DNA of 64,000 nucleotides from Callorhinchus milii (Eukaryota), in assembly GCF_018977255.1 (NCBI RefSeq), contig NW_024704742.1, forward strand, positions 8,992,001-9,056,000. The letters run 5' to 3'. Below the pieces are notes generated by a model. It had not been told where the DNA came from and ran no database searches. It was given only the letters and a program-made list of their open reading frames with translations. How positions within the stretch are numbered: position 1 is the first letter of the stretch; each line of letters opens with the position of its first letter. Both the position numbers and the translations under genes were made by a program. Below are positions 1-64,000 of the stretch, piece after piece.

Positions 1-152
1 AAACAGATTCAATAACAACTTTCAAAAGGGAATTGGATAGGTATTTGAAGAAGAAATATTTTCAAGCATATGGGGAAAGCAGCTCGTCCAAAAAGCTGGC
101 ACATGCACGATGGGTCGAATGGCCTCCTTCTGTGCTGTAATATTCTATTATT
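1..152 (+). mobile_element. CR1-type LINE 3' end fragment
   Basis: ttcaaaagggaattggataggtatttg...gggtcgaatggcctccttctgtgctgta, a typical CR1 3' UTR tail. Confidence 0.75.
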
Positions 153-644
153 CCATATTCCCTCATAGCATGGCCACTATTCAGGGAGCTGATTTACAGG
201 ATGATAGTTTCGTTAAAGTAATTATCATGAAAAGTTGCAATCCCAGATCCACAATTTCAACTTTGGGCAATTTAAACAGTGATCTGTTTTGGCCTGTACC
301 ATATCTGGTGCATCTGTGTTAGTAGTTTGCATCAGCCATATGTGCTATTTTCCAGGCCCAGCTTCGTGGATAGATGGACAATCAGAGTAATTCAATAGCA
401 TTCAATAGCATTCCTAAATTAAAGTGTGACATGTATTTAGGAATCCTGAAATTTTACCCATCTTTGTGCGTATTGAAGTGGAGTAAAACAAACCTCCATA
501 TTCCTTTATTTCCCATTCTTTATTGATGATATAGGAGTATTCCCATTTTAAGTCCCATCAGGACAGACTCACAATTCAACAAATAAACAGATGGGAGTAA
601 TCGTTGAGTGATGAATGATCAATGTCTCACCCTTGTATCTGTAG

Positions 645-818
645 CACTCTCAGCGCTTACCAATCTGGAATCGTAAAAGTCCTCTCTTCGGCATTGGAAA
701 GGACCGCTCTGAGACATGGTGGAAGGCCTTGGGCCGGCAGCTGATCTTTCAGGGGTTTCTGCAGGAAGATTCGATGGCAAGGAACAAATTTGCTGTGTTG
801 TGCCACTTGTCTGCTAAG
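645..818 (+). CDS. WRN: WRN exon (approx. human exon 25), RQC winged-helix domain
   Basis: tgtag|CAC...AAG|gttagc, 174 nt, phase 0-0. Translates HSQRLPIWNRKSPLFGIGKDRSETWWKALGRQLIFQGFLQEDSMARNKFAVLCHLSAK, matching human WRN [57 protein letters not shown] (recalled). Confidence 0.95.
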
Positions 819-917
819 GTTAGCTTTGGTATTTGTTTTTCGTCTTGGAGAACAGGGCAAATCACAAAGAATTCACACCAGTTATCACTCAATCGTTAAA
901 TTTAGCAGCACAATGAT

Positions 918-1690
918 CAACAACAACAAAAACTTGCATTTATATAGCACCCTTCACACGGGTAGCAACTTGGAGTGCTTAACAGCCATGTGGTTGGACG
1001 CCGAACTGGAAAGGCAAAGGAGGTGACTGAACACGCAGTTCAAAGAGGAGAGCCTTCAGGTGTGATTTGAACATGAGTAAAGCGTGGGCAAAACAAAGGG
1101 ATTGAGGCTACGAGTTCCAGAGATTTGGGACAGGAACGTGCGAATACAGGATGAACATCTCAAAGCACTTCAACAACAACAAAATTACATTTGTACAGCG
1201 CCTTTCATGTTGGGAGGATGTCACAAGGCGCTGGACAGTCAGTGTTTCGGACCCGAGCTGGGGATTGGGATTGGTGTGGATGGAGGACAGGGGGGAAGGG
1301 GAGTGACTGAAGTCATGGTGGAAGAGGAGGGTCTTGAGACGGGTCTTGCAATGGTGGGAAGTTAAAGGAGGGCAAGTTAAAACTAGTTGACTGTTTTAAG
1401 AGGGTTTTGATAGCAGGGAGAGGAGTAAGTTGAAGATATTTTTGAAGAGGGTTCCAGAGAGCAAGGGCATTAGAGTTGAAGGTTAAACCCCTGAGTAATG
1501 GTGTGACAGGAACGAGCGAGGAACAAGGAGTAAATCATAATTGGAAGAGCAGAAGGTATGGATCGGATAATAGCGCTGGAAGAGAATGCATAGTTTTTCA
1601 GGGGCGAGACAGTTCAAAGATTTGAAAGTCAGAACGAGGATCTTCAGGCTGATCAGCTGGGATACAGGAGCTGGTGGAGCCTGGTGGGGC
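918..1690 (-). mobile_element. Nested L2 LINE 3' fragments
   Basis: Two (CAA)n L2 tails (918, 1172) followed by degenerate L2 3' ORF2/UTR sequence on the minus strand. Confidence 0.7.
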
Positions 1691-1731
1691 AGACTAAATT
1701 AAAAATCCATATCAATTATATATTATGTTGT

Positions 1732-2080
1732 GGAGTCCTGTAGCATGTTGGTTAGAGCACTTGTCTCGCATGTGAGAGGACATGAGTTTGATTCCCGGGC
1801 AGGGCAAAACCTTAGGCAGGTTTCTACTTAACAGTAAGTAGGAACCTGCTTGTTAGTCGATTGGCGGATTGCTTTTCCGATTGTAATAATCCCTTCAAAA
1901 AAAACAATAACATTTTAAAAAATGTGGTCACTCAATTCACGACTGTTTGAGGGACACTGCTCTGAGCAATTGTCTGCTGTGTTTCGCCCACAAAATGTAC
2001 AGTCAATTCACTTTGCAGTATATTCTGTGAAGCGCTTTGAGAAGTTTCCCAAGAAATGCAAGGATTATTATTACTATTAT
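1732..2080 (+). mobile_element. tRNA-Ala-like/Deu-tail SINE, subfamily A
   Basis: ggagtcctgtagc head with A and B boxes, tgtgaagcgctttgag tail, (ATT)n end. Confidence 0.85.
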
Positions 2081-3237
2081 TGTAATATTAAGTATGCAAA
2101 TGGTATGATTGAACATTCAATATGCGATCAGGTGGAGAAATCAAATACTTTTTGATTGGGGTGATGTAAAAGTGCAGTAACTAGGCTCTACAGAATGTAT
2201 TTGAAATGGTAGATTTAACAATGTACAACATCCAAATCAAACAACCATGTTTGTAACGCAGCTAAAACAATGCCTATATTTATGCATATTTTGCATTTAG
2301 TTTCCTAGCAACTGTGTCTCGCAACACAGTTCTAAATCCCCACCGATACAATGATTTTCCAGAGAATCCTTCAATCCTTTCAATTTGGTGAACTTTCAAG
2401 AATGTTTGGCCCTTTAAATTAGAGAGAGATCTATTTTGGGATAATTTGTTCATTTCAATATCTTAAGGTCATTTTTAAAACTAAATTTCACAAGTGGGCC
2501 TGTTGTGTTTGCTCCTCTCATCTCCTGATGATAAAGTCCTTAAGGATTCAGTTATTTTTTAGGATTCCTTTTCCTTTAAGATTTTAAAACGATAGCTTTC
2601 GTCAGATGATCAAAGTTAATTTAAGCAATATTTTATGCAAAAACAAACCTTCCCTAACTGGCACCAAGTGATGTTCCACAACAGTTTCTGTCATAGCCAT
2701 ATTCAGTAACTGCGAAAGGGAATTGTTTAGTTGAGCTCATTCATAATTGTAAATGTTCAGCCTAGTCCTTTGGGAGCTTTATGGATCTGACGTTATAGCT
2801 CCAGTAGGTGTGTTTGACCCTGACACTGGGGACATTGTCCGTGTGTGTTATTGACATTGACAGAGTACAAGTGTGAAGAGCGTATATAAATGCAAGTTGT
2901 TGTTGTGTTTCAGCTCCTGGGGAAGTCTTCCCAACGTGAAAGGCGCTATACAAATGTAATCTTGTTGTTGTTGTGTGATATAGACACTGGGTCAGTGTGG
3001 GTGTCTTTGACCCTAACACTGGGTACAGTGTAGATGTTTTTAATACTTACGCTGGGACGTTTTTGTACCACATTTTCCTATCAATATGATTTATTATCTT
3101 CAGTGAAGGGACGATGGCTGTGCGACTTGTGTGTGTTTTGAGAAGTGAATGCGGGTTTTCCTGGGAAGAATCTGGAAGTTTTGAAAAGAGAATAAATTTT
3201 TTTCATCAAAACATGAAACAAGACAATTTAAAAAAAA

Positions 3238-3450
3238 ATACAAAATACTGCAGATGCTGGAAATCTGAAACAAAAACAGAACTTGCTGGGAGCACTCAGT
3301 AGGTCAGGTAGCATCTATGGAGAAAGGAAAGTGAGTCAGCGTTTCGTGTCCACGACCTGACGAAGGGTCGGGACCCAAAACGTTGACTCACTTTCCTTTC
3401 TCCATAGATGCTGCCTGACCTGCTGAGTGTTCCCAGCGACTTCTGTTTTT
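3238..3450. mobile_element. Penelope-type fold-back element with hammerhead-like core
   Basis: ~75-bp inverted arms (3272-3345 / 3376-3450) around CTGACGA-A-GGGTC-GG-GACCC-AAAA-CGTT. Confidence 0.75.
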
Positions 3451-3536
3451 GAAACGATACGATTGTCTCCCATACAACTAATAGAAATCTGGCTACTTGT
3501 TTTTTTTGGTTTACTGTGAACCTTTAATTTTGACAG

Positions 3537-3640
3537 GGAAGAACATGGTTAACTAAAGCCACGAAAGAGTCTCATGCTCAGCTTTTACTTCAACCCACCA
3601 GAGAACTGTTCCTGCACTCCCCACCCAAGGCTGCCTCCAG
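3537..3640 (+). CDS. WRN: WRN exon (approx. human exon 26), end of RQC
   Basis: tttgacag|GGA...CCAG|gtatgg, 104 nt, phase 0-2. GRTWLTKATKESHAQLLLQPTRELFLHSPPKAAS vs human [25 protein letters not shown]. Confidence 0.93.
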
Positions 3641-3677
3641 GTATGGGCATCCATTCCATTGTTCACATTACAGGCCC

Positions 3678-3850
3678 GTCTCAAGACCCTCCTCTTCGAC
3701 CGTGCCTTCGGCCACTCTCCTACCCCTACTCTCCCTGCCCTCCATCTTCCCTGATTCTAACCCCCAGCTCGGGTCCAAATCCCTGACTGTCCAGCGTCTT
3801 GGGAAGTGCTCCCGACATGAAAGGCGCTGTACAAATGTAATTTTGTATTG
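3678..3850 (+). mobile_element. L2 3' UTR fragment
   Basis: gtctcaagaccctcctcttcgaccgtgccttcgg...tgaaaggcgctgtacaaatg, the same as other L2 tails in the window. Confidence 0.8.
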
Positions 3851-3930
3851 TACTGGATTACTTTAATAATGATGTATTTAAATTTTTTCCTGCAATACTT
3901 GTGCTGATTGTTCTGTGCATTCCTTTATAG

Positions 3931-4003
3931 TTACGTTCAATCTCCAACTTCATCTGTAAGAAGTTCCCCACTTGCTGCCTCAGCCAAGGAACAGGAGTTT
4001 CAG
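3931..4003 (+). CDS. WRN: WRN linker exon (approx. exon 27)
   Basis: tcctttatag|T...CAG|gtccgc, 73 nt, phase 2-0. (S)YVQSPTSSVRSSPLAASAKEQEFQ; phases fit both neighbours. Confidence 0.8.
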
Positions 4004-4503
4004 GTCCGCAGATTTCTTCAAGCCGTTTCCGCAGTGTTATTTCCTCACTTGTGTAATGATTAGTATGACAATTTTAAAGCGTGTGGGGCAAAGTAACCTC
4101 TGATTATTCTAACTATGTTTTCTATAATGAATACAAAGGCCGTTGTTTGTGTTAAATAATGATTCTTGGATTTGATACATCGCCTTTTCACATCAAAACA
4201 TGTCCAAGCGCTTCTTACATCGGGTTACATTAAATTGTGCACACAGACACACCTACACTGGCCCAAGTGTCAGTATCAGACATAAGTACACTGGCCTTAG
4301 TGGGAAGTTACTGCCATTTTCAGCAACAAACATACAAGTCAGTACTCCTAATAGAAATTCTGTGAAGCGCTTTGAGACATTTTTGACCTGATAGGGCGCA
4401 AATACAAATAATAATAATAATAAATAATAATAAATGCAGAGATTATTATAACATTATCATTAACTGTGTTTTTGTTTCAATTTGTTTTTCTTCTATCCTA
4501 AAG

Positions 4504-4583
4504 AGGAAATCATTGTACCAAAGGTTTGCCAGACAGAAGGAAAAAGAGACGGAGAATCTGTTTGTGGAGTTGGACACTAAAAG
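4504..4583 (+). CDS. WRN: WRN linker exon (approx. exon 28)
   Basis: Polypyrimidine tract then taaag|AGG...AAAG|gtaaca, 80 nt, phase 0-2. RKSLYQRFARQKEKETENLFVELDTK(S). Confidence 0.8.
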
Positions 4584-4961
4584 GTAACAAACCCTGGCTT
4601 TGTCCTGACTGTTCCCGAAGGGGCTGAACATCAGTGGGAGTGGTGTTCTGCTCTGTATGCAACTGGCAACTAGGAGTGAGCAGCTGATGATGTTATGGCC
4701 AGCGAAAGACTGAATCAATACAAAGCTGGGAGCTTTCACAGCTTTTAATTCTTTCTCCCCACTCCCCCGCCACCCCCTCCCGAAATAATAAACCAACACA
4801 TTGCAGAATTAGCAGCTGCTGATAAATTCAGTCGTGACTCCTAAGATTTGAACTCGTGAGATAAAGTATCTACACAGCAGCGAGCTCCTTTGGAGGCGGA
4901 TTGCCTCTGAGGAAGTGTGAGAGGGAGGTGCGGAGTCCAGAGTAATATATGCATACACACA

Positions 4962-5565
4962 CAGTGGAAGCCGGTTAAGACGGACACATCCGAGTCGGAC
5001 GTTTTGTATGGTTTAAGAGGCATCCGAGGATAACTGAAATACCATTCCCGCCCAGCAGAAGAACCCCGTGACACAGTATATGTTGTTTCACTTGAAGCAG
5101 TGTTCACTAACCCAAAAGAATCCTGCAAGCTGTGAAAGCTCCCAGCTTTGTATTGATTCAGTCTTTGCGCTGGCCATAACATCATCAGCTGCTCACTCCT
5201 AGTTGCCAAAAGTTGGTTTGACTTCTCCCATTCCCTTCCTTGTTCTTCCCCGTTCCGCTGCCCCCCCCTCACTGATTGACAGCCCAACTCCAGCCGCTTG
5301 TGAGTAGCTGAGTTCCACTGTCAATCAATCATACACTCCTCCCATCTACATCTTGGAGCCCCTCGTGGTTGAATGGACACACAGAAGGCCCCAGTGAGCG
5401 TATTAGCGGTGACCAGTGCGGCATTTTGCCCGGAGTGACCGCATTGTTCAAATCAATTAGCTTTTTTAAAACAGGTAACAATACGAATGATTCGGGCCCG
5501 GTTGTTTTGTTCAATTTACCCAACATCCGGGGTTAACCGGTGTCCGGCCAAAGCGGATTTCACTG
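4962..5565. mobile_element. Non-autonomous Tc1/pogo (Tigger-like) DNA element
   Basis: Imperfect 26-bp TIRs: CAGTGGAAGCCGGTTAAGACGGACAC at left, and a right end whose reverse complement is CAGTGAAATCCGCTTTGGCCGGACAC. The interior is CpG-rich. Confidence 0.55.
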
Positions 5566-6305
5566 TGTATATTAGTCTGGTGCCCCAGAGACTTCCTACT
5601 CACTGAATTGTGATTGGAAAATTTCGAAGTTTCATGGACCGCATTCATTTATATCAGAGCCAAACGCCACTCAGTCAGAGCAGTGTCACAAACTCGCGCA
5701 GATCTATTCAAATCTGCCCTGACTTTGCCACTGTCTGTCACTTGTAGGAATGTGTGTTTGTAAAAGGGATGATCCTAAAATAATCAACGTAACAATTGCT
5801 GTTAAAGAATTTATGACATTCCTCTGTTACTAATGACATAGAGCTGTGAGGAGAGGTTAGCTACTCTCAGACGTTTCTCTCTATAACAGAGAAGACTGAG
5901 GGAGCCTTAGTTTAAGATTATGAAGCATTGAATAAATTAGAGTTGGGTAAATTATTCTGCCCTGCATAATCTAGAACAAGCGTGTCAATTTCACAACAAG
6001 GCCCAAATAGGAAATGCAGGTGTTATGTTTTATTTAGAAGAAAGGAGCTATGCATGTGAACCAAACTACACTATCACCACAGAAAATAAAAATACATTGC
6101 TTTTCAAAAGCAATGGATAAGTGTCATTTACTCCAGGTTATTTGAATTGGTGATTTAGCAATGGGTATATTGAATGAATCTTGTAGGATTGATGGAAAGT
6201 ATGGGCTAGATGGTTCCTGCCGGCATGAAGTTGTTATAGAGACAATTCATCTCCTTGCCTTTTATCCACATAATCTGTAATTAAGGGATAGGGGGCAAGG
6301 GCGGG

Positions 6306-6639
6306 TAATAATAATAATAATAATAATAATCCTTGCATTTGATATAGCGCTTTTCACGTCAGGAGGACGTCCCAAAGCGCTTCACAGAACACACTGTAAA
6401 GTGAATTGACTGTATATTTGTGGGCGAACGCGGCAGCCAATTGCGCACAGCAATGTCCCACAAATAGTCGTAGATTGAAAATGACCAATTTAATTATTGT
6501 TTTGGGTTTTTTGGAGGGATTATTATTAGGCTCTGTGTGGAGTAAGGAAACTTGCCCGAGGTTTCGCCCTCTGCCTGGAATTGAACTCAGATCTCTCACT
6601 TGCAAAGCGAGTGCTCTAACCACTGAACTACAGGACTCC
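6306..6639 (-). mobile_element. tRNA-Ala-like/Deu-tail SINE, subfamily B (full length)
   Basis: Full head to (ATT)n tail. Lacks the central block of subfamily A; tail gggacgtcctcctgacgtgaaaagcgct. Confidence 0.9.
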
Positions 6640-6659
6640 ACTACTTGGACTCGGTACTC

Positions 6660-6750
6660 GGACTTGAGGTAGAGATCAGCCATGATCTTATAGAATGGCT
6701 GAACAGGCTCGAGGGGCTGAATGGCCTCCTCCTGTTCCTATGTTTCCATG
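6660..6750 (+). mobile_element. CR1 3' tail
   Basis: gatcagccatgatctt...gaatggc...aggctcgaggggctgaatggcctcctcctgttcctatg. Confidence 0.8.
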
Positions 6751-6986
6751 TGAATTTGCATTATTATTAGGACACCAATTGATCAGACGTGATGGTAAAT
6801 TCTCTTAATCACATGGCATGTGTTTTTAATAACTGCAATGAATCCTTTGTCAACCAACATGTGATTTTTCACGCCGGTGTGACAGTCATAAAAAGTGTCT
6901 TTTGTGATGAAAAATAAGATACAAAGTAAGATTGTCATACATCTTGTATAATCTGGCATATTAATATTTTTTTCCCTTTTCTTCAG

Positions 6987-7074
6987 TCATTTCTTTCCTT
7001 CACCTGCATCGGGCACACTGGAGAAATCTGTACCTTCGATGGTCGCTGTATCATCCAGGGAATTGGAGCTACAG
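6987..7074 (+). CDS. WRN: WRN linker exon (approx. exon 29)
   Basis: ttttcttcag|T...CAG|gttaga, 88 nt, phase 2-0. (S)HFFPSPASGTLEKSVPSMVAVSSRELELQ; compare human ...[10 protein letters not shown] before HRDC. Confidence 0.88.
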
Positions 7075-7139
7075 GTTAGAATTCTACTTTAATAAAGTCT
7101 TACCTAAGGGTTAGTTTAGCAGTTCCTGCGATATGTAGT

Positions 7140-7480
7140 ATATTGGTTGGATCCAGATGTGCATTAGGTTTGCAGATTGTAGCCTTTGACTGCTGGCTAG
7201 CAGGATAGCAGCTGGGTGGGGGAGGAGGTCAAGGCAGCAGATGGTGGGTTTCATCTGGGTGATGGAGGATGAGAGGAAGGAAGAAAGAGTGGAGGGTAAA
7301 GGAGTGCAGGGTGGGGCCTGTGGTAGAAGCCATGGGAGGATGAGTGAGTGGTGGAGAGGGGGACACACATGGGGCAAGAGGAGGAGGCGGCCAGGCGGAT
7401 GCTATCTATCTTGGAGATAAAGAAATCCAAGACCTCTTCGCACTTGGCATTAGATGTTAAAGGTATATTGATGTGGAATA
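7140..7480 (-). mobile_element. L2 ORF2 internal fragment
   Basis: Minus-strand peptide ...SSITQMKPTICCLDLLP resembles the L2 ORF2 KPTxCxLDPxP motif upstream of the RT domain. Confidence 0.55.
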
Positions 7481-8158
7481 ATTATATGGCACTTTTAATA
7501 AAGCGGTTTATTAAAAATGAAACAACAACTTGCATTTATATATCTCACTGTACCAGCACTTCTCTGTCTCTGTCTGACTTTTTCTCTTTTATAGTCTCTC
7601 ACTTTGCCTTTTTCTCTTGTGTCTTTCTCTAAGAATCTTTAATTTTTTCTCTCTACAATATCTATACAAAAACGTACCTCTGCTATCGGGAGAAAAAATG
7701 TCCTATGTGTGGGCATATGTCCTATGTGTGGGCATTTACAGAGTCATGCACTCACGTGCGAGGTGGCTAGCATCACATAGCTGGGTTCAGAGCATCTCTA
7801 GCAATCTCGAACTTAACATCGCACCTGCACATATGTTTGTCTTGCTAATATCTCACAGCCTTACCTCCAACTTACGGTTAAGAGCCCAATGCAGGTAAAG
7901 CGTCACTTTCAAAACTTGGGACAGCATTGCCTACCTCAGGTTTCAGGACTCATCTTTTGTTAAGAGCTTGGTTTCCCTCCAATATTTAGTTCTTTTGTCT
8001 GAAATATCGCTTGAGTAAAATTTACTATTTGTAAAAGTTTTCTTTTTATGAAGTTTTCTTTTTAATTAATAAACGCTGAGCTTACAGTTACTGTGTACGT
8101 TTTAAGGTTGTCCTTGCACTATGCTGCACTCTTACATTAATTAGTGTTTTGTCCACAG

Positions 8159-8271
8159 GGGAAATTGTATGCCAAATTGTTGACAGCAAGGCAGAAAATT
8201 GCCAGCGAGAAGGATGTTCCTCCAGCCATGTTGGCCACAAACAAGATACTACTAGAGTTTGCCAAGATAAG
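8159..8271 (+). CDS. WRN: WRN exon (approx. exon 30), HRDC N-half
   Basis: gtccacag|GGG...TAAG|gtatta, 113 nt, phase 0-2. [37 protein letters not shown](R) vs human [38 protein letters not shown]. Confidence 0.96.
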
Positions 8272-8392
8272 GTATTAGAAATTGCGGGTAGTTGCCAATC
8301 AATTAATAGATTTTTTTGAAAGAAAAGTTGAACCAAAATCTTTCTTCGTAAAAAGTCAAAGACTATTTTCATTTTGTTTGCTGCGTTTTGCA

Positions 8393-8780
8393 CAGCTCAG
8401 TTAGTTTCTCACTACTGAGTCAAAAGATTGTAGGTTAACCTCTGGACTTGAATTTGTAATCTGGGCTGACACTCCAGTACATTGTTGAAGGGAGCATTGG
8501 TTGCTGGAGATGCTGGTTCAATTCCAGGCAGAGGGCGAAACCTTGGGCAAGTTTCCTTACTCCACACGCCTAATAATAATCCCTCCAAAAAACCCAAAAC
8601 AATAATAAATTGGTCATTTTCAATCTACGACTGTTTGTGGGACATTGCTGTGCGCAATTGGCTGCCGCGTTCGCCCACAAATATACAGTCAATTCACTTT
8701 ACAGTATATTCTGTGAAGCGCTTTGGGACGTCCTCCCGACGTGAAAAGCGCTATATCAAATGCAAGGATTATTATTATTA
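8393..8780 (+). mobile_element. Old DeuSINE head (8393-8512) joined to 5'-truncated subfamily B SINE (8515-8780)
   Basis: gctcagttag...ggctgacactccagtac (old family), then ggttcaattccaggcagagggcgaaac...gggacgtcctcccgacgtgaaaagcgct(ATT)n. Confidence 0.85.
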
Positions 8781-8944
8781 TATCCCCCAAATGGGAAGTT
8801 AATGTCTGTCTATCCTGACATGAGGTTAAAGAACCATTAACACTATTTGAAAAGAGAGGGAAATTTATTTTATTTTCGTTTTGTGGCCTCCAGGTTAATT
8901 GGTTATTCACCTCATGGTTGATTGTGGGACCTTCCCGATGGAAA

Positions 8945-9355
8945 TATATTTGGTCAGCCGAGTGAGTGTCTGTCACAACCGGAAATCCATTGCCTTGCTT
9001 AAAAATATCCACAGCACACAGAGTTTCCCTGTATTCCCTGTCAGTTATGCATAACAATTTCATTTTGTCTGGAATGAAATGCTTTCTCATTCCCTGGAGG
9101 GACACAATCTCGTTATCTAATCCCAGAAAGTTGTACATGCAAGTTGGCAGGAGCCCACCATTGGGGACCCTAGAGTGTGGGTTGGAATACTGCAGGAATT
9201 TAATCAGATAATAACCTTTAGATTGCCATTGTGATCACTGTCTGGCAAGCTATCTCGCTGCTTGCCAGCTTGAACCACCGTCTAATTAGGGTTTTGGCTT
9301 ACAAGGTTAATGGGAGCTAAGTGGGAAGATTCCCTGTAGCTCGGGAACCAGACTA
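8945..9355 (-). repeat. Diverged copy of unclassified ~600-bp repeat family U
   Basis: Colinear with 31833-32325 and 60774-61362 (ccctggaggg...gaaagt...ttgggga.ccc.agagtgtg...ttgccattg...ggttaa...ggagct.agtggga). Confidence 0.65.
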
Positions 9356-9490
9356 CTGAGACCGCTACAGAGGCGCCAATTAATTTTATTGTCAGATGTG
9401 TAATAACATACGTGTCTGCTCACCCCCGGCTGCCAAATTTGCATACACATATAGTCAATACACAAGTTAATAAATACTTCAGCAGCATTT

Positions 9491-9860
9491 GGAGTCCTGT
9501 AGCTTAGGGGTTAGAGCGCTCGCTTCGCAAGCGAGTGAGAGGACCTGAGTTTGATTCCCAGTAGGTCAAAACGTTAGGCAAGTTTCCTTACTCCATACGC
9601 CTCTGTTTACCTAGCAATAAGTAGGAATCTGGTTGTCAGTCGATTAGCAGATCGCTTTTCTGGGGATAATAATCCCTTCAAAAAAAAATTATAATTCAGT
9701 CACTCAACCCATGACTATTTGTGGGACACTGCTGTGCGCAATTGACTGCTGTGTTTCACCCACAAAATATGTAGTCAATTCACTTTGCAGTAAAGTGTAA
9801 AGTGCTTTGAGGTATCTCGAAGATGCGATAAAACCCTATATCAAATGCAAGGATTATTAT
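9491..9860 (+). mobile_element. SINE subfamily A, full length
   Basis: tRNA head with ctcgc-ttcgcaa-gcgag anticodon arm (CGC, Ala-like), central block, Deu/L2 tail. Confidence 0.9.
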
Positions 9861-10394
9861 TTGAATGCAATAAGACGACACTGAAATACCAGTGAGATGT
9901 TGTATTGTCATAAAGCTTTATTCCAGTGGATGGCGCTAAAGCATACAATATGTCTACTTTAGTAGGTATTCAGAATTCACTAACTTGTCTAGGAGTCTGC
10001 AAGATTCAAGTGCCAGATATCAGCTAAATGGGTCTGTCAAAGAGAGAACATTAGCAAGCCTGAGAATATTCATTGACAACTCTGACTCAGGGCCAAACTG
10101 ACTTGTTGGGGCCAGGTCACTTCTCATAAACTTCAGACTTAAATGTAAAATAACTTAAACATTTGAAGAAATGGGACAGATCGGATCTTTATTGACCTTT
10201 TTATTATGTTTTCAACCCACGTTTGTTTCTTCATTCATCAAACTTTGTAAGTGTTGTTGCTGATTCTATATTCAAAAGCCTCTTGTTTTTGGGCTTCACA
10301 AAATGGTGCTCGGTTGTGACCCTGTCAATCCTCCCAATCCTGGACGGGAGTGAGTTCTGAGTTAAATTTGATTTGGTTCTGTAATAATAACAAC

Positions 10395-10737
10395 AGTATT
10401 ACTTGCATTTGATATAGCGCCTTATCACGTCTTCAAGACGTCTCAAAGCACTTCACAGAATATACAGTACAGTGAATTGACTATATATTTTGAGAGCAAA
10501 AGGCAGCAGCCAATTCCACACAACAGTGTCCCGTGACCAATTTATTATTTTTTTTAAGGAATTATTACACCCGGAAAAGTGATCTGCCAATTGACTAACC
10601 ATTGGGTTCCTACTTACTGTTAGGTAAACGGGTGTGTGGAGTAAGGAAAGTTGCCCAATATTTTGCCCTGCCGGGAATTGAACCCAGTCTCTCGCTTGCC
10701 AGGCGAGTTCTCTAACTAACAACTGAGCTACAGGACT
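10395..10737 (-). mobile_element. SINE subfamily A
   Basis: Reverse complement of the 9491 family from head to tail. Confidence 0.9.
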
Positions 10738-11917
10738 GTATGGTTCATGATACAGTAATGAGCTAAATATTGACAGCACATGGCAATCCCGATAGAGTGC
10801 AGTCAACCTCAGATGCCCTTAAAATGAAGAGCGCAAAATGTCTGTCTCCTGGGTTGTTGGTTAGCCAATGATGTGATTACCGCATAAAGTGACGTTATCG
10901 GTGTTTCTTGCACATAGCATGCAAGAGTGGTCTCAGCAGCCACTTGATGATCAGCTCTAAGCATGAGAAGCTGGACAGTCCATGCTGGAAGCTGAAAGTT
11001 TGTTGCATTTCCGTTAACTGCAGGGCGCAATAAATGGGGATCTGCTTTCTTGCTGTTTCCCTGTAGCTTTTATTTCAATGCTAAATGCCACATTAAACCG
11101 AGGCCCATCAGGTGGACTTTAAAGATCCTGTGGGACTATTCACAAAGAAAAAGCAGTTTCTCCCGGGGCCCTGGCTAACAATAACGCAGATTTAAAAATA
11201 AAAAGGGACTTTGTGGCTGTTTGTGGACATTGCTGTGTGCAAACATCGGCTGAGCTACTATAATACCAGAGTCAGGGCAGTGAGAGGCAGATACAATGGC
11301 ACAGACTTGCCAACATCGGGGCACCTCGGGGAAGGAGCAGCCTAAGGTGAGTGTAACAGTCACAGTGAACCTCCAGTCACTAGGAGGAGGCCTTCCCCAA
11401 ATCAGTGTGTCCAGGCAAAGGGAACTCCCAGCGGTTATAAAAGCGGGTTCCCATGGGCAGCAGCGCTGGATCATCCAAGAATTCAGATGAGAGTTTGCGT
11501 CAGTGAGGCTGACCTCACCTATCACCCGTGTGATGGTTGTGTTTGTTTGATCACATGTTCTTGTCCACATTGTAAGATATGATGCCTGACAAGCTGCCTT
11601 TGTGCTCAGCCTTCCAGGGTTTCAAGCATCTCAATTTAAGAGATAAGCCACTTTGTGCACAATGTTACCGTAATTGGGAGCCTCTGTGCAACACAAATGA
11701 TTGGAGTGCAAGACAATGCTGGCTGCAGGCTTCTTCTGAAAGAATTCTATGCTTGTGGAGTTGGACTAACTAACAGCCCTATTGCTGTGCCTTTAACTAC
11801 CGCTACTCCCATTATCTAGGTCTGCTGATAATGTCTCAAACATGGTGTGCATTAACATGTAAATTCTTAGCAGCCTTTTTTTATTTAAAAAAAATCTCTT
11901 TTTTCTTCTGTCCGCAG

Positions 11918-12032
11918 GCCAACCACTGCTGACAACCTGAAAAGAGTGGACGGTGTACCTGAAGCAAAATCTAGTGTGTTGGCTCCTCTATTGGTTATCA
12001 TCAAGGGGTTTTGTGAGGCCAATGAGCTTGAG
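11918..12032 (+). CDS. WRN: WRN exon (approx. exon 31), HRDC C-half
   Basis: tccgcag|G...GAG|gttcgt, 115 nt, phase 2-0. (R)[38 protein letters not shown] vs human [39 protein letters not shown]. Confidence 0.96.
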
Positions 12033-12373
12033 GTTCGTTGTCAAAATAATCCTTTTCTTTCTCTTCCTCTCCTGTGGAAAGGTCAGTGACATGAAATGCA
12101 GGCAGTCATGCCCCACACAAGAATCTCATTAGAGACACAATATTAAAGGGAGCCTTTGCTTAGGTGTGGCTCTGCGTGCTTAACTTAAACACGCTTTAAT
12201 GATCAGCTATGAGATTAAAGTCCCGTTATAAAATTCATGTTCTCAGAGTGCTCCAAATATATTGCCACAGACTCCACCATCCCCTGAGAAAATTTGCAAT
12301 AAATAGCGAAAAGCTCAAATTAGACTTCTGTAAACACTGAACAAAATAGAGGATCACCATGAGCCAAATTATT

Positions 12374-12730
12374 AATAATAATCCTTGATTGATATAGTGC
12401 CTTATCATGTCTTTGAGACGTCTCAAAGAGCCTCACAGAATATACTGTAAAGTGAATTGACTGTATATTTGCGGCCGAATCGCGGCAACCAATTGTGCAC
12501 AGCAGTGTCCCACAAACAGTCATGGATTGAGTGACCAAATTATTATTATTTATTTATTTTGAGGGATTATTACCCCTGGAAAAGGGATCTGCCAATTGAC
12601 TAACAACCAGGTTCCTACTTACAGGCGTGTGGAGTAAGGAAAGGTCCCCAACGTTTTGCCCTGCTTGGGAATCCAACCCAGGTCCTCTCGCTTGTGAGAC
12701 GAGTGCTCTAACCACTGAGCTATAGGACTC
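12374..12730 (-). mobile_element. SINE subfamily A
   Basis: Full-length reverse copy. Confidence 0.9.
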
Positions 12731-12962
12731 CACAAATTGAGCCAAAAATCTATTTAACCGAGACAGGATCATCATCTCAAAAAGAGTACTTATTGGCTAA
12801 CATAAATTGCTTTCTGTTGCTTGCTTTAATTGACATTCACACCGTTTTTTCAGATACTTGTATACAATTTAAGATTTCACCAATTTCTGCGTTTATTTGA
12901 AACTTGTTTGTAGCAAAAATCACAGACTACATTGTATTCAATTCACACTCGTCTGTCCTCAG

Positions 12963-13076
12963 GCGGATATGTTTTCTCTCTCGAACCAAACTGCACAGCA
13001 AAAGACAACATGCAGACAAAGCTCTGGCAATAACTTGCTACCCGTGCTAGTCCATCTTGTCAACCACTCCACACCA
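12963..13076 (+). CDS. WRN: WRN exon (approx. exon 32), diverged
   Basis: gtcctcag|GCG...CCA|gtaaga, 114 nt, phase 0-0. ADMFSLSNQTAQQKTTCRQSSGNNLLPVLVHLVNHSTP; the start matches human TDLFSSTKPQEEQKTS, the second half does not match in this frame. Confidence 0.8.
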
Positions 13077-13504
13077 GTAAGAAAATACTATTTGTTTGTT
13101 TTCAGTCTTGTATTTTACTGCCTTATTATAGGAATATAGTAGCCTATTTTTGTTATGTTTTGTAATAATAAGCTGCTGTATCCAAGACATTCAGGTGTGG
13201 TGTCTAATTTGCAGTATGTCTTAAAACTATTTATAACAAATGTGTCATTGACAAATTTCTAAAACATTGAATGTAAAGAAGAGTGCATTTGTTGTTTGCA
13301 CATTTCTTGAGAACCTTCTGATAAATTGCAGCAAATTTGACCTATATAAAATACATATATACCCGATTGACACATTGTGGATAATAAAGCATCTGTTCAT
13401 CCTTGTAGAAGGCTTCAAGCATCTGCTTTTAACATTTTAGAGGGGGAAGTTTAGGTTCATGGAGTGAGGCTGTGTCACTCACTCGCTGTTTGTCAAACAC
13501 ACAG

Positions 13505-13601
13505 GCGTCTGGTTACCCTGTAGATGTGAAGCAAGCTGGTCTTGCTTGTCCGGTTCAGGAATCGAGGGTCAGCACTGTTCCCAATCCTCTGCTTAACTCA
13601 G
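13505..13601 (+). CDS. WRN: WRN exon (approx. exon 33), 5' boundary uncertain
   Basis: ASGYPVDVKQAGLACPVQESRVSTVPNPLLNS(D) vs human [33 protein letters not shown]; donor CAG|gtgaga, phase 1. The in-frame acceptor is aaacacacag|GCG at 13505. The upstream acceptor at 13441 is out of frame. Confidence 0.7.
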
Positions 13602-13991
13602 GTGAGAAACATTTCTTTCCGCTGTTTATTGGTTCCTTACTTTACAACAAAAATTTGACCCAGATGTCTTATCTGTGATTTTTATAAGAAAAATTCAAAA
13701 GCTGAATGTGTGCGATCCAGTTTGATGTATGTAAATAATAGCCAACATAGTTCAGGAAGATCTCAGGCTGGCCAATAATAATCCTTACACTTGATATAAT
13801 GTCTTATCACATCTTCGAGACGTCTCAAAGCGCTTCACACAATATACTGTGAGCTCATAGTCTGGGCTGGCACTTAAGTGTAGTGCTTAGCATATTCTTC
13901 AGATGTGGTTGTTTAAGATTCCATGACACTATCTGGAAAAGAAGGGCATTTCTCCCAGTGTCCAATGATCTGGACAACAAACCTCCAGATA

Positions 13992-14092
13992 AAAAACAGA
14001 AGTCGCTGGGAACACACAGCAGGCCAGGCAGCATCTATGGAGAGAAGAAAGTGAGTCAACATTTCAAATGACAGGACCTTTTGTCAAAACTC
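13992..14092. mobile_element. Half Penelope-type fold-back inserted in SINE remnants
   Basis: One arm of the 3238 element, flanked by TCCAGATA on both sides (13984-13991, 14094-14101). Confidence 0.65.
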
Positions 14093-14663
14093 TTCCAGAT
14101 ATTTCACCCGCAAAATATAGTCTTCACAGTATATTCTGTGAAGCGCTTTGAGACGTTGCAAAAACGTGATATAAGGCGCTATATCAAATGGAAGGATTAT
14201 TATTTATTATAGATAAATTAGTCATTCATTTCATGGTTGTTTGTGTGATAGTGTCACAGTCCAAGATTGTGTCACAGTCCAAGATACAAATTGTTAATAA
14301 TGGCACAGAAATATTAATGTGTTCACATTATCCCAGTAGGGGAGATGGACAAGGTATTGTGTGAAAACTGGCTGTTTTCCATTCACACGAGAGAATGTTT
14401 CAAAGTGCTGGAACCAGCAGGAGGTTAAAAATAGAAGAAAAAAAGATAAAAGTACTGAATGTATGGAACATCAACATCTAATCAATCTTAAGGAACTATC
14501 CATCCTCTTAACTAGAAAAGAGGGAGAAAATAAGGAACAGTCCAAGATACAAATTGTTAATAATGGCACAGAAATATTAATGTATCCAGATTATCCCAGT
14601 GGGAGAGATGGACAAGGTATTGATGGTCAGAATGCTTACCATTGGCTCGTATTGTGTCTGTAG

Positions 14664-14845
14664 ATATTAACAGCATGAACGTTGTTGACAAATGGAAAGC
14701 AAGCGAGGAAGGGGGAGAGCAGCAGAGCTGTAGCACAAAGCTACAGCTTCCCCAACAAATGCCTTCACTGTCCACAAGTGCACAGGAGCCACAGGAAAGT
14801 GAACCAGGCACAAAGGAGGAAGAACCTGACTGGATTGAAAAAACT
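14664..14845 (+). CDS. WRN: WRN exon (approx. exon 34), diverged
   Basis: gtctgtag|AT...ACT|gtgagc, 182 nt, phase 1-0, fits the preceding phase-1 donor. (D)INSMNVVDKWKASEEGGEQQSCSTKLQLPQQMPSLSTSAQEPQESEPGTKEEEPDWIEKT. Confidence 0.75.
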
Positions 14846-15179
14846 GTGAGCAATTTATTGAAGGCCGTTGCTTTTGTCTTGTGATCTAAACTAACTGGGT
14901 GCTCTCTGGCACACATTTACGTGACTTGTTTTTAAGCGGAAAACAATATTAGGAGCAATATTAACAAACATGCATGCAGCTTAACCTTTTTATACAATTA
15001 ATTGCAGATATGATCCTGTTAACACTGAGTTGCGATGTACAAACATTTGCTAAGTTGAGGTTAACTGGAAGGCACGTTTTGCATGATCCAGGACATTTAT
15101 TGAAATGCAGAGTTTTATTCCCTTTATCATTCAAAAATCTCAGCCAGCACTTCAGCCAAACTGAGTAAGATCACTTGTC

Positions 15180-15545
15180 CTTGTGTTGATCACCTCCCTC
15201 CTCTATTATTCAAATGCCCTCCTCACCGGTCTCCTCAGCTCCAGCATCCATAAATTCCAGCTGATGCCAAACTCTGCCGCACTAAACTCCATACCCCCAT
15301 CGCACCAGTTCTAGCCAGGCTTCACTGGCTCCCTATTGCTGAATGGATTCATTTCAAGATCCTCACACTCGTTTTCAAATCCCTTCATGCTCTGGCACCT
15401 CCCTCCCTCTCCGACCTGTTTACCCCCGCAACCCACAATCCATTATCCTGCTCGATTGGCTCTGGCTTCCTGCATGTACCTAGTGCCCTTGTTCCACCAT
15501 CGCTGGCCGCGCTTTCAGCCACTACACCCCGAAACTCTGGAACAC
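15180..15545 (+). mobile_element. L2 3' ORF2 fragment
   Basis: Degenerate ...LHWLP...FKIL-type L2 C-terminal coding sequence. Confidence 0.7.
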
Positions 15546-16285
15546 GCTGTAGAAATATAATTTGGTGTTGTATTTTATATCGTGTACCCTGAGAAGTGCT
15601 TGGAGATGTTCTCTCAATATGATAAGATGCTATATTACATGTAAGTATTATTATAAATGAAGACATGCCACCGAAAGAAAGAATGTGCCTTACTACCGAT
15701 GGCTGTTGAACAACAACAATAAAATTAAATTTATAGAGCGCCTTCCACGTCGGGAGGACGTGAAGCTCAGTCCATAACAGTACCAAAAAGGGAATTGATA
15801 AATACTTGAGAAAAACTATTAAACGGTATGGGGACAGAGTAGAGAAATGGTGTTGGGGTAAAGCAGAGAAAGGCGACCAGAGGGAGCAGACTGTTCCAAT
15901 GCAAGAGCTTTAAGCAGCACAGAGACCAAGGACCAAATAGGGAAAAGGGGTGAAAGATAGTGTGTTGGTTGACGGAGTCATAGACTATTGACTGCAGGTG
16001 GTAAAAGGCGCAAATCCATTTAGATTTGAAAACTTTATATTGAAACAGCTATTCTGCAGTGTTCCACCATTCTTTGAGAGGACACCATGGAACTAAAAAG
16101 CAAACTGTGTGTATTACTGACTGGACAATTTCCATTTATAGTCCTCCTAAGTGAGGCATCACTTCTATGAGATGCAGCTCTGCTTTGTATACACGTTTAT
16201 CACATGTAGCTCTATTTCAGCTGCATGTTTAATATTCCTGTCCAAGGCTGGGTTTGTTTGTCATGCCCTCTGTTGTCTAACAGTA

Positions 16286-16304
16286 TGCCAGTAGGTGGCA
16301 ATAG
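16286..16304 (+). promoter_or_regulatory. CTCF-like motif
   Basis: TGCCAGTAGGTGGCAATAG matches the CTCF core CCASYAGRKGGC; it lies in non-repetitive intronic sequence. Confidence 0.4.
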
Positions 16305-16934
16305 AATTCCAGAAATTGCTTTTTGTCAATCGTTTGGGTAATTTTAAAGTTATATTGATTTTTAATTTGACGCATTTGTATTTTAATAAGTGCACCATAT
16401 TTTGAAAAATACATAGTTTTGAGGTAGGACAAACATTTACTTGTGGTCCGTGTGTGTTCCAAACCATAAATTACCAAATTAAAAAATAAAAAATTATAAT
16501 TGCATTTGACACAGGGACTGACATTGTGAGCATGTCTCAAAGCACTTCACAAGATTTACTGTATTTTGTAGTGATCACGGCAGCCAATTTGCGCATAGCA
16601 ATGTCTCAAACAGCCATGAAGTGAATGACTAGTGCTTTCATCGGGTAAACTTTAATTATTTATTCAATTTGTTTCTGTGATTATCAACTTTATTACAACA
16701 AAAACTTGCATTTATAGAGTGCCCTTCATGTGGGGTGGCGTCTCGGAGCGCTTCAGTAAAAGTTAGTGCAGGAGAATGCAGCATGTTGGACGCCATCACT
16801 CACAGTGCAACTATAGGTTGTTTATCAACTGCATCAAACACCTACTTCACAAGATTTACTGTAAAACGTAGTGACAGTACATTACATTTTACAATAAATT
16901 CTGTGAAGGAGGATTCCTGACTGTCTTAATAAAA

Positions 16935-17303
16935 TAATATAATAATCCTTTTCATTTGATATTGTGCTTTATCACGTCTTCGAGACGTTTCAAAGTGCTT
17001 CACAGATTATACTGTAAAGTGAATTGTCTATATTTTGTGGGCAAAATGCGGCAGCCAATTGCATACAGCAGTGTCCTACAAGTAATCGTGGATTGATTGA
17101 CCTAATTATTATTTTTTTTAAGGAATTATTACCCCCGGAAAAGCGATCCTCCAAGTGACTAGCAACCGGGTTACTACTTACTGCCAGGTGTACAGAGGCG
17201 TGTGGAGTAAGGAAACTTGCCCAACGTTTCGCCCTGCCCAGGAATTGAACCCAGGTCTCTTGCTTGTGAGGCGAGTGCTCTAACCACTGAGCTATAGGAC
17301 TCC
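16935..17303 (-). mobile_element. SINE subfamily A
   Basis: Full-length reverse copy, followed by a ~60-bp L2 tail-only insertion at 17338-17399. Confidence 0.9.
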
Positions 17304-19147
17304 ACCATGTTCATAAACTGCTCCCTCAGTGTGTCACAGCGCCTTGGGACGTCCTTCCGACGTGAAAGGCGCTATACAAATGTAATCTTGTTGTTGTTGT
17401 CAGTGTGATCCTTGCCCCCTCTTCTCCAGGCAGCTTTATGGCCTCTCTGAGTGACATTCCCAAGTTGGTGCTCAAGTATAAGCAGTTTTACGCTAAAGAG
17501 TTGCATCACTAAGAATTGGTTGAGAATGCCCAAACAATAGATGTAGGACAGCTGGTGCAGAGTTCATTCATTCCATTGCATGTCAAGACTGGATTTGAAC
17601 CCTAGCACCAGGTATAAGCAATGTGCTTGTGACCCAGTTCCCTAACAAGTTGTGTTTTTGGTGATTAAAAATGAGGTTTGTAAGGCATTGTAAATAAGTT
17701 TCTTTCAGATGTCATACTTTGAATCGCAATAATATTCCGTTAGAACTATCTACATTATTTTAAAATAAATTTGTTCTTTTTAATGTAGCTTTATATCTCC
17801 AGGATCATATTCTGGGTAATGATTAGAAGTCACTACAGTAAATTCCAATAGGAAACTTTGCAAAGGTTTAAATACATAGAGTTTCAACACTTCGTACAGT
17901 CCAACACAGACGTCTGTTATTTCATCCGTTTTTTGGCATCAGTTGTGTTTGTTCTTTTGCCACAAATGTAAGAGAAACTATTTCCGTTTGCTGCTTGTGG
18001 GCACAAGAATTGGTTCTAGCTTTGCTAATTTATAGTATTTATCGTAAAATGTGTAAATGTATCCTATATCCTGGTTTTAAAATGGGCAGCTCTCTAGACA
18101 GGAAAGGTAGATTTATACCCCATACAAGGAAATGAGGGGAATACACAGCACAAGGCCAATGAGTCACTCAGACTTTGCTCGTGTACTTACTCTATGCTTC
18201 CTTACCACCATCCTTCTGAGACGAGGCAAAGAAGGTTAGGAATAAATTGATTAGTTATTGAAGCAATGTGTAGACATTACAGGCATCCACAGCATACCCA
18301 AGTCCTGCTTGCTAAACTCACTCCAGAACCAGTTGAAAACTGGATAAAGAACTACCACATATTACTAAAATGGAGAAGCTGGCTAGATGAGCTAAATGGG
18401 CTGCTCTCTCTCCTCCCCCCTCCCTTTGACTCGCCCCCTTCTCTCGCCTCCTTCCCAGTCTGCATTCCTCTTTGACTTTATTTTCCCCCTCAGCTCCCAC
18501 CCCCAGATCAGGTATAAACCGTAGACTTTTCAATTCCTGGTACATTCCACATTCCCCCACCCCACCCCACCGACGTGAAAGGCATTATATAAGGTAAATT
18601 TGTATTGTAAATTTTTGATGTTCCTAGATGTTCTGAGAACTTCAGATTATTGCCCACAACAAAAGCTTTTGTAGAATAAGGAATACACTTCATGTGACAA
18701 CAAATTGGTTTATTTCCACTGTGAACTATAAAACAATTTTGTTTGAGAAAACAATGATATATTTACTTTCTGGGTTTATAGTGTTAGACTGACACTCTTG
18801 AACACAGCTGGGGGTGTGATGTTCTGCATTTTGAGAAATGCTAAACCTCTGCCTGTTCAGGTGAATATTCATGATCCCATGGCACTATTCAAAAAGTGAA
18901 AGGAGTTTCTTTATGTGTCCTGGCCAACAATTCCCCAGGTAAAATAGCATTAACTCATGACTGTTCATGGGGCCTTGCTGATGCAAATGAGTGCCATATT
19001 TCCCTACAAAAGGTCACTGCACTCGAACTGTGATTACTCATGAAGCACTTTCATAGAATTCGGCCCATTGCGTCTGTGCCAGCTTTTCAACATGATAAGG
19101 CACTGGGAAGAATTTCTTTCCAATGAATGTGTAATTCCCCGATTATT

Positions 19148-19830
19148 CTTCCTCCTCCACATCCGGTCCCTCACCAGCACTGCCTTCTTTCACCTCCGAT
19201 GCATTGCCTGTCTCCGCAATACCTCTCCCCAAAAGCCGCTGAAACCCTGGTCCATGCCTTCGTCACCTCTCGGCTAGACTATTCAAGCGTCCTCCTCGCT
19301 GGCCTCCCATCCACTACCATCCATAAAATCCAACTCATTCAGATCTCTGCCGCCCGCATTCTCACCTGTACTAAACTCTGCTCCCCGATCACCCCAGTCC
19401 TTGCCAGCCTGCACTGGCTCCCTATCCCAGAGAGGATCGATTTCAAAATCCTCACCCTTGTATTCAAATCCCTGCACTCCTCTGCACCCCCTACCTCTCT
19501 GACCTCCTCTCTTCTCAGCCCAGTACCCATTGCCTTCGTTACTCCGGGTCTGGCCTCCTCCTTGTCCCCCGAGTCCTCCGCTCCACCCTCGGAGGCCGTG
19601 CCTTTAGCCACTACGCCCTGAGGCTCTGGAACTGCCTTCCTCACTCCCTTCATCTCGCTCCCTTCATCTTCATCTTCATCCCTTCCCATTTTCCGCTCTG
19701 TTGAAGTCCTTTCTTTTCAACCGCGCCTTTGATCAGCTTCCCACCCCTCCCCTGGCTCGGTTCCGGGATCCTAAACTGTGAGAAGCCGTCCGGCATAGAG
19801 GGCGCTATATAAATTCAAGTTGTTGTTGTT
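19148..19830 (+). mobile_element. L2 LINE 3' fragment
   Basis: AAETLVHAFVTSRLDYSSVLLAGLP...LHWLPIPERIDFKILTLVFKSLH, ending gggcgctatataaattcaag(TTG)n. Confidence 0.9.
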
Positions 19831-19900
19831 AATGTTTTGCATAGACAGCTGGTTCATGATTCTAGTACATTTGTGGCTTATAATTTGTATCTGCCTTCAG

Positions 19901-20026
19901 GGCAGTGCACCTACTGCTGAAAGCAGCCATAAAGGTCACCCCCACAGATCCGCTCTCGATCTAGCATCCTGGAACCAATTAGCTGATGCTTCTACACAAG
20001 ATCTATTTGATGATTCGCAGACAGAG
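19901..20026 (+). CDS. WRN: Probable WRN penultimate exon with no clear human counterpart
   Basis: ctgccttcag|GGC...GAG|gtgaga, 126 nt, phase 0-0, open frame GSAPTAESSHKGHPHRSALDLASWNQLADASTQDLFDDSQTE. It is unique sequence amid repeats. Confidence 0.72.
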
Positions 20027-22836
20027 GTGAGACATAATGCAAACACGTCTAATGTGATGTCAGTGTGCATGATATGTTTGTCGGAGAGAAATTGTCGGAG
20101 TGATTCAGGCTGTTGCACAAATTGTCTGTGTATTTTTTTNGTCCATGTTTCTATAATCACGGGAGCCAATTAGGGTTAGGCTAGGCCACATTTCGTAAAT
20201 ACATAAAAAAAGTTAGGAATTTTTCTAGTAATGAGTCGACTGCACTGTTGAGTAAGGCCTCAAGCAGTGCTTTCAAGCCTATTTGATGTGATGAATATTA
20301 CACAAATGGCGAATTTCATCATACAGTAACATTTGCATTTATATAGAGCCTTTCACTGACCGGGCACCAAGCTAGGTGGAGGGGGGGGTGTTTGTGAAAT
20401 GACTGAAAACATCAATTGGACCTGTAACTGGTCAGGCTCTCGCTGAACACCACACTGGGCTTTAAAGGTGAAGAGGGAGGAGGCAAATTGAAGGGACTTT
20501 GGGTTGGCGTTCCATCGACAACAATAACAACCTGCCTTTGTAGGTTTCTTCAGGCAGGATAGTGTCTCGAAACACTGCATCTATTGATAGAAAATGTGTT
20601 AGAAGTCTACAAGCTAATAATAGAACAAATATAGTGGGCTACTTGGTCACGAGTCTTTCAATACAGTAACTTTCATACAACAAAAATCATTTTGCTGTTC
20701 CCTAATTCACAAGCTGAGCCCCCTGGCTTCGTCACACTGTTTAAACAGCCAGATGACTGCTGCCGTGATTCCAGTGGTGTCCAGAGTGAAGTTACACATC
20801 CAGTGGACAGTTGGCATTCTAGCTGAACGCCATAGAAATGAGGAAAACTATCGGATTGTGATAGCTTGTCAATATAATAAAAATAAAGGTTCTTTAAGGT
20901 ATTACAATTCTACCAGAATCGGGCAACAGTTGATGATTGGCCATCTAGTATCCATCCAATTTCACAATAATATTCCTTCAATGTATCTTCCTCTAAATCT
21001 GATAACCCAGAAGCTGTTGAGTTGACAAAAGTTCCCTTTTGAAACCCTTTTCAGTTTTGTGTTCACACGTGTATCATCTTTTATTTTTTAAAAAAAGGCC
21101 TCCTGCATTCTCTATTCTCTTTTGTTGTCCTTATTTATCACACCGATGGTTCAATTGATGGATGGAGCCAGTGTCTCTAGTAATATGATACATATGCATT
21201 TACAATATATTACCAAATATACCAGGAGAAAGCAAATGGTTTAATAGAAAAGGTTTAACTCCATTTTTACACCATTAATCCAACATCAAACTCCAAATTT
21301 GGGCAAGAGATTCTGAATACCTTAAGGGAAATGTCTTTTCTCTACCCCTCTCATGGACTAATCTGCCTTCCTGTAGGGACCTGCCTTTTTTGAGCCAAGT
21401 AAGTAGCTGTTCTGAGGATGTGGTTGGCAGGTGAGGAGACGGTTTATTCACTAACATGAATGTTTCAGTTGGCCTGGATGTTGATCTGTGGCACAAAGCC
21501 AGAAAAGAATGGTGCTACTGGCTAAATATAATAAAAAATAATAATCTTTGCATTTGATATAGCGCCTTATCACGTCTTTGAGATATCTCAATAGAATATA
21601 CTGTAAAGTGTAGTGACTGTGTATTTTGTGGGCAAAAGTATATGGCAGTACCATCTGATATTACACATCCTGGCCTGGACACTTTCAGATCATCCATGCC
21701 ATCGTGTCAGTTGACTTTACTGTCAGTGATTCAAACTCCAGGCACATCTCAGAAAATGTCGTTGGGGAATTTAGATGTTTATCTAAAACACAAATTATAG
21801 GGTGGGGGGTGAGGGGAGGTGAAGGGAAGGCTCAGTGGAAGGAAAAAATTGTCACTCTATTGAGATTTAAACGATTTCTACTCCTACCAGGAAATCCTTA
21901 AAATAATTTGTTAATAGTTGAAGAATTTAGAAACAATATTTGTTGGGAAATAGTTTATACTGAAGGTACCTCCTCCAGGTTTTCCTTCACTTTTTGGTTT
22001 GTTTTGAAAGCCGTGAGTCACTACTTTGTACACATGAACTGAATCTATTCAGTTACTGCACTTGAGTGGCTAAGAAAAGTGATGTCGATTTAGATACTGA
22101 CAAACGGAAAGAAATGAAAAAGCATAAAAATGCACATTCATTATAATAATAATCCTTGCATTTGATATAGTGCCTTTTACATTGGGATGGCATCTCTAAG
22201 TGCTTCACAAAATATACTGTAAACTGAAGTGACTGTGTGTTTTGTGGTAAGTGACTGGAAGTGGCAGCTCTGGGCTCTGGTATTTTCATCAGATGATCCA
22301 AACTGCAATAGTTATTGTTCCACAATAAATGTTGAGTCACTGAAGATCTTACATACACTTTGACATATAGAAGCAACAACAAGGTACACATACATAGAGC
22401 CTGAAGGACAATGTTAGGGAACTATCCACAGTCAGTCTTTGTACTAAACTCATGGCAGAGTTGAAGTTCAAGGCCCTGTGACAGCTACAACTGAGCTAAG
22501 AACATTAATCTGCCAGCAGTCACTAGCCAAGGCCATCAACTGTAGTAGAGTGAGTGTATGCAAAGGCTCAGTCACAATGACAAAAGGGACGTCTATCAGG
22601 ATAGCGGCCTATTGAGAGGACTGCTTACATTTTATCCAAACGCTTGGGAATCTATCTCTCGTATATCTGAAGTAATACTGGATCTTTAACTTTCTCGGTA
22701 GTGCAGTCTGCATTCTCACAACCCTTTGCAGAAAGCACTGCAATGTATATATCTATATCAAATACAAGGATTATTATTATCTAGATTCACTATTTGTTTC
22801 TAACCTCCAATTTAAATGTGGTATTCCCTTGATTTC

Positions 22837-23170
22837 ATAGAAATAGGAGTAGGCAATTCAGCCCCTTGAGCCTGTTCCTCCATTCTATAAGATCATGGCT
22901 GATCTGTGCCTCAAGTCGAATTATCCACCCTTGCCCCCTATCCCTTTATACCCTGACCTAACAAATACCTACCCACCGCAGTCTTGAAGGTGTGAAGGGG
23001 TCCAGCATCCACAGACTTGAGGGAGTGAGTTTCAGATTTCCTTGACCCTTTGGATGAAAAACTGCCTCCTGATTTCACTCCTAAATGGCCTAATTTTAAG
23101 ATGATGTCATACTTGTTCTGCATTTCCCCAACAGAGGAAATAGTTTCTCTGTATCTACCCTATCGAATCT
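22837..23170 (-). mobile_element. CR1 3' fragment
   Basis: catagaaataggagtagg...ccccttgagcctg...gatcatggctgatctg, the reverse CR1 tail, with ORF2 C-terminal remnant. Confidence 0.8.
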
Positions 23171-23847
23171 CTTTATTATTTTATTATTTCATTAGTAGAG
23201 GAAGAGTCATTCCATATCTACCTTGTCAATTCTCTTTGTTTTGCTAAAAATAACATTTGAATCATCCTATATCCTCCTCAGCTCTTGGGAACATGTCAAG
23301 ATCACTCGACTTCGTAAAACAGCTACAATTTTATTTGAAACAATGTCCTTGTTAGTGGGAATATGCCTTTACAGAGAACTAACACTCATCAGGCAATGGA
23401 GCTAAGGAAAAACTGCTTCACATTTTATTCTGTTTTTGCTACAAAAGCGTTCTTAATTTCTATTATGATTCCAATAGCAATACCATGTATGTCCTAGCTG
23501 TATTCCTTAGGTCATGCATGGGAGTCTTGTGGTTTCACTTAGAGTTGTGCCCTTGGTGAATGATTTAGTGACAGTGTGTTCAAAACAGGAAATAATTGCC
23601 AGACCACACTGTCACTGAATCATTCACTAAGTGCATTCTTTTTACTTTGAAGTATTTTACTGTCTTTGTCTATGTACGCAGGCTGATTGGGAACTTACAT
23701 TTCGCATTATTCTTAAGTGGGTTGAGGGAGTTTACTCGTGCATTGACTGTGTGTTTTGTGGGCGAACGTTACACTAAAGAAAGATCTCTAAAGTTTTACA
23801 ATTACAGTAGAACCTCAACCCCTTGTGAGCACCTCACAAACCTTTGT

Positions 23848-24168
23848 GGAGTCCTGTACCTCAGTGGTTAGAGCACTCGCTTTGCAAGCGAGAGACCTGA
23901 GTTCAATTCTAGGCAGAGGGCGAAACCTTGGGCAAGTTTCCTTACTCCACACTCTTAATAATAATTCCTCCAAAATAAAACAATAATAAATTGGTCATTT
24001 TCAATCTACGACTGTTTGTGGGACATTGCTGTGCGCAATTGGCTGCTGCGTTCGCCCACAAATATACAGTGAATTCACTTTACAGTGTATTCTGTGAAGC
24101 GCTTTGGGATGTCCTCCCGACGTGAAAAGCACTATATCAAATGCAAGGATTATTAATATTATTATTAT
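23848..24168 (+). mobile_element. SINE subfamily B, full length
   Basis: Head with tttgcaa (TGC) loop, central deletion, tail gggatgtcctcccgacgtgaaaagc. Confidence 0.9.
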
Positions 24169-24199
24169 AATGAGATCACCTCACTATGCAGGTCACTTT

Positions 24200-24740
24200 C
24201 ACTGGCTCCAAGGTGACATGCCTGGCAATGGAACGTCAGAATTCAGCCAGCCCTCTATGACTGTCTCTAGTCTGGTTCCTGAGCCAGACGGGTCCGCAGT
24301 ATTCCGGGGCACTGTTGATGGCAGCACAGCCCAGTCTGGCTCATCGGCAGGACCTGGAAAGGAAGACCAGTCACTGGGGACAGGGAGTCATCCCACTCAG
24401 CTCCTGTTAACCCTGCAAGCCAAAGCCCTAATGGATAGGGTGGTCCAAGTTGGACAAGCAGCGGGAAAGCTTGTCAGACAGCAATATCAAAGGCAAGCTA
24501 TGAGGTTTTAGCTGGTTAGACTCCATCAGTTACCCCATCGCACACACTGGGGTCCCCAAGCCTTGGCTCTTGACAACCTGTGCCTAATACTTTCCAGAAT
24601 TAGGTAAGCAGGATGTGTCTTTCCAGGGGGAAAATGTGCATTCCATTCCAACAACCTCTCTGAGATTTCCATGTGTGGGTGGGATGCCTAGAAATCTCAG
24701 CTTCCGCATGTGTCACACACTCGGCTGACCAAAAAAATCA
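24200..24740 (+). repeat. Unclassified repeat family U
   Basis: Highly similar to 47618-48138 (+), 31833-32325 (-) and 60774-61362 (-); ends ...ctgaccaaaaaaa. Confidence 0.85.
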
Positions 24741-25367
24741 TAGTGACCAAATCCCAAATTCACTGCATATTGAGGGTTAGATACCCCCAATCTATTGACT
24801 GTTTCCAATAGCCACAGTTTCCAATGGCAACAGCAACAGTATTTCAGGTGTTGCTTCTGTTTTTTTCTTTCTTTGAGAAAAGCACAAAGCTGTTCTCTTG
24901 CCCTAACATGAATGTTGCTTCATGCTCAAAATGAAAAGATTGAAATTTCCGGAATAATTGTGAAAATGGTTTCACCTGACCGTACACATTTAAGGAACAT
25001 GTATCGCCTTCTAATTCATGTATTTATAATGAGAAGCACATTCTTCATTTATTCTGGCTGGATTCCTATAAAGAAAACGAGAATTAAATGGAGCATAATG
25101 AATAATTCACAGGTTCAACAGAGATGTATCTGCTTTTTGATTTCTTGTTGCAATATTATAATTGTTGAAGTGCTTTGCAATATTGATTCTACTTGGTTTT
25201 GTCAACAAAAATATCTCAAGGGGAGTATTGATGACATCTGGATTAAGTTGCATGAAGAGAGTTGATCAAGCTATCTTCAGAAAGTAATGTTGCCAATCCA
25301 GTAGTTTAACAGGATGGTGCAAGCATGATCCAAGCTCAGACAATATTTGAACTTAGAATTCCCTTAT

Positions 25368-25520
25368 CATAGAATCATAGAATTGTACAGCACAGAAGGA
25401 AGCCATTCGGGCCATCATGTCTGTGCCGGCTCTTTGAAAAGAACTATCCAAATCAATCCTACTCCCCCGCTCTCTCCCCAAAGCCCTGCAAATTTGGCCT
25501 CCTCAAATAATTATCTAGAT
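25368..25520 (-). mobile_element. CR1 3' tail
   Basis: catagaatcatagaattgtacagcacagaaggaagccattcgg, a reverse CR1 end. Confidence 0.8.
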
Positions 25521-26259
25521 CTCACTTATGAGTGAGAATGGAGACACAGCAAATGAGAAATGGCAAACTCAGTAGCACAAAAGATTTTATTTGAGGATTT
25601 GTTTTAAATTGAAACATTTTTGGGGGAGGGGGTAGGGGGCTTGGAGAGAGGATTAACGTACAGAAATGTAGATTTAAAATAAGCCAATTGTGACATGTTC
25701 ACATTTATTAGTATGATTTATTAGTTTTTATTTGTGAAGTGAACTAGTGATGTACATCCATAATTGTTTTCTTTAGAAAAAGTCACTATATCGTTTCTGT
25801 AAATGTCCTATTGTCCATTTCCACCGTATGAATTACAGCACAATAAATCAATACACCACCCATCAACAATCTGAACTGCAATAGATTTAACTGAAAAAGA
25901 GTTCAAATGAATCCTTTTAACTTGTTTCGAGTCATTTTTAAAATCTAAGATGTAGCCTAGCTTGAGATTACACGTGTACAAAGCACAGGAAAGGAGCAGT
26001 GGTGCACAGTATTGCTCTTCAAATCAAGCTAGTCTTGATGTCCTTCCAGGAGGTTCACAGGTGGGAGGTAAACATCGCTGAGCTGTGCCTCGGGTGATCA
26101 GTGTTTGCAACACGTAAATATTCTGGTAGGGATTGAGCCTTGTGAGATTGCACAATATATATGAATTTGGATGTAATTGGGTTCTAAATTTGCAATGGCC
26201 CAAATCGGAATGCCAGTCCTCTTCCAATATTTCAACCTAACACTGTGCTTTATTGGGTG

Positions 26260-26910
26260 GTACATTGTTAGAGGTTCTGTCCTTCGGCTGAGATGTTAAA
26301 ACCGAAGTCCCATCTGCCCGTTCAGCTGGATGTTAAAGATTTTACGGCACTATTGGAAAAGAGAAGGGGGTTTCTCCCAGTGTCCTGGCCAACCATCCCT
26401 CAGATAAAATTGGTCATTCATTCCACGGTTGTTTGTGAGACATTGCTGTGTGCAAGTTGGCTGCCGCGTTCACCACAAAACATATATACACACAATTACA
26501 GCACTTCACAGGATATCATGTGAAGCACTTTGAGACATCTTAACAATATGAAAAGATGCTTTATCAAATGCAAATATTATTATTTAATGTCCATAATCAC
26601 AGCTATAAAGAGTGTGTGGCAGCCTGGCTCCCTGGATTATGTGTTCAAGCCCCATGTGGAGATTTTGAGCTCACTGTTCAAGATGACACTCCAGTGCAGT
26701 GATGGGGAGAGCTGCATTGTTGGAGGTGCTGTCCTTTGGATAAAATGTTAATCTCTTGTCCCATTTGCCTGTTCAAGTAGACGTTGAAGATCCTATAGCA
26801 CTATTTGAAAATATTCCTGGCTTCCCAGTTCTCCAATAAAATTGGCCATTGACTTTATGAGACAATGCTGTGTGCAAATTGGCTGTTGATTTTGCCTACA
26901 ACATATACAG
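26260..26910 (+). mobile_element. Two old DeuSINE (SacSINE1/AmnSINE1-like) remnants
   Basis: Deu-domain text ggaggt..tgtccttcggatgagatgttaaaaccga...gttcag.tggatgttaaagat...ggcactatt occurs twice. Confidence 0.75.
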
Positions 26911-27101
26911 TCTCTAGTCTGTATTGTATCAGCAGATTGAACCTGCACACAGCAGCATTTGTGAATATAGGCATCTGGCCCTCATTGGCTGGAACAATAA
27001 ATACCGATGGTACATGTGCAATCGAAAGAAACTACTCTCATTGTGATTTAACCTTGACTCTTATCAAAAAGTGCTGATTACATGTTTCTATTTTCCTTCA
27101 G

Positions 27102-27218
27102 ACCTGCAGTCAATCAGGAAAGAGGAAGCTCCCAAACTGGTTTGCCTCTTGCAACAAACAACAGAGCTCCAGCTTTACCAGCAAGAAAGTGAAAAAGCAG
27201 AAAGGACTTTTCAATTAA
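27102..27218 (+). CDS. WRN: WRN terminal coding exon (NLS / Ku-binding motif / XLF-like tail)
   Basis: ttttccttcag|ACC...TAA. TCSQSGKRKLPNWFASCNKQQSSSFTSKKVKKQKGLFN* vs human [35 protein letters not shown]. Confidence 0.96.
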   Translation, partial: TCSQSGKRKLPNWFASCNKQQSSSFTSKKVKKQKGLFN

Positions 27219-27698
27219 ACCACAAGTTATTTACGCAGACATTGTCTACCACTGCAGAAAATAGTTGATTTATACAGCACCATGCGAATGGAACGGTTTG
27301 GGCCACCGCTCGGGTTATATACTGTGAGCCCTAATTCTCCTGGAGGAACATCACATCCAGGTAGATGAAAAGTCGTAGAAGATGTCATAAATACTGTGCA
27401 ATATACGGAGCTTGGAGCTAATGTCAGTTTAATTCTGTGAATTATGCTCATATTCTTCTGGACGGCTATTTTATCAATGATTTATTTCAAAGACTTTTTG
27501 ATACAAATGTGGAAATATTCACAGATTCTTTTCTCTTGTTTCCATATTCTGCAGCAAATTGTTGTCCTTTACCTTGTGCAATAATGATAAGGAATATGAT
27601 TTGTTTTCTTTGCACTTCTGAACATTTTGATTGTTGCTCCATGGATTATTTTACTTATTTGCTTTGAAAATGTTAAAATGATTTAATACAATGATATT

Positions 27699-27719
27699 AA
27701 TAAAATATCACTGAATAAA
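27699..27719 (+). terminator. Candidate WRN polyadenylation signals
   Basis: First AATAAA hexamers after the stop codon (27699-27704 and 27714-27719), ~480 nt downstream. They abut a SINE remnant. Confidence 0.45.
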
Positions 27720-28184
27720 ATGGATCAGTCATGTCTGTTTGTGGGACGTTGCTGTGCACAAAATGACTGCCATGTTCACTTACAAATACACAGTCACTGC
27801 ACTTCACAGTAACATCCTGTGAAGCGCTTTGAGACATTTCAACGACTTGGTAATTCATGATATAAAATGCCAAGATTATTACATTATTACACAAACATTT
27901 GTTTTAGATTGTGAATGGCTTGGTTGGCTAATCATTTCCACTGATGATTATTGCACGCTATGTGCAGTGGATGTGCTGAAAGTCTGATCACTTAAAGCGT
28001 TTCAACATCACAATTCATGTACAATCAGATATCGAAATGAAGAACTTATCTGAATAAAACAGTTTCCCAAATTGCTTGGGAATGTATTAAATGCACTTAG
28101 TTTTTGTCCCACCTGATGGCAGCAACAGGTAAAACGATGACAACAACTTGGTTTACAAAGAGCCCTTCACACGGAGCAGAGTAT

Positions 28185-28985
28185 CAACAACAACACATTA
28201 TACTTGTATAATGCCCTTCATGTCAGAAAGACGTCCCAGGCCACTGGACAGTCGAGGGTTTTTTGGACCCGAGCTGGGAGTTGGGGTTAGGAAGGGTGGA
28301 GGGCAGTGGGGGTGAAGAAGAAGGTCCTCAGATGGAACTTGAAGGAAGCAAAAGAGAGGGTCAGGCGGAGTGGTGGTGGTGTGGGGGACCTGAAGGTGTC
28401 CACTAAGCGAAGGGAGCGGACAGGGGGGAGCAAGACCATGGAGACCTGCTGGGGAATCCCAAACAGGAGAATATTCCCTATGTTAACCTTGCCACATAAG
28501 GGGAGATGTTGAGCAGTGACCTGGACACAGAAAGGGCAAATATGGGACAAGCCATCTTCAAGTTATAAATAGAGGGCTTTGACGGTGAGAACACGGGTTT
28601 TGTACTCAATTTTCTGAGAGATGAGAGCCAGTAAAGCCGGGCAAAAACGGGGATAGTTGGTTCCTGGAGCTGAGAGAGGTAATATAAATAACAAATAATA
28701 ATCCTTGTATTTAATATAGCGCCTTTTCACGTCGTTGAGACGTCTCAAAGCGCTTCACAGAATATATTGTAAAGTGAATTGACTATTTTGTGGGCAAAAT
28801 ATATTTTGAAACTATTTTGAGGTGTGGGAGAGGACACAAACTGGAGAGTTCTGAATAATCTGCAGCTTGTGGAGGGAAGAATTGGGAAGTCCAGTGAGCA
28901 TAGTCAAACCGAGACTTGATGAAATCGTGGATCAAGGTCTCGGCGGCCTGTGGTGCGAGGCAGTGGCACTTACCATCGGAGCACT
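28185..28985 (-). mobile_element. L2 fragment interrupted by a 126-bp local copy and a SINE tail
   Basis: L2 pieces at 28185-28445, 28572-28650 and 28815-28985 are colinear. Confidence 0.7.
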
Positions 28986-29540
28986 TGCAGACCTGTGATG
29001 TCAACACTACCAGGCCATCCTGCTACAGTGTCTGCAGGAACCGCATTTACACTATGGATTCTATATTCTGTAGAAGCAGCCTTGTCTCTCCTGAATAATG
29101 ATTGAAAAACGTGTGGCACAAAATTTCACATCTACTGGAAAGCATGGATTTCAAATAGATTTTTTTTGAAAACCAATTTAGAAGCTACTTTCTGTTGGCC
29201 ACAAAGCAGAGTAAAAATGGCTCTTGATATGGAGGTTTTTTTTCTTCATCGCACAGTGGTATTTGAATTTCCGAAACAATTTTTATTGGGAGCATTGCAT
29301 TCTATGGTAAGATCCGGATTTCTGCTGGGGAATCCCAAACAGGAGAGTATTTCCTATGTTAACCTTGCCACACAAGGGGAGATGTTGAGCAGTGACCTGG
29401 AAAGAGAAAGGGCAAATGTGGGACAAGACACCTTCAAGCTATAAATATCATTTTTGCCCACAAAATACATAATCACACTGCAAATCATAGGTGGGCACTT
29501 CTCAGATATGGTGCCCCAAAATGTCATTAAAAGTGCTATA

Positions 29541-29917
29541 GAGTCCTGTAACTTAATGGTTAAAGTACTCGCCTCGCAAAAAAAAGCACCTGGGTTTTTA
29601 ATTCCTGGGCAGGGCGAAACCTTAGGCAAAGCTTCCTTACTCCACACGCCTCTGTTTTACGTAGCAGTAAGTAGGAACCTGGTTGTTAGTCAATTGGTGG
29701 ATCGCTTTCCCTCCAAAAGATAAATAAAATAATATTGAAAAATAATATTAATTTGGTCGCTCAATCCACGACTGTTTGTGGGACAGTGCTGTCCGCAATT
29801 GGCTGCCGCCTTTCGCCCACAAAATATGCAGTTACTATACTTTACAGTATATTCTGTGAAGTGCTTTGAGATGTCTCGAAAACATGATAAGGCGCTGAAT
29901 AAATGAGTTATTATTAT
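29541..29917 (+). mobile_element. SINE subfamily A
   Basis: Full-length copy. Confidence 0.88.
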
Positions 29918-30519
29918 AAAGACCAAAGTGTTTTGAACTGTAATTGAACTAATCTTGTGAACTGTATAATTTCCAAATGGATAACCTTTATCAAAAGCAC
30001 AGATTTTCTTGTGAAGAAAAGTATTTTGGGCCAGTCCTTTGGGGTGGGGCCAGGTTGTTAGTTCACAGATCGCAGAATTCCAGTGGGGGACGAACATTAA
30101 GTGAGAAGGTACACGTGAAAAAATTTATTAAAAAGGGGTTGCGATGTGCATGTGGGAGGGAGTAATTTGACAGATTTTACAGTTGTGTTTTCCAGTATTT
30201 TTCCTTCATTTGCGTGATGCCACTTTTTCTAAGCAGTTTCATTTTAATAACATTAGTTAAAGATATTGTGATGTTATGTTCAAACGAAACACTCCCTATA
30301 GGCGTTGTTACCTCTCTGTGAGATTTTAATTTTGTTTTGAATTAGCACAACAGGTATGCTGTTAGCGGGCATGTTTTCTGATGTGCAGCTGCCTCTGCAT
30401 TGAGTGGCTGCTGTAATTATGGGAGAGGTATCAGAAAATCAACGCTCCATGTGCTGGTTTAAACAGTCTAAAATAAATGTAATGCTCTTTATTGGGAAGT
30501 CATCCAGTGTTTAAAACAT

Positions 30520-31832
30520 GCAACAACAACAACAAGATTACATTTGTATAGCAATTTTCACGTCGGGAGGACGTCCCAAGGCGCTGGACAGTGTACAGCA
30601 TTTCAGACCCGAGCTGGGGATGGGGGGAGAGGGGAGGGGAAGGGGGATGACCAATGGCATGGTCGAAGAGGAGGGTTTTGAGGCAGGACTTGAGGACAGG
30701 AGGTTAAGGAGGGGGCGAGGCGGAGTGATTGGGGGATGGAATTCCAAGAGTGGCTGAAGGCTCTCCCGCCAATGGTGGGGCGGGTGGGTCGGGGGACGTG
30801 GAGCAGGCCGGAGCCGGCTGAGCGGAGGGAACGGGCGGGTTGGTAGGGGGTTAGGAGGTCACAGAGGTAGGGTGGGGCGAGGCCATGGAGGGCTTAATAG
30901 GTGAGCACTAGGATCTTGAACTGGATCCTCTGAAGGATGGGAAGCCATTGGAGTTGGGCAAGAATGGGGGAGATGGGGTCACAGAGTTTGGTGTGGGAGA
31001 GGACACGGGCTGCAGAGTTCTGGATTATCTGCAGTCTGTGGAGGGAGGGGTTGGGAAGGCCGACAAGCAGGGAGTTTGCATAGTCGAGCCTGGAGTTGAT
31101 GAAGGCATGAACAAGAGTTTCAGCGCCTGAGGGGTGAGGTAGTGGTGGAGTTGAGCGATGTTACGGAGGTGAGGGAAGGCAGAGCGGGTCATGGCTTGGA
31201 TGTGGGAGAAAAGACAGTTGAGGGTTGAACAAGATACCTTGGTTCCTGACTGGTTTGGTGAGTTGAAGTGTGCAACCATGGAGGTTGATGCTCCCAGAGC
31301 CTGAGGTGCTGAGGCGCTGGCGCGAGCCAATCAGGAGGGCCTCAGTCTTCTTCACATTCAACTGTAGAAAATTTGCCCTCATCCAGGACTTGATGTCTGA
31401 CAGATAGTCTGTCAGGACAGCAGTGGTCCTGGAGTTGAGGGTGGAGGCAGAAAGATAGAGTTGGGTGTCATCCGCATACATGTGGAAGTTGACCCCATGT
31501 TTGCGGATGATGTCACCAAGGGGGAACACGTAGATACTAAAGAGGAGAGGGCCAAGGACAGAGCTCTGGGGGACGCCAGACGTGACAATGCGGGGGCTGG
31601 AGGAGAAACCGTTAGAGGCAACGAAGTGGAGATGGTGAGAGAGATAGGAATCGAACCAGGCAAGGGCAGGTCCGTGAAGATTGAGTAAAGAGGAGAGGCG
31701 GTGTATGAGAATGGAGTGGTCAACAGTGTTGAAGGCGGCAGAGAGGTCGAGGAGGACAAGGAGGCAGAGGGAGCCCTGATCACAGATGTTCAGAGTGTCA
31801 TTAGTAACTTTGACCAGGGCTGTTTCCGTAGA
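30520..31832 (-). mobile_element. L2 LINE, 5'-truncated, with RT domain remnant
   Basis: STETALVKVTND...LLDLSAAFNTVDH...SGVPQSSVLGPLLF...HMYADDTQLY...FLQLNVKKTE, then a frameshifted C-terminus and (GTT)n tail. Confidence 0.95.
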
Positions 31833-32325
31833 AACCATTCTTAGGAATATCCAAACCAAGCTGAGATTTCCGTGCATCCCACCGACACATGGAAACCCAG
31901 AGACAGATTGTTGAAATGAAATCCGCACTCTCTCCCTGGAGGCACACATCCTGTTTACCTAATTCCGGAAAGTATTAGGTGCAGGTTGGCAGGGGTGAAA
32001 GCTTGGGGAACCCAGAGTGTGCGTTGGGGTCACTGCTGGATTCTAACCATCTAACCGCATAGCTTGCCATTGATATCGCTGTCTGACAAGCTTTCCTGCT
32101 GCTTGTCCAACTCTATCCGTTAAGGCTTTAGCTTGTAGGGTTAACAGGAGCTGAGTGGGAGGATTCCCTGCCCCCAGTGACTGGTCTGCCCTTCCAGGTC
32201 TTGCCGATCAGCCTGGAATACTGAGGACCAGTCTGGCTCAGGATCCGAACTAGTCACGGAGAGCTGGCTCGATTCTGACATTCTATTGCCAGGCATGTCA
32301 CCTTGCAGCCAGTTTAGCTCCAAGC
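31833..32325 (-). repeat. Unclassified repeat family U
   Basis: Reverse copy of 24200-24740. Confidence 0.85.
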
Positions 32326-32699
32326 AAGGAGACCCTACTTACTTTCCCCCCCGCCCCACCCCCACCCGGAGGATAGTCATTAGTTTGGCATTTGACATCT
32401 GACAAACATGGGGCTTGAACCCTCATTGGGTGGATGGCCTGCGACCTTCCTGGTGGGCCACACAGCTCTGTGACACACGTCCCTTCCCATTGAGCGATGG
32501 TCCCACCGGTTGGAGGTGTGGAGTTTAAGCCGCAGCCAATCAGGTGGGTTCCAGGCACTGGACGTATGAATGTGTCTCACAAACTGGGATGCAGGTAACA
32601 CCTTCCAGCAGCTGTCGCCCCAAGCCTCAGATTTTCCTCATCAGCTGTCAGGCATCTGCCTTCAGTGTGGTGGAAGGATCTTTACAGGACAGTTTGTGA

Positions 32700-32947
32700 G
32701 GCGCCAGCCACCTTCACGTTCTCAAGGTCCAAGTCCAATGCCGTGTACCAGACTGTGTGAACACCAACTCCTCATGTGGTGGGTGCAGCGCAGAAGGTCC
32801 CCAGGTGGTCCTCCAGCAGCACAATATCATCCCCAAACAGAAGCCCACAATCCTGTCAGAGAGGCCTGTAGCAGATACACCAAGTACTTCCCCCTGGATG
32901 CCATCCAACACAACATCGAACAGGGTGGGTGGCAATGGGCAGCCTTG
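32700..32947 (-). pseudogene. Degenerate non-LTR reverse transcriptase fragment (not L2/CR1-type)
   Basis: QGCPLPPTLFDVVLDG followed, after a 1-nt shift, by LLFGDDIVLL (FGDD at 32826-32837): RT motifs 4 and 5. Confidence 0.65.
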
Positions 32948-33248
32948 CTTTCAGGAGAGATGGGTTTCATTACTACCCCGCCAACCCTTAATGCTCTCAA
33001 TGGATTAAGTAACACGGACGACCTTAAAAAAAATGACATAAGCCCATGGTCTGGGCTGACACTCCATTGCAGTTTTCTTCACATGAGACATATAACTGTG
33101 ATTCCATCTGCCTGTTCAGGTGGCTGCCTGTTCATCCCCGGCTTTGCGTCGTGTTCTGCCACAGTCAAGTGCTCCAGGACGCTACCCTGTGTGAGGGGGC
33201 ACTGTATAAATGCAAATTGTTGTTGTTGGATGTTCGAAATCACTGTAG

Positions 33249-34715
33249 AGCCCTGTATATCAGCAAGCACTTGCATCGCAAGTGAGAGACCTGGGTTCAA
33301 TTCCCAGCAGGGCGAAATGTTGAGTAAGTTTCCTTACTCCACCCACCTCTGTTCACCTAGCAATAAGTAGGAACCCGGTTAAACTCTACCTTTCCTCCTC
33401 TATCCTCAACTCCACGACCACCGATGTCCTGACAGCTGCCTGTCTGACATCGAGTCCTGGACGAGAGACAACTTTCTTCAGCTCAACGTGCGAAAAACTG
33501 AGGCCCTCCTGATTGGCTCACGTCAGCGCCTCCGCACCTCAGGCGCTGACAGCATCAGCTTCCAAGGCTGCACTCTCCACCTCTCAAAGCCGTCAGGAAC
33601 CTTGGGGTTCTGTTCGACCCTGAGCTGTCCTTTCTTCCTCATATCTGCGCCACAACTGGCACCGCCTTCCATCACCTCTGAAACATCGCCAGACTACGGC
33701 ACTACCTCACCCCTCACGCTGCTGAAACTCTGGTCCACGCGTTTATCACCTCAAGACTGGACTATGGGAGCTCTCTCCTCGTCGGCCTTCCCGGCACCTC
33801 CCTCCACAAGCTGCAGGTCATTCAGAACTCTGCAGCTCGTGTACTGTCCCGCACCAGACACCGCAACCACATCACTCCCACCCTCGCTCGCCTCCACTGG
33901 CTCCCCATCCCCCAGAGGATCGAATTCAAAATCCTCATCCTCACCTACAAGGCCATTCACGGCCTCGCTCCCTCCTACCTCTCCGACCTACTATCCCCGC
34001 CCGTACCCTCCGTTCCTCTGGCTCCGGTCTGCTCCACATCCCCCGCCCCAACTGCCCTACCATCGGTGGCCGGGCCTTCAGCCTCTCAGCCCCGAGGCTC
34101 TGGAACTCCATCCCCCAGTGCCTTCGCCGCCTCCTCCCTTTCCTCCTTCAAGGCCGGTCTCAAGACCTTTCTCTTTGACCGTGCCTTCAGCTCCCCTCTC
34201 GACTCTCTACCCCCTCCTCGCTCCCTCCCTTCCCTCCCCTCACCCTGACCATTTCCCCCCCTCCTCGCTCCCTCCCTTCCCTCCCCTCACCCTGACCATT
34301 TCCCCCCTGCTCGGGTCCTGACCCAACTGTACAGCGCCTTGGGATGTCCTCCCGACGTGAAAGGCGCTCTATAAATTAAATCTCGTTGTTGTTGTTGTTA
34401 GTCAATTGGCGGATTACTTTTCCGGGGGTAATAATCCCTTCAAAAAAATAATATAAATAAATAAATAAATAAAAATAATTTGGTCACTCAAGCCACGACT
34501 GTTTGTGGGACACTCCTGCATGCAATTGGCTGCCCTGTTTCGCCCACAAATTACACAAATTACACTTTACAGTATATTCTGTGAAGCGCTTTGAGACGTC
34601 TCAAAGATGTGATAAAGCGCCTTGGGACGTCCTCCCGACGTGAAAGGCGCTCTATAAATGGAATCTTGTTGTTATTGTTGTTGTATAGCGAATGCAAGGA
34701 TTATTATTATTATAA
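33249..34715 (+). mobile_element. SINE A split by a ~1-kb L2 (33381-34399) and an L2 tail (34617-34684)
   Basis: The SINE head stops at ggaacccggtt and resumes at agtcaattggcgg after the L2 (GTT)n tail. The L2 part encodes NFLQLN..KTEALLIG...LHWLPIPQRIEFKIL. Confidence 0.9.
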
Positions 34716-35076
34716 TCTTGAATGACTCGCATATAAAAGATCTCAAAACAGAGGTGATCAGTCTGTCAATGCTGAACAAAGAGTTCACGTGCTTGGCAGT
34801 GCTCGTGGCATAACAAAACCAAACCTGAATTTGAGGTAATGAGTCTGTGGGCATTTTACATAACAAAGTGTTCTACTGTACAGTGAACTGTTCCACACTT
34901 CTCGTATTACACAGATGAGTCACGAGCAAAAGCTATCCAAATCTTCTTCACCTGAGGGAATACTTACCAGCACTGTTTGCGACATTAGGCTGTGTCTTGG
35001 TAACAAGGGTGGTATCAGCCTTGTGGATTTTGCTAAATAGCTCCCAGCTATAGACAAACTTACTATTCTCTTGTTT

Positions 35077-35409
35077 AATAATAATAATCCTTATATTTGA
35101 TATAGTGTCTTATTACATGTTTGAGACGTCTCAAAGCTTCACAGAATATCCTGTAAAGTGAATTGACTGCATATCTCGTGGGTGAAATATGGCAGACAAT
35201 TGTGGACAGCAGTGTCCTGCAAACAGTCGTGGATCGAGTAACCAAATTTTTAAAAACTTTTTAAAAACAACCATGTTTCTAGTTACTGCTAGGTAAACAG
35301 AGGCCTGTGGAGTAAGGAAACTTGCCCAACATTTCTCCCTGCCGGGAATTGAACCCAGGTCTTCTCATTTGGGAGGTGATTGGTCTAACCACTGAGCTAC
35401 AGGATTCCA
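35077..35409 (-). mobile_element. SINE subfamily A
   Basis: Reverse copy with a small internal deletion. Confidence 0.85.
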
Positions 35410-36527
35410 CTGAATTTATCCACTAATAGGTTTTGGCATGAGCCGTGAATATACACCTTGTCATGTCACACTTTAGTCTGAGGCTTTTAAGGGGCCATTT
35501 CTTAAGTATGTGTGCAATTCATGACATGCCTTGAAACATTGAAAATCAGTGCTTTTGTAGGTTGCAGAAATACGGACAGTAAACCTTTGTTAGAAAGCCA
35601 ACCAAAGACATGAACGCAGCAAATGTAACAAACACATTTCAGTGGTCTGAAGAATGAACATCAGTGAAAACACATTTGTTAATCTGACAGCGCTTCAGAG
35701 CTTGTGATTTCAGCCGTGAAAACTCTCAGCACATCACCAAGCAGTTAGTAATAATAAAAATAATAATAATCCTTGTGTTTGATACAGCGCCTTATCATGT
35801 CTTCAAGCCATCTCAAAGCGCTTCACAGAATATACTGTAAAGTGAATTGACTGTATTTTTTGTGGGTGAAACACACAACAGTTAAGGTGTCTATCTGGTT
35901 TTGATGCCTAGGAATTAATTCAACTCTCACGTGACCTTTGAATACTTCAACTACACTTTCCAACCAATCCCCCAAAAAGGAGTGTTAAAACTTGCTCTCG
36001 GTCTAAACTGGACGGAGGAAGCAGGGCAGCTCAGGCAAACCTCGCCTCTATAGCTGCTAAACGCTTCAAAATGCCAAAAACCCTTCAGTTCAAAAAAGTG
36101 TATTGACTGTATTTTGTAGGTTAACGTGGCAGCCATTTGAGCAAGCAAGCTTCTACAAACAGGCATCAGGGTAATAAAATTGATCATTCACTCCATGGCT
36201 GATTGCGGGACATTGCTGTGCACAAATTGGCTGCCCCATTTGTTCACGCAATACACAGTCACTCCACTTTACAGCACATCCTGTGATCTCTCCACTTTGA
36301 CGTATCCTCCAGAATTGAAGGATTAAGGATTTTTAAATTGTATTTATTTTATAAGAATTCTTGGCCGGGATAATGGGAAAAGAGGATTGGTTGTTAATTA
36401 TATAATGGGTAAAAGCTTGTTCACACATGGCACATAAAAGGCTCCCATTGATTGAGGTCAGGGAGGAGAGACCTTTATTCTGCCTTTAATTGTGCTTTAC
36501 CTGGCCAGAGTTTGCTTGATGTGTACC

Positions 36528-36850
36528 CTGGCTGTCAGCCTGGCTCAGTTCTTAGCACTTTTACCTCCGGCTCAGAAGGTTGTGAGTTCACGTTCGAACT
36601 CGTAAAGGCAAGACTGACACTCCATTGCAGCGCGAGGATGTTCTACACTGTCGGAGGTGATGTCCTTTGGCTGAGACGTTAAACCGAGGCCTTTCCTGCC
36701 TGATCAGGTGGACGTTAAAGATCCCATAGCACTATTTTGTAAAGGGAAGGAAGTTTCTCTCTCCCTGACCAACAGTAACAATAATCTCTCAAATAAAATT
36801 GATCATTCGTTTCATGGCATCCATATCAAATGCAAGGATGATTGATCTTA
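36528..36850 (+). mobile_element. Old DeuSINE
   Basis: tggctcagtt...cagaaggttgtgagttca head and the Deu domain cctttggctgagacgttaaaccgaggcc...aaagatcccatagcactatt. Confidence 0.8.
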
Positions 36851-37663
36851 TTACTCAGACTGGGAAGTAATGACATTTCACAACACTAACACGCATTAAC
36901 TTGATGAGCACAAAATTCAACAAAGATGAAAGAAATAACACAATACTATCAAAATCCCCCCCCCCCCCCCCCCCCCGTGCCCCCTCTCGCCACCGCATCA
37001 CTGGAGATTTCAGAATCAGTGTTGTAAGATTAAAAATTATCAAAGAGTCCAATTCAGTCACATTCCTGAGGACACACCTATGCCCATAGATTTTTCATTA
37101 TTAACAGTACGTTGATTCATCCATTATTGGCTCATTAAATTCCTTTTGATATGCTTTATACAGCACAGCTTCCTGCATAGACATGCCAACCTCCTACACA
37201 CAACTATAGGGTGCAGCAGTGACTCAGGTTCCAGCAGCAGTGTTTTTGTATCAGTCAGTGCACAATAACGCACACGCATTGCAGGGTTCATCTGGCCCTT
37301 CTCATGAGGAATAGGAGCCAAGAATTCCCCAGCGTGTTAAAACACATTCTCCACGCATAGAATATTATTAAATATTATGGCATGTTAAACAAGGAATTAT
37401 TCCCAAATGTGTCATTAAAGAAACAAAAGGCCAATTTATCTTTGAGGAATGCTGTGCCTCTAGGCATGAGTTTTGCAAACTATCAGGTGCTCTGTGAGGG
37501 TATTGACACCATTCAGTTTATCTTTTAAATCAAATTTAACAGTAAAATGAGTTTCACTGATGATATCTTATTTTGCTGAAATTAAACATGAATCAAATGT
37601 ATCAGATTTCTAACTCTAACTTTCAACTTCAGAATCATTTTTGTCAGTATAAACACACCTGAT

Positions 37664-37902
37664 GGCCAGAACTTCCACTCAGTCTTAGCCTGTGTGCCCA
37701 TTTTATCTTAATGTTAAAGATCACACAGAATTATGGAAAATCCTCAAATTCAGTCTGAATTTGGAAATCGGATTTAACACAGTTGTTTTAACAAATCATC
37801 TTCCAAATCCAGACTGGATTTAAGAAGCTTCCGCAATTCTGAGTGATGTTACGCATTAAGACAAAATAGTCTTACAGACTGTGACTGGGAGGAATTTCAG
37901 GC
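37664..37902. mobile_element. Palindromic MITE (GGCC-GAA termini, Harbinger-like)
   Basis: ~100-bp imperfect inverted arms, e.g. aaattcagtctgaatttggaa / ttccaaatccagactggattt; termini ggccagaacttcc / ggaatttcaggc. Confidence 0.65.
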
Positions 37903-39087
37903 TTAAAGTGAAGAAGAGATCTTAATAACTGTTAATTATCCGATTCAGGAGGCAGTCTGTCGATGATGATTATTTCTGAAACCACATTTCATCCTGTCAC
38001 ACCCTGTGCTAACCTTATGACACTAGTTGGGGGTTGCTGTACCAATGACTTTTTTGCAAATTTCTTCACTAAGAAATCTGTACGTCTGTGATCCTGACTC
38101 CCAGTAACGCTCCCACTCAATCTACTTTCAGAGTAGAGGGTCGTTCGTGTGGTCATGGCGTACACGGTGGGCTTACGTTTCCTCTTTCGGATTTCTTAGT
38201 TAGTAAACCTATCTAAGAAAATATTGCAAGATTGACCCGGTTACATAAGCAAATTGAGTGTCATTAATAATAATATATAATAATAATCCTTGCATTTAAT
38301 ATAGCGACGTGAGAGAGAAGGATGGAAAATGGAAAGAAATGAGTGGAGAGCACGGAATACCAAGTAGGGTAGTATCAAAAAGAAACATTTGTTCCCATAG
38401 GTGAAGATATATATGGTGGCTAAGGTTCAATGTTTTCAGTATCAGGTGATTAATAAATAGATAATACATGAGATGAGGACAATGATTTTATCCGACCTAA
38501 ACTAGAAGCAAGATTTGCTCACTTGTCATTTCAGCATTTTCAGTCTATCTCTCTATTTCTCCATGAGACTGAAAACGAAACTACAAAATAAATTCAAAAT
38601 TCAACACAGTAGTTTTAATCCCCAAACCTCAAACACGGATCAGTTGCTGTGCAGGATTCTCACATGAGCAGAAATCGACTCGACCAGGAAATCCACCTCA
38701 ACGTTACCAATGTACTATCAGGACATGGTCCCTGCACATGAGAGCAATAAACAAATAATGTGAAGACTTCAACAAGGAGCACAGACAAGTGACAGCTGTC
38801 ATCTCAAATGTGAACAAGGCTGCATTATAAAATTATTGCCACGTAAAGCACACATTGGTTGTGAGCAATTGGCTGCCGTGTCTCACCCACAAAATATACA
38901 GTCAATTCACTTACGGTATATTCTGTGAAGCACTTTGAGACGTCTCAAAGATGTGATAAGGCCCTATATCAAATGCAGAAATTATTATTATTACTTGAAA
39001 AGAGGATATTTAGGGCGTCATGACCGTAAAGCTCTGGAATAAAATTTCTAAACAACTTTACTTTTGCTCTCACCTTTTTTTATTCAA

Positions 39088-39140
39088 GTGTTCTCTCACG
39101 TGTTCTCTCACATGTTCTCTCATGTGTTCTCTCACGTGTT
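39088..39140 (+). repeat. 12-bp minisatellite (GTGTTCTCTCAC) x~4
   Basis: Directly visible tandem units. Confidence 0.85.
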
Positions 39141-39252
39141 GTAAACATTCCAACACCCCATCCAAATTACAGTTTTTCTCTTGTGATTGTAGACAGTGGG
39201 TGTCCAGAGTTTGTATGTGTGTGAGCACATAGTGTATGGAGAACATTGTGCG

Positions 39253-39615
39253 TCAGTCTGGCTCAGTTGGTAGCACACTTGCCTGTGAATCAGAAGGTTG
39301 TGTGTTCAAGCCTCATGCCAGGACTTGGAGCTCATACAGTCTGAGCTGGCACGCCGATACAGTGTGCTGCATTGTTGGAGGTGCCGTCCTTTGGATGAGA
39401 CAATAAACTGAAGCTCTGTCTGTCTGTTCAGGTAGATGTTAAAGATCTCATGGCACTATTTGATAAGAGAAGGCAGTTTCTTCTGCTTTCCTGGCCAACA
39501 ATCCTCCAATTGGTCATTTACTCCATGGCTGCTTGTGAAATATTTCTATGCACAAATTAGCTGCCACATTTACCCTCGGAACACACAGTCACTGCACTTT
39601 ACAGAAATATCCTAT
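39253..39615 (+). mobile_element. Old DeuSINE, near full length
   Basis: tggctcagttggtagcac...gaatcagaaggttgtgtgttcaag head plus Deu domain. Confidence 0.85.
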
Positions 39616-39623
39616 GCAGCGAA

Positions 39624-39777
39624 CAAAAGGCAAAATACTGCAGATGCTGTAAATCTGAAATGAAATCAGAAGTTGATGAAAACACTCTGACGAAAGGTCA
39701 TCGACCTGAAACGTTAACTCACTTTCTTCTCTCCATAGATGCTGCCTGACCTGCTAAGTGTTCCCAGCGACTTCTGT
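39624..39777 (+). mobile_element. Penelope-type element, internally deleted, with intact hammerhead core nucleotides
   Basis: CTGACGA(39687)-A-AGGTC-ATC-GACCT-GAAA-CGTT-AACTC followed by the shared arm. Confidence 0.75.
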
Positions 39778-39831
39778 ATCCTACTCAGTGCTTTGGGACA
39801 TCCTCCTGATGTGAAAGGCAGAATACAACAT

Positions 39832-39945
39832 GTGATGATGCTCCTGCTGCTGATGATGATAATAGTTTTATTATTGGTATTGTTACTATTGTTATTGTTG
39901 TTATTGTTATAATTGTTATTATTGTTTGTTATTATTGTTATTATG
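39832..39945 (+). repeat. Compound (TGA)/(TTA)/(TTG) microsatellite grown from an L2 tail
   Basis: Follows gggacatcctcctgatgtgaaaggc. Confidence 0.8.
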
Positions 39946-41689
39946 TGGTTGAGGCTGCATTCAATTGTGTCCCTCCTTCCCAATGACTACACATATTATT
40001 AAAACACACATTTAGGCTGATTTCCCTTCTTGCCTCAGTTACCAGGTATACTGAAATCCATCTCACCGCCACCACCATTGCCCTGGCTGGCGTTGGCTGA
40101 TCTGGAGCAGGACTGAACCTGGTGTGTGGGAGTGTTTCTAAATCCCCGTGGCTCAGCTCAGTGAACCTGGCTCAGTAAACCTTCTAGGTATCTATGTCTA
40201 ACCAGCCAGAGCTGTTCAGATACTGAACGACAATTCAAAATATTCTGTTGTATAAAAGAAAAAGATCAAGTTCTTTCATCCATACAGATTATTTCATTCA
40301 TACAGCCCATTCCTCCCTTTCTTTGTCTGCAATTCCCACAAACCTCTGTAGCCTCCCAACAAAAAGCTCATCGATGTTTATTCCACTCCCAAAAGGCAAA
40401 CCAGGCAAAACTCTAGACAGCCATACTTCCCATGTATCCAACGAACATCTGTTAATCATCCTTGTCTGGTTACCTTTTTGACGTGACTTTTCTAAGTTCC
40501 CAGCCAGCCCGGAAACCATTCTGTTGCACACAACATTTTATTTTCCCTCTCTCCATCAACTCTGCAATCCTCCACACTGTCCTCAATTAGATACTTCTCT
40601 AAGGCATCTAAGAAAGATAATTGGCCCCATCTTTAGTGTTGGAACATTCACAGATGTCTTGAACCTCTCAAAAATACATGGTGTCTTTTACTCTGTGAAC
40701 ACTAAGTCACATCTGAAGTGAAAATTGGGGAAAAGGGTGTTTTTTAACCAGTTCAGTCACACTTCATTTCAACCACTAGGTGTTGCTCTTTGTTCACAAA
40801 TACACTGGATTCTGATTATACAGATATACAGGTTTTATAGTTTATGTGCCATTGAAATAAATGTTTAAAAACTGTAGCATTATACATAACGTTGAACCCC
40901 ATTGCCATTTTTTTGTTCGGTGAGAGATTTAATTTTATTATTAAACACCTCTTTAGAGACATTACTTTATTGGGTCACTGACATACTGTGAGGCTGGACA
41001 CATTACTGAACTTATTCCACCCAAAGTTTGTTTGTTTCTTTGCCGTGCAATTCTGAAGTTTCATTTTATTTTAACTTAGCTTATTTTTTATTTGTTTTTT
41101 CAAATTCATTTTTTTTTGCCTTATCTAAAATGTGATTTAAGAACTATTAAACTAATTAAAATTTTCTATGGATATGACAATCCTTACATTTGTTTTTTAT
41201 TTATTTGGATTAGTTTTGGTCAGTCTGACACACCCATCACCATGTTTAAGACTATCCAACCCAAACTGAGAATTCCATGCATCCCAACTACACATTGAAA
41301 GGCATTAGACATTTGGTCTAATGCCTTTCACTAGAAGAGAACACCTCAAACAGCTGCACCAGGATTTACCAAAAAGTATAGTGACAGTATATTTTGCAGG
41401 TAAAAACAGCAGGCAATTTTTGCACAGCAATGTCTCACAACAGCTATGATGTAAATCATCAATTTTAACTACTGTACTCACATTTACAGGATGCATTTGC
41501 TCACAGCATAAATGATGTTCAACACGAAATGGAGTGTTGGGAATTATGAGGCCTCTGCCTATCATTCCCTCCTTACCCGGGGAGAGGTGGGAGGAGGTGG
41601 GCTTTGTGTGGTGAGGTCTGGGGTCTGGCTGGAAGGTTGGTGAATTGTCACATTGGAGAGTACAACTTTTAGTCCCTCTGCCTCGCCCC

Positions 41690-41905
41690 CTCCCTTGCCT
41701 CCTTCAATACCCGTCTCAAGACCCTCCTCTTCGACCGTGCCTTTGGTCACTCTCCTTCCCCTCCCCTCCCCGCCCTCCAACCCTCCTGATCGCAACCACC
41801 AGCTCGGGTGAGGATCCCTGACTGTCCAGCGCTTTGGGACATCTTCCTGCGTGAAAGATGTTGTGTAAATGACATTTGTGTTGTGATTATTATTATTATT
41901 ATTAA
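41690..41905 (+). mobile_element. L2 3' UTR
   Basis: cgtctcaagaccctcctcttcgaccgtgcc...cagcgctttgggacatc...gtgaaag. Confidence 0.8.
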
Positions 41906-42977
41906 CAACAAAATCCTGTCACCTCTCTCTCTCTTGGTAGTTGCTAACCTCAAAAGAGGTTGGAACTCCACTGTGATAGGCAATGGAAACAGAGTAGGAG
42001 AGACTTAATCTCTCTGATATCCTTCAATGGCTGGCAATGGTCCTTTTCCCTCAAGGACCCTGGGTCCTTCCAGTTGATCTCCTGTTAAAGGGTGGCATTG
42101 ACAGAGCGCTGGAACGTGTTTGTCATATACTGTTCGGCCAGGGGAAAAAATGTACGGCTTAAAAGATGTGTGTATGGAAGAGGAAAAAAATAAAACAGTT
42201 AAACATTGTGAGCAAACTGAACATTAAAATAATAATAATAATAATTCTTGCATTTGTTATAGCGCCTTATCAGGTCTCCAAGTCGTCTCACAGCTCTTTA
42301 CAGAATATACTGTAAAGTGAGTTGACTGTTTAAATATTACAATCCTACACCACCCCCCAACACCAACGCTCTGCTTTCTCTTGACAGTCAATAATTTACA
42401 GGACTTCCCAGCGACAGAGCTGCTTGACTGAGTATCACGCTTCCTCTCTTTCGTCCCTCACTGCATCTCGTCGGGTGCTAAAAGATGGGCCGAGCTGGAT
42501 CCTGGAGGAAATAGGGAGTGTCAATCACGTGCACAGAGGCTAGCATTCAAACTTGGATCTCACTCAAGAATTGCAGCTGCCTGAAACTTTACTATTGCAT
42601 TGAATTGGAGCCTTTCCTGTCTGCTATCATGTTGTATTCTGATTTGAATGAAAAACATGCTGGGACACTTTAACATGTCACTTTTATGGCATTCTGTTTC
42701 TGTAAATTGCACTCGGGTTTGCTCAGAGGGCCAAGGTCAGCATTTGAGAAGGTGTATTTCTTCATCTTCAGTAACTGCAGGGTAGCGGAAGTCCACAGGG
42801 GAGGAGGAGGAAGGGGTTGGGTAAGGACATGAACTCCCTCTCATTGTGTCTAAATATGGCAGGGCTACTGTCAAACATGGGACAGTCAGAAACCTCAGTG
42901 GAACAAAAGTGTAAATGGGAAAGAAAAATTAGCTTAATTTCTGTGCTGCTGTAAAACCTTTTCAACTATGGGTACAT

Positions 42978-43062
42978 ATGTATGTGTGTGTGCCTGTGTG
43001 TGTGTGTATGTGTGCGTACGTGTTGTCTGTGTGTATGCACGTGTGTGTTTGTGTGTGTGGAT
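42978..43062 (+). repeat. Imperfect (TG)n microsatellite
   Basis: Directly visible. Confidence 0.9.
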
Positions 43063-43722
43063 GGATGTGTGAATGGATGGGGTGGATGTAAAAATGGATC
43101 AAGTAATAAATCAGATTATTTAAAAATATATTACTTTAAATGTGAATGTTCATTGCATTCATAGAGGGACCTCAGCTTGGTTTGGATACTCTTAAGTAAG
43201 GTGATGGTTTTCCACATGTGGCAGACACCCGGGTGACCAAACATTGTGGGGATGAACTGCACTACTGTAGCTTCAAATTATCTTCACAACTGAAGTGACT
43301 TCAAAGATCATCAGAGATTACTGGATCTGGTGTTCAAACTGATCATTTGACACTACCAGCAGTGAAGAGTGTAAAGCAATGCTTGCGGACACATCCCCTA
43401 GAGGGAAAGAGTTATTTGACAGATCTGAAGAAATGTGGAATCTATTTTCTCTTGTGCTGGGTTCAGTTATGACAGGAATGAACCGGGCTACATTGCTTGA
43501 TTTCCTGTTGATTTTTATTTAGTTCACTGGAGACGGCGAGTTTTTTTTTTGATTGCGCAAAATATGGACCTGACAAACAGTCAAATAATAATAATAATCC
43601 TTGCATTTGATATAGCGCCTTATCACGTCTTCGAGACATCTCAAAGTTTCACAGAATATACTGTAAAGTGTAGTGACTATGTGTTTTGTGGGTGAAATGC
43701 GACCACAAAATTACAGAACGGA

Positions 43723-44312
43723 GGCCCAAATTTCACCTAGCCTTAGGATGATTTTGTCCTCAAGTTGAAGATTGAGCAGATTTGGGGAAAATTCTTAAAT
43801 TTAATCTTACTTTGGAAGCGAGTGTTGGGCGGGCTCAGGTAGCATCGCTCTTGCTTCTGGGTCAGAAGTTTGTTATGTTTAAGCTGGTGACTCTGAACTC
43901 AGAGGCCAAGCCGACAGTTCAGTGAAATGCTGATGGAATCTGCTACTCTCAGAAGTGCCTGTTCAGGTAGACATTAAAGATCCTATGATACTGTTTTGAA
44001 AGGAAAAGAGAGTTTCTCCAGTTCTGTCCAACAATTCCCCAGATACATTGGTTTTTCATTTCATCTATACAAATTAGCTGCTGTATCTACCTACAAAGAC
44101 ACGGTCATTAAAATTGACAGCAAATATCTGTGAAGTGCTTTAAGATAGTTTTGATGTTATAGTCTTCTTTCAAATGCAACAATTGTTATATTGTTTATAA
44201 TAACTACAAAAATAGCTTGCAAATTCAGACTGAATTTAAGAATTGTCCATAATTCTGCAGGATCTTGAATTGTAAGACAAAATAGGTCTTATAGGATAAG
44301 ACATTTCAGGTC
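43723..44312. mobile_element. Second palindromic MITE copy split by an old DeuSINE
   Basis: Left arm 43723-43820 and right arm 44215-44312 resemble the 37664 element; a DeuSINE fills ~43830-44190. Confidence 0.55.
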
Positions 44313-44777
44313 TGGCATGAGCAGAGACCTGGGATCAGTTTGACCAGACTCATGGTGAGGGGACAGACCTTAAGAGGGAACAAGGAAACATACTTAACCC
44401 ACAAATTATACAGTTAAATCACTTTACAGTATATTCTGTGAAGTACTTTGAGATGTCTTGAAAACGTGATAAGGCGCTATATTTAATGCAAGGATTATTA
44501 TTAATATTACCTCACCCGCAAAATCAAAAACTATACTGCATTATTTTATGAACTGTAGTATAAAATGTTAATTCCAACGCTAAATGAAATAAGCCTAGTT
44601 TAGTAACTACTCACTTGCTTAACTTCCACTGCCTTCATCCACCCGCATACCATGTGATGCTGAAAGAGCTGTTCAGTAGAGAATTTAGGACAAACACACG
44701 CTCACAAGTGTTAATTCTTGCTTCGTCTTTTCTTGCCTGCCAATTGGATGCCGGTCACAATGCTATGTTAGATTTGA

Positions 44778-45113
44778 GGACCTGGGTTTGATTCCCGGGC
44801 AGGGCGAAACTATGGTGAGTTTCCTTACTCCACACTCACGCCTCAGTTTATCTAGCAGTAAGTAGAAACCCAGTTGTTAGTCGATTGGTGGATCGCTTTT
44901 CCGGGGATAATAATCCCTTCGAAAATAAATAAGTAACTTGTTTACTCAATCCACGACTGTTTGTGGGACGCTGCTGTGCGCAATTGGCTGCCGCATTTCA
45001 TCCACAAAATATACAGTCAATTCACTTTACAGTATATTCTGTGAAGTGCTTTGAGACGTCTCGAAGATGTGATAAGGTGCTGTATCAAATGCAAGGATTA
45101 TTATTATTATTAT
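44778..45113 (+). mobile_element. SINE subfamily A, 5'-truncated
   Basis: Starts at the B box; tail gagacgtctcgaagatgtgataagg. Confidence 0.88.
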
Positions 45114-45583
45114 CTGACCGCAGTTGTGCAAACACACTGATCGGATGCAGCCCCTCAGCAACATCCTGCGTTAAACTGTTGCTGGAGCCAGCCTAGTAGA
45201 GTTGGCAGCTGTTTACCCTGGATCTGAAGGTTGAAGGCTGTTGGCTGACCTTGCAGTAGAGGGGAAGCATTCTATAGAGCACCTTTCACATCAGGAAGAT
45301 GTCTCATAGTGCTTCATAAGAGTTACTATATAGTGTAGTGACTGTGTATTTTGTAGGTGAAACCTACTTTGGTTAATTGAAATTATAATCCTTAACAACA
45401 CGATAAGATATTACATCGGATGGAAGGATTATTATTGAGTGGTTCACAGGATATACTGTAAAGTGTTGTGAACTTGTGCATTTTTTTGTGGGCAAACAAG
45501 AAACAGCGACCAATTTGTGCACATCAATGTCCCACAACCAGCCATGAAATGTGTGAGGAATTTTATTTAATTGGTTATTTCAT

Positions 45584-45858
45584 TGGCATCGGCGGTTGGG
45601 CCATCAGCCTCTCTGCCCCCACCCTTTGGAACTCCATCTCACAGTCCCTCCGCCTCGCTCCCTCCCTTGCCTCCTTCAAGGCGCGTCTCAAGACCCTCCT
45701 CTTCGAACTGCGCTTTCGGTCACCTTCCTACCCCCACCCTCCCTGCCCTCCACCCTCTTTGTTCCCAACCCCCAGCTCAGGCCCACATCCGACTGTCCCG
45801 TGGTGTGGGACATCCTCCTGATGTGAAAGGCACTTTACAAATATAATTTGCTGTTGTT
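45584..45858 (+). mobile_element. L2 3' fragment
   Basis: IGGWAISLSAPTLWNSI...SFKARLKTLLF, then the L2 3' UTR. Confidence 0.85.
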
Positions 45859-47009
45859 TTGTTGATGGAGGCTATTTCATCTCATGCCAGTTTGTAGGAC
45901 CTGTGTGTACAAGTTGGCTGCTGCATTTACCTATAACATACAGTCACTACATTTGATAATAATTAATATTTAGTAATAACATACCAGGAGATATTTTGCA
46001 GTACAAGGCACAGCGAAAATACAAGTTCCTCCTTCGTTCACTCCTAAAGAAGTGACTGTGTCCTGAATGTGGGATTTATAGCCTCTTTTAATATTTAGCA
46101 CTTGATGAGTGAATATTGTGGCACAGCTTACACTATACAAAGTCACTTTAAACTCTGCTTTACCACAAGGTTTTAAGCAGGTGACTGGAGTGAGGTCTGG
46201 CCTGTCACCAAAAGCATGGCAATGAGTGACCACCAGAGCTGTATTTAGTCTCTCTCGACGAGAGCTGGATTCTCTGACACTAAAAATATGCAGAATTTCA
46301 AAATACCTTTGCAAAGGAGACAAGAAAACAACAACTAGAAAATAAAAGGTAAAAAAACCCCAAAGTCAGAAATGACATAAAAGATAACAATAATAATAAT
46401 CCTTGCATTTGATATAACGCCTTATCACATTTTCGAGACGGTTCAAAGTGCTTCACAGAAATACTGTAAAGTGAATTGACTGTGTATTTTTGTGGGTGAA
46501 AATATAACTGAAATGTATTAATAGATCTCACATCTGTCGCTGTCTTTCTCTGATGTTTCTGTTTAGCTTTCTACCTGTCTCTGATTGCCTATCTCTCCTT
46601 CTATCTTTCTCATTGTGTCTTTGCCTGTATCTATCTTCCTCATTCTCTGTCTCTCTGTTTATCTTTTTACTGTGTCTGCTTTTCTCTGTGTCGTTTTCAG
46701 TATGTCCCTGTCTCTGCTCTGGGCATGTGTGATGGTCTGTCGCTGTGTATGTGATGAGAGAAAAGTTAACATCAGAACAGGCAGGAAATTTGTAAAAGCG
46801 ACAGCAGAATTTGTCACATGCTCTTCATTTCTCTCAGTTCATTTCCACGTACTCACCATCGAACCTCCCTCCCTCCCTCCTAAGATTGATAGACTCTTAA
46901 AGGGCCATGGTGCAATGCTAAGGTCTCAAATTAGGAGGACGTCATATTAATTTTCATATGGAGGAAAGGCAGCATTCTAAACATGAGGAAGAGCGTATCT
47001 ATGTACTAC

Positions 47010-47242
47010 AAACAGAAGTCGCTGGGAACACTCAGCAGATCAGGCAGCATCTAAGGAGAGAGGAAAGTAAGTTAGCGTTTCAGGTCGATGACCTTTCGTC
47101 TGAGTGTTCTGACAAAATGTTATCGACCTGAAACTTGAACTCACTTTCCTCTCTCCATAGATGCTGCCTGATCTGCCGAGTGTTTCCAGCGACTTCTGTT
47201 TTCATTTCAGATTTTCAGTGTCTGCAGTATTTTGCTTTTTGT
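47010..47242. mobile_element. Penelope-type fold-back with two opposed degenerate hammerhead cores
   Basis: Long inverted arms; centre gtttcaggtcgatgacctttcgtctga-gtgt-tctgacaaaatgttatcgacctgaaac. Confidence 0.78.
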
Positions 47243-47617
47243 CTAAATGTGTACTGATTGAGCTAGAATTTAATAGTGAAATCTCTGTCCCAACTCATTC
47301 TTCACACTCGAGCAGAGCAATTTTACTGGGTGTGTGTTCCTCAGAAGAAAAATAGGTCACATGGGGCTTGGGCTTGAGCACAACCTTCTGACCCAGAGGT
47401 AAACGTGCTGAGAGAAGCTGACAACAAGGTACTGGACAGGAATAGGACAAGTTAGAGACAAAATAAAGCTCTCTCCTCCGCCACAGACAATGCGCCACGT
47501 GTAACCCAGGTGCCCTTAATCACGTAAATGACAACCAGGGCAATGAAAAGCTTTCATCCATTATATAATCAACAACCATCCTTTTTTCCAGTATTCTGGC
47601 CAACAATCCTCCATTCC

Positions 47618-48138
47618 AGATTAGTCAGCCCTCTGTGTCGGGCTCGTTCGTGAGCCAGGCGGGTCCACAGTACTGCAGGTCACTGCTGACGATAGCACAG
47701 CCTGGCTCATCGGCAGGACCTGGAAGGGCAGCCCAGTCACTGTGGGCAGGGAGTCATCCCATTCAGCTTCTGTTAACCCTGCAAGCCAAAGCCCTAACGG
47801 TCAGGGTGGTCCTAGCTGGACAAGCAGCGGGAAAACTTGCTGGATAGCAATATCAATGGAAAGTTATGTGGTTTTAGCTGGTTAGACTCCAGCAGTTACC
47901 CCAACGCACACTCTGGGCTCCCCAAACCTTGACTCTTGACAACCTGCGCCTAATACTTTCCGGAATTAGGTAAGTAGGATACATCCCTCCAGGGAGAGAG
48001 TGCGCATTCCATTCCAACAATCTATCTCTGGGATTTCCAGTGAAGGTGGGATGCATGGAAATCTCAGCTTATTTTGGTTTGTTTTTAAACACAATGATGG
48101 CTTTCTGCATTTGTCAAACACCCAGCTGAGTAAAAAAA
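47618..48138 (+). repeat. Unclassified repeat family U
   Basis: Colinear with 24240-24740. Confidence 0.85.
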
Positions 48139-48232
48139 TGTCAATTATTTAAAAGAAAAAGAACATTGTTCCAAAATAGAGTGTTACTGATAATAAATAT
48201 CCTTACCTTTGTTGTTGTCTTGCAGCGAATTT

Positions 48233-48565
48233 TGGAGTCTTGTAGTATATTGCCTGGAGCACTAGCCTCACAAGTGAGAGGACCCAGGTTTAATTCTTAA
48301 GCAGGGTAAATCTTAGGCAAATTTGCTTACTCAACACACCTCTGTTTGCCTTGTGGTAAGTAGGAACCCAATTATTAGTTCATTGGCAGATTGCTTTCCG
48401 GATGTAATAGTTTCTTCAAAAAAATAAAATAATAATAATAATTGGGTCATTCAATCAATGACAGTTGGCTGGCACGTTTTGCCTGTATATTCTGTGAACT
48501 GCTTTGAGACGTATTAAAGATGTGATAAAGTGCAAGATCAAAAGCAAGGATTATTATTATTATTA
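48233..48565 (+). mobile_element. SINE subfamily A (decayed)
   Basis: Head, central block and tail recognisable; followed by a CR1 3' end to ~48775. Confidence 0.8.
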
Positions 48566-48977
48566 TAGCCTGACGTTGTTGCAACACGGAATGCTTTGCC
48601 ATGAACAGCTTGAGGCCGAGACCGCAACAACACTCAACAGAGAGTTGAATAAACATTTGAAGGCAGACCTTATTTTGGGAGCGAGCGGGGCATTTTGATG
48701 ACATTGGAGGAGCTGGCACCAGCTTGGCTTTGTTGGGCCAAATGGCCTCCTCCTGCGCAGAAAATTACTATGATTTCACCTGGAACCCGCCTGGTCCTGC
48801 CAGAGGCTGCTGACATCACTGCTGGGCGGGCTCAGATCTATTCCCAGAGCAAGTCCATTACTGAACTTCTCCAGGACATGTTTCCTGCTCTAATACACAT
48901 CGTCAGAGCAGTCTGAGGGCAGGAAGAGACATGTCCTAAGTAATATACAGAGGAACAAGTATTCGTCTGAGAGATGA

Positions 48978-49240
48978 GCAACAACAACAACTTGCACTGA
49001 TATAGCGCCTTCCACGCAGGGTAGCGTCTCAGAGCGCTTAGCAATGGTGAAGCCTGACTCCGAGCTGGGGGAGCGGGGTGGGGAGGTGGTTGTAAGCATG
49101 ATTGAAGAGGAAGGTTTTCAGGTGGGGCTTGAAAAAGGGGAGAGAGGAGGCAAGGCTTCCGAAGGGATTGAGGGAGAGTGTTACAGAGTTTTGGGGGTTG
49201 TGGCTGAAAGCGTGACCTCCACTGGTGGGGCGGAGGGTGC
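48978..49240 (-). mobile_element. L2 3' end (second subfamily, ctaccc loop)
   Basis: Reverse complement reads aagcgctctgagacgctaccctgcgtggaaggcgctatatc...(GTT)n. Confidence 0.8.
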
Positions 49241-50745
49241 GAAAATAAAGTTGAGTCATTAAACCGAGGTCCTGTTGGACTGTTCAAGTAGATGTCAAAG
49301 ATCCCACGCACTAGTGGAATAGAGAAGGGAGTTTCTCCCAGTGGCCAGCATGGCTGGGATGAAGTTAAATGCTCACTTCATATGAGAAATTATGGTGTGC
49401 AAATTGTCTGTCACATCCATCCACAAACAGTCACTACACGTACACAGGGCTTAAGAGTGGTCAAGCTTGGAGGTGATCATGGGGAAGTGAGAGATAGTGG
49501 TACAGAAGTGAGAGGTTTGAAGGTTATGATGCAAGGAATAATTATTTATTCCTCAATTTGAGTGAATAACAGTGTTGTATTATTTGCGCCCAATATCTAT
49601 GGGCAGTGCTTTTGAACAGAAATTGCTCTCACCAGGAAGCTCCCTTCCTTCCTCTTGTATTTGTAACGATGTGGGATCTAATTATTCCCTCCAAAAGTGC
49701 CTAATACCTAACTCAGATTGCCTTTCCACATAGTAAGTGCCAAATGACGTTCTTTGGATGAAATGTTAAAGCGACATCCTATCTGCCTGTTCGGGAAGAT
49801 GTTAAAGATCCCATGGCGCTATTTGAAAGAGAAGGAAATTTCTCCCAGAGTTTTGGTCAATACATAGCTAACAATAATAATAATCCTTGCATTTGATGTA
49901 GCACCTTATCACGTCTTTGAGACATCTCACAGCGCTTCCCAGAATATACTGTAAAGTTTGGTGACTGTACATTTTGTGGGCGAAACGTTTACAATAGGAT
50001 CATTCTTCACAGACAGGATTTTGTCAAAATGTTTAATTTTTGTCTAGGAACCCCTCCGCCCCCCTCCCCACCCCCCCCCCACCTCCCTCCCCCCACCAGA
50101 TAAAATTGTTTTCCTCATAGCTATTTGAGGGATATTGTAATGCACAAATTAGCTGGCGTGTTCACCTGTAAAATAGTCAGTTACTATACTTTGTGGCAAA
50201 TCCTGTGAAGTGCTTTGAATCGTCCAATATGAAAAGCACAATATCAAATATAAGGATCATTATTCATTGTTATTATTATTATTAAATAACTTTAAAAGAT
50301 ATTTCTCTTTTGGGAATAAATACATTTTCAACCAATGTTCTGACAGATTGCACTGCAAAATCCACCGTCAGAAAAATTAAGGCAACCAATTAACAGTGAG
50401 GTCCATTCATTCACAATTACTGGCTGACGTCCATAAGAGGAAAATGAGGTCACAGACGGACAGGAAACACTGTATCACCTGACTTTGAGTTGCCGTTGTG
50501 TAGCAGGAATGACTCTTTCATACTAAAGCACTGTCTACGTGGCTAACACGAGCTGTTTACCTTGCAGTGAGGTACAGATGCTGCCTATCCATCTCCCTCA
50601 ACACATTCCCTGGAGCAGACAGGAAGGAGCACATGTCCCTGTGTGTCGGAGACCAGCTAAACACAGAAGAACAGTGAGATATGGACACACCACATGTGGA
50701 GAGATCAGAGGACATTACAAAAAGGCTTGGACATTTCACAGGGCA

Positions 50746-50911
50746 CAGCTGCCACAACAGCTGTCACAGCAGATGTGTCTCCAGCTTCAGCTGCGCAGAG
50801 AGGAGAATCCAGCTGTTTTCCCAGACCGCACTGATTTGTAATATTTCCATTCAGTCCTCCATAGCATCAGCTGTGACCATCTGAACAGAGTATTAATGCA
50901 TTGTCCAGCTG
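50746..50911. promoter_or_regulatory. Dense E-box cluster, candidate bHLH enhancer
   Basis: CAGCTG at 50746, 50758, 50788, 50810, 50868 and 50906, plus CAGATG 50770 and CATCTG 50878, in unique sequence. Confidence 0.5.
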
Positions 50912-52843
50912 TAGTGCCACTCCATCCTGAAAGTACTACTAATAATAATAATCCTTGCATTTGATACAACATCTTAACACATCTTTGAGACGTCTCAAAG
51001 CACTTCACAGAATATACTGTAAAGTGGATTGACTGTGTAATTTCTGGACAAAACCACTAAACACACAATCAAAGTGAACCTGGCTGGCTACTACTTCTTG
51101 TAAAGATTCTTCACAAAATTCAACATAGTAATAACTTTGAAATCTGTTAATCAGGGCAACGTAAGTTGTTTTGAGAAATGTCTCAGAATGGAATTTGTTT
51201 TCAAAATGCAAGCCTTTACTTCAACATACACTTAGATATTTTGGTTTCACACTGATCTGTATACCAGCACACTTTGATATTGCTCCACACAGGACTAATG
51301 GTTGGTATTTCAATAATATATGTTTAAGTTATACAGTGAGTCCAAATTCACTCAAGGTTAAATTACGTCACAGTCAGATTTTTTTTACTTAGAATAAATG
51401 TCTTCTATGTACTGGGGTCTGACATAATAATAATCCTGGCATTCGATATAACGCTTTATCACACCGTTGAGATGTCTCAACGTGCTTCACAGAATATACT
51501 GTATAGTAGATTGACTATGTAATTTGTGGGCGAAATGTGGCAGCCAATTGCGCACAGTAGTTACATTAATTTTTAAAAAAATTAATATATGCAGAGCGGG
51601 TTTTAATTGCGTTTAAATGCAATTTTCGGTTTCCAAATATCGGATTGCGAGATTCACAAAGCAGCCAATCGCAAATTATGATTCGCAAAACTTAGAAAAA
51701 AGGTCTGCCTAGCAAAATGTGTTTTTCCCCCTAGCCTTTTCGCTTGAATTTGACATGGCCTGTTTGCTCTCCCAGTCCGATATTCACACTTAAAGCCGTC
51801 ACTTGCAGCTTCCAAATATTGCATGGTGTGTGCAAAGATGCATAGTGGTGTGAATGGTACCATTTGACGAGGCTAAGTTATTCCTCACTGCTCTTAATTA
51901 ATAGCCATACACAAATTTTACAAGGATCATCAATCCCGGAAAAGCTTTGTGGGTATAAGTGTACTGGGAAGATTTACATTATGACATTTTAGTACTCACC
52001 AATGTATAAGAGACTCATCCCTTTATTGCTATGATTATTCATAATGGAAAAATAATGCCGTGGAATGCATTGCTTCATAAATCTAACAGTAAATTACCAA
52101 TAACATTCTTTTCTTTATGTCTTCAAGACTTAGAACTTCAAACCTGCTTCCGTTAGGCTATAATTTGAAGGCTGCAGTAATATTGGAAAACTTTAATATC
52201 TGTATTTGGTTGTGTACAGCCTCTTATGAGTGGATAGACCATTGGGGTTCGATAACTATTTGTAAACGTTTGTATTCAAGGAGACAACAGATAGCGGTTT
52301 GTCCACAAAAGATACAGTCAATTCACTCTACAGTATATTCTGTGAAGCGCTTTGAGACGTCTCGAAGACGTGATGAAGCACTATGTTAAATGCAAAGATT
52401 ATTATTATTGTTGTTGGTAAAGCACAAAGCTTGTCAGGGTGGAGCTGCTCAATATTCCTTATCAAGCTTTTCAAGGAGAAATAATGTGTAAAGGGTATGA
52501 GGGAAAGGGAGGACTGAGTAAAGAGGCACATGACTTCACACAATAAATCAGAGACATCTTGGAAATAAAAGGGGATGATTTCTGATGGCACAGTAAACCT
52601 GGTGATAGCTCAACTCAACTGGTTAGTCGATTTGTAACAAAACTAAGAAAGACTAAATGTATAGCTCTTTCAAAATTAATTGCACTGAACTTTATTACTC
52701 ATATCTTATCCTTTTGTGATTGCCGAAGCCATAATTTTATTTACAATGATTGTGTCTTTATGTTGTTTTTTTAATTTGCTTTATTGGTCAGGTATATTTG
52801 TGAAACCTCATTATTATCATTATTTTGGTCTCAAGGTGGGGAC

Positions 52844-53335
52844 TGTTAGAATGTAGATATGTTCACAAGTAGCACACTGGTGCTCCACAGAAGGTTACCA
52901 GAGGTTAACTCAAGGGGAGCTAACTGCCAGACACACCAGTTTGAACCAGAAGGAGCTGAATGCCTTGATTGGCCCTTTTGCTAGTTTTAGATAAGAAAGT
53001 ACTGACCAAACAGGTAGAATAGTTGAAACAAGCCCAAATCAGGCAGACTGAAACTGGTGCAAACTGTGGGTGTCCACCAGAGAGACAAAGGAAAGAAAAA
53101 GGCACATAAGCTTGGGCAAAGGCGTGGTCTTCAGAGATCTCTCCAGAGAGCAGACTGGGGTCATGGAACAGAAGGACTGGTAGTATTGCTCTGTTATTTT
53201 ATATTGCATTAATTCTGTATAACTGACATTATTTGTGTGCTTAATAAACTGTTGAAATCCACCAATTTGGTTTGTCAAGATTGAACTTATTTCCTGGGTG
53301 TGGACCCGGTTGCAAACGAATCCGGTACTCTAACA
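52844..53335 (+). mobile_element. LTR of an endogenous retrovirus/LTR retrotransposon with upstream polypurine tract
   Basis: Begins TGTTAGA and ends TCTAACA (7-bp inverted termini, TG..CA). AATAAA at 53243; purine tract aaggtggggac immediately 5'. Confidence 0.65.
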
Positions 53336-53532
53336 GTAAGACTAAATGTGTAGCTCTTTCAAAGACAGCAGCGCCCTGGTAGAGGTGTATATGATTTAAA
53401 ATGGTATTGATAAGGTAAACCTGGAACAATACTTTGGATGCACCAAGACAGTAGAACAACAACAACTTGCATTTTTAAAAATAGGTTCCCTTCATATAGG
53501 ACAATATCTTGAAGCACTGTAGAACAAGAGGA

Positions 53533-53845
53533 TAATAATAATCCTTGCATTTGATATAGCGCTTTTCACGTCGGGAGGATGTCCCAAAGCGCTTCACAGA
53601 ATATACTGTCAAGTGAATTGACTGTATATTTGTGGGCGAACGCGGCAGCCAATTGCGCACAGAAGTGTCCCACAAACAGTCGTAGATTGAAAATGACCAA
53701 TTTATTATTGATTTGGTTTTGGTGGGATTATTATTAGGCTCTGTGTGGAGTAAGGAAACTTGCCCAAGGTTCGCCCTGACCTGCCTGGAATTGAACTCAG
53801 GTCTCTCGCTTGCAAAGCGAGTGCTCTAACCACTGAGCTACAGGA
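53533..53845 (-). mobile_element. SINE subfamily B, full length
   Basis: Nearly identical to 6306-6639. Confidence 0.9.
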
Positions 53846-54316
53846 TGTGGGTTTAGAGTTGCAAAGAACAGATACCAGGAAGTTTTTCCTTACCTAGGGG
53901 GAAATTAATAACTGGAACAGGTTGCTGGGAAAGGTAGTTGAGGCAAGAACACTGGAGTCATTTAAAAAGCATATTGGTGCAGTGACGAAGGGTCAGTAGG
54001 ATGGGTGTTCTGAAGGGATGAGATTGGATGGGCAAAAGGCCCTCCCCATCCAGACAATTTTGTCATTTGGTCTAAATGATCGGCTTTATTTCTTGTTTGC
54101 TGACCAATAGAAGACTACCCCTCTGGGAGTCAGAGACAGATCAATAGGGGATGCCACCTCCTCTGATTCTCCTCCCTTTAACATCTGATTTTTTGGGTGA
54201 CTGGTTTTCCAAAGGGTTCAATCCAGAAAAGTGCTGAGCTCTCTCACACTGACTCCACACCCGCTCACATTCTCTGCAACTTCAGCCGCACACTGTGAAG
54301 TTCATGCTGCAGCTGT

Positions 54317-54815
54317 GGAGTCCTGTAGCTCAGTGGTTAGAGTACTCGCCTTGTAAGCGAGAGGACCTGGGTTTGATTCCCGGCAGGGCAAAGTGTTAGG
54401 CAAGTTTCCTTACTCCACATGCATCTATTTACCTAGCAGTAAGTAGGAACCTGGTTGTTAGTCGATTGGCAGATAGCTTTTCCGGAGATAATAATCCTTA
54501 AAACAAAAAAATAATGTGGTCACTCAATCCATGACTGTCTGTGAGACACTGCTGTTCGCAATTGGCTGCCATGTTTAGTTGTTAGTTGATTGGTGGATTA
54601 CTTTTCCGGGCGTAATAATTCCTTCAAAAAATAAAAATAATAAAATTGGTCACTGAATCCACAACTGTTTGTGGGACACTGCTGTGCACAATTGGCTGCC
54701 TCTTTCTCCCACAAAATATAATCACTACACTTTACAGTGTATTCTGTAGCGCTTTGACATGCCTCAACTATACGATAAGGTGCTATATCAAATGCAACGA
54801 TAATAATAATTATAT
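54317..54815 (+). mobile_element. SINE subfamily A with internal tandem duplication
   Basis: The central segment (gttgttagt.gattgg...gctgcc) occurs twice, at ~54455-54572 and from ~54578. Confidence 0.85.
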
Positions 54816-55043
54816 TATGACAGGGACGAGTGGTTTGACTTTTGAGCAACCGGAGGAGCTTGGCCTATACACTGAAACAAAGAAGATTGAGGAGAGAAAC
54901 AAAAGGCAAACCTTGAGAGAGAATGAGGACATAGTGAGGAGACCTGATAGAGGTCTGTAAAATTATGAGCAGTTTTCATAGTCAAAAGGGAGGAATTATT
55001 TCCACTGATTGGTGAGTTAGTGACGGAAAAGTGTCGATCTGAG

Positions 55044-55415
55044 ATAATAATAATAATCCTTGCATTTGATATAGAGCTTTTCATGACTTCTAGACGTCTC
55101 AAAGTGCTTCATGGAATATATTGTAAAGTGAATTGACTATATAGTTTGTGGGCGAAACTCGGCAGCAAATGGCGCACAGCAGTGTCCCACAAACAGTCGT
55201 GGATTGAAGTGACCAACTTGTTAATTTTTTTTGAAGGAATTATTACCCCCGGAAAAGCGATCCACCAATCCACTAACAACCAGGTTCCTACTTACTGCTA
55301 GGTAAACGGAGGAGTGTGGAGTAAGAAAACTTGCCTAACATTTCGCCCTGCTGGGAATCAAACCCAGGTCTCTCTCTTGCGAGGCGAGATCTCTAACCAC
55401 TGAGCTACAGGACTA
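55044..55415 (-). mobile_element. SINE subfamily A inserted in a CR1 fragment (54850-55680)
   Basis: Full reverse copy; CR1 ORF2 3' sequence continues on both sides. Confidence 0.85.
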
Positions 55416-55974
55416 CTTATAGGAGATAATTAGCAAATGAAAGATTAGGAGGAATATTTTACACAGCACTCCCAAAGCGCTCTGGGACATTACCCTACGT
55501 GAGGGGCGCTATATAAATGCAAGTTATTGTTGTGAAGGCAAGATCCTTTTTCCTTTCAAGAGGGAATTCGATAGATATCTAAAAGGGAGTCATGTACAGG
55601 AGTGTGGGAAGAAAGGGACTGAATAGATTGTTCTTTGAAAGAGCCAGCGCCAGAGGCTGAGAGAAATCTTCCTTTTCTATTCACTGTTGTCTATGTTCAT
55701 TTTCGAATAGTTTATTCCAAGTGCAACAAGCTTATTTACAGACTGAAGGCTAAAGCTGGTCATTCATTGAAACTTCATTCAATGGCATCCAGTGACTTAT
55801 CGACAGTTAATCACATCTAACATCAGTGCACATGTATGTCTATGGCAATGAGTCAGAAGAAGGAATGTAGACACTTAACCTCAGTTGGTATTTTTCTAGC
55901 AAAACTTCAAATACTGGTCTGGGGTTTGGGAAAACAAATACCCACATTGCATAAACATTTTTCAACTTTAAAAG

Positions 55975-56633
55975 GGAATCTTGGCATCTTATTTGACCCT
56001 CAACTATCCTTTCTATCCCACATCGGCGCCATGACCCGCTCTGCCTTCCCCCACCTCCGCAACATCTCCTGGCTCCGCCACTGTCTCACACCGCAGGCCG
56101 CCGAAACCCACATACATGCCTTCATTACATCGAGGCTCGACTATGGAAACTCCCCGCTTGTCGGCCTCCCCAACAACTCCCTCCAGAGGCTGCAGAACAT
56201 CCAGAACTCTGCAGCCTGTGTCCTCGCCTGCACCAGGCTCGTGACTGTATTACCTCCATCCTCGCCCGACTCCACTGGCTTCCCATCACACAGAGGAAAC
56301 AGTTCTAGATCCTAAACCTCACCTTCAAAGCCCTCCATGGTCTTGCTACCCCCTACCATCCTGCTCACTGCCTTCGCTCAGCGGGCTCCGGCCTGCTTCA
56401 CGTCGTATCCATCCCGCAATCGCTCCGCCTCGGCCCCCTCCCTTGCCTCCTTCAAGACCCATCTCAAGACTCTCCTCTTCGACCATGCTTTCGGTCTCCC
56501 TGCTTCCCCACCCCCTCCCATCCACCCTCCCCGACCCCAAACCCCAGCTCGGATCCCTACTCTGTCTGTCCAGCGCCTTGGGACGTCCTCCTGACGTGAA
56601 AGGCGCTATAGAAATTTAATTTTGTTGTTGTTA
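55975..56633 (+). mobile_element. L2 3' fragment
   Basis: NLGILFDPQLSFLSHI...AAETHIHAFITSRLDYGNS; tail gggacgtcctcctgacgtgaaaggcgct. Confidence 0.92.
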
Positions 56634-57579
56634 TGTATTTTCTGGAAGCTGAGCAAACAGCTTACAGCAGTGGCAGCAAGAGAGACAGGCTACTGATTCA
56701 GTGAAAGTTTATCTCTACGTACAGCAAGGCACCACACATCTTCAGCACATTGAAATCTTCTTGTTGCAAAGTGGTGCATTGTCTAGGCTGACACTCCATT
56801 GCAGTCCTACAGGTGTGCTGTATCGTTGGAGGTGCAGTCCTTCAGATGAGACGTGAAATCAAGGCCCCGTGTGTCTGTTCAGGTGGACGTTGAAAATCTC
56901 AAGGCATTATTCAAAGAGAGATGGGATTTTCACTCAGTGTCCTGGCTAAAAATCCCCCTGCCAAAAAAAAATGGTCATTCATGTCATGGCTTTTTGTGGG
57001 ATATTGCACAAATTGGATGCCACGTCCACCTACACAGTCACGACACTTCACAGTACATCCTGTGAACTACTTTGGTACATCTTCCTGATGTAAAAGGTGC
57101 TATATCAAATGTAAGGATTATTATTATTTGATATAATGCCTTTCACAATGGGAAAACATATCAAAGCACTTCATGAGAATTACTATGAAGGTCAATGACT
57201 GTATACTTGTAGGCAAATTCGTCAGCTAATTTGTGCACAGCAATATCGCACAAACAGCAATGAAGTAAATGATCAAGTTTATTTCAGGGATTCTTGTCCT
57301 GGACACCAAGAGAAGCTGTTCTTTTTTTGTCCAGTGCTGTGGGATTTGTGATTCCACCTGAACAGGCAGACGGGACACTGATTTGACTTCTCATCCAAAA
57401 AAACAGATTATGTTTTGTTCATCCATGAGCACTGGTAGAAACAGGGAAGTGTGGATTTTTTCTCATTCTAGGTTTACTTTCTCCAGTTCTATGATCTAGC
57501 ATAGAGCCGATATATCTAAAACTCATCTTTCCTGTTCTTGTCAGATCCCTTTCTAACTCTTTGATGTTCCTTTAAAGAT

Positions 57580-58500
57580 ACAACAACAACAACTTGGATT
57601 TATATAGCATCCTCCACGCCGGACGGCATCTCAGAGCGCTTCACAGTAACGGATCCCGGGGCCGAGCCAGGGGGAGGGGGGGGGAGGTGACCAAAGGCAC
57701 GGTCGAAAAGAAAGGGCCTGTAGCTCAGTGATTAGAGCACTCGCCTTGCAAGTGAGACATCTGGGTTCAATTCCAGGCAGGGCAAAACCTTGGGCTAGAT
57801 TCCTCGCTCCACACGCCTAATAATAATCCCTCCGAAATAAAACAATAACAAATTGGTCATTTTCAATCCACGACTGTTTGTGGGACACTGCTGTGTGCAA
57901 TTGGCTGCTGCGTTTCGCCCACAAAATATATATGGTCAATTCAACTTTAAGGTCTGTTCTGTGAAGCGCTTTGAGGCATCGAGAAGACGTGAAAAGCGCT
58001 GTATCAAATGCAAGGATTATTATTATTATTATTAAAGGTCTTCAGCCGAGACCTGAAAATAGGAAGAGAAGGGGCGAGGTGAAGGGAGTGAGGAAGGGAG
58101 TTCCAGAGCCTCGGGGCATAGTGGCTGAAGGCATTGCTGCCAAGGGTGGAGCGGAGGACTCGGGGGACAAGGAGGAGGTCAGACCCGGTGGAACGAAGGC
58201 AGCGGGCACTGTTTTGAGGAGAGAGGAAGTCAGAGAGATTGGGGGGTGCAGATGAGTTGAGGGATTTGAAGACAAGGGTGAGGATCTTAAAGTCGATCCT
58301 CTCTGGGACAGGCAGCCAGTGTAGTCTGGCAAAGACTGGGGTAATCGGGGAGCGGAGCTTGGGGCGGGTAAGAATGCGGGCGGCAGAGTTTTGTATAATC
58401 TGACTTTTATGGATGGTAGTGGAGGGGAGACCGGCGTGGAGGGCATTTGAATAGTCCAGCCGAGAGGTGACAAAGGCATAGACCAGGGTTTCAGCGGCTT
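57580..58500 (-). mobile_element. L2 3' fragment (19148 family) split by a SINE
   Basis: L2 pieces at 57580-57715 and 58034-58500. Confidence 0.85.
57716..58033 (+). mobile_element. SINE with B-type body and A-like tail loop, AAAGG target duplication
   Basis: Central deletion as in B; tail gaggcatcgagaagacgtgaaaagcgc; AAAGG at 57711-57715 and 58034-58038. Confidence 0.88.
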
Positions 58501-59611
58501 TCAGTTTTTAGACTCGCACCTGTCACCGAAGAGGTTAACTGACGCCATGATATCATTCCCAACTCGGAGTTAACTGTGATACACAAGAGTGTCATTTGTT
58601 CATTATACTAGATTCAGGAATGTGTAAGCTATAAGCTGGAATGTGTCACATGTCATACAGTAAATTTGTTGTTAGTTTTACTGCTTTCACTTGTGCACCT
58701 TTTGTTTCCTTCAAACAGAAGATGACATCAAGACAGATGCCCTGGTTTTTCCAGTTGAGAAGCATTTTTAGCAATAAGGAGTCACCGGGCAATCATTTGC
58801 TGCAGATATGCAGAGCTGCATTTGTTTACAAAAACAGCTTTCAAATGTACAGCTTCCTTTATACAGGATAGTGTCTCAGAGTGCTGTACAGTGGTGGGAC
58901 TGAACTCCACATAAGGGAGAAGAGGGAGGAAGGAAGTGACAATAGACGGTGTTGAAGAGGTAGGTCTTTCATTGGGATTTAAAAAATAAAGTGGGAACAA
59001 AGTGGAGGGATTGAGCCAGGGAGTTCCGGAGATTAGTGGCTGAAGGCAAGGCCATCAGTGGTGGAGCGGAGGATTTGGAGGAGGTTTGAAAGCGCTTCAC
59101 AGTATTTACAAAGTTGTGCCTTTGAGTTTTGTATTTTGGTTGCACCATTGAGGAAAACATGAAGGGCGTAGTGTGAAGGGAGGGGTTCCATTAGTGATCC
59201 ATTCAACAGTGAGCAGCTCAATTGTGATCATTTGCCGAACTTCTCTCTCTCCTTTTCTCTCTCTCTCCCCGCCTTGGGAAAGCTGAAGTTTTCCTAGGAA
59301 AGGTTGAGGTACTGATCCACAGAGTTCCTTTGCATTCCATTCCAAACACAGGGACATTTCCATGTACATATGTAAAAATTAAAATAATTAAAAACAAAAT
59401 TATAATTACTTTCATTTGTGTGAAACACTCTGTCTGCTTCGGATACTCGGAGGGCAGGTGGGGGGAAGATTGTTTTCCACATATGTTCACCTGGCTGACC
59501 CAAAAAAAGCAAAATTCTTCCATCACTGATAGAAACTGACCCATAGAGATCCTCCATCACTGATATTTTGGTGCTGAAAACTCAATGGAAGCCTCGCTGA
59601 AATTAGAGTAA

Positions 59612-59983
59612 ATAATAATAATAATTCTTGCATTTGATTATAATGTCTTATCACGTCTTCGAGATGTCTCAAAGCACTTCACAAAACATATTGTAAAGTG
59701 AATTGACTGTATATTTGTGGACAAAATGCGGCAGCCAATTGCACACATCAGTGTCCCACAAACAGTCGTGTGACCAAATTATTATCATTTTTAAAACAAT
59801 TGTTTTGAAGGGATTATTATCCCCGGTAAAGCGATCTGCTAATCGACTAACAACCGGGTTCCTACATACTGCAAGGAAAACAGAGGCGTGTGCAGTAAGG
59901 AAACTTGTTTCTTCCTGCCCAGGAATCGAACATGGGTCCTTTTGCTTGCGAGGCAAGTACCTTAACCACTAAGCTACAGGACT
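59612..59983 (-). mobile_element. SINE subfamily A
   Basis: Full reverse copy. Confidence 0.88.
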
Positions 59984-60773
59984 CGACTAAACTAAATGGG
60001 ACTGAAAGGGTTACTCTTTAAAAGAGCAGCAAAGACACGATGGGCCAAATGGCCTTCTGCGCTGCAAATTTCCATGGTTCTCAGGACTAAAGATTGCCTG
60101 GATTGCAACATTCAACAAGAACTTGAATTTATATAACACCCCTCACACAGGGTAGCGTCCTGGATTTCATTCACATGTGAAGAGCAGTCTCTCTGGGCTT
60201 TTTCACTATAGATTGGCCTATCTCATAAGAACATAAGAAATCCTAGAAAAGAAAAAGACCAAGGTCCATCTAGTTCACCTTCCATCTTCGTGGTGGTCAC
60301 CTGCACATATGTCTCAAACTACCTATGCACTATATCCCATCATGTTATTTCCTAAAAGAAAACTATCTAATCTGTGTTTGAAGGAATCAACATTTCCTGC
60401 TTCAACCGTGTTCCACAGGTTTACTATTTGTTCATTGAAATAGTAGATTTGTTCTGAATTTATCCCCCTTCAATCGTAAGCTGATATTACTATTCTGGAC
60501 TAGCTGAAACAGCCTGTCATGATCTATATTGTCTGGCCCCTTTAGAGTCTTAAAGACAGCAATCATATCACCTCTCAATCTTCTTTTTTCTTTCAATTTT
60601 CCAACTTGAACATCTCAGACTTGGATTGATCAATATTACCTGATAATAAGCTCGGAAAGGCCATTTTGTCCCTCAAAACTAATCTCCACTCAACTGGACT
60701 TGGGTGTTACCAATATTCGGAAGTCAAAGATCGGAAAATTTAAAAACATATTTAATACCATTTCTTAAATTAA

Positions 60774-61362
60774 TTTTTTTTTGGTCAACTGGGTGTCTGA
60801 CACATGAAAACAATCACCGTGCAATCACTGTGAGAGAGTATGCAAACCAAGCTGAGATTTCCAAGCAAACCAACCTACACATGGAAATCCCAGAGATAGA
60901 TTGTTAGAATGAAATGCGCACTCTCTCCCTAGAGGGGTGCATCCTGCTTACCTAATTCCGGAAAGTATTAGGCACAAGTTGGCAAGAGCCAAGGCTTGGG
61001 TACCCCAGAGTGTGCTTGGGGTAACTGCTGGAGTCTAACCAGGTAAAACAGCATGGCTTGCCATTGATATTGCAAGCTTTCCCGCTGCTTGTCCAGCTAA
61101 GACCACCCCACCCCATCCATGAGGGCTTTGGCTTGCAGGGTTAACAGGAGCTGGGTGGGATGACTCCCGGCCCCCAGTGACTGGTCTGCCCTTCCAGGTC
61201 CTGCCGATGAGCCAGACTGGGCTGTGCTATCATCAGCAGTGCCCTGGGATACCATAGACCCGCCTGGCTCAGGAACCGGACTCGAGACCGTCATAGAGGG
61301 CTGGCTCGATTCCGACATTCCATTGCTAGGTATGTCACCTTTGAGCCAATTCAACTCCAAGG
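60774..61362 (-). repeat. Unclassified repeat family U, most complete copy
   Basis: Runs from ttggagttgaattggctcaaaggtgac to gtgtcagacacccagttgaccaaaaaaaaa on the minus strand. Confidence 0.85.
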
Positions 61363-61489
61363 AAACCCATCTTAAATGAAGAACATAAAACATTCAGGAT
61401 CATTCACTTCATGGCTGCTTGTGGGACATTGATCTGCATAAATTGGCTGTTGCATTCACCCACAAAACACACCGTCGCTGTATATCCTG

Positions 61490-61897
61490 TGTAGCTGTCC
61501 AAATGGATCGATTTCAAGATCCTCTCTCTCGTTTTCAATTCCCTTCATGCCCTTGCACTTCCCTACCTCTCCCACCTGCTTACCCCCCACTCCACCACCC
61601 GCTTCTTCTGGTTGGCTGGCTCCGGCCTCCTGTTTGTCTCTTGTGCCCTCTGTTCCGCCATCGGTGACCGCACCTTCAGCCACTCTGCCCCGAAACTCTG
61701 GAACGCTCTCCCTTAAGCCCTTCGCCTTACCCTCTTCCTCCCCACCTTCAAATCCCATCCTAAAGATCTTCCTTTTTGATCATGCTTCCGGTCACCTCAC
61801 CCCTCCCTCTCCCCCTGGCTCATTGTCAGACTCCGCCACTGTGAAGGGCTCCGGGACACTACCCTGCCTGAAGGGCACTGCAAGTTATTGTTGTTGT
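61490..61897 (+). mobile_element. L2 3' fragment
   Basis: atcgatttcaagatcctc...gggacactaccctgcctgaagggc...ttgttgt. Confidence 0.8.
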
Positions 61898-62381
61898 CCT
61901 CCCCAGTGTGATGAGTGCTATATCAAAGGTAAGGTTTATTGTTGTGATTATTAGTACCATGGATGTAAGAGCACAATTGGGTCATTACAAAGTTTTCTTT
62001 GAAAAGCAGATTAAAAATCAAACAAGAAAAATCGGGGCTCTCTTTCTCTCCCATTCTTGGCAGTACCACTGAAAAACGTGGGAAGAGAAGCCACTGATAA
62101 GTTTTCAAGCAGAACAGCCTTGACAAGTTTACCTCCACATCAAGGTAATCTCAGTGTAACAGTGGTTGCGCTGTGGAGGGCTGGTTAACCACAGAACAAG
62201 AGGTACACAATTATGCTCACTCTTCAGGGGGAAATATTTCGTCCTCCACTTGCGTGTTGAGATGAAGCATTGGTCATAGGAATATGTAAATGACAATAGG
62301 TTAACCCAAATTAGGCTCAAAGGGTCAAATGGCCTCCTCCTGTGAGTGATTCATAAGAATTCTAAGCTTCTATTGTCCATG

Positions 62382-62743
62382 ATAATAATAATAATAATAT
62401 TTCTTGCATTTGATATCGTGCTTTATCATGTCTTCGAGACGTCTCAAAGCGCTTCACAGAATATAATGTACTTTATGGGCGAAACCCGGCAGCCATTTGC
62501 ACACAGCAATGTCCCACAAACAGTCATGAATTGAGTGACCAGTTTATTATTATTTTTTGTGGAAGGAATTATTATCCCCAGAAAAGCGATCCACCAATCA
62601 ACTAACAACCAGACTCCTACTTACTGTTAGGTAAACAGAGGCGTGTGGAGTAAGGAAACTTGCCCAACATTTCACTCTGCCGGGAATCGAACCCAGCCCT
62701 CTCGCTTGCGAGACAAGTGCACTAACCACTGAGATACAGGATT
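62382..62743 (-). mobile_element. SINE subfamily A
   Basis: Full reverse copy. Confidence 0.88.
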
Positions 62744-63804
62744 CAAATTAGCTTCCTACACACAAATTCATTTTCATCAGATTGCTGAACATTGCCACAC
62801 TGACAAATATCACTTTTAATTTGATTTCAGCCAATCCTAACAATAAGACACTGATTTAGTTGTGCTGTATGTCTCTGAGCTGCTTGATGCCCTTACCTCC
62901 TTTACTGTCATGTAAACTTCTCAGCAGAAAGCCGATTTTGATATGAATAGCTTGGTGCAATATTCTAAAAGATGTGTCTGGCAGCAGCCCAAGTTTTGCA
63001 TGCAGATTTCGAAGGGAAATGTTATTCACAACAGATTTCAAATCTGGTCATTTAATATTTGATAGATGCATATAGTAACATTATCAGTCACCCAGGAACA
63101 TTCTGTTTTGGGTTGTTTGCTCAATTAGATGAGCAACATGTTCAATCAGCCAGTTAGATCTGTAATACAGCAAGCGGTGTTCCAACAGGAACCTGCTTAT
63201 AATCAAAAGCTTCGTCAATGTCAAGATGTAAATTGGTGCCCTGAGGTTAAGTGAATATGTTCGAAACTAAGGCAGACATCAAGAAATCTGAATATTAATA
63301 GCACATCTGATAAATTCTGAGCTATACCTTAGAATTCATTGGTCTGTATCATTGGCTTGAAATGTTGACAATTTGATTGCTTCTTTGGTGAAGGTAATTC
63401 CTCTCCTTTTAAGGCCCATGATGTGCCCATGATGTTATTAATATATAATAAAACAATCAGTGCATTTGATATAGCAACTCTAATGTCAAAATGTCTCAAA
63501 ATGTCTCAAAATTCACAGGTAATGGCTGACAAGAATAGCGACTGAATTTGTAGGCAAACACAGCAGATAATTAGCACATAATCAGCTCCCGCAAACAACC
63601 ATATAGTGAAATATAAGGAGAGAAAAAAGTACATCCACGACTGTTTGTGGGACTCTGCTGTGTGCAATTAGCTGCCGCCTTTCGCCCACAACTCTTACAG
63701 TCAATTCACTTTACAGCATGTTCTGTGAAACGCTTTGAGACGTCTTGAAGACATGATAAGGCGCTATATCAAATGCAAGGATTATTATTATATCAAATTT
63801 ATCT

Positions 63805-63975
63805 GGGCATTGTTGGCCAGGACACTGGGAGAAATGCACTTCTTTTTTTGAATAGTGTCTTGGGATCTTTAACGTACACCTGAACAGGCATCTTAACTGA
63901 AGGATGGTACACCTCCAGCATTGCATTGAGTGTCAGCCTAGACTATATGAGTTCCAAGTCCCAATGTGGGTCCAA
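63805..63975 (-). mobile_element. Old DeuSINE remnant
   Basis: Reverse Deu domain gggatctttaacgtacacctgaacaggc...gagtgtcagcctag. Confidence 0.75.
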
Positions 63976-64000
63976 TAAAATTGTTCATTCACTTCATGGG

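Follow-up and report, generated by a model that had tools for sequence, protein, structure and literature searches.

Four exons of the WRN linker in Callorhinchus milii as candidate copies of one ancestral exon pair

Tandem exon duplication is reportedly a general route of protein growth, a view attributed to Letunic and co-workers (2002), and human WRN contains a 27-residue acidic repeat encoded by two duplicated exons. The four exons described here, which encode the RQC-HRDC tether of a chimaera WRN protein and the first HRDC helix, resemble the general case in that the putative copies are adjacent, show equal phases, form an in-frame unit and would have diverged later. They depart from it in that the unit would be an exon pair with its intron, one copy lacks domain membership, and the likeness persists chiefly in the coding DNA of a single, slowly evolving lineage. 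With the acidic repeat they would share both the gene and an internal duplication of exon-sized units; however, that repeat is recent, near-exact and located in the N-terminal half, whereas the linker pair would be old, decayed and situated before the HRDC domain. The human RQC-HRDC linker is described as 77 residues long, 'probably unstructured' and six times the length of that of BLM (PMC4212688). In contrast to this featureless description, the linker analysed here contains a conserved Leu-centred motif with a predicted helix, and its first half may have originated as a copy of its second and then decayed. A full-text literature search found no WRN paper with 'exon duplication' or 'tandem exon duplication', and the Leu-centred motif seems to be previously unstudied.

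The window, that is, the whole stretch of 64,000 nucleotides that was analysed, corresponds to the WRN (Werner helicase) gene of Callorhinchus milii, a chimaera and not the shark supposed in the sequence-only reading. The exons concerned form an upstream pair A and a downstream pair B, and the features are located as follows:

3537..3640, + strand: upstream WRN exon, given for context; RQC end and linker start; borders approximate
3931..4003, + strand: exon A1, 73 nt, phase 2 to 0; AG/GT borders, model P0002, RNA contigs X4 and X6
4504..4583, + strand: exon A2, 80 nt, phase 0 to 2; AG/GT borders, model P0002, RNA contigs
6987..7074, + strand: exon B1, 88 nt, phase 2 to 0; AG/GT borders, model P0002, RNA contigs
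8159..8271, + strand: exon B2, 113 nt, phase 0 to 2; HRDC domain start, with Pfam and PDB matches
3974..4003, + strand: similarity core, A side; 12 codons together with 4504-4509
7045..7074, + strand: similarity core, B side; 12 codons together with 8159-8164

The four exons and their junctions, previously predicted from the letters alone, proved genuine. All are bordered by AG and GT, follow a single reading frame and belong to P0002, the NCBI model of WRN for Callorhinchus milii, whose match to the window is 100%. The pairs are adjacent, in equal order, on one strand of one gene, and the identity of their phase patterns (2-0 followed by 0-2) was reproduced, the combined lengths of A1 and A2 (153 nt) and of B1 and B2 (201 nt) both being multiples of three. 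All four exons are expressed and are joined without gaps to the upstream exon in three spliced RNA contigs from three runs and two studies (X4 record 12, X6 record 16 and X1 record 1), one of which also joins the next exon; in the X1 contig, A1 is unlisted as a piece, yet a 73-letter hole lies at its position. The runs are presumed to be RNA, none being so recorded, and the spliced contigs are the basis for transcription. Among the 15 RNA joints listed, out of a set with 592 further joints, the A1-to-B2 skip of model P0003 was absent. For the upstream exon, a tblastn search with P0002 matched 3534-3644 and an RNA contig piece covers 3535-3638 (104 nt); its acceptor is cag/GG at 3537 and its donor would be 3640/gt. 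Both A1 and B1 are Ser/Pro-rich, with a predicted helix beginning at the end of A1 and the first HRDC helix at the end of B1, and A2 encodes a charged, predicted-helical motif.

The coding DNA of the two pairs was compared in one species, Callorhinchus. Codon-unit local alignment revealed an in-frame core of 12 codons in which 27 of 36 nt are identical (A codons 15-26 against B codons 20-31), comprising the last 10 codons of the first exon and the first 2 of the second, with the junction at the same position in both pairs. The DNA agreement across the junction that had been noted earlier was stronger than first described. The score of this core was reached by only 1 of 2000 within-exon codon shuffles. 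Moreover, the score of the free DNA alignment, the longest of which is half out of frame, was reached by none of 1573 natural 153-nt windows of the stretch under all three scoring schemes; when the codons of either side were shuffled 5000 times, it was reached 0, 0 and 3-4 times under the respective schemes. The likeness was also pair-specific: for like pairs it was reached by 3 of 3000 (A1 vs B1) and 127 of 3000 (A2 vs B2), whereas the crossed comparisons gave 2539 (A1 vs B2) and 1179 (A2 vs B1) of 3000.

Such a likeness could have arisen with no common origin, by chance aided by a shared build in which a disordered Ser/Pro stretch passes into a helix with an acidic start (E.E.Q) and a basic amphipathic body. 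We consider this explanation doubtful, while granting it real weight. The A/B comparison was selected by eye among many possible comparisons, the splice donor fixes the last codon of both first exons as CAG, and identical codons were not significantly in excess when the entire protein alignment was counted (8 of 17 against 6.3 expected, P 0.27). However, shuffles that preserve local composition, carried out within blocks of 12, 8, 6 and 4 codons, reached the core score in just 0, 1, 0 and 2 of 1500 cases, the best match falling on the junction diagonal in 3-15.5% of these nulls, and the natural windows mentioned above speak equally against chance. Synonymous resampling reached the DNA likeness in 6, 3 and 1 of 3000 cases, indicating that it exceeds what the protein likeness would yield, and many of the aligned non-identical residues are one base apart, a pattern that fits descent better than selection for similar chemistry.

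The likeness is greatest beside the junctions, over the final 30 nt of A1 and B1 and the initial 6 nt of A2 and B2, and splicing enhancers crowd near exon ends. Convergence of splicing signals, with purine-rich enhancer words accumulating in the last 30 nt of both first exons and no common descent, would accommodate this peak, as well as a DNA likeness above the level given by the protein, the short first exons lying within long introns, the CAG/gt donors of both and the RGGAAA opening of both second exons. We regard it as very improbable, since the 36-nt collinear match is far longer than enhancer words, and it does not account for the identity of the phases, the register of the helices or the reduced length of the hagfish linker (see below).

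The introns and flanks of the two pairs showed no similarity (the scores were reached in 21-179 of 300 cases), which fits the expectation for an old event. A recent DNA duplication or conversion that included the flanks was rejected on these grounds. Direct repeats within 3400-8500 are pieces of dispersed repeats, none of which pairs the two units.

At the protein level, the alignment across the splice junction proposed from the letters was recovered with a Smith-Waterman score of 39 in Callorhinchus (p about 0.005-0.011); shuffling of the whole gave this score in 24 of 5000 cases, and shuffling within exons in 54 of 5000. In shuffle-based self-alignment, then, the DNA was clearly above chance and the protein marginal. 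Across species, the comparison of A with B gave p<0.02 in only 3 of 38, a set from which Microtus P0082 and Esox P0071, mis-modelled in the linker stretch, were excluded throughout; Rhincodon and Stegostoma scored 43 and 40, and none of 19 further amniotes and amphibians had p<=0.05. Among all 50-residue windows of the protein, pair A scored best against B in 7 of the 38 species and ranked in the top tenth in 16; in 9 species the best alignment ran across the junction in register, compared with 5.6% in the null. A comparison of chondrichthyan profiles kept the Callorhinchus register (P 0.013; 6 of 300 column shuffles reached it), the residues common across chondrichthyans amounting to about six columns (L-E-L-Q..K..L). 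Narcine was omitted from the multiple alignment designated A1. The profile comparison over all 38 species returned a probability of 0.1% in a different register, and 141 of 300 shuffles reached the score of a frogs-only comparison; thus, the likeness did not grow in deeper profiles. A protein significance of just about 0.01 that is missing in most lineages, the negative all-species profile and the small number of common columns all count in favour of a chance likeness. Most lineages show no protein trace.

Gene conversion offers a further explanation, in which short tracts would have been exchanged between the pairs within chondrichthyan lineages, atop older homology or none. It would account for the best likeness occurring in Callorhinchus, whale shark and zebra shark, for a Callorhinchus DNA likeness above protein expectation, and for the S-[VI]-P-S-Q-Q word found in both A1 and B1 of Rhincodon and Stegostoma, other sharks being without it in one or the other. 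We nevertheless judge it improbable. Copies this unlike are too diverged for efficient gene conversion, and a test for concerted evolution, measured as within-species co-variation over 17 chondrichthyans, was negative: 95 matches were counted where species permutations gave 98.5, and 4690 of 5000 permutations reached the observed value. Furthermore, the likeness crosses the splice junction and is absent from introns and flanks, so that two separate tracts would be needed.

The structural predictions place the two units in equal register. AlphaFold2, run with 37 sequences, predicted helices at 54-78 and 110-134, each of 25 residues with 7 before and 18 after its own exon junction, the A-side helix (54-78) having a pLDDT below 55. 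Within A2, a Leu (L64 of the 201-residue stretch) is kept in at least 90% of the 37 sequences. B2 matched the Pfam HRDC family (PF00570) with an E value of 5.1e-7 (30 bits against a cut-off of 23.8) and the solved HRDC structures 2e1e (2e1e_A, E 4.1e-9) and 2dgz, together with human WRN 1156-1189 in 9hzg_E. A2 alone, in contrast, matched no Pfam family or PDB entry at E<=10. Scoring of the 4504-4583 exon against an HRDC profile, suggested in the sequence-only reading, was negative as well: the WRN HRDC profile built here gave 0.1 bits, with p<=0.05 in 4 of 38 species. A2 as a 'shadow HRDC' detectable by profiles was consequently rejected. In the duplication reading it would be a decayed copy of the HRDC start.

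The four-part layout of the linker was present in 38 of 40 jawed-vertebrate models, the remaining two being mis-modelled, and also in human, gibbon, birds and coelacanth. Since it is common to all jawed vertebrates examined, any duplication would be older than the jawed vertebrates. In the hagfishes Myxine and Eptatretus, whose gene models come without exon maps, the RQC Trp motif and the HRDC LY are separated by a distance of 75, against 110-120 in six jawed vertebrates with intact models (in a seventh row, that of the turtle Pelusios, the linker stretch is mis-modelled). The linker of both hagfish models is about 40 residues shorter and appears to hold one unit only. No lamprey WRN model was found in word-index and representative protein searches. 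Invertebrate WRN linkers span 67-109 residues, those of amphioxus (105) and Argonauta (109) being of jawed-vertebrate length, and because they are already long, the whole linker did not originate by duplication; if there was a duplication, the part derived from it would be at most about 40-50 residues. Among the WRN models compared, the B-type junction motif (..E.ELQ/G.LY) can be traced back to cnidarians, and the A2 motif was seen in jawed vertebrates only.

The human linker (residues 1065-1141) has the same segment order as that of Callorhinchus, and the 9hzg_E chain is collinear through all four segments. Human exon 29 had been said to resemble the first Callorhinchus exon more than its positional match. 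This holds for the rodent proteins compared, whose third-segment exon scored 32-37 against Callorhinchus A1 and 19 against its positional match; the human chain is collinear with the four segments. The CDK1 site S1133 (SPEK) of human WRN (PMC5028418) falls in the segment equivalent to B1. At this site Callorhinchus B1 is without the S-P-x-K word that sharks, frogs and mammals carry.

In summary, the best reading, though unproven, is that the four exons are two copies of one ancestral exon pair, to which we assign a probability of about 0.55. The coding DNA is alike beyond chance, so that the 'unstructured' linker preceding the HRDC domain may in part be an ancient and decayed duplicate of the stretch that opens this domain. 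We infer the common origin, the timing and the direction of the duplication as follows. The ancestral pair would have comprised a first exon rich in Ser and Pro, closing with an acidic helix start (..E.ELQ), and a second exon opening the HRDC domain. This pair and its intron would have been duplicated in tandem at some time between the hagfish split and the last common ancestor of jawed vertebrates. Of the two copies, the downstream one (6987-7074 and 8159-8271) would have retained its role as HRDC N-terminal extension and first helix, whereas the upstream copy (3931-4003 and 4504-4583) would have lost the remaining domain context and decayed to linker, keeping just a short helical motif under a constraint of its own, while the introns of both pairs diverged completely. 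Origin of the linker by exon-pair duplication, as originally put forward, is partly supported: the in-frame DNA likeness and its register, the phases, the helices and the hagfish linker speak for it, whereas its extension to the whole linker and the HRDC profile comparison found no support. A far more speculative proposal, and one we think has little chance of being right, is that the upstream copy is more than decayed linker: as a retained 'decoy' of the first HRDC helix, it would be able to dock in cis, either on the HRDC domain or on a partner of this helix, and the Ser/Pro stretch phosphorylated by CDK1, which lies between decoy and domain, would act as a switch.

Both a disease gene and a drug target, WRN has a 77-residue linker that is regarded as featureless (PMC4212688). 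If the duplication reading is true, it would explain the origin of about 40-50 residues of this linker, date them to the jawed-vertebrate stem and point to a conserved Leu-centred helical motif within it. Additionally, where a genome evolves slowly, comparing DNA codon by codon can reveal old internal duplications that escape a comparison of proteins. Biologically, the consequence would be modest unless the linker motif proves functional; should the decoy proposal be true, WRN of jawed vertebrates would have acquired through the duplication a built-in regulator of the recruitment that HRDC mediates.

The linker between the RQC and HRDC domains of WRN and the start of HRDC are encoded here by two exon pairs, A and B. 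The translation of exon B2 matched the start of the HRDC domain (Pfam PF00570, E 5.1e-7), PDB entry 2e1e_A (E 4.1e-9) and chain 9hzg_E, there at residues 1156-1189 of human WRN. A protein search with the frame around B2 returned 40 WRN proteins, headed by Callorhinchus milii models at 98-100% identity, and the NCBI Callorhinchus model (P0002, 1404 aa) aligned with 100% identity to exons of the window between about 3534 and 27215. By these matches the organism is the elephant shark, which is a chimaera and not, as the sequence-only reading had it, a shark.

Exons of the two pairs (forward strand; all with AG/GT borders and present in P0002)
A1, 3931-4003, 73 nt, phase 2-0
A2, 4504-4583, 80 nt, phase 0-2
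B1, 6987-7074, 88 nt, phase 2-0
B2, 8159-8271, 113 nt, phase 0-2

The four exons share one reading frame, in agreement with the identical phase patterns noticed from the DNA, and P0002 carries just the same four segments, likewise in this order. Contigs from four sequencing runs of two studies, RNA by presumption, were aligned to positions 3400-12200. Record 12 of run X4 (1039 nt) and record 16 of run X6 (633 nt) each contain the upstream exon (approximately 3537..3640, +) and all four exons in contiguous record coordinates; record 1 of run X1 (2356 nt) extends from the upstream exon through A2, B1 and B2 to the next exon (11916-12033), with a 73-letter hole in place of A1. Piece borders deviate from exon borders by 2-4 nt where junction sides share letters, and the summed lengths agree. 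The absence of introns from these contigs of presumed RNA runs shows that the WRN exons are transcribed; with their AG/GT borders and their presence in P0002, the segments at 3931 and 4504 are real exons. A UniProt Callorhinchus model (P0003) joins A1 straight to B2, an in-frame skip of 168 nt that leaves the very one-pair arrangement which a gene not yet duplicated should have; this joint was absent among the 15 RNA joints listed (of 15 + 592). Contigs differ from the window at 3581 (G>A, X6), 7031 (T>C, X6, which would turn Val into Ala in B1) and 11966 (A>T, X1, X2 and X6), likely as polymorphisms.

Smith-Waterman alignment of the A and B peptides (BLOSUM62) recovered the junction-spanning alignment proposed earlier, with a score of 39. 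When A was shuffled as a whole, 24 of 5000 shuffles scored as high, and 54 of 5000 did so when shuffling stayed within exons. By exon, A1 against B1 was matched by 117 and A2 against B2 by 1306 of 5000 shuffles. Among WRN proteins from 40 jawed vertebrates, less Microtus and Esox (mis-modelled in this stretch), only three of 38 species reached p<0.02 (Callorhinchus, Rhincodon and Stegostoma), and none of 19 further mammals, birds, one salamander and one caecilian reached p<=0.05.

Profile-profile comparison of the 38 A and 38 B segments gave a probability of 0.1% in a different register. Restricted to 17 chondrichthyans, it gave a score of 15.5 (P 0.013) in the proposed register, which column shuffles equalled in 6 of 300 cases; when 10 frogs were compared, shuffles equalled the score in 141 of 300. 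Residues common to A and B across chondrichthyans occupy about six columns round the junction. A profile built from B1 and HRDC gave Callorhinchus A a score of 7.6 bits (shuffle 99th percentile, 3.5), a comparison with p<=0.05 in 6 of 38 species. The HRDC test proposed for the exon at 4504 was negative: A2 alone scored 0.1 bits against an HRDC profile, and A1, A2 and B1 had no Pfam or PDB match at E<=10. With all other parts of each WRN protein serving as natural background, A was the top 50-residue window matching B in 7/38 species and in the top tenth in 16/38, and the best A-B alignment lay in register across the junction in 9/38 (5.6% in within-exon shuffles), counts that are not independent because the species are related. 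The best-window and in-register counts are softer signs of likeness, opposite in direction to the HRDC test. Chance, together with the shared build of both pairs, is the main alternative to duplication, though clearly less likely; it would accord with the absence of likeness from most lineages and with the all-species profile, and the coding DNA below speaks against it.

The 153-nt A and 201-nt B coding sequences were compared by free local alignment under three scoring schemes, with scores of 23 (+1/-1/-3/-1; 48 of 70 columns identical), 231 (5/-4/-10/-1; 108 of 136 columns, with many gaps) and 31 (2/-3/-5/-2). Across 1573 natural stretches of 153 nt, taken on both strands throughout the window, the maxima were 15, 201 and 29, each below the corresponding score; within-exon codon shuffles of either side attained the scores in 0, 0 and 3-4 of 5000. 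The reading frame is lost over half of the 70-column alignment, and codons were therefore also aligned as units. The best match then comprised 12 codons (3974-4003 + 4504-4509 against 7045-7074 + 8159-8164), the last 10 of the first exon and first 2 of the second in each pair, with 27/36 nt identical exactly on the junction diagonal; one of 2000 within-exon codon shuffles attained its score. Junction-anchored block shuffles (12, 8, 6 and 4 codons), which preserve composition locally, attained it in 0, 1, 0 and 2 of 1500, with the best match on that diagonal in 45, 67, 116 and 233. The DNA agreement originally seen across the junction is thus borne out.

When synonymous codons were resampled with the A protein fixed, 6, 3 and 1 of 3000 resamplings attained the scores of the three free alignments, so the DNA is more alike than the proteins require; many aligned non-identical residues are one base apart. 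Two results moderate this: over the whole protein alignment, identical codons numbered 8/17 (6.3 expected, P 0.27) and third positions agreed in 17/35, which confines the synonymous excess to the core. Scores of matching exons were attained by 3 (A1-B1) and 127 (A2-B2) of 3000 shuffles, against 2539 (A1-B2) and 1179 (A2-B1) for crossed exons, a pair-specific likeness. It is this coding-DNA result that moves the verdict toward duplication. Under chance, a codon-level match of this strength (about 1 in 1000 or rarer) that also falls on the junction diagonal (3-15% in nulls) would be unlikely, even allowing for the tens of comparisons open to a reader.

Introns and flanks of A and B showed no likeness, their scores being equalled by 21 to 179 of 300 dinucleotide shuffles. 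The direct repeats of this region proved to be dispersed-repeat pieces that do not pair the two units. The likeness therefore has either an ancient cause or one that works solely on the mature message. Convergence on splicing signals is a very improbable source. Equally remote are short conversion tracts between A and B: in 17 chondrichthyans, 95 within-species matches against 98.5 in permutations gave no support. In each of the four runs, four intronic stretches (6340-6930, 8400-8985, 9574-9867 and 10162-10750) reach depths in the tens to hundreds of thousands for RNA-contig words, which marks them as high-copy dispersed repeats; related pieces occur at 4155-4187/6322-6354 and 4390-4423/6287-6320, and a perfect 19-nt tandem duplication (7698-7735) sits in the B1-B2 intron.

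We slightly favour, at about 55%, an ancient tandem duplication of one exon pair. Equal phases would, from general phase frequencies, arise by chance in roughly 5-10% of cases and add a modest factor; helix register and hagfish linker length each add a small further one. Duplication is opposed by the lack of signal across most lineages, by the deep profile, which was negative, and by a DNA test confined to one genome. Tandem exon duplication is itself a known process; full-text searches outside the subscription journals listed no paper on 'exon duplication' or 'tandem exon duplication' in WRN.

Compared with the B1-equivalents of three rodents, the Callorhinchus A1 peptide gave scores of 32, 37 and 34 (z 3.0-4.5), and Callorhinchus B1 scored 19 against that of Nannospalax, so that the resemblance noted for the human exon, to A1 over its positional match, is real in these rodent proteins. 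This cross-resemblance, one more weak protein-level match, fits A1-B1 paralogy. The human V-Q-S-P-E-K word falls in the B1-equivalent (9hzg_E residues); its serine, S1133, is described as a CDK1 site, given as S1133PEK, phosphorylated to steer end resection (PMC5028418). S-P-x-K occupies that place in sharks, rays, frogs, coelacanth, rodents and human; Callorhinchus B1 is without it and has S-P a few residues upstream instead.

The four-part layout was present in all 38 jawed-vertebrate models used; human 9hzg_E, gibbon, elephant, two birds and coelacanth are collinear through all four parts. Any duplication is therefore older than the jawed-vertebrate ancestor. Searching 1.84 billion representatives with P0003, name look-ups and a further search that added Myxine yielded WRN-like proteins from hagfishes (Eptatretus, Myxine), amphioxus, a hemichordate (Glandiceps), a damselfly (Ischnura), molluscs (Liolophura, Argonauta, Ylistrum, Lymnaea) and cnidarians (Acropora, Actinia); the representative search and look-ups returned no lamprey model. 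All carry the word ..E.ELQ/G.LY (slash, junction) just before and at the HRDC start, which makes the B junction ancient, and none of those collected showed the A2 word (S-L-x-D-x-F). From the RQC-end Trp motif to the HRDC start, the distance is 75 in both hagfishes, with one Ser/Pro-rich unit, 110-120 in six jawed vertebrates with intact models (a seventh, the turtle Pelusios, is mis-modelled there) and 67-109 in invertebrates. The hagfish shortfall of 35-45 residues approximates one A unit (41-51), as read from gene models without exon maps; one Callorhinchus model (P0003) skips exons in this region. Since long linkers occur already in invertebrates, the wider proposal that the whole linker was born of duplication goes too far. 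A mid-linker I-L-P-x-V ... W word, not seen in vertebrates, is shared by invertebrate WRNs, among them those of amphioxus, hemichordate and cnidarian (P0095, P0096, P0100, P0101, P0146). The Narcine bancroftii model (P0041, 2152 aa) carries the linker and HRDC block in three identical copies spaced 361 residues apart, which points to an artefact of assembly or annotation or else to a very recent tandem duplication.

AlphaFold2 prediction of P0002 residues 1002-1202 (37 aligned sequences; mean pLDDT 64, HRDC part 84-96) placed 25-residue helices at 54-78 and 110-134 of the stretch, each beginning 7 residues ahead of an exon junction and reaching 18 beyond it; the helix on the A junction, with pLDDT below 55, is a hint only. 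At least 90% of the 37 sequences retain a Leu in A2 (position 64), so the linker is under some constraint. The human linker (residues 1065-1141) is described as probably lacking structure and as six times longer than its BLM counterpart (PMC4212688); in contrast, two conserved elements are found here, the predicted helix motif of A2 and the Ser-Pro site of B1, within a region that would tether HRDC to the helicase core.
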